NCBI GenBank assembly: GCA_016193315.1
Contig: JACPSJ010000001.1
Location: forward strand, 284,446 to 348,445
From: Candidatus Kerfeldbacteria bacterium
GTDB lineage: Bacteria > Patescibacteriota > Patescibacteriia > SBBC01 > CAIJZX01
Reading direction: 5' to 3'
Length of the DNA: 64,000 bases
Under the pieces are notes generated by a model. It saw nothing but the letters and a program-made list of their open reading frames with translations. It ran no database searches and was not told the DNA's origin. This document shows positions 1 through 64,000 of this stretch, one piece after another. A program made the position numbers and the translations under genes. The first letter of the stretch is position 1. Each line of letters starts with the position of its first letter.

Positions 1-248
1 TGGGCGCTGATGGCCGCCGCCCGAGCGCTGGTCACCCGCTCGAATAACTGCCGCTCGTGGCTGGCATACCCTTTGATGGTTTCCACCAGATTGGGAATCA
101 AGTCGTAGCGACGTTTCAATTGGACGTCTATGTCAGACCAGGCTTCATCAGTTTGGTTGCGCAGACGGATCAAGCCGTTGTACGCCCCGATCAGCCACAA
201 CAGCAACACTAGGACGATACCGATGGCGATCCAGAGGATGTTTTCCAT
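1..248 (-). CDS. lemA: LemA family protein (partial; continues beyond window start)
   Basis: Reverse-strand translation from ATG at 248-246 gives [72 protein letters not shown]. This is the hallmark LemA N-terminus (TM helix + YN.L..L...v.eAWS.Id.QLkRR.[14 protein letters not shown].HE). Confidence 0.75.
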
Positions 249-262
249 AGGGTCGAAGTGAA

Positions 263-781
263 TTATGAGCCCGTTACTTTTGTGATTCTAGTGGCGGTGA
301 ACGAAGTCACCGTGGCCAGGTTGATTTCGGTCGGACCGAAGACTTGCACCAGGTCGCCCACCTTGAATTCCGACCAATCAACCTGGCTGGCACTCGGTTG
401 GCCGGCCGCCGCGTCGAGCTGGCTGATGGCCGTTTGGTCGTTGGTGGCTACTTGGTAAACTCGCGTTAGCCGTTCTCCTGAAGGAGAGGTCACGGTAGCG
501 GCCACGTCAAGACCGTCTGAGTCCAGTCCACGGACATAACCGTAGAAGTCGGTGAAGTGCGCGGGGGTGACTGCCACGGCCGGAGTTACTACCCGGCGGG
601 GGGCTTTGGATGGGGACTTTGTCTTTAGGTAGATACCGATTCCCACCAACAGCACCAGGGACAGCAGGACGCTAAAGGCGAGGACCCGTTCGTGGTAACG
701 ATGGTCCGAAGTAGGCTTTGTTACTTTCGGATTTAGGCGCGGCCTAGCCACCGCTTTACTATACCCTGGCCGCGCTGACAC
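263..781 (-). CDS. hypothetical membrane-anchored protein
   Basis: 172-aa ORF with one N-terminal TM helix ([20 protein letters not shown]) and a Thr/Ser-rich C-terminal domain. No family recognised. Co-directional and adjacent to lemA. Confidence 0.45.
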
Positions 782-803
782 GACAACTCACGGATTTCTG
801 ATA

Positions 804-835
804 CCTGGCAAGCCTCACCGCTGGCAGTTGCCAGG
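804..835. promoter_or_regulatory. 8-bp inverted repeat CCTGGCAA-N16-TTGCCAGG in the divergent intergenic region
   Basis: Perfect inverted repeat between divergently oriented genes, upstream of a TATATT -10-like box at 851-856. Confidence 0.25.
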
Positions 836-897
836 AGCGAGTAAAACTGTTATATTCACCTGGTCACCCTCGATAGAGATTGGTCGGAAACCAAAGG

Positions 898-1848
898 ATG
901 AGAATGTCCAAAAAATTGGTCCAAATTGGCGCCATGTCTGGGTTGACGACCTTGGCTGTTTTGGCGTTGGCGCTTTCATCCGGATGGGGTGGTCGACCCC
1001 CGACGGCCTCGGCGGCGCATATTCCCTACGTCGAACCAGACGGCCCACCACCACAAAGCGTTCCGCAACGAACACTTCAGGGTTATAATCAGCCACTCGA
1101 GTTTCTGAACGCCTCTTCAGCCAGCCAGCTGAAGCGCGGGTCGCTGTTAATCGGCGAGAGCAGTGGCAGCGTGTCTGACTGTACCGACCCAGCCTCGAGC
1201 GATCCAGATAAGACTCGTGGTTGCAGCCGCTGGTGTCTTAATTCCGACCAGTCCCTCTGGACGACCGATGTCAACAACTGCATTCGGACCTGGCAGCAAC
1301 TGCCCCTGGTCGGTGGTGGGCCGTTCCTGCGACTCCTGGATGAGACCGGGTTGAGTCAGGTCGATCGCGGCGTCGTCGTTCTGTTGGGGCGCAACACTGA
1401 AAACCAATTTAAGACGCTGGTGGCTGAGGCCAACCCAGCGGCCAGCGGTTCAGTCGGCATCGGGGCTCGAAGCACCTCGACCAGCCACTACGCGGCTGAG
1501 TTTGCCGGCCGGGTGCTGGTCAACAACAGCAGCGGCGACGCCAAGCTGTGTCTCAACGGCAACGACTCCACTCACTGCATCGCCACCTGGCAAGGGGCGA
1601 TCGAAAGCGGCTTTCCGCCGGAGACTGTTCGCCTTCGGAACGCCACCCCTTGGTCGGTTCAAGATAGTCCTGGTGGCTTGCCCGGCAACGTCGGCTTGAA
1701 TGGACCACTGATCGTCGGGTCGCTGGTAGTCGGCACGCCGGCCGGGCCGCTGCTGTGCGGCGCGGCGCCGTGTTCTTGTGGCGATGGTTTATGCTCGACG
1801 GTCAGCAACGAGAACTCAGCCACTTGTGCAGCTGATTGCCCGCCCTAA
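898..1848 (+). CDS. secreted Cys-motif protein, paralog A (signal peptide; ends CGAAPCSCGDGLCSTVSNENSATCAADCPP)
   Basis: ORF-track frame 880-1848. ATG at 898/904 with AAAGGA RBS. Sec-type signal peptide (ALALSSGWGG). Motifs shared with paralogs B, C and D (EPDGPPPQ, GSLLIGE, CLNS..C..TW, CLNG..HCIATW). Confidence 0.6.
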   Translation: MRMSKKLVQIGAMSGLTTLAVLALALSSGWGGRPPTASAAHIPYVEPDGPPPQSVPQRTLQGYNQPLEFLNASSASQLKRGSLLIGESSGSVSDCTDPASSDPDKTRGCSRWCLNSDQSLWTTDVNNCIRTWQQLPLVGGGPFLRLLDETGLSQVDRGVVVLLGRNTENQFKTLVAEANPAASGSVGIGARSTSTSHYAAEFAGRVLVNNSSGDAKLCLNGNDSTHCIATWQGAIESGFPPETVRLRNATPWSVQDSPGGLPGNVGLNGPLIVGSLVVGTPAGPLLCGAAPCSCGDGLCSTVSNENSATCAADCPP

Positions 1849-1850
1849 CC

Positions 1851-4322
1851 ATGTTCCTCGACTACCGAATCCGGCTGCCGTTTCTGCTAGTGATGGTCAT
1901 CACTATTGCGGCCCTGGCCAGCCCGGCCCGGTCGCAGAACTTCATCAACCCCGGCGCCGACGCGCCAAGCGGGTCAATCGCGCCGCCGCTCAACGCCGGC
2001 AACACCATCCAGCGCAAGATCGGACCGCTGTTAATCGGGCCTGATCCGCGGATTGCCTATTATGAATGCTACAGTTACGGCGGGGCAAGCGAACTTGAAA
2101 CCTGGCTGGGTACGGCCATTCAAAGCGACCCATGGCTGAGCGCCCGCACGAGCTATTATAGCGACATCGATAATACCGATCCCTATGACGACGGTTGTCT
2201 CGATTCCCTTGAACCCGGTGACCCGCAGCCGCGGCGCCTGCGGCAAATGCTGTTGGATAACGCCGCTCACCCCTTCAGCTTGATCATCCTGAATACTCCG
2301 GGTCTGGCCAATGGCGTACCCGATCCGAGCGATAACTACCTGGCGCAAATTGAGGACTACATTGCTGATGGCGGCACGGTCTTGGTGACCAGAAAGCCAG
2401 TCGGGCTCGATGGCGATCCCAAGGTCGGACCCGGCGACATATCGCGGCAATTGTTTGCCGGGGTAGTGATGTGCAAGAGTTATTGTGAAGATCCGACCTG
2501 GACCGGTTGCGGTTACACCATGCAGGGCGGTGCAGCCGGGTGTGACAGCAATCCGGTCAACCGCCCTTCGGGCCCCTTTACGGCCAGCGTTTCATCGCCG
2601 TGGGACATTTCCCCGGCTGCGGCTGGCGGCGATGATGTCTCATGGCAATACCCGCCAACCGCCAGATACATGGGCGTCATCGGGAACTCCACCGGCTACA
2701 ATGATCACGGCGTCGGATCGACGGTTCACGGCAGCATCAACCCCACGCTTGACGTCGTCTACAACCTGTCCAGCGCTCCGGCCGACGTCGGCCCAATCGG
2801 CCAGATGGCGCACTGGCAGTACTTCCAAGGCAAAGTCTACTTCGTGGCCGACGAGTCGGAGAATCTGTCGATTGTCGACAATGGTACCGAGGACGAAAAC
2901 AGCATTTGCGGATCCGACGACACGATGTGTATCAAAACGACTGGCGCTCCCGGCGGCGATTACGATCGAACCGTTCGCTTTTGGATTAACACCATCACCA
3001 CTCTGGCTGAGCAGTGCGGCGATCGTTGCCAGAGCAAGATCTGTCTTAACGCCGATGTTGGTGCCGACATCAACGATCCCGTCAACTGCATCTCTCAGTG
3101 GACCGACGTGGTCATTTCCGGCGGCCCGTATGTCAGTTTGACGGAAAGCCGAGTGACCGGCGACCCGCTGTCGATCAGCAGCTACTCGCTCCAAACCGGC
3201 TTTGCCCGGGTCAGATCGACTGGTAGCGGTCAAGCGTTCTCCACCATCGTCCACTCCTCGGCGGCCGGTCCGGAGGCCGCCGCCCTCGACAGTACCGACG
3301 GTAGTACGGCTGGCAACGAAGCCGGTCTGTTCGGTGGTCGCTTCTGGGTCCATTCAAACCTGGTCGACGATCTCGGCCAGCTGTGTCTCAATGGCACCGG
3401 GGCCGTGGACTGCATCACCAGTTGGGATCAAGTCGATACTCTCTTCACCAGTTCCTACGTCAAGCTCCAGGCCTATGCCATCGGACAGCCGGTCTTATCA
3501 ACGGCCCAGGAGGAACAGATTGGCGGCGGTTCGGTTAGCGGCGTTGGCAAGATTTCTACCATCATCGCTGGCAACCCCGCCAACGTCAGCGGGGTATCCT
3601 GTGGGGCGGCGCCTTGTACCTGCGGTGATGGACAGTGCGCCGACCCGGCCGAAACCGGCGGGGTCGGGGGCAATTGTCCGGCCGACTGCGACGCCATCAG
3701 CCCAGCCGTCTCGCTCAGTCTCGGCACCTGGCTGGAAACCGTCACCCTGCGGGTCCGCACCGCAGCCCAGGCGCCGGCTGGCTCGAAAGTCAAGCTGTTG
3801 GTCGTCCGGCGTCAAGGCGCCGCCCCGGATTTCGTGCCCCAGGCCGGCGTGGTGTACGCCACGAACATGGTCTTTGGCTCAAACAAGATCGTCTATGCCG
3901 GCGAGGTCGATCAGGATACCCTGGTCACCGTTCCGGCCGACAGCGATCCGGCGCTCGACGCCGACCAAACGTACTTCTACCAGGCCATCCAGGGAAATCT
4001 TTTCCCCCGTTACGGCACGCCGGTCACTGAATCGATCACCCTGCGGCAACTGTTTGTCTCCAAGAATATTCCTGGCGCCGGATCGATCTTCGGTTCGGCC
4101 TTCAACTGCCTGCCAGCTTGCTTTGGCGCCAGCGCTTTCTATCGCCACGGGACCGTCGAAACTATTCGGGCGACAGCGTCAGCCCCCAATGAGTTTATCG
4201 GCTGGGAGGGTAGTGACTGCTTCGGCCCTGACCCTGAATGTACCATCACCATGGATCGGACACGCAGCGCGCGAGCCATCTATTGTGAGCCGCCGCGACC
4301 CGGCCGAATATGCGCAGAGTAA
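1851..4322 (+). CDS. secreted Cys-motif protein, paralog B (823 aa)
   Basis: ATG 3 nt after the stop of A. Signal peptide MFLDYRIRLPFLLVMVITIAALASPARSQ. Contains PLLIGPDP, two CLN..C(I)..W modules and an internal SCGAAPCTCGDGQCADPAETGGVGGNCPADC motif. Confidence 0.6.
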   Translation: MFLDYRIRLPFLLVMVITIAALASPARSQNFINPGADAPSGSIAPPLNAGNTIQRKIGPLLIGPDPRIAYYECYSYGGASELETWLGTAIQSDPWLSARTSYYSDIDNTDPYDDGCLDSLEPGDPQPRRLRQMLLDNAAHPFSLIILNTPGLANGVPDPSDNYLAQIEDYIADGGTVLVTRKPVGLDGDPKVGPGDISRQLFAGVVMCKSYCEDPTWTGCGYTMQGGAAGCDSNPVNRPSGPFTASVSSPWDISPAAAGGDDVSWQYPPTARYMGVIGNSTGYNDHGVGSTVHGSINPTLDVVYNLSSAPADVGPIGQMAHWQYFQGKVYFVADESENLSIVDNGTEDENSICGSDDTMCIKTTGAPGGDYDRTVRFWINTITTLAEQCGDRCQSKICLNADVGADINDPVNCISQWTDVVISGGPYVSLTESRVTGDPLSISSYSLQTGFARVRSTGSGQAFSTIVHSSAAGPEAAALDSTDGSTAGNEAGLFGGRFWVHSNLVDDLGQLCLNGTGAVDCITSWDQVDTLFTSSYVKLQAYAIGQPVLSTAQEEQIGGGSVSGVGKISTIIAGNPANVSGVSCGAAPCTCGDGQCADPAETGGVGGNCPADCDAISPAVSLSLGTWLETVTLRVRTAAQAPAGSKVKLLVVRRQGAAPDFVPQAGVVYATNMVFGSNKIVYAGEVDQDTLVTVPADSDPALDADQTYFYQAIQGNLFPRYGTPVTESITLRQLFVSKNIPGAGSIFGSAFNCLPACFGASAFYRHGTVETIRATASAPNEFIGWEGSDCFGPDPECTITMDRTRSARAIYCEPPRPGRICAE

Positions 4323-4325
4323 TAG

Positions 4326-5210
4326 ATGTCTAACCGCCACGATTCTTACGCCGTCGCTTCATTGCTCTTCGCCCTGGTTGGCGCGATTCTAGTCGTACCC
4401 GTGGCGGCCCAGTACCTCGAACCAGATGCCCCCCCGCCCGAGGGCCGGAGCGGGGTTTATCTCGACATATCCAGCCAGCCGCAGCAGAAACTCGGCTCGC
4501 TGCTCATCGGCGATGGCGATGTTGGCGATCAGCTGTGCTTGAATTCACCGAGCACTGGCGACGCCGGCCCATACTGCCTGGGGTCGTGGTCCGACGTCTA
4601 CGAGCGCGTCAACGGACCGTTCGTCAAAGTTCGCCAGGATCAGATCGGCGCCGCCCCCGAGGTCGTCAGTAGCTACGATAGTTTGCGCCAGAACGGGTAC
4701 ATGCGCTTGCGGGGTGCTGGCAGTACGCCCGCCACGACCTACCAGTCCGACGCCGACGCCGGAGCTGGCACTAAGGTCGGTATCTATGCCGGTGACCGCG
4801 GTGATATCAGCGGCTATGCCGCGCAGTTTACCGGGCAGCTGCGTATCAACGAACACAACAACGTCGGCGCCGACCCCGGCGAACTCTGCCTCGGCCCGTT
4901 TGACGACGGTGGAACCGCCCCCTATGACCAGGCCGGTCCGGCGCCGCGCTATGGCTGCCTGCAACAATGGAGCCAGCTGACCGCTGGCCTGATCGGGCCG
5001 TACCTCAAGGTGCAGAGCAGCAACCCGCCGAGCGACGTGCAGCTTGGCAGCGTCCGCATGGCCGGCAAAGCCTTCCAACTCGACGTTGGAACGGTCGTCG
5101 GAGGGGTAACTCCGGGCATGATTTGTGCCGGCGGGAATTGCTTTTGCGGCGACGGGTTGTGCAGCGCCGAAGCCGGCGAAACTGCGGCTACTTGCAGCAA
5201 TGATTGTTGA
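4326..5210 (+). CDS. secreted Cys-motif protein, paralog C
   Basis: Signal peptide, YLEPDAPPPEG, QQKLGSLLIGDGD, QLCLNS...YCLGSW, ELCLGP...GCLQQW. C-terminus is ICAGGNCFCGDGLCSAEAGETAATCSNDC. Confidence 0.6.
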   Translation: MSNRHDSYAVASLLFALVGAILVVPVAAQYLEPDAPPPEGRSGVYLDISSQPQQKLGSLLIGDGDVGDQLCLNSPSTGDAGPYCLGSWSDVYERVNGPFVKVRQDQIGAAPEVVSSYDSLRQNGYMRLRGAGSTPATTYQSDADAGAGTKVGIYAGDRGDISGYAAQFTGQLRINEHNNVGADPGELCLGPFDDGGTAPYDQAGPAPRYGCLQQWSQLTAGLIGPYLKVQSSNPPSDVQLGSVRMAGKAFQLDVGTVVGGVTPGMICAGGNCFCGDGLCSAEAGETAATCSNDC

Positions 5211-5252
5211 GGTAGCATTTTCTCGCCAGTTCGTTATACTAACAAGAGGTCT

Positions 5253-6746
5253 ATGGAGAGGATGAAACGAAAGCAAAAGACCAGCCTACGTCTGGCCAGT
5301 CGAAGACCGCCGGTTTTCTTGACGGCCATTATCGGCCTGCTGTTCGGGATTTCTATCACCCTGGCTAGCCGCTCAGCCTTGGCCGGGCCAATTACCGGCG
5401 GACCAGGCAGTGCGCCGTTCACCAAACTGGGCGTCTACCAGGGAGTCATCTCGATTATTCCTGGCGGGGGCGGGAACAGCGTCATGGAAATCGGCAATGC
5501 TGGTCGAGACATCAAGTCAACCGGAGCTCTGCATCTGGTTCCTGGGGGTGGCGGCGACGTTCATCTCGACGCTGGCCGGCTTTGTTTTGGCGCGGGCGTC
5601 GGCGATTGCCGCAATACCTGGGTCGGGTTGGGAGCGCAATCGCTCGATCAAGTGTTGGCGGCCGGGAACAGATCAAACAGCGATATCGTTTTGGGTCAAG
5701 GGCCTGGTCTCGGCGCTGGTGTGGCGTTGATCGACATCACTCAAACAAATGCCAGCCTAGATGCGATCTCGGCCAAACAGAATACGGCTGGCAACTCAAA
5801 AGCCGCCGTCTACGGGGAAAACACCAGCGCTAGCGGTTTTGCTGGCTACTTCTCTCATGGCCCCACCGGTAGCAGTACAACCGCGACACTCTTCTCGGAT
5901 AATCTCTACGAGTCCGGCGGCTCGACCATCGTCAATGCCAACGCAGCCAAATTTGTCGCTGACGTGGAAATCCTCCAAAAGGGGTTGCCGGCACAATCGT
6001 GGACCAATGCCTCCGTATTGAAGGTGGCGGCGAATGCCGCTCACGCCATTGGCGGCGTGCGCACGTGGCCGCTCCATGTCCGGAATCTGAATCCTAACGG
6101 CTACGCCGCGTACTTAGAAGGGTCGACGTATATTTTTGGTCAAGCCGGCGTGTTTTCGGGCGGAGCTGAAGGCACAGTGAATGCGACGCTGTTGGTGGAC
6201 AACACCGCTGGCGCTTCGCCGATGTGGGGGAATGCCATCAAAGGCCACGCGGGTAACGCCTATGTCGGCGCCCCGCCCATCGCCGACGCGCCAAGCGCGT
6301 TCATTGGGGTGTGGGGGAATGCTGGGTTCACGGCCGCTGGGACGAATGGCATTGGAGTCTACGGCTCGACCAATGCCACCAGTTCAGGCACTGAATACGG
6401 TGGCTATTTTGAAGCCCGGAACACCTCGGCCGCCGGCCAGGTGCGGTACGGGCTGTACGGAAAATCCGGGACCGGACCGGGCACACAGTACGCCGCGTAC
6501 TTTGAAGGTCAAGTGGTAAAAAAGGGCTCGGGCTCTGCCGGCCCGGCCATGACAAGCTTGGCGATCAGTAGCCCGCTGCCCGGCGCTTGCGGCGTGGTGG
6601 GACCAAAGAATTGTCTAACGATTTGCACAGAGTCTGGACTGACGTGTGTCGGAGCGATGAATCTTGGAGGTGCGCCGCCGGGCTCCTATAACCTGGGCGG
6701 TACATGTAACGAGAATCGCGGGTGCTATCGATGCGTTTGTTTGTAA
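5253..6746 (+). CDS. secreted Gly-rich repeat protein (Hep_Hag-like repeats), paralog D
   Basis: TATACT at 5235-5240 and AGAGG RBS before ATG 5253. N-terminal TM/signal. GRLCFGAGVGDCRNTW module related to A-C. Repeats of the xGxYGxSxxxxGxxxxAAYFEG type. Cys-rich C-terminus. Confidence 0.55.
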   Translation: MERMKRKQKTSLRLASRRPPVFLTAIIGLLFGISITLASRSALAGPITGGPGSAPFTKLGVYQGVISIIPGGGGNSVMEIGNAGRDIKSTGALHLVPGGGGDVHLDAGRLCFGAGVGDCRNTWVGLGAQSLDQVLAAGNRSNSDIVLGQGPGLGAGVALIDITQTNASLDAISAKQNTAGNSKAAVYGENTSASGFAGYFSHGPTGSSTTATLFSDNLYESGGSTIVNANAAKFVADVEILQKGLPAQSWTNASVLKVAANAAHAIGGVRTWPLHVRNLNPNGYAAYLEGSTYIFGQAGVFSGGAEGTVNATLLVDNTAGASPMWGNAIKGHAGNAYVGAPPIADAPSAFIGVWGNAGFTAAGTNGIGVYGSTNATSSGTEYGGYFEARNTSAAGQVRYGLYGKSGTGPGTQYAAYFEGQVVKKGSGSAGPAMTSLAISSPLPGACGVVGPKNCLTICTESGLTCVGAMNLGGAPPGSYNLGGTCNENRGCYRCVCL

Positions 6747-6791
6747 GGATCGTCCCGAAGCGGCCCACCGCGCTCGGTTAGATGTTCGTCA

Positions 6792-9700
6792 ATGAACAAG
6801 CATCTCATCCTGCCACCACGGATAAGAGTTGCTCGTGCCACATACGGTTTCAGGTTATTGATCCTGGCGGTTGGTTTGGGTTTCTTACTCATCATCGGCG
6901 GTTGGAATTTGTTTCGTGCGACCCGAGCCGAATTCGAGGTGCCGCTGATCGACACCACCTTCCTGGCTCGGGCCGACCTGCGCGACGTGTGGAGTTACTT
7001 CCGCAACACCCGGACCCTGGGTAGTCTTAGCCCGGATTACACTGGCAGCCTCGGGACCAACGAATTTGTCCACGCCTTGGCCGTCGGCGAGACCACTGAC
7101 GGTCGAGCCTCGGTCATCCAGCTGCGCAACGGCAAGTGGGAGCAGGTCATGCCGGTCGCTGTCAATAACGGTACGGAGTACCGGATCGATGGCGCGTTCA
7201 ACGCCATTGCCGGCGCCTACGAAGACGGCGGTGGTTATGCGGACTTCTTCGTTGGCGGCTATGATAGCACCACCGGCCGGGCGATTATCCGATCCGCTTC
7301 CACTCTGGATTCTCGAATTTTTGCTGGTTGCAGTGCCAGCGCCGGTAGGCTTCAACCGTGCGACCTGGCCATGGCGTTTCAGAACAATAACAACCAGCTT
7401 TACAGCCTGCCCGGCGGGAGTACCGAAATCTACGCCATGGATGCCGTGCCCCGCTTTCTCGGCCGGAAGTATGCCGGTGGCGTCAATGGGCTATTCCTTG
7501 AGTGGGTACAGGCTCCCAATGCTACGAATACCTGCAGTGCTGGTCGGTGTACGGAAAACAACCTCCTGTGTGGCGGGGATAGTGATTGTCGATCAAACCG
7601 TTGGGACACCGTTACGGCTGGCCCGCCGTTTCTGGGCAGCAGCGAGGATATCACTGGCGTCGCCCTCGTGCAGGGTGATCTGACCTACATCACCACCAGC
7701 ACCTTTGCCGGCACTAAACCCTACGATCGGGTCTGCGGTGCCGGCCAGCGGAGCAAACTCTACCGCCTCGTCGGGCGACCCACCACCGGCGACTGGACCA
7801 CGCTGATTGACACCGGTGGCACCGGCGTTTGTTTCTACGGGCTCGCCGCTGACACCAAGTATACGTTCCCGGGCGACCATGGCCCGCTCCAGGGTGTGGT
7901 CTGGATCGCGGCTGGGCGGAGTGATGGGTCGGGTGCCGTGTACCGCTTCGATGAGGGCACCGGCGTGACGAGCATCAGCTCGACCGCACAGGGAGTAACC
8001 ACTCCGGTTTACAGCGTCACCGCCCTGCCTGACCGCGGCGGCGACGGGCAAAATATACTCACCAACGGCGATTTCGAGGCTTGGAGTGTCCGCAGCCCGA
8101 TCGTCACCGATCCAAACGTGCGGCCCGATCAATGGCCCCACACGGACGAGTCCAAGTGGGGTCGCAACAACCCCGGCGCGTCCTGCGGTCAGAACTCGAT
8201 GGATGTCCGGATCGTCGACAGCACGCAAGTCGCCGGCGTGAACGGCTACGGCATTAGGCAGGCACCGGGCATCTATTTTGACGACCAGCTCAAGTGTTTG
8301 ACAAACCTGTCGGTTGACCGAAAAAGGAACGCCTCAGCTTCGAGCTACAACCGAGTCGATCTGTCAACCATCGAGGGCACGACGTTCAAGGTCTCCGGCC
8401 GCTATAAAGTCACCTTTGATCCGGCCGCCGATTCCCCACAATACCCGCAGGGCGGGGTGATGATTCAATGCCAGGGGGCCAATTACCCCAGCAGCGTGGA
8501 CTGTTCCTTTAGCAACTTCCGCGAAGTGCGGACGCTCAGCCAGGGAAACTCGAGCCTCGATTCCCGGTCCGATGCCAACGGCTTCATCAACTTTTCCTAT
8601 ACATTCTCTCGCCAGAACAACCAATTCCTGACGCCGATCCTGGGCGGCACTTCGGGTCCGCGGGTTCTGGAACGAGGAGAAGTGTTGGAGATACGCTGCT
8701 ACGCCACCTATGGCGTAGACGTAGTCTGCGATGATCTGGCCGTGGAACCAGTCAACAGCCCAAATAAGACACCCCGCTTCAATTACACCGTCATCGCCGT
8801 CGGCGAGAATGATCCCGGCAACCCGAATGCATTCGTCAACCGGGATGGTCTTGGCAGCACCACCTTCGTTCCGGAAGACGATACCGAGTGGCCCGACCTC
8901 AATGCGGTTCACGGCTTCGGCCAACAACAGGTTTTTACCGTCGGGGCCGACAGCACCATTCTCCAACGGACGCCCGGCAACGTGCTGGGTTATGTGTGGC
9001 TGGGTTCGGCCAGTCCGGTCGACCTCGGTCGGGCCGGGCTGGGTTGGATTTCCACCACCTGCATCAACCACCGCACCCCCGGTGGGACACTATGCCTCCG
9101 GTCGCCGGAATCATTTGCCCTGACGGTCGAAAACAACCAGCTCATCGGTCGGGCCTGGGTGGGGAAGAATTACGGTACCGCCCCCGGTGGGGCGGACAAA
9201 GAATCAGCCAATCTCGGCCGGTGCCGGCGAGCGTCCTTGCCGAGCCCAACCGCCTCCGGGGCGCCGTATGACAAAAGCGGCGCCTGTAATACGGCCAGTC
9301 GAACCTGCGTGGCTAATGCCAATCAGGCCTGCCTCCGCGACTTCGATTGCTATGGTCGTTGTGAGAAGAATGAAGGATTTATCTGCGTCTCTGACGCCGA
9401 CTGCCGAGCCAGCCCTTTTGCCGCCGCCGCGCCTTTCGATAGCACCGGCAGCCGTTTGGCTCGCGAGCCGCGGGTGGGTTTAGAGTGTGCTCAGTCGAAC
9501 GCCAGCCCCTCGGCCTGCGCGGGCGGTGGTTGGCTGACATTTAGCGCCTCCGAGTTCACCGACACGCCGCCGAATGCGATAAACCCCAACAATGACTGCG
9601 GAGTCAGCGGCGGCGCCTGCCTGGACGCCGCCTCCGGGCAACTGAAAGGCTGGGGTCAATTCATGACCCTGGCGCAATCACCAGCCCCCAACGGCGACCC

Positions 9701-11153
9701 GGAACGTGGCTGGGTCAGCCTCCGCGGGCTTAACTCCACCGACCCGCCGCTCGGCATCATCATCCCCGGCGGCGGGACATGGCTGTACGGCTGCCAAGTC
9801 TGCAGCGGCGCGGCCGTCGATTCACTGACCTGCCAGTTTTGCCAAGATGGAAAGAACCGTAGTTGTGCCCCGCCGCCGACCAGCTGCACTAATTTTTGCG
9901 ACGGCGACATTACCAAAGCGCACTGCTCGCAAAACGTCCATTGCCCAGGCGGCGAAGTGTGTAAACCGGCCGGATTCTGTGCTTGGAGCGGTGAGAGGTG
10001 CACATCCGATGCTGAATGTGTAGCCAGTAGTGGCGGCCGCTGCATTTTCGGCGCCCTCTGTCCGACCACCGGTTCCAGTTGCCAGGAGTATGGCGTCAAC
10101 TTGAGCTCAGAGAACGGTCGATTCTACGGCTATGCCTGGAGTCCGGATTACGGTTGGCTCGATTTCGGACTCCTCAGTCGGGGCAGCCGCCGCTACATCC
10201 AAGCCACGCTCGGCGACATCTACTCTCAGGGCGGCATTGGATCGGAAAGTACCCTCCCGGCGCCGAGCGGCAAGAGCAACGCCACCTTTGCCATCTCCGC
10301 CGCCGGCACGATTAATAACTTTTCCACCACGTTTGCGCCGGCGGCGGTTGACTTCGACGTTTCCCGTTCACTGGCGCCGTTCATCCCCTCGCTGACCGAG
10401 CGCAACAAGTACGCTTCGGCGCTCGGCCGACTCGATCTCGATGGCATTGCCAATGAAGCGACGGGGGGCAGCGGGATCAACAAGTATGGCTCGCGCATCG
10501 TCGCTTTGACGACCGCCGGCCCGAACGATGATATCGCCAGTGACTGGAACAGCCAGCTGGACCTGGGCGGTGGCAACACTGGCCGGTTGGACGGACGCGT
10601 GTTCAGGGCCGGCACCAGCGGCCAGACGCTGACGATTGAAAACGGTGTGCGGATTAGGAATGCCACTAACGCCGCCCCCTACCGTCACGGGTCCGGCATG
10701 CTGATCGTCGAGGGCGACCTGTACGTCAAGGAAGACGTCACCTATGGCGCCAGCACGGTCCAGGATTTGCGGACGCTGGCCTCGCTGATGGTCTGGGTCA
10801 AAGGGGACTTGATGATCGATAACCACGTGACCCAGCTGGCGGGAAATTACCTGGTCGAAGGCACCATCTGTACTGGCCAGAAAGAACCCTACGGGGCCGC
10901 GGACCCGCCGGCGTGCGATCCGGTCCGCGTCGGGCCGTTCGGCGGGCCGACGTCCGACAATGTCTTCCCCCTGACCGTCCGCGGCGTCATGCTGGCCAAG
11001 AAGTTCTTCTTCGCCCGCACCTTCGCCGGGACGATCGACAATCCCTCGCCCTCGGAGTTGGTCATCAACGATGGCCGACTGCAAACAAACCCCTTGCCCG
11101 GCCTGACGGACTTCGCCAATGTGCTGCCCAGCACGGTCAACACCGGTCCGTAG
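6792..11153 (+). CDS. giant (1453 aa) membrane-anchored Cys-rich surface protein
   Basis: Single long ORF. N-terminal TM anchor (FRLLILAVGLGFLLIIGGW). Several Cys-dense stretches (CSAGRCTENNLLCGGDSDC; CQFCQDGKNRSCAPPPTSCTNFCDGD...). The ORF is uninterrupted over 4.3 kb. Confidence 0.6.
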   Translation: MNKHLILPPRIRVARATYGFRLLILAVGLGFLLIIGGWNLFRATRAEFEVPLIDTTFLARADLRDVWSYFRNTRTLGSLSPDYTGSLGTNEFVHALAVGETTDGRASVIQLRNGKWEQVMPVAVNNGTEYRIDGAFNAIAGAYEDGGGYADFFVGGYDSTTGRAIIRSASTLDSRIFAGCSASAGRLQPCDLAMAFQNNNNQLYSLPGGSTEIYAMDAVPRFLGRKYAGGVNGLFLEWVQAPNATNTCSAGRCTENNLLCGGDSDCRSNRWDTVTAGPPFLGSSEDITGVALVQGDLTYITTSTFAGTKPYDRVCGAGQRSKLYRLVGRPTTGDWTTLIDTGGTGVCFYGLAADTKYTFPGDHGPLQGVVWIAAGRSDGSGAVYRFDEGTGVTSISSTAQGVTTPVYSVTALPDRGGDGQNILTNGDFEAWSVRSPIVTDPNVRPDQWPHTDESKWGRNNPGASCGQNSMDVRIVDSTQVAGVNGYGIRQAPGIYFDDQLKCLTNLSVDRKRNASASSYNRVDLSTIEGTTFKVSGRYKVTFDPAADSPQYPQGGVMIQCQGANYPSSVDCSFSNFREVRTLSQGNSSLDSRSDANGFINFSYTFSRQNNQFLTPILGGTSGPRVLERGEVLEIRCYATYGVDVVCDDLAVEPVNSPNKTPRFNYTVIAVGENDPGNPNAFVNRDGLGSTTFVPEDDTEWPDLNAVHGFGQQQVFTVGADSTILQRTPGNVLGYVWLGSASPVDLGRAGLGWISTTCINHRTPGGTLCLRSPESFALTVENNQLIGRAWVGKNYGTAPGGADKESANLGRCRRASLPSPTASGAPYDKSGACNTASRTCVANANQACLRDFDCYGRCEKNEGFICVSDADCRASPFAAAAPFDSTGSRLAREPRVGLECAQSNASPSACAGGGWLTFSASEFTDTPPNAINPNNDCGVSGGACLDAASGQLKGWGQFMTLAQSPAPNGDPERGWVSLRGLNSTDPPLGIIIPGGGTWLYGCQVCSGAAVDSLTCQFCQDGKNRSCAPPPTSCTNFCDGDITKAHCSQNVHCPGGEVCKPAGFCAWSGERCTSDAECVASSGGRCIFGALCPTTGSSCQEYGVNLSSENGRFYGYAWSPDYGWLDFGLLSRGSRRYIQATLGDIYSQGGIGSESTLPAPSGKSNATFAISAAGTINNFSTTFAPAAVDFDVSRSLAPFIPSLTERNKYASALGRLDLDGIANEATGGSGINKYGSRIVALTTAGPNDDIASDWNSQLDLGGGNTGRLDGRVFRAGTSGQTLTIENGVRIRNATNAAPYRHGSGMLIVEGDLYVKEDVTYGASTVQDLRTLASLMVWVKGDLMIDNHVTQLAGNYLVEGTICTGQKEPYGAADPPACDPVRVGPFGGPTSDNVFPLTVRGVMLAKKFFFARTFAGTIDNPSPSELVINDGRLQTNPLPGLTDFANVLPSTVNTGP

Positions 11154-11234
11154 TCTGGCGATGACAGCCAGCATCGCGATCCAATGCTATTAGGGCTTGG
11201 TGAGCAATGAACTTCTCCACAGCCCTTTTCGCTT

Positions 11235-11263
11235 TTGACGCCAAGTCGATTTTATGCTATACT
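11235..11263 (+). promoter_or_regulatory. sigma70-type promoter of the T4P operon (TTGACG-N17-TATACT)
   Basis: Near-consensus -35 (11235-11240) and -10 (11258-11263) with a 17-nt spacer in an AT-rich gap upstream of pilM. Confidence 0.45.
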
Positions 11264-11365
11264 GAAAATACATTTAGTCGTTGTTTTTGTTGAAAAAACC
11301 CGGAACGTTGGATCCTGGTAGAACGGTCAGGGTCTGAAACCCTATCGGCTCGAGGCCGGACCGGG

Positions 11366-12382
11366 ATGTTATGGCCACCTTTAATCCCAAACATAGTTTT
11401 CTACAATGGTCGGCCTCGGCTGATGACGTACGGGTACCTAGAGCAGGCCACGGACATCGTCAAGAGCGACGCGGTCAGCAGTAAGGCGGCGGTAGTGACC
11501 GGTCTCAAGACCCTCATCCACCAGGCCCACGTTACGACCAGCAAAATGGTGGCTGCCCTGCCGAGCTTCACGGTCTTTAGCTCGATTATTAGTCTGCCGC
11601 TGATGACGCGGAAGGAGTTGAATGCCGCCGTTCGTTGGGAAGCGAAGAAGTTCGTGCCCTTGCCGATCGATGAACTGGTTCTCGACTGGAAACTAGTCAA
11701 GGACACCACCCCAAAATCGAGTGATGAACAGACGCCCAAGAACCTCCGCGTCCTGATTACGGCCGCGCCCAAGAGTTTGGTCAAACGGTATTTGGATATC
11801 GCTAAGGACAGCGGGCTGCAAATGGTCAATCTCGAAACCGAAGCCTTGGCCCTCGAACGCTCGTTGATCGGCACCGATGTCGCGCCGGTGATGATCGTCG
11901 ACATCGGCGCCGTGGCCACCGACATCGCCGTCCTGGTCGACGGCATCCCGCTCATCAACCGCAGCATCGACGTCGGCGGCAACACCATCACCAAGTCGAT
12001 CGCCCAAAGCATGAACATTGACCTGGAACGGGCCGAACAGTTCAAACGCGATTTCGGCTTGGCCACCGGCCAGCAGTCGGTGTCGCAAGTGCCGAAGACG
12101 ATCGAGTTCGTGGTCAGCTCGATCATCAACGAAATCCGCTTCGTCCTCAACCTCTACCGCACCCAGGGTCAGCCGCCGGTGGAAAAGATCGTCTTGGCCG
12201 GCGGGTCGGCCTTCCTCCTCAACTTGCCGGAGTACCTGGAGAAAACTCTGTCGATAAAAACGTTCGTCGGCGATCCCTGGGCCCGCGCCGTTTACCCACT
12301 TGAACTCCAGCCAGCGCTCCAGGAAATCGGGCCGCGCTTCGCGGTGGCCATCGGGCTAGCCATGCGTGAGATCGTGTCCTAG
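11366..12382 (+). CDS. pilM: type IV pilus assembly protein PilM (actin-like ATPase fold); N-terminally short
   Basis: AVRWEAKKFVPLPIDELVLDWKL, LITAAPKSLVKRYLDIAKDSGLQMVNLETEALALERS and DIGAVATDIAV motifs align with PilM. There is no upstream in-frame extension (TGA at 11291), so the canonical first ~25 aa (GIDIGSxxIK hairpin) are absent. Confidence 0.8.
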   Translation: MLWPPLIPNIVFYNGRPRLMTYGYLEQATDIVKSDAVSSKAAVVTGLKTLIHQAHVTTSKMVAALPSFTVFSSIISLPLMTRKELNAAVRWEAKKFVPLPIDELVLDWKLVKDTTPKSSDEQTPKNLRVLITAAPKSLVKRYLDIAKDSGLQMVNLETEALALERSLIGTDVAPVMIVDIGAVATDIAVLVDGIPLINRSIDVGGNTITKSIAQSMNIDLERAEQFKRDFGLATGQQSVSQVPKTIEFVVSSIINEIRFVLNLYRTQGQPPVEKIVLAGGSAFLLNLPEYLEKTLSIKTFVGDPWARAVYPLELQPALQEIGPRFAVAIGLAMREIVS

Positions 12383-12461
12383 AAACTTTTTACACTCTCG
12401 ATTCGAATCAAACACCGTGGTCAATCTTAAATCCCATATCCTAAATCCTTAGCCCCGTGTT

Positions 12462-12558
12462 CCCGTTAGAGATAATCACCTCCATAGTTCGGAGCATACA
12501 CTTGTGATAGTAACCGCCCCATCCTCCACCAAGGCTTACGCCCTTAATCTCTAACGGG
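12462..12558 (+). promoter_or_regulatory. long-range stem (CCCGTTAGAGAT / ATCTCTAACGGG) enclosing an AT-rich CCTCC-containing loop, abutting the pilN start
   Basis: 12-bp perfect complementary arms at 12462-12473 and 12547-12558. The 3' arm ends 1 nt before the pilN ATG (12560). The loop carries CACCTCC and CCTCCACC (anti-SD-like). Confidence 0.3.
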
Positions 12559-12559
12559 C

Positions 12560-13480
12560 ATGCCCGACGTCAACTTACTACGTGACACCGAGTCCCCGGA
12601 ACTGCCGCCCAAGAAACCTCGGCGGCCCGGGCCACCGGAGTTGACCGATCCGGTCGCTCAAGGCGGAGGTTTGAGTAAGTTTTTTCAGTCGTTCCTCAGC
12701 CGGACTGGACGGCCAGGTCGAACGCCAACCCCGGCGGTCGGCGCTCGACGGGACAACAGCATCATGGGCCTCGGCCGATCGAAAGTCGACCAGCGGATCA
12801 TTAAAGAAGAAACGCGGGCTGGCCGACCGACCGTTATCCCGCTGCCAGAAGAGGAGGGCTTGGGCGTCAACCTGCTGGCCGAAGAGCTGTTTACGACGGT
12901 CAAGCCAAGGGAACGGCTGATCCAGTTGGGGGTTTGGACAGCCGGGGCCGTCGTCCTAGTCGGGCTGGCCTACGTCGGTCTAGCCTTAGCCGAGCGATCG
13001 GTGTCCCAAAGTATCAACTCCACCCGTCAAGAACTCCGCCAAGTTGAGTCCGACGTGGCGGCGCTCCAGGATGACCAGCGACAGATCATGGCGACCACCA
13101 AGAAAGTTGCGGCCATCCGATCGCTGATCGAAAATCACACTCGCTGGACGAACTTCTTCGCCAAACTCGAAGCCTACACGCTGCCGGAAGTCTTCTACGG
13201 CACGAACTTTAGCGGCGACATCAACGGGCAGCTAACGCTCAGCGCCCGAACCGACAGTTATGAGAACCTGGCCAAACAGTATCTCGTATTCACCGCGGCG
13301 GTGAAACAAAAAGATTTCATCAGCGCCTTCGAAATCAGCAGCGCCAGCCAGCAGGTTACCCCCGAGGGTACCGCGGTCACTTTCAGCGTCTCGCTGACAG
13401 TCGTCCCGTCGGTGTTTGCCAACACCAGTGTCGCGTCGACGACTACCGACACGGCCGACGATTCCGTCCGTAACCCATGA
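12560..13480 (+). CDS. pilN: PilN-like type IV pilus assembly protein with extended cytoplasmic N-terminus
   Basis: Starts MPDVNLLRD (PilN INLLP-type N-terminus). Single TM (VWTAGAVVLVGLAYVGLAL) followed by a coiled-coil periplasmic region. Position between pilM and pilO. Confidence 0.65.
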   Translation: MPDVNLLRDTESPELPPKKPRRPGPPELTDPVAQGGGLSKFFQSFLSRTGRPGRTPTPAVGARRDNSIMGLGRSKVDQRIIKEETRAGRPTVIPLPEEEGLGVNLLAEELFTTVKPRERLIQLGVWTAGAVVLVGLAYVGLALAERSVSQSINSTRQELRQVESDVAALQDDQRQIMATTKKVAAIRSLIENHTRWTNFFAKLEAYTLPEVFYGTNFSGDINGQLTLSARTDSYENLAKQYLVFTAAVKQKDFISAFEISSASQQVTPEGTAVTFSVSLTVVPSVFANTSVASTTTDTADDSVRNP

Positions 13481-14130
13481 AAGTTCCCGCCAGCTTAACC
13501 AGTTTTCTAGTCGACCACTTCCGCTGGGCGGCCGGGACGGTGATGGCCATCATCTTTATCCTCGGCTACTTACTGTTGCTGCAAGGGCGGATCGACACCC
13601 TGCGGACGGCAGGTTTCTTGGAACGTCGGAAGGTCGAGGCCGAACTCAACGCCCAGCGGCAATTCGCGCGGGACTTGCGGACCTCCGTCGACCGATTCCG
13701 TCAGGCGCTGACTCCCGACCGCCTGGAGGTAGTCGACCACTTTATCCCCACCGGCCCCGACTTTCCGGGCTTACTCCTCACCCTCGACAATATCGCCCGC
13801 TCAGCCAATCTGCGCCTCGACTCGATGATCGTTAGCCAAGCCGGCCAAACGGGCAACCTCGGGGACGAGGCGACGGCCAGCGGGGAGGGCGCCGTCAGCG
13901 CCGCCACGATTAGCGGGGTCAACCTCCGGACCCAGGATGTGTCCGTTCTGGTTTCCGGCGGCGCGAGCTATGATCACTTTAAGCGCTTTATTTCGTTGGT
14001 CGAGTCCAGTCAGCGGTTGCTTGACGTTATCACTCTCAACTTCGTGACGCCCCAAAAAGATGAATCAGAGGCCTCCGAATCTTACGGTATCGTCGTCCGG
14101 ACATACTATTTACCAGATGAACAAGCCTGA
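13477..14130 (+). CDS. pilO: PilO-like type IV pilus assembly protein
   Basis: Single TM (AAGTVMAIIFILGYLLLL), then coiled coil and a C-terminal domain. Translationally coupled with pilN (ATGA overlap). Confidence 0.6.
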   Translation: MKVPASLTSFLVDHFRWAAGTVMAIIFILGYLLLLQGRIDTLRTAGFLERRKVEAELNAQRQFARDLRTSVDRFRQALTPDRLEVVDHFIPTGPDFPGLLLTLDNIARSANLRLDSMIVSQAGQTGNLGDEATASGEGAVSAATISGVNLRTQDVSVLVSGGASYDHFKRFISLVESSQRLLDVITLNFVTPQKDESEASESYGIVVRTYYLPDEQA

Positions 14131-14133
14131 GCC

Positions 14134-14409
14134 ATGGCGCTGGTAAAGAAACGATCAAATTCCGCCCGCTTGTTCCTGGTGCTGGTCGTGGTGGTGGCCA
14201 TTGCCGGCGTCGGTTATTTCTTAGTGCAACAATTCATCGCCCCCTCGCCAGGCGGCCCGGATGACCAAGCCAATCGGAATCGGGCAGTCATTACAAATTT
14301 TGGCGAAGGCATTCTCAACGACGATCGCTACCGCGCCCTACGGTCCTTTGAACGAACCATCTCGGTCAACGTCAACGCCGACGCCGGTAATCCTGATCCG
14401 TTCCAGTAG
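14134..14409 (+). CDS. small membrane protein (possible PilP-like component)
   Basis: 91 aa with an N-terminal TM (LFLVLVVVVAIAGVGYFLV). Ends ...AGNPDPFQ. Sits between pilO and pilB. Confidence 0.4.
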   Translation: MALVKKRSNSARLFLVLVVVVAIAGVGYFLVQQFIAPSPGGPDDQANRNRAVITNFGEGILNDDRYRALRSFERTISVNVNADAGNPDPFQ

Positions 14410-14411
14410 CC

Positions 14412-16166
14412 ATGGCCCCGCCACCAGTTGCCACCACCGCCTCGCTGGCTGATATTCTTCTCCGCGAGAACGTTCTTAGCCCTACCAAGATCGGCGAACT
14501 ACAAGCCGAAGCCCAGCGCGCCCACGAGACGCTCGACCATATCATCGAACAATCGGGGGCGGTGCGGGAGGAAGATTTACTGCGGGCCAAGTCGGCCCTG
14601 TACAACCTGCCGGCAATTGACTTGTTCGGCAAGATCGTCCGGGCGGAAATCCTGAACATCATTCCGCCGGAGCTGGCGGAAAACTATCGGATGGTCGCCT
14701 TCAATCGAGCCGGCGACGAGGTGGCGATCGCCATGGTCGACCCGACGAATTTCCAGGCCCTCGAGGCGGTGGAATACTTGGCTCGCAAACATAATTTGCG
14801 CATCAAGTACTACTTGACGGCCGAGGCCTCACTGAAATACGTTCTCCGTCAGTACGAGAGTCTGTCGGCCGAAGTAGAGGAAGCGCTGAAAGGGGCCGAG
14901 GCCGGGGCGGCCAAGCAACTCGGGGCCGTCGAAATTTCGGAAAAAGGGCTGGAAGAGGTAGTCAAAACAGCGCCGGTCTCGAAAATCGTCTCGGTCGTGC
15001 TCCGTCACGCGGTCGAGGGCAAAGCTTCCGACGTCCACATCGAACCGGTGGGCAACGAAACCCGAATTCGTTACCGCATCGACGGTATCCTCCACACCTC
15101 GTTGACCTTGCCGAAGCACGTCCACTCCGCCCTGGTCGCCCGGATTAAAGTTCTATCGAATCTGAAGATCGATGAAACCCGCGTCCCCCAAGATGGCCGT
15201 TTTCGGATGGTCATCGACGGCCGCAACATCGACTATCGGGTCTCGACGCTGCCGCTGATCAGCAACGAAAAGGTGGTGATGCGGATCCTGGACACGAGTT
15301 CCGAGCTGATTACGCTCGAGCACCTTGGTTTCGAGGGCAAGAACATGGAGGTTATGCAGGAAGCGGTCACCCGCTCGCACGGCATGTTTCTCATCACCGG
15401 GCCGACTGGGTCGGGCAAGTCAACCACCCTCTATGCGTTGCTGAACATTCTCAACGAAGAAGGAGTCAATATCATCACCCTCGAAGATCCGGTCGAATAT
15501 TACATGACCGGGGTCAATCAATCGCAGGTCAACCCAGACGTCGGTTTGACCTTTGCCGCCGGCTTGCGCTCAATTCTCCGCCAAGACCCGGACATCATCA
15601 TGGTCGGCGAGGTCCGGGACAACGAGACCGCCGCGCTGGGCGTCCACGCCGCCCTGACCGGTCACATCGTCCTGTCGACCCTCCACACGAACGACGCCAT
15701 CGGTGCCATCCCCCGTCTGATCGACATGAAGATTGAGCCGTTCCTGATCGCTTCGTCCCTGAATGTGGTCATGGCCCAGCGGCTGGTTCGTCGCGTCTGC
15801 CAACACTGCAAACGCGAGTTGCCGATGCCGAAGGAAATGGAATCGTTAGTGGTCGAGGGCCTGCACGGATTGGCGCGCGATCGCCTACCGAAGGATGTCA
15901 AGTTGACGCCGCCACTTCGCATTTGGCAGGGCCAGGGCTGCGCGCGATGCGAGAACTCGGGCTACAAAGGCCGAGTGGCCATTTCCGAGGTGCTGGAGAT
16001 TACGGAGGGGATGAAGAAGATAATCGTCGCCGGTGGCGACCTGATGGAGAACATCCACACCGAGTTCGTCACGCAGGGCATGTTTTCTATGAAGCAGGAC
16101 GGGATTATTAAGGCCCTTCGTGGGCTAACAACGGTCGAAGAGGTGCTCGACGCCACCCGGGCATGA
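14412..16166 (+). CDS. pilB: type IV pilus assembly ATPase PilB (GspE family)
   Basis: N-terminal GSPII_E_N-like domain. Canonical Walker A ITGPTGSGKSTT, Asp box ITLEDPVEY, Walker B DPDIIMVGEVRD, His box LSTLHTNDA, and the CxxC...CxxC tetracysteine. Confidence 0.9.
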   Translation: MAPPPVATTASLADILLRENVLSPTKIGELQAEAQRAHETLDHIIEQSGAVREEDLLRAKSALYNLPAIDLFGKIVRAEILNIIPPELAENYRMVAFNRAGDEVAIAMVDPTNFQALEAVEYLARKHNLRIKYYLTAEASLKYVLRQYESLSAEVEEALKGAEAGAAKQLGAVEISEKGLEEVVKTAPVSKIVSVVLRHAVEGKASDVHIEPVGNETRIRYRIDGILHTSLTLPKHVHSALVARIKVLSNLKIDETRVPQDGRFRMVIDGRNIDYRVSTLPLISNEKVVMRILDTSSELITLEHLGFEGKNMEVMQEAVTRSHGMFLITGPTGSGKSTTLYALLNILNEEGVNIITLEDPVEYYMTGVNQSQVNPDVGLTFAAGLRSILRQDPDIIMVGEVRDNETAALGVHAALTGHIVLSTLHTNDAIGAIPRLIDMKIEPFLIASSLNVVMAQRLVRRVCQHCKRELPMPKEMESLVVEGLHGLARDRLPKDVKLTPPLRIWQGQGCARCENSGYKGRVAISEVLEITEGMKKIIVAGGDLMENIHTEFVTQGMFSMKQDGIIKALRGLTTVEEVLDATRA

Positions 16167-16582
16167 CGCGTTCTATGACCACCGCCAACCACAGCCAGAC
16201 CAAGATTCTGATCGTCGAGGACGATACGTTCCTGGCCGGCATGTACGTCACCAAGCTGGGGATGGAACATTTTGCCACCGACTTGGCGAGCGACGGTAAA
16301 AGCGGACTGGAAAAAGCTAAGAAGTTTGCGCCCGACCTCATTCTGCTGGACGTGCTACTGCCAAAACTGAACGGCTTCGACGTCCTCCGATCATTGAAGC
16401 GTGAGCCGAGCACGCGCCATATCCCCGTCATCCTGCTAACCAACCTCGGTCAAAAATCCGATGTCTTGAAAGGGCTCGAACTCGGCGCCAGCGACTATCT
16501 GATCAAAGCGCACTTTATGCCGTCGGAGGTGGTCGATAAGATCAAGCAAACGCTCCGGCGTGCGCATCCCCGCTCGCGATGA
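16163..16582 (+). CDS. stand-alone response-regulator receiver (CheY-like REC) protein
   Basis: ILIVEDD...DLILLDVLLP...LTNLG...IKA carries all REC signature residues (DD, phospho-Asp, T, K). No output domain. Confidence 0.8.
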   Translation: MTRSMTTANHSQTKILIVEDDTFLAGMYVTKLGMEHFATDLASDGKSGLEKAKKFAPDLILLDVLLPKLNGFDVLRSLKREPSTRHIPVILLTNLGQKSDVLKGLELGASDYLIKAHFMPSEVVDKIKQTLRRAHPRSR

Positions 16583-16664
16583 TGATGGTCACTGCTGGCG
16601 ACCGATATCCCACCGCCTGGCCCACCGAATCAACGTTAACTGACATTCGGAGTTTCTAGCCGGA

Positions 16665-17735
16665 ATGGGCGCCACGGACACCATCATTCTCAACCGCATC
16701 CTGACTACCGCCGCTGGCCTGCGAGCCTCTGATCTTCATTTTCTCATTGGCAGCTCGCCGATACTGCGAGTCGAAGGCCGGCTGACGCCGCTCAACGACG
16801 AGCCGCCGGTCAGCGCCGATTTCATGGAATCGATTATCGCCACCTTCTTGTCCGAAACGCAGCGTCAGCACCTGACCCAGAACAAAGAAATCGTCGTCGG
16901 CCACAGCCTGAATCCCCAAGTTCGTTTCAAGGTCAGTGCCTTCTACCAGCGCGGTTCGCTGACGGTGACGCTGCACTTCATCAGTGCCGAACTGAAGCGG
17001 GTCAAGGATCTTGGCTTGCCGGAGGCGGTCGCCGGATTCGTCCGCCTGACCAAAGGCCTGGTGCTCATCACCGGGCCGTACGGTGCCGGCCGGACCACGA
17101 CCATGAATGCCATCATTAACGACATCAACGAGTCGCGGACGGTCAATCTGGTGACCATTGAGCAGCCGATCGAGCACCTGTTCGTCAACAACCAGAGCAT
17201 TATTGAGCAACGCGAGGTTGGACGAGACGCCCTCTCCTACGAGCAGGCCATCCGCACCGCCAGCCGAGAGGATGTCGACGTCATTGTGGTGTCCGAGTCC
17301 GAGGGCCAAGAGGTGCTGGCCGCCATGCTCGACGCGGCCGAGGCCAGTCGACTAGTCATTTCGACCATGAACACCGATTCCGTCCTGGGGACGATCGAAA
17401 AGATCCTGAATAGCTTCCCGGCCGATGAGGTGCCGAAAGCCCGGGTCCAGCTGTCGAACGTCCTGTCCGGCATCATCAGTCAGCGGCTGTTGCCGAAAGT
17501 GGGCGGCGGGGTGGTAGCGGTGGCTGAGGTGATGATCCCGACCGGCCCGGTGCGGGCGGTCATCCGCGATGGGGCGATGGTCCAGCTCAACAACGTCCTG
17601 CAAACGTCGCGTCAGCCGGGGATGGTGTCGCTCGATCGTAGTCTGGCGCAGCTGGTGCGCGACGGCATCATTGTGGTTGAAGACGCGCTCATCCATGCCC
17701 AAGACCCGAATCAGTTGAAAGCGATGGTCAGGTAA
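16665..17735 (+). CDS. pilT: PilT-like retraction ATPase paralog with degenerate catalytic motifs
   Basis: Aligns end-to-end with PilT, but Walker A is GPYGAGRTT (Lys->Arg). Asp box is IEQPIE (Asp->Gln). Walker B is DVIVVSESEG instead of DIILVGEMRD. His box is STMNTDS (His->Asn). Confidence 0.8.
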   Translation: MGATDTIILNRILTTAAGLRASDLHFLIGSSPILRVEGRLTPLNDEPPVSADFMESIIATFLSETQRQHLTQNKEIVVGHSLNPQVRFKVSAFYQRGSLTVTLHFISAELKRVKDLGLPEAVAGFVRLTKGLVLITGPYGAGRTTTMNAIINDINESRTVNLVTIEQPIEHLFVNNQSIIEQREVGRDALSYEQAIRTASREDVDVIVVSESEGQEVLAAMLDAAEASRLVISTMNTDSVLGTIEKILNSFPADEVPKARVQLSNVLSGIISQRLLPKVGGGVVAVAEVMIPTGPVRAVIRDGAMVQLNNVLQTSRQPGMVSLDRSLAQLVRDGIIVVEDALIHAQDPNQLKAMVR

Positions 17736-18947
17736 ATGCCCGTCTACGACTACAAAGCGAAAGACGCCGAAGGGCTGACCGTGACTGGCGCGGTCGAAGC
17801 GCCGAGCGAAGCGGTCGCGCAGGATACGCTCAAAGAACGCAGCTTGGTGGTCGTGGCCCTGCGGGAGCGGAAGCGCCTGACGCTCTTTCAGTCGTCACTC
17901 GGGTTCTTCAACCGGGTGCCGCGGAAGGACGTGGTGCTCTTCGCCCGTCAATTGGCGGTCATGATTTCGGCCACCGTGCCGATCGTTCAGGCCCTCCGCA
18001 TCCTGGTCAAGCAGACCTCGAACATCACCTTCAAGATCATCGTCTCGGAAATCGCCGACGAAGTCGACGGCGGCGCCAAGCTGTCGGCCAGCCTAGCCCG
18101 GTACCCCCAGGCCTTCTCCGACTTCTTCGTCCACATGGTTCGCTCCGGTGAGACGACCGGCAAACTCGATGAGACACTCAATTACCTGGCCGACCAGCAG
18201 GAGAAGGACTACGATCTGGAACAGAAGATCCGCGGGGCTATGATCTACCCATCCTTCATCGTCGGGGCGATGGTCATCATCGGCACGCTGATGATGATTT
18301 TCGTCATCCCCAAACTGACCGAGGCCCTGGTCGCCGGCGGCGCCCAACTGCCGATCGCTACCCGACTGCTGATCGGCACCAGCAGCTTTCTACAGAACTT
18401 CTGGTGGTTATTGATTGCCGTCGTCGGCATCACCGTTTCCCTGCTCCGGGTCTACATGCGCACCCCCGTCGGCCGTCGACAATTGGACACCCTCAAGTTC
18501 CACCTGCCAGTCTTCGGTCAGATCTTCCAGAAGATCTACCTGGTCCGTTTCTCGCGCAGTTTCTCGACCCTCATCGCCAGCGGCATCCCGGTCACCCGCG
18601 CCCTCGAGATCGTGGCCGACGTCATCGGCAACCTGCTCTACAAGGAGCTAACGATAGCCACCATCAAGGAAGTGGAAGCCGGTAACTCAATCGCCACCGT
18701 CTTCGTCCAGAGCAAAATCGTCCCGCCGATGCTGCCGCAGATGATGATCGTTGGCGAGCAGACCGGCAAGCTTGATCTTATTCTCGATAAACTTTCGGCC
18801 TTCTACGCCAAAGAACTCGAAAACCTGGTCGCCAACCTGGTCAGTATTATCGAGCCGCTGATCCTGGTGATCATGGGCGTGGCCGTGGCCGTCATTGTGA
18901 TGGCCATTCTGCTGCCGCTCTACAACCTGTCCGGGGCAATTCAGTAA
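17736..18947 (+). CDS. pilC: type IV pilus platform protein PilC (GspF family)
   Basis: Two T2SS-F repeats, three TM segments, typical PilC length (403 aa). Immediately follows the ATPases. Confidence 0.85.
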   Translation: MPVYDYKAKDAEGLTVTGAVEAPSEAVAQDTLKERSLVVVALRERKRLTLFQSSLGFFNRVPRKDVVLFARQLAVMISATVPIVQALRILVKQTSNITFKIIVSEIADEVDGGAKLSASLARYPQAFSDFFVHMVRSGETTGKLDETLNYLADQQEKDYDLEQKIRGAMIYPSFIVGAMVIIGTLMMIFVIPKLTEALVAGGAQLPIATRLLIGTSSFLQNFWWLLIAVVGITVSLLRVYMRTPVGRRQLDTLKFHLPVFGQIFQKIYLVRFSRSFSTLIASGIPVTRALEIVADVIGNLLYKELTIATIKEVEAGNSIATVFVQSKIVPPMLPQMMIVGEQTGKLDLILDKLSAFYAKELENLVANLVSIIEPLILVIMGVAVAVIVMAILLPLYNLSGAIQ

Positions 18948-18955
18948 CGCGCGCT

Positions 18956-18984
18956 CGACAGTCGGTCCGATCTGTGCTATACTC
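18956..18984 (+). promoter_or_regulatory. promoter of the major pilin gene (TCGACA-N17-TATACT)
   Basis: Extended -10 TGCTATACT at 18976-18984. About 105-nt leader ending in a strong GGGAGGTGA RBS before ATG 19095. Confidence 0.4.
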
Positions 18985-19094
18985 AATGTGGATAACATGA
19001 AAAACTCAGCGAACGGCGTTAACCAAGACAGATAGGGACCAACCGGATCCGTGGTCCCTGCGTTTGGCATCGTCAGTTCCAATCCCGAAGGGAG

Positions 19095-19682
19095 GTGAGA
19101 AGAATGCAAACGAAGAAAGGCTTCACACTCATCGAACTGCTGGTGGTCATTGCCATCATCGGTATTTTGTCGGCCATCGGCCTGGTGACGCTATCCGGAG
19201 CCCGGGAGAAAGCACGAGATGCGGCCCGGAAGAGCGACATCGGTCAAATACGCACCGCCCTGGTCCTCTACTTTGATGACCACGACAGCGAATACCCCGG
19301 GGTGGCCACGATCAACGAGTCGGACTCCATCATTGATAACGGGGACGCCGCCTGCAACAGCGGCATTGATGTTTGTGACAACATTGTCACCGAGTATCTG
19401 GACCGGATGCCGGCCCCGCCCAATGCCACGGGCACAGGCGCCTGCGCGCTCGGCGATTCCTACTGGTACACGGCTAATGATGTCGCCGCCAACGATGCGT
19501 CTGATTGGGCGCTCTGGACTCGACTTGAGGCGAACGCTTGTGAGGAACTCTACATTATCAACGAGAGTGGTTTCGGCGATGAATTCGATGATACTGGAGA
19601 TGAAACTGCCGCGACCGAAATCAATTGCGACGATGAAATCGGCGGAGTTAATGCCTGCGATTCCCCGCCAACCAACAACTAG
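19095..19682 (+). CDS. pilA: type IV (major) pilin with class III signal peptide and acidic C-terminal region
   Basis: MRRMQTKKGFTLIELLVVIAIIGIL is a canonical prepilin leader (G|FTLIE). Cys pair near the C-terminus (INCDDEIGGVNACD). Own promoter and strong RBS. Confidence 0.85.
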   Translation: MRRMQTKKGFTLIELLVVIAIIGILSAIGLVTLSGAREKARDAARKSDIGQIRTALVLYFDDHDSEYPGVATINESDSIIDNGDAACNSGIDVCDNIVTEYLDRMPAPPNATGTGACALGDSYWYTANDVAANDASDWALWTRLEANACEELYIINESGFGDEFDDTGDETAATEINCDDEIGGVNACDSPPTNN

Positions 19683-19768
19683 CGTTTGGCAACGTCTGGC
19701 AACGCCCCCGAGTCTGCGGGGCGTTGCTGGCATTGTCGGTGCCGCCGACTTTCAGTAGGATATCAATC

Positions 19769-20386
19769 ATGGTTCAGAGCATTGCCGCGAACGCCCCGGG
19801 CTGGTTATACCTGCTGGCGGGGGTACTTCTTGGGTCCATCAGCCTGTGGTCGTCGCTGGTTATCATCCGGCGGCCAGCGCGCGGGTCGACCGTCGCCCGA
19901 CGGGCGGCTTGGTGGCTAGTCACCGTCCAGCTGGCGTTTCTCTTTCTATCGCACGGTCTACTCTGGCGAGACTTCCGGCGGAGTGACTTCACCCGCTGGC
20001 TGGTACCGCCGCATAACTGGTTTCTGGTTGACCAGTTCAACCAAGACCTAACCTCGCTGTTGGCCGGCTGGCTGGCCGCCGGTGTCCTTTTCCTCCTGCT
20101 GGCCCTGCTGTTCGTCAAGGTCTGGCCGGGGAAGTTTCTCGACCCCACCGATCTCATGTTACTGAGCCTCGGCGCCGGAGTCGTCGGTTGGCCGTCGGTA
20201 TTGTTGTTTCTCGGTCTCACTTTCGCCACCACCGTCATCGGACTCGTGTTCTTGGTTATCATCCGCCGGCGATCAGCGCGCGACCGCCTGGTGATTACCC
20301 CGTTTATTCCGGTGGCGGTGATTCTGACGTTGGTTTTCCAAACGCCATTGCTAGCCTGGACGCACCTCGGGGCGATCAGGTTCTAA
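19769..20386 (+). CDS. polytopic membrane protein, possibly A24 prepilin-peptidase-like (no zinc-finger domain)
   Basis: 5-6 TM helices. FLDPTDLMLLSLGAGVVGWP and the terminal ITPFIPVAVILTLVF resemble the GGDVKLL / PFGPFLA regions of A24 peptidases. Start chosen at ATG 19769 (AGGA 8 nt upstream). Confidence 0.35.
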   Translation: MVQSIAANAPGWLYLLAGVLLGSISLWSSLVIIRRPARGSTVARRAAWWLVTVQLAFLFLSHGLLWRDFRRSDFTRWLVPPHNWFLVDQFNQDLTSLLAGWLAAGVLFLLLALLFVKVWPGKFLDPTDLMLLSLGAGVVGWPSVLLFLGLTFATTVIGLVFLVIIRRRSARDRLVITPFIPVAVILTLVFQTPLLAWTHLGAIRF

Positions 20387-20418
20387 CCGCGGGTCGATCA
20401 ATCTGCTATACTTCTCTC

Positions 20419-20826
20419 ATGATCAGAAAAGGCTTTTCCTTCGCCGAAACACTGATCGTCGGCTCGCTCTTCGCCCTGGCTGTCCTGCTTGGGACGCTGC
20501 TCCTGTCGGGTGAACGGGCCCGGACCAGGGACGCCAAGCGGATCGCCGACATGACCCGGGTGGCCGGCGCCATGGCCGTCCTCTACGCCCAACAGGCCAG
20601 TTACGCCTCGGCTGCTCAAGGCTGCGCCAAGATCGGTGATGCGGCCAGCGCTTGCACGTTTGCCGCCGCCCCTGGCTGGGGGGAACTGCAAGATCCGGGT
20701 CGGTTTTCCTACACCGTGGTGCGCGTCCCGGATGGGGACGATTTCGGGGTTCGCTTTCGACTGGAAAGAAACTACGGCCCACTCCGTGCTGGGCCGCACG
20801 TCGTCACCAAGACCGGAATCCACTAA
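20419..20826 (+). CDS. second type IV pilin-like protein
   Basis: MIRKGFSFAETLIVGSLFALAVLLG is a prepilin leader (G|FSFAE, Glu at +5). TGCTATACT at 20404-20412 lies 6 nt upstream of the ATG (leaderless). Confidence 0.7.
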   Translation: MIRKGFSFAETLIVGSLFALAVLLGTLLLSGERARTRDAKRIADMTRVAGAMAVLYAQQASYASAAQGCAKIGDAASACTFAAAPGWGELQDPGRFSYTVVRVPDGDDFGVRFRLERNYGPLRAGPHVVTKTGIH

Positions 20827-21593
20827 TGACCGACCACCCGGTACTGTTGGTGCTCGTGTTTGTACTCGGCGCCGCGGTCGGCAGCTGGCTCAACGTGGTC
20901 ATTCTCCGGACGCACAACCAAACTCCCCATTGGCTGGGACGATCGCGCTGTCCGCATTGTCACCGCACCCTGGAGTGGTGGGAACTCATCCCGGTCGTCA
21001 GCTTCATCGCCCTGGGTGGTCGCTGCCGCACCTGTCACCGCGACCTCGACCCACAGTACCTGATCGTCGAACTGCTGACCGGCGTCGCCTTTCTAATTGT
21101 CTGGCGAGCCATGGGCTGGACGGCCGTACTGCTGACCGCCTGGTTGGTGGCGGCGGCGATGATCAGCATCGCCGTCTACGACGCGCGTTGGTCGGTCATT
21201 CCCGACAGCTTCACGCTCAGCCTAGCGCTGGCCGCCATCCTGTTCGTCACCCTCAGCCGACAGCCGTGGCTGGACAGTCTGCTGGGCGGTTTGGTCGGCG
21301 CCACGTTCTTCGCCTTGCAGTACTTCCTTTCCCGGCGGCGCTGGGTCGGCAGCGGCGACATCCTGCTCGGCCTGGCGCTCGGCTTGCTGCTCGGCTGGCG
21401 GATGCTCGGCCTGGCGCTGATGGGGGCGTATTTCCTCGGCGCGCTCAGCGCCTCCACGCTGATCATTCTGCGGCGCGCCAACCATGGCAGCGCCATGGCC
21501 TTCGGCCCATATCTGATGCTGGGGGGTTTCTTGACGTGGTTGTGGGGGCCGCAGGTAGTTGAATGGTATTTTCGCCATGCCATTTTTTTCTAA
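20826..21593 (+). CDS. pilD: prepilin peptidase PilD (A24A family)
   Basis: Start overlaps the pilin stop (TAATG). CPHCHRTLEWWELIPVVSF...GRCRTCHRDL tetracysteine domain. Catalytic-Asp motifs (VYDARWSVIPD; GSGDILLGLALGLLLG). Confidence 0.85.
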   Translation: MTDHPVLLVLVFVLGAAVGSWLNVVILRTHNQTPHWLGRSRCPHCHRTLEWWELIPVVSFIALGGRCRTCHRDLDPQYLIVELLTGVAFLIVWRAMGWTAVLLTAWLVAAAMISIAVYDARWSVIPDSFTLSLALAAILFVTLSRQPWLDSLLGGLVGATFFALQYFLSRRRWVGSGDILLGLALGLLLGWRMLGLALMGAYFLGALSASTLIILRRANHGSAMAFGPYLMLGGFLTWLWGPQVVEWYFRHAIFF

Positions 21594-22176
21594 ACCGGCC
21601 GGGCTAACGCTGGTCGAACTCTTGATCAGCATCGCGGTCATTGGCATCCTTAGTTCGATCGTCTTTGTCGGATTCTATCAAGACCGCGAACGCTCAGCTG
21701 TCAAGCGCGCCGCCGAGCAACTGCAAGTCGACGTTCAATCCGCCCAGAACCGGGCTCAGTCTGGAGTTTTGACCGGCGGCAGCCTGCCAGCTGGCTACGG
21801 TGTCCACTTTGACGTGGCCACGCCCGACCGTTACCTCATCTTTGCCGATGCCTTGAGCGGCAGCCCGCCAGCTGGCGACAATGAATACCGCCCTCCACCC
21901 GGGGGCACGGACACCATCGTGACGACGGTCATCCTACCGTCCAGAGTCGTGGTGCATCGCATTGGTGTGATCAGCCTCACCTTTGACCGCGGATCAGCGG
22001 TTTTCAGCGTGCCGAACGCCCAAAGCACCTTGCGGGTCTGGGACGCCGGCGGAGCGGCCTCAACGCCGTCGTCGTTGCCGATCACCCTCCGCCAGACGAG
22101 GGCCAACCTGTGCTATAGTGTTACTATCGTGCCTAGCGGAACGGTCAGTCAGCGACAATTGGATTCATGCTCATAA
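21577..22176 (+). CDS. minor pilin / pseudopilin
   Basis: MPFFSKPAGLTLVELLISIAVIGIL gives G|LTLVE prepilin cleavage. ATG 21577 chosen over the upstream TTG in the track. Confidence 0.7.
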   Translation: MPFFSKPAGLTLVELLISIAVIGILSSIVFVGFYQDRERSAVKRAAEQLQVDVQSAQNRAQSGVLTGGSLPAGYGVHFDVATPDRYLIFADALSGSPPAGDNEYRPPPGGTDTIVTTVILPSRVVVHRIGVISLTFDRGSAVFSVPNAQSTLRVWDAGGAASTPSSLPITLRQTRANLCYSVTIVPSGTVSQRQLDSCS

Positions 22177-22811
22177 AGCGCCGCGCCCAGACCCTGTTGG
22201 AAACCGTCATTGCCGCTGGCGTCATTGTCGTCTCGGTCATCGGTTCGACCACGTTAATCATCAGCACCATGACCGTCGGCCGCCTCAGCCAAAGCCGGGT
22301 CGAGGCCGGGAACTTTGCCCGCGAAGGACTGGAGATTATCCGCGGTATCCGCGACAGCAATTGGCTGCAGCGGGAGCAGAATATCGCCGACGGCGCCAGC
22401 GGTACAGTTCAGTGGGACGACTCTGGTCAGTCGACCGGTTACGTATCGTTGGGCGGGTCCGGCACCCCCAAATGTTGGCGGCCGGATTTTGACCCGACGG
22501 TTGGGTGGTCCATAGTTACCGTCGCTTGCCCAGCCGGCGGAATGATACCCACCGACTGTCTCGCTGATGCCCCGCGAGTGTACCGGTATGATGACGGTTC
22601 GGGCAACCGCCATTATACCGATACGGATTGTGGGGCGGACTGCGCCCCGACGATTTTTCGGCGTAACGTGGCCGTGGCGCTGCAAACGGAAGCGGTCACT
22701 GGTATTCCCAACCCGGTCCCGTACCTCCAAGTCGTATCCACCATCTGCTGGGACGATCGAGTCAGCCACAAGCCGGTGATTGTTGAAGAACGCCTGTATG
22801 ACTGGCGGTAA
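22167..22811 (+). CDS. minor pilin-like protein (atypical leader, Ala at -1)
   Basis: MLIKRRAQTLLETVIAAGVIVV has a Q-TLLE motif with Glu at +5 and a hydrophobic helix, but Ala replaces the usual Gly. Confidence 0.55.
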   Translation: MLIKRRAQTLLETVIAAGVIVVSVIGSTTLIISTMTVGRLSQSRVEAGNFAREGLEIIRGIRDSNWLQREQNIADGASGTVQWDDSGQSTGYVSLGGSGTPKCWRPDFDPTVGWSIVTVACPAGGMIPTDCLADAPRVYRYDDGSGNRHYTDTDCGADCAPTIFRRNVAVALQTEAVTGIPNPVPYLQVVSTICWDDRVSHKPVIVEERLYDWR

Positions 22812-23577
22812 GAAATACAGCCGGCTGGCTTACCGACCATCTTTTACTTTGGTCGAAATATTAGTGGTCGCCTCGGTGTTCTCGCTTCTATTCTTAGTCG
22901 CCTCAACCATTTTCGTCAGCGTCCAATCCTCGCAACGGGCCTCGCTCATCCAGCAGCGGGTAGTGGCCGATGGCCGATTCATGCTGGAAACGATCGCCCG
23001 GAGCGTGCGCCTCAGCTCGATTGACTACGAGTACTACCGCGATCCGGACGGCAATGGGAATTTTAGCGATGAGATTCCCCTCAGCAGTCGAGTCGGGAGC
23101 GCGGCCGTCCCGCTCGTGCTCCGTGATCAAAACGGCGGGCAAACGTGTTACCGTCTGAATACCAATGTCCTCGAGGTCGGCACTGACTGCGCCGGCTGGC
23201 AAGGTTTTACGCCGGCCGATCTTCAGGTCACCGACTTTGACGCTTTCGTTCGCCCGCAGTCAAGCCCGTTTCTGCCCGTCCCTACCAGCGAGCCGGAATG
23301 CTACAATTATGATGCCGGGGCGGGAGACAGCAATTTTGATCCCGACCTCGGGGTCTGTGTTTGTTCCGATGCGGACGGGGACTTCCTCGATAGCACCAAC
23401 TGTTTTCCCAATCAACGTTGCGTGACGGCCACACCCGGCAACTGGATTTGTCAAAATGCCACTGTCCAGCCGCAGGTGACGCTGGTCATGCGGACCGTCT
23501 CCAGTCGGGCTGGGCCAGGTGAGTCGGCCGAGACCACGTTGCAGACGACTGTTAACTCGCGTGTCTATGGCGGCTAG
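22798..23577 (+). CDS. minor pilin-like protein (Ser at -1)
   Basis: MTGGKKYSRLAYRPSFTLVEILVVASVFSLLFL is a prepilin-like FTLVE motif. Cys-rich C-terminal half. Confidence 0.6.
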   Translation: MTGGKKYSRLAYRPSFTLVEILVVASVFSLLFLVASTIFVSVQSSQRASLIQQRVVADGRFMLETIARSVRLSSIDYEYYRDPDGNGNFSDEIPLSSRVGSAAVPLVLRDQNGGQTCYRLNTNVLEVGTDCAGWQGFTPADLQVTDFDAFVRPQSSPFLPVPTSEPECYNYDAGAGDSNFDPDLGVCVCSDADGDFLDSTNCFPNQRCVTATPGNWICQNATVQPQVTLVMRTVSSRAGPGESAETTLQTTVNSRVYGG

Positions 23578-24498
23578 GGAACACCGCTGGGTCTTTCGCT
23601 CCCGCCGGCGGCCAGGAGTCGTGCTGTTACTGGCGATGCTGCTGATGGCCTCGGTCACCGCCTCGACGATCGCCGTGGCCGTGGTCATCAATTCCACCCT
23701 CGGTCAATCAAAGAATCTCGACGATTTCTTCACTGCCTCCGCCGCCGCGGACGCGGGGATAGAGCGTAGTTTGGCCGTGGTCAAGGAGGGTCGGAAATCT
23801 GGAGTTAGGTTCAACGATGGTAACCCCAATAACGATAATGATGTGATGGACAAAGTTGGCCGACCGCCGCCATCAGCACCGAGAACTGTCACCTTGTCGT
23901 CTAGCAACGCTAGCACGGCCATCACCTCAGACAACTTCCCCGCCCCCCTAACCATGAGGGAGATGGCAGTTAACCAGACCATTAGTTTTGACATCCTCAG
24001 CACCCTGGTGCCGTACTTGGTCATCAAAATTGAATGCCCCGAGGACACGTACCCCTGCGCCGGCCAGCTGGAGGTCAGTTGGAACGTTATCGACTCGAGC
24101 GGCAATAGCGCTTTTGCCTCTCGGGATGTCATCTCCTCGGCCATCTTCGATCACACCCCCCGAAGTTACGACTTACGAGCCGCCTTGTCAGAGACCGGGT
24201 CGGGGGCAGTCTACTCCGGAGGCATTTTGGGTTTTCGCGTCCACCTCCGAGCCCTGGAAGACGAATTGGCAAACCTCAGCGTGGTTCCCTGCGCGGCCAA
24301 TACTCCAACCTGGGAAGTACCATGTACCTCGCTACCGGAGTTTACGAAGTTCTTCGGGCGGCTGACGATTTCCAGCCGCGGAACTGTCGGATCCGCTGCC
24401 AATCAAGTTCAATCACTGAAGACAGCCGCCGTCCTCTGGCAGCTTCCCACACCCAGTCTCTTCAACTACGTCCTCTTCTCCGAGGAAAGCATCATCCC

Positions 24499-24502
<4 letters not shown>
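23567..24502 (+). CDS. PilX-like / pilus-associated protein with N-terminal TM helix
   Basis: MAAREHRWVFRSRRRPGVVLLLAMLLMASVTAST has a hydrophobic N-terminal helix without the conserved Glu. Last gene of the pilin block. Confidence 0.45.
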
Positions 24503-27393
<2,891 letters not shown>

Positions 27394-27436
27394 TGGTCGT
27401 TGTCAGACCGATGGAACACATGATAAGCTTTGGGCC

Positions 27437-27712
27437 ATGAAGTCAAACACTGATGTTGAGTCGCTGGCGAGTCTGGCCAGGCTCGATCTGAGGGCCGATG
27501 AAACCCGCCAGTTCGCCACCCAGGTGAATCGGATTTTGGATTACGTTGGTCAGCTGCAAGCGCTGGCCGATCTGCCGCTCGCCCCGCCATCGGTGGTGGT
27601 CACTACCTGGCGTCAAGATCAACCAGCCGTCAGCCGGGCGATCGAACTGATCTTGGCCGCCGCGCCGGATCGTCTCGACCGCTACTGGCGAGTGCCGGCC
27701 GTTTTTGCATGA
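27437..27712 (+). CDS. gatC: Asp/Glu-tRNA amidotransferase subunit C
   Basis: LASLARLDLRADETRQFATQVNRILDYVGQL is a GatC signature. Directly upstream of gatA with a 4-nt overlap. Confidence 0.75.
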   Translation: MKSNTDVESLASLARLDLRADETRQFATQVNRILDYVGQLQALADLPLAPPSVVVTTWRQDQPAVSRAIELILAAAPDRLDRYWRVPAVFA

Positions 27713-29172
27713 CACTGCCAGCCAGCATCGCTGAGCTCCAGCAGGGCTTGCGGCGTAAAGATTTCTCCTGCCGCGAAATCGTGGCTGGATTTCTTGACCG
27801 GATCGAGGCCAGCGATAAACAACTCGGCGCCTTTCTTCGCACCCGGCGAGACGTCTTGGATGAAGCTCAGTCGAACGATGAACGACTCGCTCGCGGCCAG
27901 GCTCTGCGTCCATTGGAAGGAGTGGCCGTGGCGATCAAAGATAACCTGCTCCTGCGGGGCGCCCCGGCTACCGCCGGCTCGCAGATTTTGGCCAACTACC
28001 AAGCGGTCTACACCGCCACCGCCGTGCAGCGCCTGATCGATGCCGGCGCGCTGATCGTTGGCCAGACCAATCTAGACGAATTCGCCATGGGCGCGTCAAC
28101 TGAGAATTCTGCCCTGGGCACCACCCGTAACCCCTGGAACCAGGCGCTGGTGCCTGGCGGTTCGTCTGGCGGTTCAGCCGTGGCCGTGGCTGCCGGCCAG
28201 GCGATGGTCGCGCTCGGTTCCGATACCGGCGGTTCCATCCGCCAGCCCGCCGCTTTTTGCAATGTGGTGGGCCTGAAACCAACCTACGGCCGCGTGTCGC
28301 GCTACGGACTGATCGCCTTAGCCTCGTCGCTTGATCAAATCGGCCCGCTCACTCGAACCGTGGCCGATGCCGCCCAGGTCTATCAGCTGATCGCCGGCCC
28401 GGATGCCTGTGATCTGACCGCCAATCCCGCCGCACCAGCCGACGTGATAACCGACCTGCGAGCGGGCATTCAAGGATTGCGAATCGGCCTGCCGCCGGAG
28501 TTTTTCGGTCAAGGCGTCGACCCGCAGATCGTGACCGCCATTCAAGAAGTGGCCAAAGTTTTCACTCGGCTCGGCGCGACCATCGATGAAGAAATCACCA
28601 TTCCCCACGCGCCGCAAGCACTGCCGACCTACTACATTATTCAACCCGCCGAAGCGAGTTCAAACTTGGCCCGATACGACGGCGTTCGTTACGGTTTGTC
28701 CGTGCGGACCGGGCCGGACCTGGCCGCCCTCTACCACTCGACGCGCGCCCAGGGGTTTGGCCCGGAAGTCAAGCGGCGAATGATGATCGGCACCTTTAGC
28801 CTGTCGGCTGGCTATGCCGACGCCTACTACCACCAAGCCAACCGCGTGCGGGATGTACTCCGCGAAGAATTCCACCGCGCCTTTGACCGTGTTGATCTCC
28901 TACTGACGCCGACCACGCCGACGCCGGCTTTCCCGCAGGGGGCCAAAACGGCCGATCCATTAACCATGTACTTGGCCGATTTGCTAACCGTCCCAGCCAA
29001 CTTGGCGGGAATTCCGGCCGTGTCCCTGCCGGCCGGATTTGTCAACGGCTTGCCAGTTGGCGCTCAGCTGATGGCCAATGCCTGGGATGAAGCCACGCTC
29101 TTCCGCGCCGCCTACGCCTTCGAACAGGCTACCGACTGGCACCGCCGTCAGCCGCCGCTCAGCGGCGATTGA
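27709..29172 (+). CDS. gatA: Glu-tRNA(Gln) amidotransferase subunit A
   Basis: Amidase signature GGSSGGSAVAVAAG and catalytic Ser/Lys context. 487 aa. Follows gatC. Confidence 0.9.
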   Translation: MTLPASIAELQQGLRRKDFSCREIVAGFLDRIEASDKQLGAFLRTRRDVLDEAQSNDERLARGQALRPLEGVAVAIKDNLLLRGAPATAGSQILANYQAVYTATAVQRLIDAGALIVGQTNLDEFAMGASTENSALGTTRNPWNQALVPGGSSGGSAVAVAAGQAMVALGSDTGGSIRQPAAFCNVVGLKPTYGRVSRYGLIALASSLDQIGPLTRTVADAAQVYQLIAGPDACDLTANPAAPADVITDLRAGIQGLRIGLPPEFFGQGVDPQIVTAIQEVAKVFTRLGATIDEEITIPHAPQALPTYYIIQPAEASSNLARYDGVRYGLSVRTGPDLAALYHSTRAQGFGPEVKRRMMIGTFSLSAGYADAYYHQANRVRDVLREEFHRAFDRVDLLLTPTTPTPAFPQGAKTADPLTMYLADLLTVPANLAGIPAVSLPAGFVNGLPVGAQLMANAWDEATLFRAAYAFEQATDWHRRQPPLSGD

Positions 29173-29205
29173 ACGGATCCAGATTTTTTGCTACACTAGC
29201 AGACC

Positions 29206-29592
29206 ATGGTCAAGAAGAAACCCACCGTGCTCCTAGTTGAAGACGAGAAGATGCTGGCGGATATGTATGCCACCAAGTTTTCAATGGAAGGCTTTGCCAC
29301 TCACAAGGCCTACGACGGCCAAGCGGGCCTACGTTTGGCCCAAGACATGAAACCGGATATCATTCTGCTCGACATCATCATGCCGAAGCTCGATGGCTTT
29401 GCCGTGCTCAAGGCCCTCCGCCAAGACCCGTCATTCAAATCGACGCCGGTACTGTTGCTGACCAACCTCGGTCAGGACGAGGACATTAAGAAAGGCCAGC
29501 AGCTCGGGGCGACCGACTATTTCGTCAAAGCCAACCACACGCCGGCCGAAGTAGTCAATAAGGTTCGGACCATCCTCCGTCAGCCGGTATGA
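29206..29592 (+). CDS. stand-alone response-regulator receiver protein (paralog of 16163-16582)
   Basis: VLLVEDE...DIILLDIIMP...LTNLG...VKA. About 55% identical to the REC gene inside the pilus locus. Confidence 0.8.
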   Translation: MVKKKPTVLLVEDEKMLADMYATKFSMEGFATHKAYDGQAGLRLAQDMKPDIILLDIIMPKLDGFAVLKALRQDPSFKSTPVLLLTNLGQDEDIKKGQQLGATDYFVKANHTPAEVVNKVRTILRQPV

Positions 29593-29595
29593 CTA

Positions 29596-29754
29596 GCACT
29601 CATTTCAAAACCTGCTTTCATGGCGAAATGGTCGGTTTCGCGGGCGAGGCGCTGCGGCGGAGGGTGAAATGTATTAGATATACACTGAGCCCGGGCCGCC
29701 AGCCGCAGCCCGAAACCGGGCCTGGCAGCCGAAATGAGGTTTTGAAATGAGTGC
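29596..29754. repeat. 159-bp MITE-like palindromic element with 18-bp perfect terminal inverted repeats
   Basis: GCACTCATTTCAAAACCT (29596-29613) pairs with AGGTTTTGAAATGAGTGC (29737-29754). Nested GC hairpins inside (GCGAAATGGTCGGTTTCGC; GCTGCGGC...GCCGCAGC; GCCCGAAACCGGGC). Begins 3 nt after the REC stop. Confidence 0.45.
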
Positions 29755-29808
29755 CTGGTCGGAGAAATAGTTCAGCGCTTTGAGCAAGCCGGCCTAAAAA
29801 TCGTCGGG

Positions 29809-30288
29809 ATGAAAATGGTGTGGGTCGATAAGGGGCAGGTGGCGAAGCACTACCCCGACGCTCGGACCGAACTGTTGAAGGCGATGGGCGAGAAGTCGCT
29901 CAAGACGTATGCCAAATACGGCCTGGCGCCCGAAAGCATCCTCGGCACTACCGAACCATTGGCTATCGGCAAGATGATCAACGAGTGGAATCGTCACTTC
30001 CTGACTTCCGGGCCGGTAGTGGCGATGGTGCTCGAAGGTATTCACGCCATCGACAACGTCCGGATGATCACCGGCGACACCCTGCCGACCTTTGCCGAAC
30101 CGGGCAGTATCCGTGGCGACCTGGCGATTGATTCGCCGGCCTTGGCCAACAGCCAGAAGCGAGCCGTGCACAATCTGGTCCACGCCTCCGGTAACCTGGC
30201 TGAGGCGACCTATGAAATAGCGCTCTGGTTCAAACCAGCCGAGGTCCACGACTACAAGCGGGCCGATGAGGATGTGATGTTCGGCTAG
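29809..30288 (+). CDS. ndk: nucleoside diphosphate kinase, apparently 5'-truncated
   Basis: NLVHASGNLAEATYEIALWF, SIRGD and TSGPVVAMVLEG are NDK motifs. In-frame homology (NECLVGEIVQRFEQAGLKIVG) extends upstream of ATG 29809 to a TGA at 29743-29745. The conserved MxxERTFxxIKPDG region is not encoded. Confidence 0.7.
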   Translation: MKMVWVDKGQVAKHYPDARTELLKAMGEKSLKTYAKYGLAPESILGTTEPLAIGKMINEWNRHFLTSGPVVAMVLEGIHAIDNVRMITGDTLPTFAEPGSIRGDLAIDSPALANSQKRAVHNLVHASGNLAEATYEIALWFKPAEVHDYKRADEDVMFG

Positions 30289-30290
30289 GA

Positions 30291-30382
30291 CCACCCCCGA
30301 CCCCTCCCTGTCGCTCACGCCACGCGCCCTCCCCTCAACTGAGGGGACGGCTGTCCGTAGGACTGGGAGGGGTCGGGGGTGG
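30291..30382. repeat. 92-bp GC-rich palindromic element (18-bp perfect inverted repeats) with internal CCCCTC/GAGGGG hairpin
   Basis: CCACCCCCGACCCCTCCC (30291-30308) pairs with GGGAGGGGTCGGGGGTGG (30365-30382). Begins 3 nt after the ndk stop. No T-tract. Confidence 0.4.
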
Positions 30383-30399
30383 GGTGGCGTATCCCTGGC

Positions 30400-30427
30400 T
30401 TGACGACTTGAGTACAGGCGCTATACT
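30400..30427 (+). promoter_or_regulatory. promoter TTGACG-N16-TATACT
   Basis: Near-consensus boxes about 80 nt upstream of the small membrane-protein gene at 30508. Confidence 0.4.
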
Positions 30428-30507
30428 GCTTTTCCTCCTGATCGAGCTGCGGCACAGCATTCCGCCCTTTCACAACCAGCCTGATCAACCTAAGCCATAC
30501 CAAGGCT

Positions 30508-30723
30508 ATGACCATCCATTTGGAATTGGTCACCGCCCCGTACCTTGCACCGCTGCAGGCCTTCGTCACCCAGTACGGCCTGATGGTCCTCGGAGCGTTA
30601 CTGCTCCTCGGCGCCTTCAGCGGTCGACGAATCGGTCCGCTGGCACTCATCACCTTGGTTCTCGGCCTGGGTTTGGTCGTGGCGGGTGCGGCGCACCTTT
30701 TCGTCCCCTTGGTGGGGCGCTGA
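30508..30723 (+). CDS. small two-TM membrane protein
   Basis: 71 aa with two hydrophobic helices. Own promoter upstream and an intrinsic terminator immediately downstream. Confidence 0.5.
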   Translation: MTIHLELVTAPYLAPLQAFVTQYGLMVLGALLLLGAFSGRRIGPLALITLVLGLGLVVAGAAHLFVPLVGR

Positions 30724-30729
30724 TCGATC

Positions 30730-30763
30730 GAAGTCCATGGCCTAGGCCGCGGACTTCTTTTTT
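30730..30763 (+). terminator. Rho-independent terminator
   Basis: GAAGTCC-(loop containing GGCCTAGGCC)-GGACTTC followed by TTTTTT. Confidence 0.6.
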
Positions 30764-30854
30764 CCATTATCCGGAAAATCCCCGGCTTGCCTAAAAAATT
30801 GTCTTGACGTAGAGTAGGCACGATTTCGCCCTTTACCATTCGGAGGGATTCGCC

Positions 30855-31448
30855 ATGATGCCTGTCCGATCAACCTTTGCCGTTGCGGACGGCAGTTTCT
30901 TTGTGGCCGAGTTTTGCGGAAAGTACCGCCATCCGCCATTGCTGGCTCGGAGGTTCGTCGGAGAGATGATGTCGGTTGCCCATGCTATCGATGAGCTCGA
31001 TCGGCCTTACGACGAGCGTCAGGGGTTAGTCCAGTTGCTTGATACGCTGACCGCGCTCCACGTCCACGATGGGATTTTCCTCCAGCGTAGTCTGCTGATG
31101 ATGAGCCTGTCTTTCGTCTTCATCGTCCAGCCATACGTGGTGTGGGGGTCACTGCAACTCGGTCAGCGGTTGGCCATGACGCGCCTGGGCGTTATTGGCC
31201 TGTCCGGTATCCTGACGGGCATGATACTCATGGGACTGCAAATGCTTTTCATGGCGGCCATCCGCCGCGGCCCGGCATACCGTCAACCGCGCCAATCGAT
31301 CTGTCACCAAGCGGCCGAACGATACCAGGCCGAGCCAGGCCTACTGACCACCGACCTGGAACTGCTAGCTGGACATTGTGCGGTCCCGGCCAACGTCTAT
31401 CGTCCGCTGCTCGAAGCCGCCCTGACCAGTCCGAAAGCTATCGCCTAG
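30855..31448 (+). CDS. hypothetical membrane-associated protein
   Basis: 197-aa ORF with GGAGGG RBS 8 nt upstream. Central hydrophobic helices. No family recognised. Confidence 0.45.
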   Translation: MMPVRSTFAVADGSFFVAEFCGKYRHPPLLARRFVGEMMSVAHAIDELDRPYDERQGLVQLLDTLTALHVHDGIFLQRSLLMMSLSFVFIVQPYVVWGSLQLGQRLAMTRLGVIGLSGILTGMILMGLQMLFMAAIRRGPAYRQPRQSICHQAAERYQAEPGLLTTDLELLAGHCAVPANVYRPLLEAALTSPKAIA

Positions 31449-31997
31449 GCTGGTTTTTTCTTGCCAAAAGCGAAGCCGCAGAGTACGCTGAAGCCGCCCC
31501 ATCCCTCATCGTTGTTCGATACATCTGTCCTTGGAGCGCTGAATCCCCCCGGCTCGTGGGCCGAGGGTCTGGCGCAACCGGCGGCCAAAAAGCTGCGGCA
31601 GGACGCTCAAGTGCTCCTTCGCGAAGTACTGGAGTTGTCCGACAGCAGCCCTCGTCATTCGTAACGGCGAGGAATCAGGCCCGCTTACCATGAGTTGAGG
31701 ACACGGTGAGGATGGGGTTCGAGCGGCATCCGGTCGTACGACCGGATAGCGAGCAAACTGCTTTGCTCGCGGCCGCGAGAACGGGCGAGCCGATGCTTCG
31801 AGCGGAGCGAGGAGCCGGATCGCCCAGGGGAAATTGCCAAAATATCAGAAAAATATTTCTAATGGAGCATGGTGCCTCCGTAAAATCCTGCTGTCCCGGG
31901 ATCACGGGGCAGGCAGTTGGCAGCCCCGCGCAACAACTCGCAAGCTCGCGGTCTGTGGGGTAAACGCGCATATTGATAAAACATCGTCAGCTCGGGT

Positions 31998-32070
31998 CGG
32001 GGTGTGGCGCAGCTGGTAGCGCGCTTGCATGGGGTGCAAGAGGCCGTGGGTTCAAATCCCGCCACCCCGA
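31998..32070 (+). tRNA. tRNA-Pro (anticodon GGG)
   Basis: Cloverleaf read by eye. Acceptor CGGGGTG/CACCCCG, D-arm GCGC-AGCTGGTA-GCGC, anticodon arm CTTGC-ATGGGGT-GCAAG, T-arm GTGGG-TTCAAAT-CCCGC, discriminator A. CCA not encoded. Confidence 0.8.
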
Positions 32071-32108
32071 CCCGAGCTGGTAGCGCATGCATGGGGGTCG
32101 AGGCCGCA
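32071..32108 (+). pseudogene. degenerate partial copy of the tRNA-Pro D-arm/anticodon-arm region
   Basis: GAGCTGGTAGCGC-ATGCATGGGGGT-CGAGGCCG parallels tRNA positions about 14-48 (AGCTGGTAGCGC / TGCATGGGG / GAGGCCG). No T-arm or acceptor. Confidence 0.3.
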
Positions 32109-32446
32109 ACGCGAAGCGCATGTTTCGACGCCGAGTTTGACGAGGCGAGGAACGGCGAGGCCCCGGACCGAGGCGGGCTTGCGAGACGAGAGGCAACAAA
32201 CCGCTTTCTTCCGACCGGCGAGATGGGTGACGCGATTCCCCAACCCGATCGTGGGCGCGACACCCCGGAGCTGAAGATCCCGGGTTTCCGGCAAAGCTGG
32301 ATCCGGCTCGGCCGGACAAATCCCGGTACCCCGACCATTGGGAACAATGCGTCTAACACTTCTCGTTAGTGTCGCGATAGTCATCGGGCTCTATATTCTT
32401 ATCGGCCCGCCTCGGCGGTCATACGGCCGACCGAACCTACGCCGGC

Positions 32447-32842
32447 GTGGTACAAGACTGCAGTACCTCGAAGCCCGTGGCCGCGGAGGTGCAAATCTCC
32501 GGGACCGAACGACGTTTTAACTGGCGCATCTTTCCCTTCCCGATCTGGGATTTTCCGGTTGGCGCAGAGACGGCAACTGACAACCAGGGCAGATTCTCAG
32601 CCCGGCTGAAGGTAACTGACGAAACTGCTACACTCCACGCGCGGAAAGATGGATATCTTGCCGCTGAACAGGTTGATACAGCAGGAACCAACATTGTCAT
32701 TGGCCGGTTAAAGAAAACCACCGCCCATAAACCGGCCGAGTTTACGACCCGCTGCAAACTCAGCAGTGAGTGTCTTGTAACCACCACCGAGACCGATGCT
32801 CAGGGACGGGCCATCCAGGTGACAAAAAACGTTTGTCAGTAG
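32447..32842 (+). CDS. CarboxypepD_reg-like beta-sandwich domain protein, probably frameshifted from an upstream TM-anchor ORF (32347-32415)
   Basis: Motifs FPVGAETATDNQGRFSARL...KDGYLAAEQVDTAGTNIVIGRL match carboxypeptidase-regulatory-like domains. The only start is GTG. A +1 frame upstream encodes MRLTLLVSVAIVIGLYILIGPP and then Arg-rich nonsense. Confidence 0.35.
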   Translation: MVQDCSTSKPVAAEVQISGTERRFNWRIFPFPIWDFPVGAETATDNQGRFSARLKVTDETATLHARKDGYLAAEQVDTAGTNIVIGRLKKTTAHKPAEFTTRCKLSSECLVTTTETDAQGRAIQVTKNVCQ

Positions 32843-32944
32843 TTTGACGAATACTGATTATCCGCGGGATACGGAGCCGGCATTGACTCTTTAGCCCGGC
32901 GATGGTAGGCCAGGAGTGTAATTGTTGACCGGACGGATTCGAGA

Positions 32945-33451
32945 ATGTGGAGGGCAACCAACACGTTCTTTCAAGCATGGTGTGAGGAGGTGATGGAAAT
33001 GAAGCCCCAGGTAGAGTGGGCGTTCGGCACTTGGCCGGAGTTGACCAGATTCAACCCGCGATTCAGCGCGGAGGCGCCTAAGATCCTGCTGGAAGTGGTA
33101 ATCCCGAACGAAGCGCCTTACGCCACCGTCGGCGTGGCGCCACTGTTCCGTTGTTTGAGCCACCGTCGCCCATCCCTGAAGCGCATTCGCTGCGGGGCCG
33201 GGGACAGGAGCCTGCACCTGACCGGCGAACAGCTAGTCGACCTGGCGCACTTATTCGAACACTACCTGACCTGCGTTCTCGGGCGTCATCTGCCAGGCCC
33301 GCGGGTCAGCGGCGTAACGCTCGTACCGGTGCGCGACGGGCAACCTTTCAGGATCTACGTTGAGTGCTGGTCGAACCAGCAGCGTTCCCTGCGGCTCTTG
33401 GCCTTGGCTGGCGGGGAATTTCTCCAGACGCTCAATCAGTTAGCAGCTTGA
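32945..33451 (+). CDS. hypothetical protein
   Basis: 168-aa ORF. No family recognised. Start ambiguous (M1, M17 or M19). Confidence 0.35.
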   Translation: MWRATNTFFQAWCEEVMEMKPQVEWAFGTWPELTRFNPRFSAEAPKILLEVVIPNEAPYATVGVAPLFRCLSHRRPSLKRIRCGAGDRSLHLTGEQLVDLAHLFEHYLTCVLGRHLPGPRVSGVTLVPVRDGQPFRIYVECWSNQQRSLRLLALAGGEFLQTLNQLAA

Positions 33452-33465
33452 CGGCACGATACTGA

Positions 33466-33822
33466 TTGGGCGTTTTTTCTTGTCCGACGATGAAGTCGCC
33501 AGGCGAGGTGCCCCTGACACAGTTTGCAAGTTGCCAGAATTGCGCTAGGCTGGTAGCAGAGATAACCACTGCGCTCATGCCCGAAACCATGGACGAGCAA
33601 GAACAAGCCTTGGCCGATCAACTCTCCTTTGACGCCGAGGAACTACACCGTATCGACCATGAATTAGAAGTGCACGACGTGCCACCTGAACGACGGGCGG
33701 ACGTGCACGACAAACTTTCGCTGCCAAGTACGGTTGGCTACGACGACCGACGGTTTTCCATCACCCGCAATCTCCACCATGGCTGGAACCTGGAGTGGCA
33801 CGATCAGCGTCGGGCGGCGTAA
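33466..33822 (+). CDS. hypothetical acidic protein
   Basis: 118-aa ORF, Glu/Asp-rich middle, CQNCARL motif. No family recognised. Confidence 0.35.
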   Translation: MGVFSCPTMKSPGEVPLTQFASCQNCARLVAEITTALMPETMDEQEQALADQLSFDAEELHRIDHELEVHDVPPERRADVHDKLSLPSTVGYDDRRFSITRNLHHGWNLEWHDQRRAA

Positions 33823-33825
33823 GAG

Positions 33826-33850
33826 AAAAACCTCCAGCTGGTGCGGGAGG
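33826..33850 (-). terminator. intrinsic terminator for the minus-strand 183-aa gene
   Basis: CCTCC-AGCTGGTGCG-GGAGG stem followed on the minus strand by a T-run (plus strand AAAAA at 33826-33830). Confidence 0.4.
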
Positions 33851-33866
33851 ATTGACGACGAAAGGG

Positions 33867-34418
33867 CTAATACTTACCGACGTACCGCAGCAGCGGCTCG
33901 CCGTCGACAATGACTACCTCGTAGTTGTGTTGTCGGAGTGATTGGCGTCGCTCTTCAGCTTCGGCTAGGACCCGCTGGTGCTGAACGAAGAACTGATGAT
34001 GGGCGGCGAGCTCCTGGAGTTCAGACCGATTCGACTGCCGCGATGCGACGCTGGCCGAGCGCTCGCGGCGATGGGCCGGCCGACCACGCTTCCTAGCTTG
34101 GTGCGGCCGGGACTTGGTCTTCGCGGCTTGGGAGGCCCGCTGTTGGCCCGTTTGGCCTTCAATCGAGAATGGGCGCCGCACGACCGACGTTACGTTCGGC
34201 CCACGATGACCACGCTTGGGTTTGGGCCGTCGCAACAGGCCTTTCGAGAGCAGGCCTTGGTAGCGCGACATGCCCTTGTCCCCGAACTGGGCGGTCAGCT
34301 GGGCGGTCAGATTTCGAACATCGAACTGCCGAGCTTTGCCGGTCCGGTCCAGCGACAGCAGGAAACGATAGGTCTTCGCTTGGACGAGAGTTAGGACCAA
34401 AGATCCGGATTGAGCCAT
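33867..34418 (-). CDS. putative winged-helix protein with conserved C-terminal HHQFF...GEPLLR domain (short paralog)
   Basis: GGAGGTGA RBS. N-terminus LVLTLVQAKTYRFLLSLD...KGLLRR has a wHTH-like pattern. Basic linker. The C-terminal 50 aa are shared with the 34553-36271 product. Confidence 0.55.
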   Translation of the reverse strand: MAQSGSLVLTLVQAKTYRFLLSLDRTGKARQFDVRNLTAQLTAQFGDKGMSRYQGLLSKGLLRRPKPKRGHRGPNVTSVVRRPFSIEGQTGQQRASQAAKTKSRPHQARKRGRPAHRRERSASVASRQSNRSELQELAAHHQFFVQHQRVLAEAEERRQSLRQHNYEVVIVDGEPLLRYVGKY

Positions 34419-34504
34419 AGTTCACCTCCAAAGAGCAGGGAGAAATTGGCCACCGTGGACAGCCAAACCCTAGCCGAACCGCCCTGACCTTGTCAACGGA
34501 GTCT

Positions 34505-34535
34505 AAAAAAAGCGACCAGCCTTGACAGCTGGTCG
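34505..34535 (-). terminator. Rho-independent terminator (minus strand) for the 572-aa gene
   Basis: CGACCAGC-TGTCAAG-GCTGGTCG hairpin followed on the minus strand by TTTTTTT (plus-strand A7 at 34505-34511). Confidence 0.55.
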
Positions 34536-34552
34536 GGGGACAGGAAACGTGG

Positions 34553-36271
34553 TTATCGCTTCCGGCGACGAAGGAGCGGTTCGCCCTCAACGGATACGAT
34601 CTCCCAGCCGAGTGCCCGCAGCACGGCGGCATGAGCGTCCCGCTCGGTCAGGAGGCGCTCCGCAGCCTCGAGTTCAGTCTGTCGCTCGATGAAGAATTGA
34701 TGGTGGGCAGAAGCGGCAGATGGGCTCGAGGGTTGGTCGGCCGTGGGACTGGGCTTCGAATCACTGGCCATGGGTCCTTGAGTCTGTCCTGGTCGAGTGG
34801 ACGGGGCGGGCGATCGAGTTGTGGTCCCGCCTGTGGCCGGAGTTGGGACTCCCGACCTGGCTTGCAGGTCGTTTGGCCGGTTGGTATCGGTTGACGGTCG
34901 GGCAGCTTGGCTCGCCCGATCGGACTTTGGTAGTCGCAGTGGAATCGGGTCAGCCCGGACTCCTGAGGATGTGGATTCAACGGTGGTGTAGCCTACCCGC
35001 CGGACGAACTTCCGGCCGTCCCGGTCGACGATCAACCCCTTCCCGACCAGCGGCGTATAGCGATTCGAACCGCTGGTGTCAGTGAACCGCCGGCCGAGCT
35101 TGGTGGTTATCCCATCTAGCGGGAATTCGTCGCCTTCTGCCGGTCCGAGGCCGAGCAGGTAATCATAGGATTCGGCCTGCTTTGACGTCAGGGTCACTAC
35201 CGCACGTTGTTGTGAAGGAGGCGCTGGTGGAGACGCCGGTCGTGTGTTAGACAGAGCCGTCTGCGCCCGGGCAGGAGGCGGAGCGACAACAGGTGCTGGC
35301 GACCGCTCCCCCGTTGCTGGAGTTGCGAGGAGGGCCTGAATTTCCTTCGCCAGCCGTGGTAAATCCTGACCAGCCTTCGGGCTCGCCAGAAGCTCCTGTT
35401 CTTGAATTCCTGCGTAGAAGGTCACGACTACCAGATTCTGGCGGGTCGAGACCGTGGGTATCCGAGGAGCTAAGTCGTCAGTCCGCTCGGCGAAACGATG
35501 CATCCGTACATATTGTACACTGGGGTGAACGGCGATCCGGGCCGCAACTTCTTGAGCGCCGGGAATCGGGCTGAAGTCCATAGCTATTCGCCGGCCGTCG
35601 AGGATCGGTGTATCGAGCGGCTGATCGTCTCGACGCAAGACTGACCCCTCGGCGTTTCTTTCTCCGCGTTGGACTAGGCTTGTTACTCCCGACCGGATTC
35701 GGCCGAGCGCACCCCGGTCCTTCGGCGCGATCGTGATGATCTGTCTCTGGCCGGCCGCGGTGACGATGACTTCGATGTTTCCGCTCCGCTCTTTCCAAGT
35801 TGATGGCCCTGATTCTTGAGTCGCCGGAGTTGGCTCCTGCTGCTCGACGTACTGGACGCCCGGGATCTCCGCCAGCTGTTCGGCTAGGCGCTGCGCTCCC
35901 GGGATCCACTTGGCGACATCGCCATATACTTCGGCTGCCGTGGACATGGATTCCTCCTGGTCTGCTCCCTGGGGCGCTCGACCATTGGTAGTTGGGGGCG
36001 AAGCGAGCGCATGCGCGATCGCTGGTTTAAGGTCAGCTGGACTAACAAACGGTTGTGGCACGACGAACAAGAACTGCAGTTCACTGCCGCGACGATAACG
36101 GACCAAGAGTTCGGTGCGGAGAGGTACGAGTTGCGGTTCAGGCCGTGTGTCCTTGACCGTCGCCGTCGTGCCCTGGCGAACACACTCCACACCGGGTAGA
36201 TTATTCAGGAGACGGGCGACCTCTTCGGCCCCGTCTACCCACCGAAACATCGGATTTGGTAGGACGGGCAT
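34553..36271 (-). CDS. 572-aa protein: three tandem ~95-aa PGAxxVAxxLxxxPGVxYV repeats, Pro-rich linker, wHTH-like domain and C-terminal HHQFF...GEPLLR domain (long paralog)
   Basis: AAGGAG RBS. Internal repeats at about aa 8-75, 110-180 and 215-290. Segment VVTLTSKQAESYDYLLGL...GKGLIVDRDGRKFVRRVGY parallels the N-terminus of the 183-aa neighbour. Identical C-terminal motif. Confidence 0.6.
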   Translation of the reverse strand: MPVLPNPMFRWVDGAEEVARLLNNLPGVECVRQGTTATVKDTRPEPQLVPLRTELLVRYRRGSELQFLFVVPQPFVSPADLKPAIAHALASPPTTNGRAPQGADQEESMSTAAEVYGDVAKWIPGAQRLAEQLAEIPGVQYVEQQEPTPATQESGPSTWKERSGNIEVIVTAAGQRQIITIAPKDRGALGRIRSGVTSLVQRGERNAEGSVLRRDDQPLDTPILDGRRIAMDFSPIPGAQEVAARIAVHPSVQYVRMHRFAERTDDLAPRIPTVSTRQNLVVVTFYAGIQEQELLASPKAGQDLPRLAKEIQALLATPATGERSPAPVVAPPPARAQTALSNTRPASPPAPPSQQRAVVTLTSKQAESYDYLLGLGPAEGDEFPLDGITTKLGRRFTDTSGSNRYTPLVGKGLIVDRDGRKFVRRVGYTTVESTSSGVRADPIPLRLPKSDRASQAARPSTDTNRPNDLQARSGVPTPATGGTTTRSPAPSTRPGQTQGPMASDSKPSPTADQPSSPSAASAHHQFFIERQTELEAAERLLTERDAHAAVLRALGWEIVSVEGEPLLRRRKR

Positions 36272-36583
36272 GGCTCGATCTCCTTCCGCACGGCGCGGAT
36301 TCGGGTCACACTTTTCAATGGGCAGATCTTCAGTCTAGCCGAGATGGCTGTGCTGTCAAGTAAGATGCCACTCAAATTATTTTGTGATTGATCGGAAATC
36401 TTGATAGACTTCCGATGTGTGACAGGGTGATACTGTCCGGCGCGGTGGCCAAACCGCGGGGGCGAATGTAGAACGTACCAGTTTAGGTTCATGGCCTGAC
36501 TGCGTTGTTCGCGTTACCTGATGGCTGGGATTTCGTTATACTATATGTAGGCCATAGATTCTAAGCTATGATTTCCCCAGGGC

Positions 36584-37123
36584 ATGGATGAATTGGCCAT
36601 CATCACGGCCTGCCAATGCGGCCAGCCGGAGCGGTTCGCCGCGTTGTACGACGCTTATGTCGACCGGATTTACGCCTTTCATTACTACCGCCTCGGCCAC
36701 CAACAAACGGCTGAGGATTTAACGAGCACCACCTTTCTAAAGGCCCTGGAGAGTATCACCACGTTTCATACTGGTTCGTTCTCAGCTTGGCTTTATCGGA
36801 TCGCTCGCAATACGCTAATTGATTTCTACCGCACCAGGCGACCGACCCTCGAGTTTAACGAGCAGTTCGACCGGCCAGCTCCTCATCACCCTGATCAGTC
36901 CGTCGACGCGACGTTAGCCATCGAGCGCATTCAGCGCTTTCTCCGCACGCTGACGGATGACCATCGCGAACTGGTCTTGATGCGCCTGTGGGATCAATTG
37001 CCGTTCGCCGAGATTGCGGCCATTACCGGCCGGAGCGAAGCCAGCTGCAAGATGGCCTTTTCCCGAACGATGGCTAAACTCCGTGCCGCTCTTGGCTCAA
37101 TCAGGCCGGTAGCGGCTGGCTAG
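36584..37123 (+). CDS. ECF-family RNA polymerase sigma factor
   Basis: Region 2 (TFLKALESITTFHTGSFSAWLYRIARNTLIDFYR) and region 4 (VLMRLWDQLPFAEIAAITGRSEASCKMAFSR). TATACT -10 at 36537-36542. Confidence 0.85.
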   Translation: MDELAIITACQCGQPERFAALYDAYVDRIYAFHYYRLGHQQTAEDLTSTTFLKALESITTFHTGSFSAWLYRIARNTLIDFYRTRRPTLEFNEQFDRPAPHHPDQSVDATLAIERIQRFLRTLTDDHRELVLMRLWDQLPFAEIAAITGRSEASCKMAFSRTMAKLRAALGSIRPVAAG

Positions 37124-37130
37124 ACCTTCC

Positions 37131-38654
37131 ATGGACCCACACATACGACAACTACTGGAGGAAATCTATCAGTCCCAGCCGGCTCTTCGTCAGCAAGAAC
37201 CACAGCTGGCGGCCTGGCTCGAGCAGTTTATGGTCGCGCGACCAACGGTGCAACTTACGCCCGATTTCCGCCAGCAGCTCCGGCAAAAACTTCTGGCGGC
37301 TGCCAGGTCTACTTCCCAGCCACCATCTTTATCAACTGACTCATGGTTTATGCCCAAATGGATCATTCCGGCGGCGGCTACGGCCGTCATTATTGCGGTG
37401 GCCATCCCGTTAACTAATCTGCTGATGCCGAAAGCACCGCCCACCACTACGGGACCAGGTGTAACCATTGCCACGGTCGGGGCCGACGCTTTTGGATCGC
37501 TGGCGTCGGCCACCAAGCAATCATTGTCCGCCACCAGCCCGACCGGGGGGGCCGCTGAACGGCGCAGCGCTACTGCACCGGTCACGGCCGATGACTCGAC
37601 TGGCCTGGGTACCGGCGTGGGGACGACCATCGTGGAACCTGTACCACCGGAAAGTGTTAAGCGGTATGAATTTATCTATGACGGACCGATCGCCATTCCC
37701 GATCTGCCGATACTGATGCGCCAGGCGACGCTGCGGGCGGGTACGGTGACCGGACTGATTGATGATGTGGGCCTCATTGGAAGTGAACCGTTCCGTTCCT
37801 ATCAACCCCAGTATCTGACCGTCGCCCAGAGCGTCGCCGATGGTTTGACGCTGTCGATCGACTACGTCAACGGCAGCATCTCGCTCTATCGGAATCAAAC
37901 AGTCGCGCTTGACCGCGGTATCAGCGTCGGGGTTGAGTCACCGGTCAGTCTCGAACAGGTACAGTTGGCCAGCCTCCCTCCTGACGACGAACTGATTACT
38001 GTGGCTAACCGTTTCCTCGATCAGTATGGCATTAGCCGTCAAGGATTTGGCCAGCCAATCGTCAATAAGGATTTCCTCCGCTACGAAATCATGGCCCAAA
38101 CGGACATGGTCTACGCGCCCCAGGAGTTGACCGTAGTCTATCCCTGGCAGATCAACGGCCAGCCGGTCTACGACGAAAGCGGCAACCGCTATGGGTTGGT
38201 GGTTAATGTTAACGCCGTGACCAAGACGGTGTCAGGAGTTTCTAACTTGGTAACTCTCAGTTTCCAAGCCTCAGATTACGCTCGGGAAGACGATTCGGAC
38301 AAGATCGTCGAAGTCGCCAAGCACGGCGGACTGTACAGCTACCAACCTGAACCGGCCGAGGGCGTGGAGACAGTCAAGATCCAACTCGGCCAACCAGCGA
38401 GCGGCTACATGATTTCCCGCTACCAGCTCGACCAGACGAGCAGCGAGTTCCTGGTCCCGGCCCTGATCTTCCCGATCACCTCGGTCCCCAGCGGCGAGCA
38501 GCTCTATCAGTCCTCGATCATCGTGCCGGTGGTCAAGGACCTCCTCGCCCAAGGCGACGCCACGATTAAACCGATGCCGTTGCCGGCCGAAGGCGGGGGC
38601 TCGGAACCTTCCTCGGCGGGCCCGGTCAACGCCGAATCAGACAGCCAACCATAG
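37131..38654 (+). CDS. putative anti-sigma factor / single-pass membrane protein with large extracytoplasmic domain
   Basis: Immediately downstream of the ECF sigma. About 85-aa cytoplasmic N-terminus, one TM (WIIPAAATAVIIAVAIPL), 400-aa external domain. Confidence 0.5.
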   Translation: MDPHIRQLLEEIYQSQPALRQQEPQLAAWLEQFMVARPTVQLTPDFRQQLRQKLLAAARSTSQPPSLSTDSWFMPKWIIPAAATAVIIAVAIPLTNLLMPKAPPTTTGPGVTIATVGADAFGSLASATKQSLSATSPTGGAAERRSATAPVTADDSTGLGTGVGTTIVEPVPPESVKRYEFIYDGPIAIPDLPILMRQATLRAGTVTGLIDDVGLIGSEPFRSYQPQYLTVAQSVADGLTLSIDYVNGSISLYRNQTVALDRGISVGVESPVSLEQVQLASLPPDDELITVANRFLDQYGISRQGFGQPIVNKDFLRYEIMAQTDMVYAPQELTVVYPWQINGQPVYDESGNRYGLVVNVNAVTKTVSGVSNLVTLSFQASDYAREDDSDKIVEVAKHGGLYSYQPEPAEGVETVKIQLGQPASGYMISRYQLDQTSSEFLVPALIFPITSVPSGEQLYQSSIIVPVVKDLLAQGDATIKPMPLPAEGGGSEPSSAGPVNAESDSQP

Positions 38655-38697
38655 GCGGTTTGGCCGGGGCCAGACGGCGGTCTGCTATACTAGGTTA

Positions 38698-39090
38698 GTG
38701 GAACTGAATCGGTTTGAAGATCTTGTCCGCCAAACTATTTTTCGGTTACCTGACCGGATTCGGCGCCGACTAGAGAATGTGGCCTTTGTGATCGAACCCG
38801 ACCAACGCCGGGCTCAGGCTCATGAGCTGGTGATTGAACGCCACCACGTCTTGCTCGGTCTCTACCAAGGCGTGCCGTACGGTCGTCGCGGCCCGTGGTA
38901 TTCGGGCGTGCTCCCCGACAAGATCACGCTCTTCCAGTCGTCAATCGAACAACTGGCCGGTGGCGATGAAGGTCGGATCCGCCGCATCGTCGCTGACACC
39001 GTTCGTCACGAGATCGCCCATTACTTCGGATTAGATGAAGCTGAAGTCCGGCGTTGGGAGAAACAACGCCGCCAGCGGCCCCGACCGTGA
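38698..39090 (+). CDS. zincin-like minimal metallopeptidase (HExxH)
   Basis: RHEIAHYFG motif. Small (130 aa). GTG start 6 nt after TGCTATACT (38683-38691). Confidence 0.55.
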   Translation: MELNRFEDLVRQTIFRLPDRIRRRLENVAFVIEPDQRRAQAHELVIERHHVLLGLYQGVPYGRRGPWYSGVLPDKITLFQSSIEQLAGGDEGRIRRIVADTVRHEIAHYFGLDEAEVRRWEKQRRQRPRP

Positions 39091-39104
39091 AGGCAATCGT
39101 CATC

Positions 39105-40025
39105 ATGGCGGTGGTAGTTTTGTCCTTGGTGACCGTCGGGTGGTGGCTGGGTCGGTTATCAAACCCGCCATCGTGGCCGAATCGAAATTCGAGCCCACCC
39201 ACCGTCACCCACGTCAGCCCAGACGACCAAGCAGTGACACTGCTGGCCGCCGGTGATATCGCTTCCGGTGGCAACGATCACGATGAAGAGACCGCCAAAA
39301 TCCTCGATCAATTACCTGGGACGGTGGCCGCGCTGGGCGATGAAGCGTATCCGTCTGGACGCGATCAAGATTTTCAAGAATGCTACGAACCGACCTGGGG
39401 GCGGCACCGTTCACGAACCCGGCCGACGCCGGGCAATCATGAATACGTCACCGACCGAGCCGCCGGCTACTTTCGCTATTTCAACGACCAAGCCGGCGAT
39501 CCTGAGCAAGGGTACTACTCCTACCGCCTGGGGGAATGGCAAGTTTTTGCGCTCAACAGCAACTGCCAGGAAATCGGCGGTTGCGACTACGGCTCGCCGC
39601 AGCAGCGTTGGTTAGAGCAAGCCCTGGCCGAGACGAAGACGGCGTGCGCCCTGGCGTACTCCCACCACCCGCGTTTTAGTTCCGGTTTGCACGGTGACAC
39701 GGAGGAGATAGACCCGTTGTGGCGGACGCTCCAGCGCGGTGGCGTTGACGTCGCGCTCGCGGGTCATGACCACGATTACGAACGCTTTGCGCCGCTCGAT
39801 GAACAGGGCCAGGCCGATCCAGAAACCGGCACTCGATCTTTTGTCGTCGGCACTGGCGGCCGGTCGCTCTATCCGTTGCGTCGCGTCCAGCGCGGCAGCG
39901 AGGCGCGGGATCACAAGACATATGGCGTGCTACGACTGTCTCTTGAGCCGACCGGCTACCGATGGCAATTCATGCCGGTCGCCGGCTCGACGTTCACCGA
40001 TGCTGGCACGGGCCAGTGTCACTAA
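39105..40025 (+). CDS. metallophosphoesterase (purple-acid-phosphatase-like), membrane-anchored
   Basis: GDIA, GDEAY, GNHEY, GHDHDYER motifs. N-terminal TM. The start could instead be the GTG at 39087 that overlaps the upstream stop. Confidence 0.65.
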   Translation: MAVVVLSLVTVGWWLGRLSNPPSWPNRNSSPPTVTHVSPDDQAVTLLAAGDIASGGNDHDEETAKILDQLPGTVAALGDEAYPSGRDQDFQECYEPTWGRHRSRTRPTPGNHEYVTDRAAGYFRYFNDQAGDPEQGYYSYRLGEWQVFALNSNCQEIGGCDYGSPQQRWLEQALAETKTACALAYSHHPRFSSGLHGDTEEIDPLWRTLQRGGVDVALAGHDHDYERFAPLDEQGQADPETGTRSFVVGTGGRSLYPLRRVQRGSEARDHKTYGVLRLSLEPTGYRWQFMPVAGSTFTDAGTGQCH

Positions 40026-40186
40026 AAGACCCGTCCCCGGGCGACCGTTGGCTGAGAATAAGGCCATGGTCTTGCTGCGGTCATTAAAAACCAGACGCGG
40101 TTGACAAATTCGCCACAGTCAAGTAGAACAGGGGCACGATTCCCAACAGTCTCAGCTCCTTAAACTATCAGCCCAGGAGGCGCGCC

Positions 40187-41269
40187 GTGTTCGTCGATGT
40201 CCGGAAGCTTGGCGCCGGCCAAGCCTGTCGCATCGCCGGGTACGGTCACACCGTCCTCGGCGAAGAGTATCTCTACGATAACCCCCGGTTCATTCGGGAA
40301 GTCCTATCGCCGACCGGCCGAACCAGGTTGTGGCTTGAAGTCGGTGACCCGAGTACAATGTCGGAGGAAGAATTGGTCGCTCGGGCGGACGCCAAGATGA
40401 GCGCCCTGCCGCTCGGCATCCGTTCCCGGTATCTCTACCCGGGGCCGACGTCAATGTTGGCCGCCATGGCGGCCGAGACGGCCCTGGCCGACGCTGGTTG
40501 GTTGGCCGCCGACCTCGACGCCATCATCGTGGCCACCAATACCGGCCGGGGCTACCCGAGTACCGCGGACATGGTCAAGCTCCACCTCGACCAGCGGTCG
40601 GAGGCGCTGTGTTTTGACCTGACCGAGGCCTGCAGCGCCGGCGTGGCCGCCATCTTCGATGGCTGGCGGGGGATTCGATCCGGTGCCTGGCGACGGGTCC
40701 TCGTCATCGGCGCGGAAAACGCCTTGACGCTCGCCACACCCGACAATCATGAGCCGGAGCTTGATAACTACAAGGATTGCAATCTCTTCGGCTCGGCCGC
40801 CTTCGCCCTGGCCATGGAAGCCGCGGCGGTCGAACAGTTCCGGTTCTTCGACCAGCTGTCCGAACCCTTTGACGGCCAATCCGAGTGGGTTCGGAAAGGC
40901 CCGCACGGGTTTACCCAGGACGGCCGACGGGTTCATGAGTACATCGGACGGGCGATCCCGCCGCGCATCGTCGCCGCTTGTCAGCAAGCCGGGATTGATC
41001 CGGCCGATGTCCGACACGTTTTCCCGCACATGCCGAGCCGCAAGACAGTTGACTTCTTCATCGAGCGGCTGCGGCGGCTGTGGCCGAGGGAAGTATTCAA
41101 CGGTTGTATCCACGAGAACATTGCCACTCACGGTAATACCAGCGCCGCGAGCAGCGGTTGGCTGTTGGCCCGGGCCAAAGCTAGTGGCCTCCTCCGGCCG
41201 GGCGACATCTGCATCATCTGGTCGTTCGGATCTGGCATGAGTGCGGCCGGTACAGCCTTCATCTTCTAA
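40187..41269 (+). CDS. 3-oxoacyl-ACP synthase III (FabH)-like condensing enzyme
   Basis: Active-site Cys (TEACSAG), His/Asn region (ENIATHGNTSAASSG). Thiolase-fold length 360 aa. Confidence 0.7.
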   Translation: MFVDVRKLGAGQACRIAGYGHTVLGEEYLYDNPRFIREVLSPTGRTRLWLEVGDPSTMSEEELVARADAKMSALPLGIRSRYLYPGPTSMLAAMAAETALADAGWLAADLDAIIVATNTGRGYPSTADMVKLHLDQRSEALCFDLTEACSAGVAAIFDGWRGIRSGAWRRVLVIGAENALTLATPDNHEPELDNYKDCNLFGSAAFALAMEAAAVEQFRFFDQLSEPFDGQSEWVRKGPHGFTQDGRRVHEYIGRAIPPRIVAACQQAGIDPADVRHVFPHMPSRKTVDFFIERLRRLWPREVFNGCIHENIATHGNTSAASSGWLLARAKASGLLRPGDICIIWSFGSGMSAAGTAFIF

Positions 41270-41406
41270 GCCCTTTTCCTCTCGCCCGGGCGAGAGTTTT
41301 TTGTTCCTCTTCCCAGCGGCTTGCCAAGAGCCGACGGCCGGCGTATACTGGTCCTGCTACGCTTGAACCCTGGCTGAAGTAGCGGTTCTGGCAGCACCGT
41401 ACGAGA

Positions 41407-41940
41407 GTGATGGCTTTGATTGCTGATCACTTCCATAGTCCAACGCTGGGGAATATCGATACCAGGGGACTGGTGGCGCGAATGCACCAGTTTGTGACGG
41501 CTGACCAGCAGAGTCAGTACCGCTTGATTATCGGCACGGATTCGTTGCCGAACCTTGATGGTTGCGTTTACCTTGTGACCGCCATTGTTCTCCACCGCCT
41601 GGGCCATGGGGGCATTTACTTTTGGCAGCGGGCCTTGTCCCAACGATTGCACAGCCTGCGTGATCGGATGTATGCCGAAGCGCTCAGCTCGATCGCCATG
41701 GCCCAGGCGCTTGAGGGCATGCCGGCGCTTCAGCCGTTATTGCGTCAGAATATTGAGATCCATGTCGATATCGGTCAGGCCGGGCCGACCCGCGAAATGA
41801 TTCAAGAGTTGGTGGGCATGATCGTCGCCCATGGCTACCTGGCCAAAACCAAACCCGAGTCCTTTGCCGCTTCGAAGGTGGCTGATCGTCATACTCTTCC
41901 GGGTCCGGCCTTATCACCGCAGCCGGTGGTGATTGAATAG
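41407..41940 (+). CDS. YkuK-like (DUF458) RNase-H-fold protein
   Basis: LIIGTDS and IEIHVDIG motifs, as in the YkuK family. TATACT at 41344-41349. Confidence 0.45.
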   Translation: MMALIADHFHSPTLGNIDTRGLVARMHQFVTADQQSQYRLIIGTDSLPNLDGCVYLVTAIVLHRLGHGGIYFWQRALSQRLHSLRDRMYAEALSSIAMAQALEGMPALQPLLRQNIEIHVDIGQAGPTREMIQELVGMIVAHGYLAKTKPESFAASKVADRHTLPGPALSPQPVVIE

Positions 41941-41950
41941 CCGCGCGACC

Positions 41951-42163
41951 ATGGCCGCGGCCGGTCCGTTCAGTAAGGGGGATCGTGTCCCAGCGGAAGG
42001 GGACTATGTCTGTGTGCCCTGCGGCTACCGTCGGCATTACCAGGTCGGCCAACAATTTGCCGAATGTTTGTCTTGCTTCAGCGGCACCCCGGAGGGGCAG
42101 CACGAGGAGTTTGTGGAGGGATTGGAAATGTGGGAGCCAGTCACCCCGCCGCCAGGCCCATGA
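41951..42163 (+). CDS. small zinc-ribbon protein
   Basis: CVPCGYRRHYQVGQQFAECLSCFS carries two CxxC pairs. ATG 41951 chosen over the upstream TTG. Confidence 0.4.
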   Translation: MAAAGPFSKGDRVPAEGDYVCVPCGYRRHYQVGQQFAECLSCFSGTPEGQHEEFVEGLEMWEPVTPPPGP

Positions 42164-42561
42164 ATTTGGGGGAGACACTGCCGCTGACCGTGCCCACCAC
42201 CAAGCACCGGCAGATCCTTGACCTGACTGAACGGATTAACGAATCCGTCAGCGCTGCACCGGCCGCCGCGCTATGCCACCTGTTTCTGACGCACACTACC
42301 GCGGCCTTGACCACGGCCGACCTTGATCCCGGTACCGACCTGGACCTGCTTGATGCCTTCGAGGTTATGGTCCCGAAGCTGGCTTACCGTCACCCACACG
42401 ACCCCAGCCACGTGGGCGATCACATTCTCTCGGCCCTGATCGGCACCTCGCTGGTTCTGCCCCTGAAGCGGGGACAACTGGTGCTTGGAACGTGGCAACG
42501 AGTAGTGCTGATTGAGTTCGATGGCCCGCGGACGAGGACCATAATCCTGACGCCGAGCTAG
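42160..42561 (+). CDS. YjbQ family (UPF0047) protein
   Basis: CHLFLTHTTAALT...PHDPSHVGDHI...LGTWQRVVLIEFDGPRTR. Start at ATG 42160 (ATGA overlap with the upstream gene) rather than the 5' extension in the track. Confidence 0.7.
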   Translation: MNLGETLPLTVPTTKHRQILDLTERINESVSAAPAAALCHLFLTHTTAALTTADLDPGTDLDLLDAFEVMVPKLAYRHPHDPSHVGDHILSALIGTSLVLPLKRGQLVLGTWQRVVLIEFDGPRTRTIILTPS

Positions 42562-42563
42562 TC

Positions 42564-43718
42564 ATGCCCGCCCTGGCCGATCACTTCTCGCGCGATATCG
42601 CCATCGTCGATGGCGACGGGTGCTATGTGACCGATCGCGACGGCCGGCGCTACATTGACTTTGTGGCTGGCTGGTGCGTCGGCACGGTCGGGTGGAAACA
42701 TCACGCCGTGGTGACAGCTCTGAAACGGCAGGCCGAACACGGGCTGTTCGTCCCGGCCCTCTTCCGTTATCCCGCCTGGGAACAGTTCGCTAAACAGCTG
42801 GTTGACCTCGCTCCCGGCTCACGGTTGCAGCGGGCCTGGCGCTGCACCAGCGGTTCCGAGGCCATCGAGTTCGCCATCAAATGTGCCCGTGCTGCCACCG
42901 GAAAGAAAACTATCGTCTCTATCGACGGCGTCTACCACGGCCACACCTATGGTGCCGCGTCGGTCGGTGACGCGATGACGCCAGACATGGCTCCCGGGGT
43001 ACCGGGTTTCATGAAGTTACCCCTGCCCAATCAATACCACGGGGTCGATACTGGCGATGTCATCTCTCGCTTCGAGCACCTCCTCCGAGCCAGCCACGAC
43101 GTGGCCGCTTTCCTCAGTGAGCCGGTGTTCACGAACGCCGGCGTTATCCTACCGCCGTCCGACTTCTATCCAGAAATCCAGCGCCTCTGCCGCCAGCACG
43201 GAGTGCTCGTCATGATGGACGAGGTCGCCACCGGTTTTGGGCGCTGTGGGGCCTTATTCGCTAGCTCGCTCTGGGGCCTGGAACCGGACGTTCTCTGTCT
43301 CGGCAAGGGGATGACTGGCGGTTACGGCACCATGGGCGCGACGCTGGTGAGCGAAGAGATATTTCAACGCTCCAAGCACATTCCACAGCTTTCGACCTTC
43401 GGCTGGGCAGCCCAGGACATGGCTGCCGCCCAAGCGGTCATTGACGTCATTCTCCGCGAGCGGTTATGGGAAAATGCCCATGGCCTGGGTATGTACTTGA
43501 TCGACCAGCTTCGGGCTCTCGAAAGTCGGCCGTATGTCGGGCAGGTGCGGAACGCTGGATTGCTGCTCGGGATGGAGATCGTCAAAGACAAGTCCAGCAA
43601 GAAACCCGATCCCGAACGGGCCGAAAAATTGGCCGAAGATTGCGCTCGGTCTGGCTTGCTGATCGAGACGGCTGGTAACGTTCTCTTCATGTCTCCGCCA
43701 ATACACGATGTCGCGTAA
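42564..43718 (+). CDS. class III (PLP-dependent) aminotransferase
   Basis: DEVATGFGRCG, CLGKGMTGG (PLP-Lys), SGSEAIEFAIK motifs. Confidence 0.75.
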   Translation: MPALADHFSRDIAIVDGDGCYVTDRDGRRYIDFVAGWCVGTVGWKHHAVVTALKRQAEHGLFVPALFRYPAWEQFAKQLVDLAPGSRLQRAWRCTSGSEAIEFAIKCARAATGKKTIVSIDGVYHGHTYGAASVGDAMTPDMAPGVPGFMKLPLPNQYHGVDTGDVISRFEHLLRASHDVAAFLSEPVFTNAGVILPPSDFYPEIQRLCRQHGVLVMMDEVATGFGRCGALFASSLWGLEPDVLCLGKGMTGGYGTMGATLVSEEIFQRSKHIPQLSTFGWAAQDMAAAQAVIDVILRERLWENAHGLGMYLIDQLRALESRPYVGQVRNAGLLLGMEIVKDKSSKKPDPERAEKLAEDCARSGLLIETAGNVLFMSPPIHDVA

Positions 43719-43986
43719 ACCTCGCTCGCCGCGTGTGACGCGGCTAGCTCGGACGCGACTTCGGGTTTGCGGCCCAAGTCTAACTTTTGACCCCCGCCTC
43801 GGCCAGCCTTCTTGTCTCGGAGCGAATACACGATGTACAAGCCGGCCAACGACGGCCGTCCTTGAAAAGGGTGTGGAGGTTGAGATGTTGCTTGCGCTTG
43901 GTGGCGATGTTGGAGTGACTGCGCGAATAGCTGTTCATCGCCCCGCGGCCGCAAATGGAGCAGGTCCGGGCCATTAGTCAGAGATA

Positions 43987-46104
43987 ATGATTCATGCAGT
44001 TAGCGTCGAGCCAACACAAACTACCATGATTGCTTCGACTGGTCAAGACCGGTCGGCGGTTACGACGACCGTGACTGGAGGCGGTCGGTCAATGGGCGCG
44101 GCGCGACGATTGTTTATCGCCAGCGGACTGATTTTGTTCCTGGAGTTGTGCTTGATCCGCTGGTCCGGGGCCAACGTCGTTCACCTCTCGTATTTTACCA
44201 ATTTCATCTTGCTCGGAAGCTTCCTCGGCATCGGACTCGGTTTTCTAACCATCCGCTGGACTTTCTCCATGCTGACGCTCTCAACCTATCTCTTGGCCGG
44301 GTACGTGGCGTTGATTCTAGTCGCGCCGGTCCAGATCGTTCGTGATTTTTCCGAACTGATTTTTTTCACCGCCATTGACGGCCGGTTAACTGGTCTGCCA
44401 GCCTGGCTGATGTTGCCGCTGATCTTTGTCTTTGTCACTGCCATTTTTATGACCCTGGCTCAGACGATGGGTCGGGCCTTTGCTCAACTGCCGGCCTTGG
44501 CCGCCTACCGGATCGATATTCTGGGCAGCTTGACCGGGATCGTCGTCTTTTCCGGTCTGTCATTCTTGGGTTGGCCGCCGCTGACCTGGGGGATCTTGGT
44601 CGCGGCCGGCTACCTCTGCCTTCAGGAACGCGGCCAATGGCGGAAAATGGTTGTGCCCCTCGGGGCGATAGTTATCCTCTTGGGCCTTGAATCTCTGCCG
44701 GCCAACATTAGGTGGTCGCCGTATTATAAGGTCGATTTTCGGCGCCAACTCCTGGCGGGTGGCCTGGGCGAGGCCACCGTCGTCCAGGTCAATGGCATCC
44801 CGCATCAGTCCGCCCTATCAGTGGCAGCGGTCGAGCAGGCCCAGCTGGTGTATCTCTGGCCTTATGAACGCTATGGCCCTCAGCCGCCGTCGCGGGTGCT
44901 GGTAATTGGTGCCGGCACCGGCACCGATGTCGCCACGGCACTGGCCAAAGGCGCAAACCGGGTGGAGGCGGTCGAAATCGACCCCGTCTTGGCCAAATTG
45001 GGACGCCAGCGACATCCCGACCGGCCGTACGATGACCCGCGGGTCCAGCTTTGGCTGACGGACGGGCGCGCTTTCCTTGAACAAACTGCGGCCGTCTACG
45101 ACCTAATAGTCTTCGCCCTGCCAGATTCGCTGACGCTGGTCGCTGGCCAGTCCTCCCTGCGTCTAGAAAGTTATATGTTTACTCGTGAGGCCATTAGGGC
45201 GACGGCCAAAAAGTTGGCTCCGGAAGGGGTGTTCGTGATGTATAATTATTACCGTCGGCCATGGCTGATTGATCGGCTGGCGACGACGCTCCAAGAAGTA
45301 TTCGGCGTCAGACCGTGCGTCGAGCGGGTAACCGGGGAGACCGACGTCATGCTGTCAGTCGCCCTCAGGCCGAACCGGATTACTTGCCCAAATCAAGACC
45401 AAAGAAACGCTGTCCCGCCGGTCACGGATGATTACCCTTTTCTGTATTTAGGCCAACGCTCGATACCGACTTTCTACTTGTTGACCCTGCTGTTGATCGT
45501 GGCCTTTTCTGGCTTGGCCGTGCGGCGTGTCCTCGGCCCGCTCCGCCAGCTTCGACCGTACGCGGATCTATTTTGGATGGGCGCCGCCTTTTTGCTGTTG
45601 GAAACCAAGAATGTGGTCCAATTTGCCCTGCTGTTCGGGACGACATGGATCGTCAACGCCCTAGTCTTTGCCGGCATTTTGGGGGTAGTATTTCTGGCCG
45701 TAACAATGGCCCGACATTTGATCATTCGCCGGCTCGAGTGGTGGTACGGCGCTCTACTCGCCTCGTTGCTTGTGGCCTGGCTGGTGCCGCCGGGGTGGCT
45801 GCTGCGACTGTCTGCCGGCCCCAGATTCTTGGCGGCCACCGTCCTGGCCTTCGCGCCGGTTTTTATCGCCAATTGTATTTTTGCCAGTCGATTGCGCGCG
45901 GCGGCGTCATCAACGGCGGCCTTGGCTGCCAACCTACTGGGGGCCATGGTTGGTGGCGTGCTCGAGTATACTTCCCTAGTGGTTGGTTACCGTTATCTCC
46001 TGGTCTTGATCGCCGCCTGCTATGTTGCCGCGCTGTGGCTAATGCCCCGCCCCGGACGCCATCAAGATCGAATTGCCTTCGGGGCAACCGATGCGGTAGA
46101 ATAG
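43987..46104 (+). CDS. polytopic membrane protein with spermidine-synthase-like (SpeE) aminopropyltransferase domain
   Basis: N- and C-terminal TM bundles flank VLVIGAGTGTDV...VEAVEIDPVLAKL...DLIVFALPDS (SpeE fold). The true start may be the Met at 44092. Confidence 0.55.
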   Translation: MIHAVSVEPTQTTMIASTGQDRSAVTTTVTGGGRSMGAARRLFIASGLILFLELCLIRWSGANVVHLSYFTNFILLGSFLGIGLGFLTIRWTFSMLTLSTYLLAGYVALILVAPVQIVRDFSELIFFTAIDGRLTGLPAWLMLPLIFVFVTAIFMTLAQTMGRAFAQLPALAAYRIDILGSLTGIVVFSGLSFLGWPPLTWGILVAAGYLCLQERGQWRKMVVPLGAIVILLGLESLPANIRWSPYYKVDFRRQLLAGGLGEATVVQVNGIPHQSALSVAAVEQAQLVYLWPYERYGPQPPSRVLVIGAGTGTDVATALAKGANRVEAVEIDPVLAKLGRQRHPDRPYDDPRVQLWLTDGRAFLEQTAAVYDLIVFALPDSLTLVAGQSSLRLESYMFTREAIRATAKKLAPEGVFVMYNYYRRPWLIDRLATTLQEVFGVRPCVERVTGETDVMLSVALRPNRITCPNQDQRNAVPPVTDDYPFLYLGQRSIPTFYLLTLLLIVAFSGLAVRRVLGPLRQLRPYADLFWMGAAFLLLETKNVVQFALLFGTTWIVNALVFAGILGVVFLAVTMARHLIIRRLEWWYGALLASLLVAWLVPPGWLLRLSAGPRFLAATVLAFAPVFIANCIFASRLRAAASSTAALAANLLGAMVGGVLEYTSLVVGYRYLLVLIAACYVAALWLMPRPGRHQDRIAFGATDAVE

Positions 46105-46123
46105 AAAATAAATCCGCCGGCCC

Positions 46124-46762
46124 ATGTTCTCGATCCAAACGCTCTTCTCTGACCCGCTCCGATTCGTGGTTGGTTTTCTGGCCTTGGCCGTCTCGATCGG
46201 TATCCACGAATTCGCTCACGTCCTGGCCGCCGACCTCCAGGGTGATTCCACCGGTCGGTCGCTCGGTCGGCTGACGCTCAACCCGCTCCGGCACCTCGAT
46301 CCGCTCGGCACGATCGCCATCCTGATCGCCGGCATTGGCTGGGGCAAGCCAGCGCCGTTCAATCCGTACAACCTACGTTTTCGACGCTGGGGACCGGCGT
46401 TGGTGGCGGTGGCTGGCCCGATCGCCAATATCGTGATGCTCATCCTGGCCGGCTATGCCCTGGTGATACTCCAAGCCAGCCTGGGAAACGATAATCTCCT
46501 CCGCCTTTTCTTGCATACCCTGGTCATCCTCAATGCGGCCCTGGCAGTCTTTAATCTCATCCCGGTTCACCCGCTTGACGGGTCACATCTGCTGCGGGCC
46601 CTCCTGACACCAGTCAACCCATTGGTCCAATGGGTTGAGCAGTACGGGGTCTACCTCCTGTTGGGTATTCTGTTCTTCGGCGGCGCGATTCTCAATCTGT
46701 ACATTGTGACCGGCATTCGTTGGCTGCTGACCGCGGTCGGGTTGAGTGGCTTATTCTTGTGA
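46124..46762 (+). CDS. site-2-protease-like M50 family metalloprotease
   Basis: HEFAHVLAA (HExxH) in TM1, further TM helices, LDGSHLL motif. Confidence 0.6.
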   Translation: MFSIQTLFSDPLRFVVGFLALAVSIGIHEFAHVLAADLQGDSTGRSLGRLTLNPLRHLDPLGTIAILIAGIGWGKPAPFNPYNLRFRRWGPALVAVAGPIANIVMLILAGYALVILQASLGNDNLLRLFLHTLVILNAALAVFNLIPVHPLDGSHLLRALLTPVNPLVQWVEQYGVYLLLGILFFGGAILNLYIVTGIRWLLTAVGLSGLFL

Positions 46763-46810
46763 CAGTTGACGGCCAGCGGGGGTTGATGGTAGAGTACCAA
46801 TGGTTCACTC

Positions 46811-46842
46811 GCTTGTTCGTCGCCCTGACGAAGCGCGTTTTT
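46811..46842 (+). terminator. intrinsic terminator-like hairpin + T5 between the M50 gene and rpsL
   Basis: CGC-TTG-TTCGTC-gccc-TGACGAA-GCG, then CG, then TTTTT. Confidence 0.35.
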
Positions 46843-46882
46843 AGTCCCGACCATAATACCTAATACCTAGATTGCAGATCCA

Positions 46883-47299
46883 ATGCCCACCATGAGTCAA
46901 CTCGTCCGCCATGGGCGGACAACGCATCCACCGAAGTCGAAAACTCCGGCCCTGGAGTCGATCATGAACGCCGTTCAACGCCGACGAACGTATTTGCCAA
47001 AAGGCAGCCCGTTTAAGCGCGGTGTGTGCATCAAAGTCACGACCACCACGCCGAAAAAGCCGAATTCAGCGCTGCGGAAAATTGCCCGGGTGCGGTTGTC
47101 GAATGGCCAGGAAGTGACGGCCTACATCCCCGGCATTGGTCATAACCTCCAAGAACACTCCATCGTTCTTATCCGCGGTGGCCGAGTCAAAGACTTGCCT
47201 GGTGTGCGATACCACATCGTCCGTGGCGTCTACGACACCCAAGGCGTCCCGGAACGAAAACAAGGCCGCAGCCTGTACGGCGCCAAGCAACCGAGCTAA
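46883..47299 (+). CDS. rpsL: 30S ribosomal protein S12 (with ~14-aa internal insertion)
   Basis: [72 protein letters not shown]. Confidence 0.95.
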
Positions 47300-47316
47300 C
47301 CATCGAATGATCGACT

Positions 47317-47781
47317 ATGCGCAGCAAACGAGCGCCGATTCGTCGGGTCGAACCTGACCCGACGTATGAATCGGAGACCGTCGCCAAGTTCATCAACACT
47401 ATCATGGAGCGTGGCAAGAAAACGGTGGCCCGCCGGATTGTGTATGGCAGCTTTCAGGTAATTGAGTCTAAGGTCCAGCAGTCGCCGGTTCAGGTTTTTG
47501 AGCAGGCGGTCAAGAATGTCGGTCCCGTGGTCGAAGTGAAATCGCGGCGGGTCGGCGGCGCTAATTACCAGGTGCCGATCGAAGTCGGCCCGAAACGGCG
47601 GCAAGCCCTAGCCTTCCGCTGGCTGATCGCCGCGGCCAAAGCCAAACCCGGGCGCCCGATGTATGCCAAGCTGGCTGACGAGCTGATGCAAGCGGCCCAG
47701 AACCAAGGCGACGCCATCAAGAAGAAACAAGACGTCCATCGCATGGCTGAGGCCAATCGGGCTTTTGCTCACTTTGCTTAG
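47317..47781 (+). CDS. rpsG: 30S ribosomal protein S7
   Basis: Full-length S7 ([22 protein letters not shown]..., [11 protein letters not shown]). Confidence 0.95.
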
Positions 47782-47869
47782 ATCGAGCGTGGGCGAACTT
47801 CCGAAAAGTCCAGAAGCCGGGAATCCTGACCGTCCACCGCACGACGAACGGGAGCGGGCGGATTTGTCC

Positions 47870-48247
47870 ATGGAAAAAGTTTTAGCTGATTGGGAGGTTC
47901 AAGCCGAAGAACAGCTGCCGCCCGGCGACCCGACCCGACCGAAGACCGGTGACACAAAGGCTGAAACGGGGTTTTCCGAGAGCGATCTCGAACGCCTCAA
48001 CCAGGAACTCGAGACCTTGGCCGGGAACGTTTCAGAGAGGCTCGAGGAGTTGGCCAGGCGGGACCCCGGTGATCCGACATATATTGATTATCGCGATCTC
48101 AATGATCGCATTGATGAGATGAGATCTGTGACCGAAGCCATGGCCAAGGATGAGGCGCTCAGTCAGGAGCAGCGATTCTTCTGGACCCGGATGTACGTCT
48201 CAATGCTCCGCCGGCTGCGGCAAGACCTGGATCGGATTACCGAATAG
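47870..48247 (+). CDS. hypothetical acidic coiled-coil protein inserted in the str operon
   Basis: ORF 47765-48247 overlaps the rpsG 3' end. First ATG at 47870. Glu/Asp/Arg-rich. No family. Confidence 0.3.
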   Translation: MEKVLADWEVQAEEQLPPGDPTRPKTGDTKAETGFSESDLERLNQELETLAGNVSERLEELARRDPGDPTYIDYRDLNDRIDEMRSVTEAMAKDEALSQEQRFFWTRMYVSMLRRLRQDLDRITE

Positions 48248-48272
48248 GTATCCGACAGTTCGCGCATCTGCC

Positions 48273-49091
48273 ATGATTATCGTCACCCATCGCAAACCCC
48301 ACCTCGACGAAGTGGTGGCGGCGTGGTTACTAAAGACCTTTGATCCGGCTTTCAGAGACGCCGGCTTTGAGTTTGTTCCCTACCGCCCTACCGGTGGCCA
48401 GCCGCCGACCGGCCCGCAGTATGTATCGATTGGCATCGGTCACGGCAAGTTCGATGAGCACAACCAACAGGCCGGGCACTCAGCTACGCAGCTCGTCTAC
48501 CGCGACTTGCTCCACCGCGGGCTGATCCCGAACGACCGGTTTGAAGACAAAGCGCTCGAGTGGCTGGTGGAATACAGTCACCAGGAAGACACCGCCCACT
48601 GGCGGGTGACCGACCCCGTGCTACGCAGTTTCATGTTGCCGGCGATCCTCCGCGGTTACGCTCTGCTGAATCCGGACGACCCCAGTCCAGTGATGATGAC
48701 CAAGGGCCTTGACCTTATTGAGGCGGTGGTGGCGCAACTCGATGAACTAGCAAAATTCTTGGTCGATTGGGACCGTCGCGTCGAATTCGTCTCACGGTGG
48801 GGCAAAGCGGTCGGCGTCCATAGTTCATTCCGGTCGGCCGACGCGTTTGCTTACCATCATGGCTTTGTGCTCTGTGCCCAGACCGACCCACGCAAGCCAT
48901 ATGGTAACTTCCGGGCGCGAGCCGACAGCCAGGTCGACTTAACCCCGGTCTATGAACAGCTCCAGGCGCAGGAGCCCGGCGCCTGGTACCTACACCAAAC
49001 GAAGAGAGTGCTCCTGTCGAATGTTGACCCGGCCACTGGCCGCCAGCCGACGCGGATGACGCTTGAGCAGCTGATTGAACTAGTCACATAG
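48273..49091 (+). CDS. MYG1/UPF0160-like metal-dependent hydrolase
   Basis: IVTHRKPHLDEVVAAWLL...SIGIGHGKFDEHNQQ matches the THxGxFHxDE ... GG.YD...DHHQ pattern. Start at ATG 48273. Confidence 0.5.
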   Translation: MIIVTHRKPHLDEVVAAWLLKTFDPAFRDAGFEFVPYRPTGGQPPTGPQYVSIGIGHGKFDEHNQQAGHSATQLVYRDLLHRGLIPNDRFEDKALEWLVEYSHQEDTAHWRVTDPVLRSFMLPAILRGYALLNPDDPSPVMMTKGLDLIEAVVAQLDELAKFLVDWDRRVEFVSRWGKAVGVHSSFRSADAFAYHHGFVLCAQTDPRKPYGNFRARADSQVDLTPVYEQLQAQEPGAWYLHQTKRVLLSNVDPATGRQPTRMTLEQLIELVT

Positions 49092-49097
49092 ACGAGC

Positions 49098-51179
49098 ATG
49101 CCCCGAGAATACGCCCTCGAACACACGCGGAACATCGGCATCATTGCTCATATTGATGCGGGGAAAACAACCGTCTCTGAACGAATATTATTTTACACCG
49201 GTAAGAAACACAAAATAGGGGAAGTTCACGAAGGCGAGGCGGAAATGGATTGGATGGCGCAGGAAAAAGAGCGGGGGATTACGATTACCGCCGCGGCCAC
49301 GACCTGCTTCTGGAAGGCCCAGCGGATCAACTTGATAGATACGCCCGGCCATATTGATTTCACGGTTGAGGTGCAACGAAGTTTGCGCGTTCTCGACGGC
49401 GGGGTGGTCGTCTTTGATGGCGTGGCCGGCGTTGAGCCGCAATCAGAAACGGTCTGGCACCAAGCTGAGAAGTTCGGGGTGCCGCGGATTTGTTTCATTA
49501 ACAAGATGGACCGCATCGGCGCCGATTTCTATGCCGATCTACAATCGATCCACGAGCGCCTGACGCCGCATGCCATCCCGCTCCAGCTGCCGATCGGCGC
49601 GGCGGAAACGTTTCGTGGAATCATCGACCTCTTCGAACGGAAGGCTCGGATCTACCAGGACGAATTAGGAAAAGAATGGCAAGACACCGACGTTCCACCT
49701 GAGATGAATGAGCAAGTCGAACAACATCGACACCGACTGGTCGAAGCGGTGGCCGAACAGGATGACGCGCTGCTCGAAAAATATCTTCACGGCACCGAAC
49801 CCACGGTGGCCGAGCTGAAAGCCGTGCTGCGGCGGGCGACGATTATGAACCGGCTGGTCCCGGTTCTGTGCGGCTCGGCTCTCAAGAACAAGGGCGTTCA
49901 GTTCTTGCTCGACGCCATCGTTGAGTACTTACCCTCGCCACTCGACGTACCGGCCATCAAAGGCGTTGATCCGAAGACGAACGCCGAGCTTGAGCGCCAT
50001 GCGTCTGATGCTGAGCCGTTTGCGGCGTTGGCGTTCAAGATCGCGGCTGATCCGTTTGTGGGGAAACTGGCCTTCTTCCGGGTCTACTCCGGCACCATCA
50101 GTGCCGGGTCCTACGTCCTCAACACCACCACCGGCAACAAAGAGCGGGTAGGCCGGATCGTTCGGCTCCACGCTAACCACCGTGAAGATGTCGAGGAAGT
50201 CTATGCCGGAGAAATCGCGGCCGCCGTCGGCTTGAAAGGCACGGCCACCGGCGATACGCTCTGCGACCCTGAGCACCCGATCAAACTCGAGAATATCACC
50301 TTTCCCGAACCAGTCATCGACATCGCCATCGAGCCGAAAACGAAACAAGATCAGGAAAAGATGGGGTTGGCGCTTGGCCGGCTGGCCGAGGAAGACCCGA
50401 CGTTCCGCGTCCGGGCCGACGAGGAAACCGGGCAGACGGTTATTTCCGGCATGGGCGAGCTGCACCTGGAAATTATCGTTGACCGAATGAAACGCGAATT
50501 CAAAGTCGAAGCCAGCGTCGGGCGTCCCCGGGTCGCGTACCGTGAGACGATAACCGCTCCCGCCGAGGGGGAAGGAAAATACATCCGTCAGTCCGGCGGT
50601 CGGGGACAATACGGACATTGCTGGATCCGGGTCGAACCGAAGGCTCGCGGCGAAGGGTTTGAATTCGTTGATGAGGTCAAAGGTGGCGTCATCCCTCATG
50701 AATACATCCTGCCGATTCAGAAAGGGATCAAGGAGGCGATGGACAATGGCGTGGTGGCTGGTTATCCGATGGTCGACTTGACAGCGACAGTCTTCGATGG
50801 CTCGTACCACGAGGTCGATTCCTCGGAAGGGGCCTTCAAGATTGCCGGCTCGATCGGTTTCAAGGAGGCAGCCAAGCGGGCCAAACCGGTGCTCCTCGAA
50901 CCGATCATGAAAGTAGAGGTCATCACCCCGGAAGCGAGCATGGGCGACGTGCTCGGCGACTTGAACGCCAAACGCTCAGTCATCAAAGAAATGCGCAACC
51001 GCGGTCAAGCCAAGGTCATTGATGCCGAGGTGCCGCTGGGTGAGATGTTTGGCTACGCGACCAGCCTACGCTCGATGACCCAGGGCCGGGCTTCGTTCAA
51101 TATGGAGTTTGCGCACTACCAACCGGTGCCGAAGAATGTGGCGGCCGCAATTATAGGCGACCAAGAGAAAACGGCATAA
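49098..51179 (+). CDS. fusA: elongation factor G
   Basis: [15 protein letters not shown]-domain and all five EF-G domains. 693 aa. Confidence 0.95.
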
Positions 51180-51306
51180 ATCAGAGTCGATAATCAGCGA
51201 ATCGCCAGAAAGATGTGCCGGCTATCAGAGCGGCCGGTTTTGACATTGAGCGCCTGGTGTGGTAACACGTCGGTCAGACAAAAAACCACCCCCCACTAGA
51301 GGTCCC

Positions 51307-51690
51307 ATGCTCTGCCTGATGTTGGTGATTATACTCAACGCCGCTCTTTCTGCGGTCCCCCCAGCCAACAAGGCACCCGTCCCTGAGGAAATTCGCGGGC
51401 ACATTACCCGATTTCATTTAGACCGGGGGCGATGCCGGTACTGGGATCATCAGTATGGACTTTCATCCCTCCGATGCCCGCTCAAGATTCGGATCGAGTT
51501 CCCGGGCAGGATGGTCGAAGTCAGAACGTACGTCTACGGTCGGCACGTCGATCTCCAAGTCAGTCCTGCAGACTGGCATCAGGCCGAGACCGGAGACAGC
51601 ATCGCCTGTCGGATCGATCCGGAGACGCGCGTCATCGGCAGTCTCCTCTTCATTGGACGGAATGGCATCGACAAACGGTTTGGCCGTTAG
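51307..51690 (+). CDS. hypothetical secreted protein
   Basis: Start at internal Met with signal-peptide-like MLCLMLVIILNAALSAV. No family recognised. Confidence 0.3.
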   Translation: MLCLMLVIILNAALSAVPPANKAPVPEEIRGHITRFHLDRGRCRYWDHQYGLSSLRCPLKIRIEFPGRMVEVRTYVYGRHVDLQVSPADWHQAETGDSIACRIDPETRVIGSLLFIGRNGIDKRFGR

Positions 51691-51742
51691 CCAGCCGTTT
51701 TTCCGTCCTCAAAAACCTCTTCCGTTCTTGGAAGAGGGTGGT

Positions 51743-52156
51743 TCAGCCCGTCTCGGGCCGGATCGTTGTTTGGAACTCCCGCACGGCCAGCCGGAGCCTG
51801 ACCGACGTTTCCGGCGCGTCGGCTGAGAAAAGGACCACATCGCGGTCGTCGCTCGTCAAACTGGCCATGATTTCCGCTGGCGGACCGTGATGAAGTAGAA
51901 AGACCGTCATCGGTTTTGACTGCCGCGTCCTTGACGCCTGCCGGTAGAACGCGACTGGGCCGGCACATTGGCCGATGTCGGGCAAGATGACGAGGATCTC
52001 CGGTGGCAGTTGCTCCATCAGGCCGATGGCGATCGGGCCGTTGGTGCTGACGATGGTGACCCACGGGCGGTCGTCGTTAGCTGTTCCTTCCCACTGATGA
52101 ATGAGCCCGGGGATCATTTCACTCCGACCAACAATCATGATAACCCGTGGTTCCAT
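51743..52156 (-). CDS. hypothetical Rossmann-like protein
   Basis: Start at ATG 52156 with AAAGGAG RBS. MEPRVIMIVGRSEMIPG...NGPIAIGLMEQLP pattern. Confidence 0.4.
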   Translation of the reverse strand: MEPRVIMIVGRSEMIPGLIHQWEGTANDDRPWVTIVSTNGPIAIGLMEQLPPEILVILPDIGQCAGPVAFYRQASRTRQSKPMTVFLLHHGPPAEIMASLTSDDRDVVLFSADAPETSVRLRLAVREFQTTIRPETG

Positions 52157-52306
52157 GTCGGCGCTCCTTTTCTTTAAGGCCTTCTCCAAGCTTGAGTCGA
52201 ATGAGCAGGCGGTCCGGTAACGCCTGACATTATCTCCAGCCGGCTGAACCGTCAAGTACCGGCCCGACCCTTTCCCGGCCGGGCGAAAGGCCGTATACTT
52301 GCACCT

Positions 52307-52825
52307 ATGCCTCGCTACACGATCGCCGCCTTGGTGCCCGATCCATGGGCCGCGGAGATTCATGCCCTCCGGCGGCAATTTGATCGTTGGTCGCGACAGT
52401 GGTTACCGCCGCACCTAACGATTGTTCCTCCGGTCTCGGCCGACATCAGTCTGCCGATGGTGGTCGAGATCGAAACGTTCCCGGCCGACATCGCGGTCAA
52501 CTGGCAAGGCTGGGGCGCCTTTCATCATGAGCGGAGCAACGTCATCTGGCTCCACGCCGGTCAGGGGGTCACCGATCACCTCCGACCGAAACTGGTATCC
52601 GCCATCCCATCCCTGGCGGCGACGGCGACCATCCCGCCGGTTGACTGGCAAGGCCCAGCGGCTTATCACGTGACCGTGGTCAATCGCGTTCCCCATGATG
52701 TCTTCGCTGAGCTTGATCAGGAATTGCGGAAACGGACAGTCGCCGGACAGTTTGTTATCCCCTGGCTGACGGTTTTTCAGTGGGACGAGTTGACGAACCG
52801 CTGGCTGTTTGCCCGCCCGAAGTAG
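52307..52825 (+). CDS. 2H-phosphoesterase superfamily protein (LigT-like, two HxT/S motifs)
   Basis: PHLTIVPP and YHVTVVNRV. ATG 7 nt after TATACT (52294-52299). Confidence 0.65.
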   Translation: MPRYTIAALVPDPWAAEIHALRRQFDRWSRQWLPPHLTIVPPVSADISLPMVVEIETFPADIAVNWQGWGAFHHERSNVIWLHAGQGVTDHLRPKLVSAIPSLAATATIPPVDWQGPAAYHVTVVNRVPHDVFAELDQELRKRTVAGQFVIPWLTVFQWDELTNRWLFARPK

Positions 52826-52844
52826 AAAGAGAAGTAGAAAGAAA

Positions 52845-52866
52845 GGAGCCCCCTCAGGGAGGCTCC
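52845..52866 (-). terminator. hairpin GGAGCCCCCT-C-AGGGAGGCTCC, T-rich on the minus strand
   Basis: Lies between convergent genes. The minus-strand downstream sequence CCTTTCTTTCT gives the T-tract. Preceded on the plus strand by a GAAGTAGAAAGA x2 tandem repeat. Confidence 0.4.
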
Positions 52867-52899
52867 CGTGTCAGTCGGCCAGTGGACCTTGAGGTGACC

Positions 52900-53493
52900 T
52901 TACCGTGCGCGATGGCTATGGTGAGAAGCATGGCGTCTGAATCCTTTCACAAGCTTCCACGGTTTCAAAATGATGAGCTGACTCAGGGTGGCCTGAAGCA
53001 GTTCAGGGACGTGCCAGCGCCGGAATCGAATGTGCCATTTTCGGCGCGTGGCGGGATGGGAGAGACGCGACATCCAGCTCATGGCGGCCAGCTGGACCAG
53101 CCAGATGGTGGCTTCGATGGCGCTCGCCGGCAGCTGCAGCCGGACATGCGGCGACAGCCAATCGACCACCATCAGCGTGCCGAGGAATGTCAACCAACTG
53201 ACCACCAGCCGGTCGGCACTCTTTCGGCCGCGACGAATCTTGAACCACCGATGGGCTTCCTGTCGAAGGAAGAGGATGACGATCAGCCCGAGACCGGGCC
53301 AGGTACGGAGGAGCCACTCGCTGAGCAGCTGCCCCCACGGTCGTTCATTCTCAACCAACGCCAAGAGGTCCCGATAGCCGAAGGGGATATCGAAGGTCAG
53401 ATCGAGCGTCAGCCAGGCCTGGGTAATGAGCCACAAGCCCGCTGAGCACAGGACCAGCCGTCGAGCCACCCCTTTCAGGGTATGGATCAACAC
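52900..53493 (-). CDS. hypothetical polytopic membrane protein
   Basis: 197 aa with 4-5 Trp/Leu-rich TM helices. No family recognised. Confidence 0.4.
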   Translation of the reverse strand: MLIHTLKGVARRLVLCSAGLWLITQAWLTLDLTFDIPFGYRDLLALVENERPWGQLLSEWLLRTWPGLGLIVILFLRQEAHRWFKIRRGRKSADRLVVSWLTFLGTLMVVDWLSPHVRLQLPASAIEATIWLVQLAAMSWMSRLSHPATRRKWHIRFRRWHVPELLQATLSQLIILKPWKLVKGFRRHASHHSHRAR

Positions 53494-53729
53494 AACAGTT
53501 CACCACCTCGTGTGTCGAGCACGGGTTGTCAAGGTCCTTTGGATGGTGACTGACGTCCCCACCCTACACCCCCAGGACGAGTTGTCAAGTCCACTGCCGG
53601 CTAGACGTAGAACCAGGATCGGGACGAGAAGAGCCTACCCGTCGTGGGCACAAACAGTCGTTTTTTGGCTAACCATAAGGAAGAAAAACAACCCTCGATG
53701 GGGGGAAAACATCTGGAAACATGACAGGC

Positions 53730-53758
53730 TTGCCAAACACAGGGCCCGCTGCTATAAT
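53730..53758 (+). promoter_or_regulatory. tuf promoter TTGCCA-N17-TATAAT
   Basis: Consensus-like boxes with extended TGn (TGCTATAAT). About 45-nt T-rich leader. Confidence 0.5.
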
Positions 53759-53810
53759 CAGGCACGCCTCTTTTTTTCGATTTTTTACTCATTTAACGGA
53801 ACCGTTCCGT

Positions 53811-54995
<1,185 letters not shown>

Positions 54996-55022
54996 TCAAT
55001 CCGTTCGCTCTTTTCCAGGTCT

Positions 55023-55376
55023 ATGGCCGAATCTCCCGTCCCCGCAACGAACCAGGGCCCCGACGAGGAAGTCCACCAGAAACTCCGGATCAAGATTCGG
55101 GCCTACGACCATAAAATCATCGACCAATCAACGCGCACGATTCTCGACACGGCGCTCCGCACCGGGGCCAAGGTCAAGGGCCCGGTGCCGTTACCGACCG
55201 AACGAAATCGGTACACCGTCATTCGCTCCGCCTTTGCCCACAAGAACTCTCGCGAGCAGTATGAGATGCGGACCCACAAACGATTGATCGACATCATTGA
55301 CCCGACACCGAAGACCGTCGACGCCCTGACCAGCTTGACGCTACCGGCTGGCGTCGATATCGAGATAAAGTCATAA
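55023..55376 (+). CDS. rpsJ: 30S ribosomal protein S10
   Basis: [39 protein letters not shown]... Confidence 0.95.
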
Positions 55377-55538
55377 GCCCTCGACAATTTCGCCTTCGTG
55401 GCCATTCGTTCCGGAGATGACGAGACAGGTCGCGGTCGCCTTCATCCCCGGATAACAATCGCCAACCGTCTCGGCTCAAGCTAGTTTCCCGCCGTTTCGC
55501 CCTCCCTCGCGGACCGGACCAACTACTGGGCTGCATCG

Positions 55539-55590
55539 AACGCCGCTTGCGGCGGGACTGAGTTGGCCCGTCTCCGCTAGCGGCGTTTTT
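55539..55590 (+). promoter_or_regulatory. terminator/attenuator-like hairpin + T-tract in the 212-nt rpsJ-rplC spacer
   Basis: AACGCCGCT...AGCGGCGTT (9-bp stem, structured loop) followed by TTTTT ending 10 nt before the rplC ATG. No SD. Confidence 0.4.
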
Positions 55591-55600
55591 GAACCACCCT

Positions 55601-56227
55601 ATGAAGATTCTTCTCGGACAGAAAAAATCGATGACGCAAGTCTTTCAAGACGACGGCACGGTCGTCCCGGTGACCATTATCCAGGTCACACCGAATGTCG
55701 TCGCCGACCTGCGAACGGCAGAACGCCATGGCTATCAGGCCGTCCAGCTGGGCTACGGGTCGAGATCACCACGCCGGATCGCCAAACCGCAACGCCAGCA
55801 GTGGCAGGCGATGGGAAATTTTCGCTGGGTGCGAGAGTTTCGTGTGCCAACGACCGAGGGTTGGCGTCCGGGACAGAAGATTGAAGCCAATGTTTTTCAG
55901 CCGGGCGACACCGTCCAAGTGACGGCCACCTCGAAAGGGCGTGGTTTCGCCGGGGTCGTCAAGCGGCACCATTTTCGTGGCGGTCCGGCTTCGCACGGAC
56001 ACAAAGATAACCTCCGAGCACCGGGGTCGATTGGCGCCACCTTCCCGCAACACGTCTTGCGTGGGACGCGGATGGCTGGTCGTTTGGGCCACGCCCGGGT
56101 GACGATCAAGAACCTGAAGGTCGTGGCCGTCAAGCCTGAACGACACGAACTGGTCTTGAGTGGGGCGGTGCCTGGGCCGCGGAACGGGTTGGTCATGATC
56201 CAAGGACGTACCCATGCCAAACGCTAA
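55601..56227 (+). CDS. rplC: 50S ribosomal protein L3
   Basis: MKILLGQKKSMTQVF..., VTATSKGRGFAGVVKRHHFRGG. ATG 55601 chosen over the TTG of the track. Confidence 0.95.
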   Translation: MKILLGQKKSMTQVFQDDGTVVPVTIIQVTPNVVADLRTAERHGYQAVQLGYGSRSPRRIAKPQRQQWQAMGNFRWVREFRVPTTEGWRPGQKIEANVFQPGDTVQVTATSKGRGFAGVVKRHHFRGGPASHGHKDNLRAPGSIGATFPQHVLRGTRMAGRLGHARVTIKNLKVVAVKPERHELVLSGAVPGPRNGLVMIQGRTHAKR

Positions 56228-56846
56228 GGTTTACAATGCTGCCGGCCGCATCATCGGCTCGATCGAGCTCGATCCGTCGGTGTTCGGCGTCCGCCCGAAA
56301 CCCGATCTGATCGAGCAGGCGGTGGTGGCCCAGCTGGCGAACCGCCGCGCCCCGCTGGCGCACACGAAAACTCGTGGCGAAGTTCGAGGGGGCGGGCGGA
56401 AGCCCTGGCGCCAAAAGGGGACCGGTCGAGCACGCCAGGGTTCGATCCGGGCGCCGCAGTGGCGAGGCGGAGGTGTGGTCCACGGTCCCCGGGCGGAACG
56501 CAACTTCCGTCAGAAAATGAATCGAGTCGCGAAGCGTCAAGCCCTACTCATGGCCCTGTCGGATAAGGCTCAAGCCGAGCGGATCTCGGTCCTCGAGTCA
56601 CTTCAACTGCCAGCCGCGAAGACGAAACATTTGTCCGCCTTACTCACCCACCTGCCGCGCGCGCCGCAGTCCCTCATCATTTTGCCGAAGAGCGCCCCGG
56701 ACGTTATCCGGGCTGGCCGGAATATTCCCGGCTTAACCTTCATTCGGGCCGATAGTCTCAACGTCTACGAGATCATGAAGCACCAACAGCTACTCATTGA
56801 GCGGCCGGCGCTACCGGTCATTCGGTCAACCTTTGTGAAGTCCTGA
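56214..56846 (+). CDS. rplD: 50S ribosomal protein L4
   Basis: L4 signature KTRGEVRGGGRKPWRQKGTGRARQGS. Confidence 0.9.
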   Translation: MPNAKVYNAAGRIIGSIELDPSVFGVRPKPDLIEQAVVAQLANRRAPLAHTKTRGEVRGGGRKPWRQKGTGRARQGSIRAPQWRGGGVVHGPRAERNFRQKMNRVAKRQALLMALSDKAQAERISVLESLQLPAAKTKHLSALLTHLPRAPQSLIILPKSAPDVIRAGRNIPGLTFIRADSLNVYEIMKHQQLLIERPALPVIRSTFVKS

Positions 56847-56850
56847 AACA

Positions 56851-57372
56851 ATGGGTTTGTTTGATCGCTGGATGAGCAAGAAAGGGAAGGCGGGTAAGGC
56901 CGGGCCGAAGAAAGCCCATCCAGCTTCGGCTGCGGACGAAGAGAAAAAGCGGATCTTTGCCGCGGTGCCATCAGGCCAGGATGCGCCGGCGGCACCTCCG
57001 GCCAAACAAGAACGGCCAGCCACAGTCGCCGCCCCAGCCGCGGCCCCCAAAAAACCGGCCACCAATCAACCGGCGATGGCCGTCAAGGAGACGAGCGGCA
57101 CCGCTAGTCAGATTCTTTTTCGACCGCTGGTGACCGAGAAATCTTCACGCCAACCGGGGCACTACACGTTCGAGGTGGCGCGGGATGCCACCAAGGTTGA
57201 CGTCCGCCACGCGGTTGAAGCCGTTTACGGAATTCGCCCGCAGGACGTGACCATCGTTCGTTTGCCCGGTAAGGCGATTCGCTACGGACGGACGGTCGGC
57301 CGAACAGTGGCGCGCAAAAAAGCGGTCGTCACATTGCCGGGCGGAAAGACCATCGACATTTTACAATCATAG
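56851..57372 (+). CDS. rplW: 50S ribosomal protein L23 with ~75-aa Lys/Ala/Pro-rich N-terminal extension
   Basis: The canonical L23 core begins at Met76 (MAVKETSGTASQILFRPLVTEKSS...). The open frame upstream to 56851 encodes KKGKAGKAGPKK...APAAAPKKPA low complexity. Confidence 0.8.
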   Translation: MGLFDRWMSKKGKAGKAGPKKAHPASAADEEKKRIFAAVPSGQDAPAAPPAKQERPATVAAPAAAPKKPATNQPAMAVKETSGTASQILFRPLVTEKSSRQPGHYTFEVARDATKVDVRHAVEAVYGIRPQDVTIVRLPGKAIRYGRTVGRTVARKKAVVTLPGGKTIDILQS

Positions 57373-57375
57373 TCA

Positions 57376-58209
57376 ATGGCCGTCCGGATCTACAAACCTA
57401 CTAGCCCCGGTCGCCGTCGGTCTTCAGTCAATACGTTCACCGCGCTGACGCCAAGTTCGCGGCCGGAAAAAAGACTGCTGGTACCGCTGGCTCGCCAGGC
57501 CGGCCGGAACGTCCAGGGCAAGATCACCGTTCGTCACCGTGGCGGCGGCCATAAACGTTTCTACCGACTGGTTGATTTTCAGCAGCGGCGTTATGACCAG
57601 CCAGCCAAGGTGCTGGGCGTTCAGTACGACCCCAATCGGTCGGCCCATCTGGCGTTGATTGAATACCCAGATCGTCAGCGGAGCTACATCATCGCCCCGG
57701 CCGAACTAGCGGTTGGGCAGGCCGTGGTTTCCTCGGCTCGGAAAGTCGAGATCCGACCGGGCAACCGGACCCAGCTGCAATTCATCCCCACCGGCCTGCC
57801 AGTTCATAATATTGAGCTCACCCCTGGCCGTGGCGGAGCAATTGTCCGTTCCGCCGGTTCGGCCGCGACCATCCTGTCGATCGAAGGCGATTTCTCACTC
57901 CTCAAACTTCCGTCCGGAGAGGTGCGGAAACTTCTGAAACAATCAATGGCCTCGATTGGCCAGGTGGCCAACGTTGACCACAGTAACGTGCGTTTTGGCA
58001 AGGCCGGCCGGCGGCGATGGCTCGGTATCCGGCCGAGTGTCCGCGGCAAAGCCATGAATCCGGTCGATCACCCCCATGGTGGTGGCGAAGGGCACAACCC
58101 GATCGGGATGAAGCACCCGAAGACGTATACCGGTAAGCCGGCTCTAGGCGTCAAAACCCGGCGTCGTCCGAAATATTCCGATCACTTGATCATCAATCGG
58201 CCGCCATAG
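57376..58209 (+). CDS. rplB: 50S ribosomal protein L2
   Basis: L2 signatures ([26 protein letters not shown]). Confidence 0.95.
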
Positions 58210-58213
58210 TCAT

Positions 58214-58552
58214 ATGTCCCGCTCACTGAAAAAAGGGCCTTTCACTGATGCCAAGCTGCTGGCCAAAGTGTCACGTCTCAAGCCTGGCAGCAAGACGATC
58301 ATCAAGACCTGGTCACGCGATTCCGTCATCACGCCGGAAATGGTGGGCTACACGATCGGCGTCCACAACGGCCGAGACCATGTCTCGGTCTTGGTGGTTG
58401 AGAACATGGTGGGCCATCGTCTGGGAGAATTCGCCCCGACCAGAAAATTCGTCCGCCACGGCGGGCGGATGCAGAAAGAGATCGAACTGAAGCAGGCCGA
58501 AGCCGCCAAGGCCGCCACCGAAGCCCCGGCACCGCCGACCACGAAACCATGA
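58214..58552 (+). CDS. rpsS: 30S ribosomal protein S19 (C-terminal extension)
   Basis: [33 protein letters not shown]. The tail is [25 protein letters not shown]. Confidence 0.9.
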
Positions 58553-59091
58553 GCCCGATGGAAGTTCAATCCCAACTTCGCTACCTCCGCCAGTCGCCCC
58601 GTAAAGTCCGCCTGGTGATCGATCTCGTCCGGGGGTTGCCTGTTGACCAAGCGATTGATCAACTGTCGATGATGCCGAAACGAGCGGCCCAGCCGGTCCG
58701 CAAGTTGATTGAATCGGCGATTGCCAACGCGGTGCACAATTATCACCTGCCACGCCAATCTTTGTTTATCAAATCCATTGTTGCTAACGAAGGTCCGACG
58801 CTCAAGCGCTATCGACCCCGGGCCTTCGGTCGGGCGGCCACCGTCCTCAAGCGACTCAGTCACCTGTCGATCATCCTGGCCGACCGAACGGGACCGCCAT
58901 CGGATCAAAGAAAAATCGCTGATCGGACCAGCCGGCCGGGTCCAGCCCTGAAGACCGGCGCCGTTAAATCGGGCCCGGCACACCCACCGCCAGCGGCCAA
59001 GACCGGCGCCCGTCCGACTTCCCCAACGGCCCAGGCCAGCCGGCAGCGGGCGGCGCAAGATCCGGAAGTGCGGCGACAAGGTAAATCATAA
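58549..59091 (+). CDS. rplV: 50S ribosomal protein L22 (~65-aa Pro/Ala-rich C-terminal extension)
   Basis: L22 core [32 protein letters not shown]... followed by a low-complexity tail. Confidence 0.9.
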
Positions 59092-59094
59092 CCT

Positions 59095-59754
59095 ATGGGT
59101 CAAAAAGTCCATCCCAAAAGCTTTCGACTCGGCCTGACCGCGAATTGGAACTCGAAGTGGTTTGCGAGCCGGCGGTATCCACAGCTCCTACAGCAAGATG
59201 TGGCCATCCGGAAATTCTTGAAATCAAAACTAACCAACGCCGGTCTGGCCGCCATTGACATCGAACGGTCACTCCAGAACCTGACGATCACGATTCACAC
59301 CGCCAAGCCCGGGGTGGTCATCGGTCGCGGCGGTCAGGGCATCGAAAGTCTCCGGCGCGGGCTGCAGATGCTGCTGATGGGTCAGGGTAAATACCTGATC
59401 AAGCTGAACATCCAGGAAGTACAAAAACCAGAACTGTCTGCGCAAATCATGGTCGAGAACATCGCCGACCAGCTCAGCAAACGGATTCCTTTTCGACGGG
59501 TCTTGAAATCGAGCATTGATCAAGTGATGCAAGCCGGGGCCAAAGGGGTGAAGATCGCCCTCGCTGGTCGGCTGAACGGGGCCGAAATTGCGCGGACCGA
59601 GGTCTTGAGCCAAGGCAGTCTACCATTGCAGACCCTGCGGGCGGCCATTGACTATGGCCGCGGCGAGGCCCATACGACCTATGGGAGAATCGGCGTCAAA
59701 GTCTGGGTCTACCACGGCCAGGTCTTTGCTCACGAACTACCGCCCCGTCGCTAA
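59095..59754 (+). CDS. rpsC: 30S ribosomal protein S3
   Basis: [26 protein letters not shown] + S3-C domains. Confidence 0.95.
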
Positions 59755-59756
59755 CT

Positions 59757-60179
59757 ATGTTTCTGCCAAAGAAAGTCAAACACCGGAAGTGGCACCGCGG
59801 ACGCGTCCGCGGGCGGGCGACCCAAAAGCTCGACCTCAGTTTCGGCACCTACGGGCTGAAGGCGCTGGAAGCCCGCTGGGTTACCAGCCGTCAGCTCGAA
59901 GCCGCCCGCCGGGCGATGACTCGCTTTGTCCAGCGCGGCGGCAAGATTTGGATTCGGGTATTCCCCGACAAGCCGGTTACCTTTAAAGGCAATGAAATCC
60001 GGATGGGGGGCGGCAAAGGATCGGTCGACCACTTTGTGGCGGTCGTCAAACCGGGTATGGTCCTGTTTGAAATGGATGGGGTCAAAGCTGACCAGGCGCG
60101 ATCGGCCATGCGCTTGGCCGCCTACAAGTTGCCGGTCAAGACGAGATTTATTAGCCGCCAAACTGGCGCCAACCCATGA
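59757..60179 (+). CDS. rplP: 50S ribosomal protein L16
   Basis: [16 protein letters not shown]... Confidence 0.95.
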
Positions 60180-60382
60180 AGTACCAACTCTTGAAGGCAA
60201 AATCACCGGTCGAACTTGCGCGAGAGCTCAATCGCCTGCGCGAACAATTGCGGCTTGACCGATTTAAGGTGGCGCACGGGCAGCAAAAGAACGTCCGGCA
60301 ACTGCGTCAACTAAAACGGGACATCGCGCGTTTGCTGACCCGACTCAACGAAGCCTCGCCTAACCGTCAATCACCATCGTGA
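60176..60382 (+). CDS. rpmC: 50S ribosomal protein L29
   Basis: [34 protein letters not shown]. Confidence 0.85.
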
Positions 60383-60624
60383 AACGTTCACCGCAGCGCC
60401 GTCGACTGGTCGGCACTGTCATCTCGGTCGCCATGACCAAGACGGCGGTCGTCCAAGTCGATCACGTCAAGACGCATCCGAAGTATCATAAACAGATGGT
60501 TCTCAGCCGGCGTTACCTGGCCCACGATGAGCATCAATCTACCCACCGTGGTGACCGGGTCCAGATTGAGGAAACGCGGCCCCGGTCGGCGCGGAAACGC
60601 TGGCGTATTGTTCACCGACAATGA
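60379..60624 (+). CDS. rpsQ: 30S ribosomal protein S17
   Basis: [31 protein letters not shown]. Confidence 0.9.
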
Positions 60625-60992
60625 TTCAATTTCGGACCATGCTCAATGTGGCTGACAACACCGGGGCGCGGAAGGTGGCAGTCTGGCGCGTCTGGGGCGG
60701 ATATCGCAAGCGCTATGGTCAACTCGGCGATCTCGTCACCGGGTCGGTCAAAGCCGCGGTGCCCCATGGCTTGGTTAAGAAAGGCGAAGTCGTCCACCTG
60801 GTGATCGTCAGGCAGCGGAAGGAATACCGTCGGGCCGACGGCACCTACATCCGATTTGGCGAGAACGCGGCCGTGATCATCGACCCGGACACGAAGGACC
60901 CGCGCGGCACCCGCATCTTTGGTCCGGTGGCCAGGGAACTGAAAGTCAGGGGTTACAGCAAGATTGTGTCTTTAGCGCCGGAGGTGTTGTAA
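60621..60992 (+). CDS. rplN: 50S ribosomal protein L14
   Basis: [19 protein letters not shown]... Confidence 0.95.
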
Positions 60993-60995
60993 ACG

Positions 60996-61322
60996 ATGAC
61001 GACCATGAACCTACGAACTGGCGATCTGGTCATGATCCTGACCGGCAAAGATCGGGGGAAGAAAGGGAAGATCACCCAAGTTTTTCCCCGCCTCGGCCGC
61101 GTGGTCGTTGAGGGAGTGAACCAGATGACCAAGAACATTCGCCGCCGTCGCCGTGGGGAACAAGGCCAGCGGGTGCAGTTCAACGCCCCGATCGACCGAT
61201 CGAAGGTGATGCTGATTGATCCCAAATCTGGACAGCCGACTCGCCTCGGGAGCATCGTCATCAGCGGCAAGAAGATCCGTCGCTCAGTCCGCTCGAACGA
61301 ACCACTCAGTCCATCCTCATGA
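60996..61322 (+). CDS. rplX: 50S ribosomal protein L24
   Basis: KOW motif GDLVMILTGKDRGKKGKI. Confidence 0.9.
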   Translation: MTTMNLRTGDLVMILTGKDRGKKGKITQVFPRLGRVVVEGVNQMTKNIRRRRRGEQGQRVQFNAPIDRSKVMLIDPKSGQPTRLGSIVISGKKIRRSVRSNEPLSPSS

Positions 61323-61888
61323 CCGCCCGCCTGCTTGAACGCTATCGTCAACAGGTGGTGCCGGAACTACAGCGCCACCTGGGACTGTCGAACCGACTGG
61401 CCGTGCCGACGGTTAAGAAGATTGTCGTCAACGTTGGTTTTGGCCGGCACGTCCAGGATCAGAAAATGCAAGATACTGTAGTCAACACCCTGGCCCGTAT
61501 TTCTGGCCAAAAATCGCTGCTGACAGCCGCCAAGAAGTCGATTTCCTCCTTCAAGCTCCGTCAAGGCATGGTCATCGGCGCGAAAGTCACACTCCGCGGT
61601 GTCCGCATGTGGGAGTTTCTTGACAAGTTCATCAATGTCACCCTGCCGCGAGTCCGGGATTTCCGCGGCATTGACCCCCAAGCCTTTGGTCGCAGTTCAA
61701 CCCTAACGGTCGGTTTGCGTGAACACACCGCTTTTCCCGAAATCGGCAGCGATGAAGTTGAGCATCTCCACGGCTTGGAAATTTCCATTGTCACCACCGC
61801 CCGTGATCGATCCTCGGCGGAACGACTCTTAGCGGCCCTGGGGTTTCCCTTCGTGCATCGCCAGGCACCAGTCGGAACAGATCGCTAA
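61319..61888 (+). CDS. rplE: 50S ribosomal protein L5
   Basis: L5 signatures ([26 protein letters not shown]). Confidence 0.95.
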
Positions 61889-61893
61889 CTCCT

Positions 61894-62079
61894 ATGGCTA
61901 CCGCGGCCCAAATCGCCAAATCCAAAAAAAGACCGAAGTTTTCCACCCGCTTGGTCCGTCGCTGTTGGCGATGTGGCCGCAAGCGCGGCTACTTAAGAGA
62001 ATTCGAGTTGTGCCGGATTTGTTTTCGCGAACTGGCGAACAAAGGCGACATCCCCGGCATCCAGAAAGCTTCCTGGTAA
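61894..62079 (+). CDS. rpsZ: 30S ribosomal protein S14 type Z (zinc-binding)
   Basis: 61 aa with [20 protein letters not shown] (C-x2-C...C-x2-C). Confidence 0.9.
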
Positions 62080-62089
62080 CCCGCTGCCA

Positions 62090-62473
62090 ATGACCGATCC
62101 CATTGCCGATCTCCTGACTCGCGTCCGCAACGCCCAGCTGGCCGGCCAGACTGAGGTAGTGGTACCATACTCAAAATTGAAGTACCACCTGGTCCAAGTG
62201 CTCGAGCGCGAAGGCTGGATCAGCGGTTTGGCCGGACTCGACCATCAGCGTCAACTGAAGATCGTCCTCAAATACGATCAAGGGCAGCCAGTCATTCGTC
62301 ACCTCAAGCGGATTAGCCAGCCCGGCCGCCGGGTCTACGCCAAACGCCACCGCCTGCCGCGAGTGATGCAGGGGCTGGGGATGGCCATCATCTCGACCTC
62401 CCGCGGCCTGATGACGAGTGAGGAAGCGCGGCGTCAGAAACTGGGTGGCGAAATACTGTGCGAAATCTCCTGA
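62090..62473 (+). CDS. rpsH: 30S ribosomal protein S8
   Basis: MTDPIADLLTRVRNAQLAG... Confidence 0.95.
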   Translation: MTDPIADLLTRVRNAQLAGQTEVVVPYSKLKYHLVQVLEREGWISGLAGLDHQRQLKIVLKYDQGQPVIRHLKRISQPGRRVYAKRHRLPRVMQGLGMAIISTSRGLMTSEEARRQKLGGEILCEIS

Positions 62474-62477
62474 GCCT

Positions 62478-63029
62478 ATGTCCCGGATTGGCAAACTCCC
62501 AATTGTTCTCCCGGCCGGCGTGACGGTTACCATCAACGGTCAACAGGTATCCGCGCAAGGCCCGAAAGGCCACCTGTCCTTGAGTTTACCCGCCGCGGTC
62601 CACGCCGAACTGAACGCCGGCCGAGTGCGGCTGATGGCTGACCGCCCCGAACAGCAACATCAGCGGGCGCTGTGGGGGCTGTGCCGTGCACTGGTGGCGA
62701 ATATGGTCACCGGTGTCAGCCAGGGGTACCAGAAACGGCTGGAGATTAGCGGCGTCGGCTACCGCGCCACGGTCAGCGGGCAGGTCCTGACGCTCCACGT
62801 CGGCCGCTCCCACCCGGTCGAGTTCCCCATTCCCACCGGGATCACCGTGGTGGTCGAAAAGAATATTATTTCTGTGGCTGGCATTGACAAGCAGCAGGTG
62901 GGAGCGACCGCCGCAAAAATTCGCGCCGTCCGAAGGCCTGAACCGTACAAGGGTAAGGGGATCAAGTATGCCGACGAACTAATCCGTCGCAAGGCCGGCA
63001 AGGTGGTCAAGGCCACCGGCACCAAATAG
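62478..63029 (+). CDS. rplF: 50S ribosomal protein L6
   Basis: MSRIGKLPIVLPAGVTVTING. Start at ATG 62478 after the rpsH stop. Confidence 0.9.
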   Translation: MSRIGKLPIVLPAGVTVTINGQQVSAQGPKGHLSLSLPAAVHAELNAGRVRLMADRPEQQHQRALWGLCRALVANMVTGVSQGYQKRLEISGVGYRATVSGQVLTLHVGRSHPVEFPIPTGITVVVEKNIISVAGIDKQQVGATAAKIRAVRRPEPYKGKGIKYADELIRRKAGKVVKATGTK

Positions 63030-63030
63030 T

Positions 63031-63390
63031 ATGATCGATCGACTCCGACATAAGCAGCAAGCACGATCAATTCGTCACCGCCGTCTCCGGGCGCGTGTCC
63101 GAGGAACCGCGGACGCACCCCGCCTAGCGGTGGCCCGACACCTGAAGCATATCGCGGCGCAATTGATCGATGATCAGGCCGGTCGAACCTTGGCCAGCGC
63201 CACGGACCGAGAACTGAAGAGCCCGGTCGGTACGAAGCGGGAACGAGCGGCCGCGGTCGGTCGGTTGTTGGCCGCCAAAGCCGTTCGTCAAGGGATCACA
63301 AAGGTCGTCTTTGATCGCGGCGGGCATCGCTACCATGGGCGGGTCCAAGCCCTGGCCGACGGCGCCCGTCAAGCCGGATTACATTTCTAG
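63031..63390 (+). CDS. rplR: 50S ribosomal protein L18
   Basis: L18 signature (PRLAVARHLKHIAAQLIDD...). Confidence 0.9.
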   Translation: MIDRLRHKQQARSIRHRRLRARVRGTADAPRLAVARHLKHIAAQLIDDQAGRTLASATDRELKSPVGTKRERAAAVGRLLAAKAVRQGITKVVFDRGGHRYHGRVQALADGARQAGLHF

Positions 63391-63397
63391 AACGACG

Positions 63398-63925
63398 ATG
63401 GCTGAACGTAGTGCATTTCGTGGTAGACGGCGATCCCGCCGAGGCGTTGGCCCACGCGAGCCGAAAGAGTTCGAGCAGAAAACTATCGACCTAGCCCGGG
63501 TGACCCGGGTGGTGGCCGGTGGGAAACGGATGAGGTTCCGGGCCACCGTCGCACTTGGCGATCTGAAAGGGCGGGTCGGGGTCGGGATCGCCAAAGGGGC
63601 CGATGTCTCGATCGCCATTCAAAAAGCTTCCCGTGCGGCGCGTAAGAACCTACTGCGTATCCCCGTCGTGGGTGATACTATCCCCCATCAAGTCGTAGCC
63701 CAATTCGGCGCGGCCAAGGTGCTACTGAAGCCGGCGTCGCCGGGGACCGGCGTCATAGCCGGCGGCCCGATCCGGGTGGTCATGGAACTGGCCGGGATCA
63801 AAAACGTGGTCAGTAAGATTCTGGGCTCACCGAATACGATCAACAACCTCTACGCTTTGCTCCGGGCCCTCAGCCGCCTGCGAACGAAAGAGGAATTACT
63901 CCGCCAACGCGGCCGAAGGCCATGA
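63398..63925 (+). CDS. rpsE: 30S ribosomal protein S5
   Basis: [49 protein letters not shown]. Start at ATG 63398. Confidence 0.9.
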
Positions 63926-64000
63926 TAAATCTTTACTCTCTCCAAGCGGCGACACCTCGACGTCGGCCAAAGCGCGTCGGGCGCGGCAATGCCTCCGGCA
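63922..64000 (+). CDS. rplO: 50S ribosomal protein L15 (5' partial; runs off the window)
   Basis: [26 protein letters not shown] matches the L15 N-terminus. It directly follows rpsE, so no rpmD (L30) gene is present. Confidence 0.6.
   Translation, partial: MINLYSLQAATPRRRPKRVGRGNASG

What the first reader, a model, noticed from the sequence alone, without database searches (positions are those of the whole stretch)
33867..36271. Adjacent paralogous pair of putative winged-helix proteins sharing N- and C-terminal domains; the long one carries three tandem ~95-aa repeats
The 183-aa and 572-aa minus-strand products share two regions.

- The first is a wHTH-like segment (LVLTLVQAKTYRFLLSLD...KGLLRR versus VVTLTSKQAESYDYLLGL...KGLIVDRDGRKFVRRVGY).
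- The second is a nearly identical C-terminal ~50-aa domain (HHQFF(V/I)..Q..L.EAEER.........G.E(V/I)V.V(D/E)GEPLLR).

The long protein additionally has an N-terminal array of three repeats with the pattern PGA(Q/E)xVAxxLxxxPGVxYVxx...(I/L)xVxV, then a Pro/Ser-rich linker. Each gene has its own strong RBS and its own intrinsic terminator. I could not place either conserved domain in a known family. A duplicated DNA-binding pair next to a tRNA hints at a mobile-element-derived regulator or partition/defence module.
Basis: seen in the sequence. Interest (0 to 1): 0.6.

Follow-up and report, generated by a model that had tools for sequence, protein, structure and literature searches.

The report
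Lineage-specific winged-helix protein pair in Kerfeldbacteria
Two neighbouring genes in an uncultivated groundwater bacterium (Candidatus Kerfeldbacteria) are old duplicates from a small, previously undescribed family of very basic winged-helix proteins that most likely bind DNA as dimers; they are ordinary chromosomal genes, not part of a mobile or defence element.

Summary
The 183-aa protein (A, 33867-34418, minus strand) and the 572-aa protein (B, 34553-36271, minus strand) are paralogues (BLASTP E = 2e-15). B carries three real ~90-aa N-terminal repeats (z = 6-11 against shuffles).

An exhaustive HMMER search of 1.84 billion proteins finds only 24 clusters in this family. None matches Pfam, NCBIfam, PHROGs, PADLOC or PDB sequences. 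The family plan is N(1-3 copies)-W(1-2)-C, and A is the W-C form.

An AlphaFold model built with the family alignment is confident for all three domains (pLDDT above 90):
- N is an alpha-beta4-alpha sandwich.
- W has the canonical winged-helix order.
- C is a long helix plus a beta-hairpin. Helix length is 21 or 28 residues, a one-heptad step, which suggests coiled-coil dimerisation.

The proteins are very basic (A has pI 11.6). Each gene has a near-consensus sigma-70 promoter, a strong ribosome-binding site and a terminator. The genes sit among housekeeping genes with regional synteny, so the mobile/partition/defence reading is not supported.

Best guess: an abundant dimeric DNA-binding architectural or global regulatory protein specific to this lineage. 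The function is inferred, not shown. Interest is moderate to low.

The parts
34553..36271 (-). Gene B, 572 aa (NCBI: MAG hypothetical protein HYY50_01665, Candidatus Kerfeldbacteria). Architecture N-N-N-W-C.
   Evidence: ORF; identity to the NCBI protein; domain HMMs
35990..36256 (-). B N-domain repeat 1 (aa 6-94)
   Evidence: HMM E = 6e-25; groups with repeat 1 of P0003, P0004 and P0025
35657..35926 (-). B N-domain repeat 2 (aa 116-205)
   Evidence: HMM E = 2e-24; groups with repeat 2 of P0003 and P0004
35312..35587 (-). B N-domain repeat 3 (aa 229-320), modelled as an alpha-beta4-alpha sandwich
   Evidence: HMM E = 4e-26; AF2 pLDDT 87-98 with H11-19, E24-34, E45-49, E52-59, E62-70 and H76-88 in the model
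34979..35206 (-). B winged-helix (W) module (aa 356-431)
   Evidence: HMM E = 5e-22; AF2 order H1-S1-H2-H3-S2-S3 with pLDDT 85-97; weak WH fold hits
34715..34978 (-). B disordered Pro/Ser/Thr-rich linker (aa 432-519)
   Evidence: pLDDT below 50; 17% identity to A's linker
34556..34714 (-). B C module (aa 520-572): a 28-residue helix plus a beta-hairpin, the putative dimerisation element
   Evidence: HMM E = 8e-18; pLDDT 91-97; helix length differs by one heptad across the family
36332..36359 (-). Promoter of B: TTGACA-N16-TAGACT, 61 nt upstream of the start codon
36280..36287 (-). Shine-Dalgarno of B (GGAAGGAG)
   Evidence: read from the sequence
34503..34535 (-). Intrinsic terminator after B (9-bp stem with 6 GC pairs, then CTTTTTTT)
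33867..34418 (-). Gene A, 183 aa, architecture W-C, pI 11.6, net charge +23
34164..34409 (-). A winged-helix (W) module (aa 4-85), pI 11.9
   Evidence: HMM E = 3e-30; charge
34011..34163 (-). A basic linker (aa 86-136, pI 12.0), containing KRGRP, an AT-hook-like core
33870..34010 (-). A C module (aa 137-183): a 21-residue helix plus a beta-hairpin
   Evidence: HMM E = 9e-25; helix length
34467..34496 (-). Promoter of A: TTGACA-N18-TAGGGT, 49 nt upstream of the start codon; shares TCGGCTAG with B's promoter
34422..34429 (-). Shine-Dalgarno of A (GGAGGTGA)
   Evidence: read from the sequence
33821..33850 (-). Weak terminator-like hairpin plus U-run after A
   Evidence: -10.6 kcal/mol, z = -1.4; not flagged by the scan

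Best explanation
A and B are chromosomal paralogues from a small family found so far only in Kerfeldbacteria-like (CPR/Patescibacteria) genomes. The family is modular. It has one to three N domains (alpha-beta4-alpha sandwiches), a disordered linker, one or two winged-helix (W) modules, a second and usually basic disordered linker, and a C module made of a coiled-coil-type helix capped by a beta-hairpin.

The most likely mechanism is as follows. The C module dimerises the protein. The winged helix and the basic linker then bind nucleic acid, most probably DNA, with low or moderate sequence specificity. The N domains add protein-protein contacts for higher-order assembly or partner binding. The proteins are therefore probably abundant architectural (nucleoid-associated) or global regulatory DNA-binding proteins.

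In the lineage of this window, an ancestral N-W-C gene was duplicated in tandem. One copy kept an old three-N array (B) and the other lost N (A). That gives a long form and a short form, which may act as separate homodimers or may mix.

Shown: paralogy, the repeats, family membership, the predicted folds, the charge, the expression signals and the genomic context. Inferred: dimerisation, DNA binding and the cellular role.
For: Family: only 24 clusters in 1.84e9 proteins, with the architecture N(1-3)-W(1-2)-C.

Charge: A has pI 11.6 and net +23. Its W module has pI 11.9 and its linker pI 12.0, with a KRGRP motif. Most family members have pI of about 10. A conserved V-x-R-R-P-Y strand sits in the wing.

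C module: a long helix plus a hairpin with no globular core of its own. The helix is 21 residues in 8 members and 28 in 4, a one-heptad step.

Expression: two of only three TTGAC[AT]-N16-18-TAnnnT sites in the 64-kb window lie 49 and 61 nt upstream of A and B. Eleven of the 12 homologue upstream regions read in other loci carry the same near-consensus promoter, and all 12 have a GGAGG-type RBS.

Context: housekeeping neighbours and regional synteny. The gene is usually its own transcription unit.

Age of the pair: the long-plus-short pair is conserved in a second genome, L004. The N repeats cluster by position, so the array is old.
Against: There is no experimental data and no significant match to any characterised DNA-binding family.

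The best WH fold hits (PBP2, MCM8 WH, RPA2 WH) are protein-interaction winged helices rather than DNA readers, so W need not bind DNA.

B itself is only mildly basic (net +6, and W +3), and two members are acidic (P0004 and P0014, pI about 6).

High expression is inferred from promoter quality only. Dimerisation through C is inferred from shape and the heptad indel only. A and B differ by one heptad, which argues against a fully in-register A-B heterodimer.
Confidence: 0.42

Rival explanations
1. A and B are sequence-specific transcription factors, possibly autoregulated. The winged helix reads an operator, the C module dimerises the protein as in many wHTH regulators, and the N domains act as sensor or ligand-binding modules.
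For: Winged helix plus a dimerisation element is the standard regulator layout. MarR_2 and TrmB match below threshold. A and B share an extra TCGGCTAG element within their promoters, a pattern that occurs only at these two sites in the window. B is divergent from an ECF sigma/anti-sigma pair.
Against: No conserved target gene or operon partner is seen across 12 loci. The ECF pair is absent from the other loci. Specific regulators rarely combine near-consensus promoters, strong RBSs and pI 10-12. The shared promoter bases may simply be left over from the duplication. The N domain shows no ligand-binding family signal.
Confidence: 0.25
2. The proteins are adaptors or scaffolds. W is a protein-interaction winged helix, as in RPA32C, the MCM8 WH domain and archaeal PBP2, and the N domains are Roadblock/profilin-like interaction platforms. 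On this reading the proteins recruit replication, repair or division factors and do not bind DNA themselves.
For: The top WH fold matches are protein-binding WH domains (PBP2, MCM8 WH, RPA2 WH). The N domain weakly resembles Roadblock/LC7/MglB/LAMTOR and profilin, which are interaction platforms. Many members carry a conserved short linear motif, QRGGVGQSSKDEVxIPxxIRRR, after N. One member lies beside the dcw cluster.
Against: All the fold matches are weak. The extreme positive charge of A and of most members, and the conserved RR in the wing, are better explained by nucleic-acid binding. No partner gene is conserved nearby.
Confidence: 0.13
3. The proteins bind RNA or associate with the ribosome. 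On this reading they are lineage-specific additions to the unusual CPR translation apparatus.
For: Very basic small proteins with very strong promoters and RBSs and a 50-70 nt leader resemble ribosomal-protein genes. Winged helices can bind RNA (general knowledge). P0025 lies 2 kb from the S13-S11-S4 genes.
Against: The genes are not in ribosomal operons in most loci. The number of N and W copies varies between close relatives, which is unusual for ribosomal components. No Rfam element or notable leader was found.
Confidence: 0.07
4. This is the first reader's reading: a mobile-element-derived regulator, or a partition or defence module, inserted next to tRNA-Pro.
For: A tRNA-Pro lies 1.8 kb away, and 18 of 20 bases of its 3' end are repeated 264 bp downstream. 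Three orphan ORFs lie between the tRNA and A. A and B run against the prevailing gene direction. One of the orphan ORFs has a sub-threshold PbeB hit, E = 0.0057.
Against: The tRNA repeat does not bracket A and B. No integrase, ParA or defence hit was found in the ORFs scanned. GC content and codon-position GC are normal. Homologues lie at syntenic chromosomal positions among housekeeping genes in genomes of 42-67% GC. The viral collection could not be scanned with the family alignments, and the viral fold library gave one marginal hit.
Confidence: 0.03

Closest known systems
Small winged-helix domains (MCM8 WH 6l0o, RPA2/RPA32C WH 9f2a, archaeal PBP2 5n35/5n41, LexA DNA-binding domain 1leb, GntR-type PhnF 3f8m)
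   Different: Sequence identity is 8-16%. No hit reaches Foldseek E <= 1e-3. There is no Pfam membership. The flanking N and C modules and the basic linker are absent from those proteins.
MarR/TrmB-type wHTH transcription regulators (Pfam PF12802, PF01978)
   Same: A winged helix combined with a helical dimerisation element. There are sub-threshold sequence hits for 2 and 1 of the 26 W modules (E = 0.01 and 0.016).
   Different: The hits are below Pfam thresholds. In MarR the dimerisation helices flank the wHTH within one compact domain. Here the dimerisation element is a separate helix-hairpin module 50-90 disordered residues away, and one to three extra N domains are present.
Architectural DNA-binding proteins built from a DNA-binding fold plus basic disordered tails and an oligomerisation module (linker histone H1/H5, archaeal TrmBL2, H-NS/Lsr2). 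This is a functional analogy from general knowledge.
   Same: A is a winged helix followed by a pI-12 disordered tail with an RGRP-type core, which is the layout of linker histones. The oligomerisation module, flexible linker and DNA-binding module recall H-NS/Lsr2. Strong expression signals are also shared.
   Different: There is no sequence or significant fold relationship to any of them. The domain order differs, and DNA binding and abundance are untested.
Roadblock/LC7/MglB and other two-layer alpha/beta sandwiches (ANL-ligase C-terminal domain, ribosomal S6, CzcD C-terminal domain, profilin)
   Different: The matches are weak and spread over several unrelated superfamilies. The N domain's alpha-beta4-alpha order is not that of Roadblock (alpha-beta2-alpha-beta3-alpha) or of ferredoxin-like folds. 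There is no sequence signal.

Membership tests
Winged-helix (wHTH) fold | Secondary-structure order H1-S1-H2-H3-S2-wing-S3 | tested here: met
   The AF2 model has H135-147, E154-156, H160-168, H173-182, E186-189 and E192-196, with pLDDT 85-97.
Winged-helix (wHTH) fold | Significant structural superposition on solved WH domains | tested here: inconclusive
Winged-helix (wHTH) fold | Binding of DNA through helix 3 and the wing | not testable with these tools
   Only indirect support: a conserved RR in the wing strand and a W-module pI of 11.9 in A.
MarR / TrmB regulator families (Pfam PF12802, PF01978) | Score above Pfam's gathering threshold | tested here: not met
   No hit for A or B. Only 2 and 1 of the 26 W modules hit, at E = 0.01-0.016.
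Integrated mobile element at a tRNA | An integrase or recombinase gene, and direct repeats of the tRNA 3' end bracketing the cargo | tested here: not met
   No integrase among the flanking ORFs that were scanned; the ORFs at 30.8-32.4 kb beside the tRNA were not scanned. The only repeat of the tRNA 3' end is at 32317-32336, 264 bp from the tRNA and 1.5 kb short of A.
Integrated mobile element at a tRNA | Compositional difference from the host, and patchy non-syntenic distribution | tested here: not met
   GC is 0.59-0.63 at the locus against about 0.60 for the window. Codon-position GC is normal. Homologues lie at syntenic positions beside YjbQ and RNaseH_like.
Anti-phage defence systems (PADLOC) and phage protein families (PHROGs) | A match to a defence or phage protein model | tested here: not met
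   No hits for A or B. The BFVD fold search gave one marginal unnamed hit at E = 8.5e-4.
ParABS-type partition module | An adjacent ParA/Walker ATPase gene, and a ParB/RHH-type centromere-binding fold | tested here: not met
   No ParA or ParB Pfam hit in the neighbours in the window or in 12 other loci. The fold is a winged helix.
Roadblock/LC7 (N domain) | The alpha-beta-beta-alpha-beta-beta-beta-alpha fold with a significant structural or sequence match | tested here: not met

The most novel reading that the evidence does not exclude
The family is a previously unrecognised, lineage-specific chromatin (nucleoid) protein system of Kerfeldbacteria-like CPR bacteria. It would have a linker-histone-like core (a winged helix plus a basic disordered tail), a new coiled-coil/hairpin dimeriser and new N-terminal assembly domains. 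The long (B) and short (A) paralogues would tune DNA bridging or compaction in these very small cells.
Probability: 0.2. Interest if true: 0.55.

Novelty: new variant of a known kind. Interest (0 to 1): 0.33.

Why it matters
CPR/Patescibacteria genomes are full of lineage-specific proteins of unknown function. This locus defines one such family cleanly, with three confidently modelled domains. Two of those domains, N and C, have no convincing relative in PDB. The genes also appear to be among the most strongly promoted in the region.

If the family proves to be a nucleoid-organising or global DNA-binding protein, it would add a new type of bacterial chromatin protein. It would also give a marker for this lineage.

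If it is only a specific regulator, it is an ordinary if unannotated wHTH family. In either case the finding removes a false lead, because this is not a mobile, partition or defence cassette.

Tried and rejected
- Curated libraries (Pfam, NCBIfam, PHROGs, PADLOC) and PDB sequence searches, with single sequences and with N and W profiles, gave nothing significant.
- The word-indexed homologue search failed three times. B alone found only itself. The N-domain profile returned nothing. The exhaustive HMMER search was what revealed the family.
The B-clade alignment found one Kerfeldbacteria genome.
- Single-sequence AF2 of B was poor, with pLDDT 39.
- The AFDB fold library was not available.
- The island hypothesis was rejected, as set out in the membership tests.
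- A functional link to the divergent ECF sigma/anti-sigma pair was rejected, because that pair is absent from all the other loci.
- I first read the shared TTGACA...GGCTAG element of A and B as a special operator. It is mostly a near-consensus sigma-70 promoter that family members in other genomes also have. Only the extra TCGGC bases are specific to A and B.
- Rfam found no RNA element in the leaders or in the region apart from the tRNA.
- The literature searches found no description of such a family.
Full report
1. THE OBSERVATION

Both ORFs are present exactly as described: A at 33867-34418 (minus strand, 183 aa) and B at 34553-36271 (minus strand, 572 aa). BLASTP of A against B gives E = 2e-15 and aligns A 7-178 with B 359-568, so both shared regions are real. 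By module, identity is 34% for the N-terminal shared segment (W), 46% for the C-terminal module and 17% for the linker. 'Nearly identical' therefore overstates the C-terminal match, although the AHHQFF and GEPLLR ends are identical.

BLAST self-comparison does not detect B's three N-terminal repeats. Smith-Waterman scores beat all 300 shuffles for each pair (z = 7.5, 6.1 and 11.4). An iterated HMM places them at aa 6-94, 116-205 and 229-320 with E about 1e-24.

Both genes have strong Shine-Dalgarno sequences. B has a clear intrinsic terminator. A has only a weak hairpin followed by a U-run. tRNA-Pro(GGG) at 31997-32073 is 1.8 kb from A, with three small ORFs in between, so it is not adjacent.

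2. THE FAMILY

B is identical to an NCBI protein named 'MAG: hypothetical protein HYY50_01665 [Candidatus Kerfeldbacteria bacterium]', on an 857-kb contig. Neither protein matches Pfam, NCBIfam, PHROGs, PADLOC or any PDB sequence.

An exhaustive HMMER search of 1.84 billion representative proteins, using a profile of B and A, found just 24 clusters at E <= 1e-3. Their 90% clusters hold one to four members each.

Domain HMMs show a modular plan: N (about 90 aa, one to three copies), then W (about 80 aa, one or two copies), then C (about 50 aa). The commonest form is a single N-W-C protein of about 300 aa. A is the W-C form, as are P0008, P0022 and P0024. Many members also carry a conserved motif, QRGGVGQSSKDEVxIPxxIRRR, just after N. 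B lacks it.

Two loci are labelled Candidatus Kerfeldbacteria. The others are unlabelled metagenome contigs with GC from 42% to 67%.

3. STRUCTURE

Single-sequence AF2 of B was uninformative, with pLDDT 39. With a 40-row family alignment (A4), the model of B 229-572 reaches pLDDT above 90 in three domains separated by disordered linkers.
- N is helix, four antiparallel strands, helix.
- W is strand-H1-S1-H2-H3-S2-S3, the canonical winged-helix order.
- C is a long helix followed by a beta-hairpin.

- Small winged-helix domains: PBP2, MCM8 WH, RPA2 WH, LexA, PhnF, Clr and FapR.
- Two-layer alpha/beta sandwiches: the ANL-ligase C-terminal domain, S6, the CzcD C-terminal domain, Roadblock/LC7/MglB and profilin.

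W modules also give sub-threshold MarR_2 and TrmB hits. The winged-helix call is therefore supported, while N and C have no convincing known relative.

In the C module, the helix between the HxxFF motif and the hairpin is 21 residues in eight members (including A) and 28 in four (B, P0004, P0009, P0025). Two members are exceptions, at 31 and 11 residues. A one-heptad step fits a coiled-coil dimerisation helix.

4. PHYSICOCHEMISTRY AND EXPRESSION SIGNALS

A has pI 11.6 and net charge +23. Its W module has pI 11.9 and its linker pI 12.0, with a KRGRP (AT-hook-like) core. Most family members have pI of about 10. B is milder (pI 9.3), and two members are acidic.

In the whole 64-kb window only three sites match TTGAC[AT]-N16-18-TAnnnT. 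Two of them lie 49 and 61 nt upstream of A and B. The more specific TTGACA-N13-18-GGCTAG occurs only at these two sites, against 0.02 expected by chance.

Eleven of the 12 upstream regions of family genes read in other loci show the same near-consensus promoter. All 12 have a GGAGG-type RBS, and the leader, where the promoter is present, is 50-70 nt. This suggests strong constitutive expression, but that is an inference.

5. CONTEXT AND EVOLUTION

The family gene is usually a separate transcription unit among housekeeping genes. Neighbours include ribosomal proteins and SecA, the dcw cluster, ClpB, ThyA/DHFR, RecO, PolA and TGT. No operon partner is conserved.

Regional synteny exists. In L012 the single-N member lies between YjbQ and an RNaseH_like gene, and the window's copies of those two genes (62% and 42% identical) sit side by side about 5 kb from B. 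Zincin_1 is nearby in both the window and L004.

The long-plus-short adjacent pair recurs only in L004 (P0004 followed by P0008). A is 41% identical to P0008 but only 25% identical to B. The duplication therefore predates the split of those two genomes.

B's three repeats cluster by position with those of P0003 and P0004. The array is old and position-specific, not a recent expansion. The window holds no further paralogue.

6. THE MOBILE/DEFENCE/PARTITION READING

- There is no compositional anomaly.
- No integrase, ParA or defence protein was found in the ORFs scanned. The ORFs beside the tRNA at 30.8-32.4 kb were not scanned.
- The only repeat of the tRNA 3' end (18 of 20 bases, at 32317-32336) is 264 bp from the tRNA and does not bracket A and B.
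- The viral fold library gave one marginal unnamed hit.

7. MECHANISM

Most likely (about 0.4): these are dimeric nucleic-acid-binding proteins with an architectural or global role. C dimerises the protein, W and the basic linker bind DNA, and N mediates assembly or partner contacts.

Rivals:
- A specific, possibly autoregulated transcription factor pair (0.25).
- A protein-interaction scaffold whose winged helix behaves like those of RPA32C, MCM8 or PBP2 (0.13).
- An RNA- or ribosome-associated protein (0.07).
- A mobile, defence or partition module (0.03).

None of the functional steps has been shown. They rest on fold, charge, expression signals and context.

8. VERDICT

This is a real, well-defined and previously unannotated protein family restricted to a CPR lineage. 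It is built around a known fold (the winged helix) with two accessory domains that lack clear relatives. I rate it a new variant of a known kind, of moderate to low interest. No system-level novelty was demonstrated, and the mobile-element lead is refuted.

Noticed in passing
L004 3020-3520 (+): The orthologue of A in a second genome (P0008) ends at an in-frame TAG (...ADQRRARL*). The same frame continues as ELHYEIVIHDGEALLRYTGHK*, which is the family's conserved C-terminal hairpin, and a terminator follows. This could be a nonsense mutation, an assembly error or TAG read-through.
   Followed up: partly
window 32053-32072 and 32317-32336 (+): The 3' end of tRNA-Pro is repeated (18 of 20 bases) 264 bp downstream, against 0 matches expected by chance. 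It may be the remnant of an old integration site. It does not enclose the A and B genes.
   Followed up: partly
window 32447-33822 (+): Three small plus-strand ORFs (131, 168 and 118 aa) lie between tRNA-Pro and A. They have no family match and no homologue in the other loci fetched. The 118-aa ORF has a sub-threshold PADLOC PbeB hit at E = 0.0057.
   Followed up: partly
Family members P0006, P0007, P0009-P0013, P0015, P0017, P0018 and P0020 (for example P0010 aa 95-115): A conserved short motif, QRGGVGQSSKDEVxIPxxIRRR, follows the N domain in the single-N clade and is absent from B, P0003, P0004 and P0025. It may be a short linear interaction motif. Its function is unknown.
   Followed up: no
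window 53561-53588 (-) and 52900-53493 (-): The third near-consensus sigma-70 promoter in the window lies about 68 nt upstream of a 197-aa minus-strand ORF that looks like a membrane protein. That ORF overlaps a longer plus-strand ORF (52780-53445) whose translation looks non-genic. The minus-strand ORF is probably the real gene.
   Followed up: partly
window 36584-38654 (+): An ECF sigma factor (Sigma70_r2 and r4_2) and a 507-aa probable anti-sigma protein are transcribed divergently from B. The pairing with the family gene is not seen in any other locus.
   Followed up: yes
window 20001-22000 and 44001-46000: Two 2-kb bins have strongly negative AT skew (-0.22 and -0.24), against about 0 elsewhere. 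The cause was not examined. T-rich codons in membrane-protein genes on the plus strand are one possibility.
   Followed up: no
window, whole: Nearly all predicted genes in the 64-kb window are on the plus strand. A and B are among the few on the minus strand.
   Followed up: no
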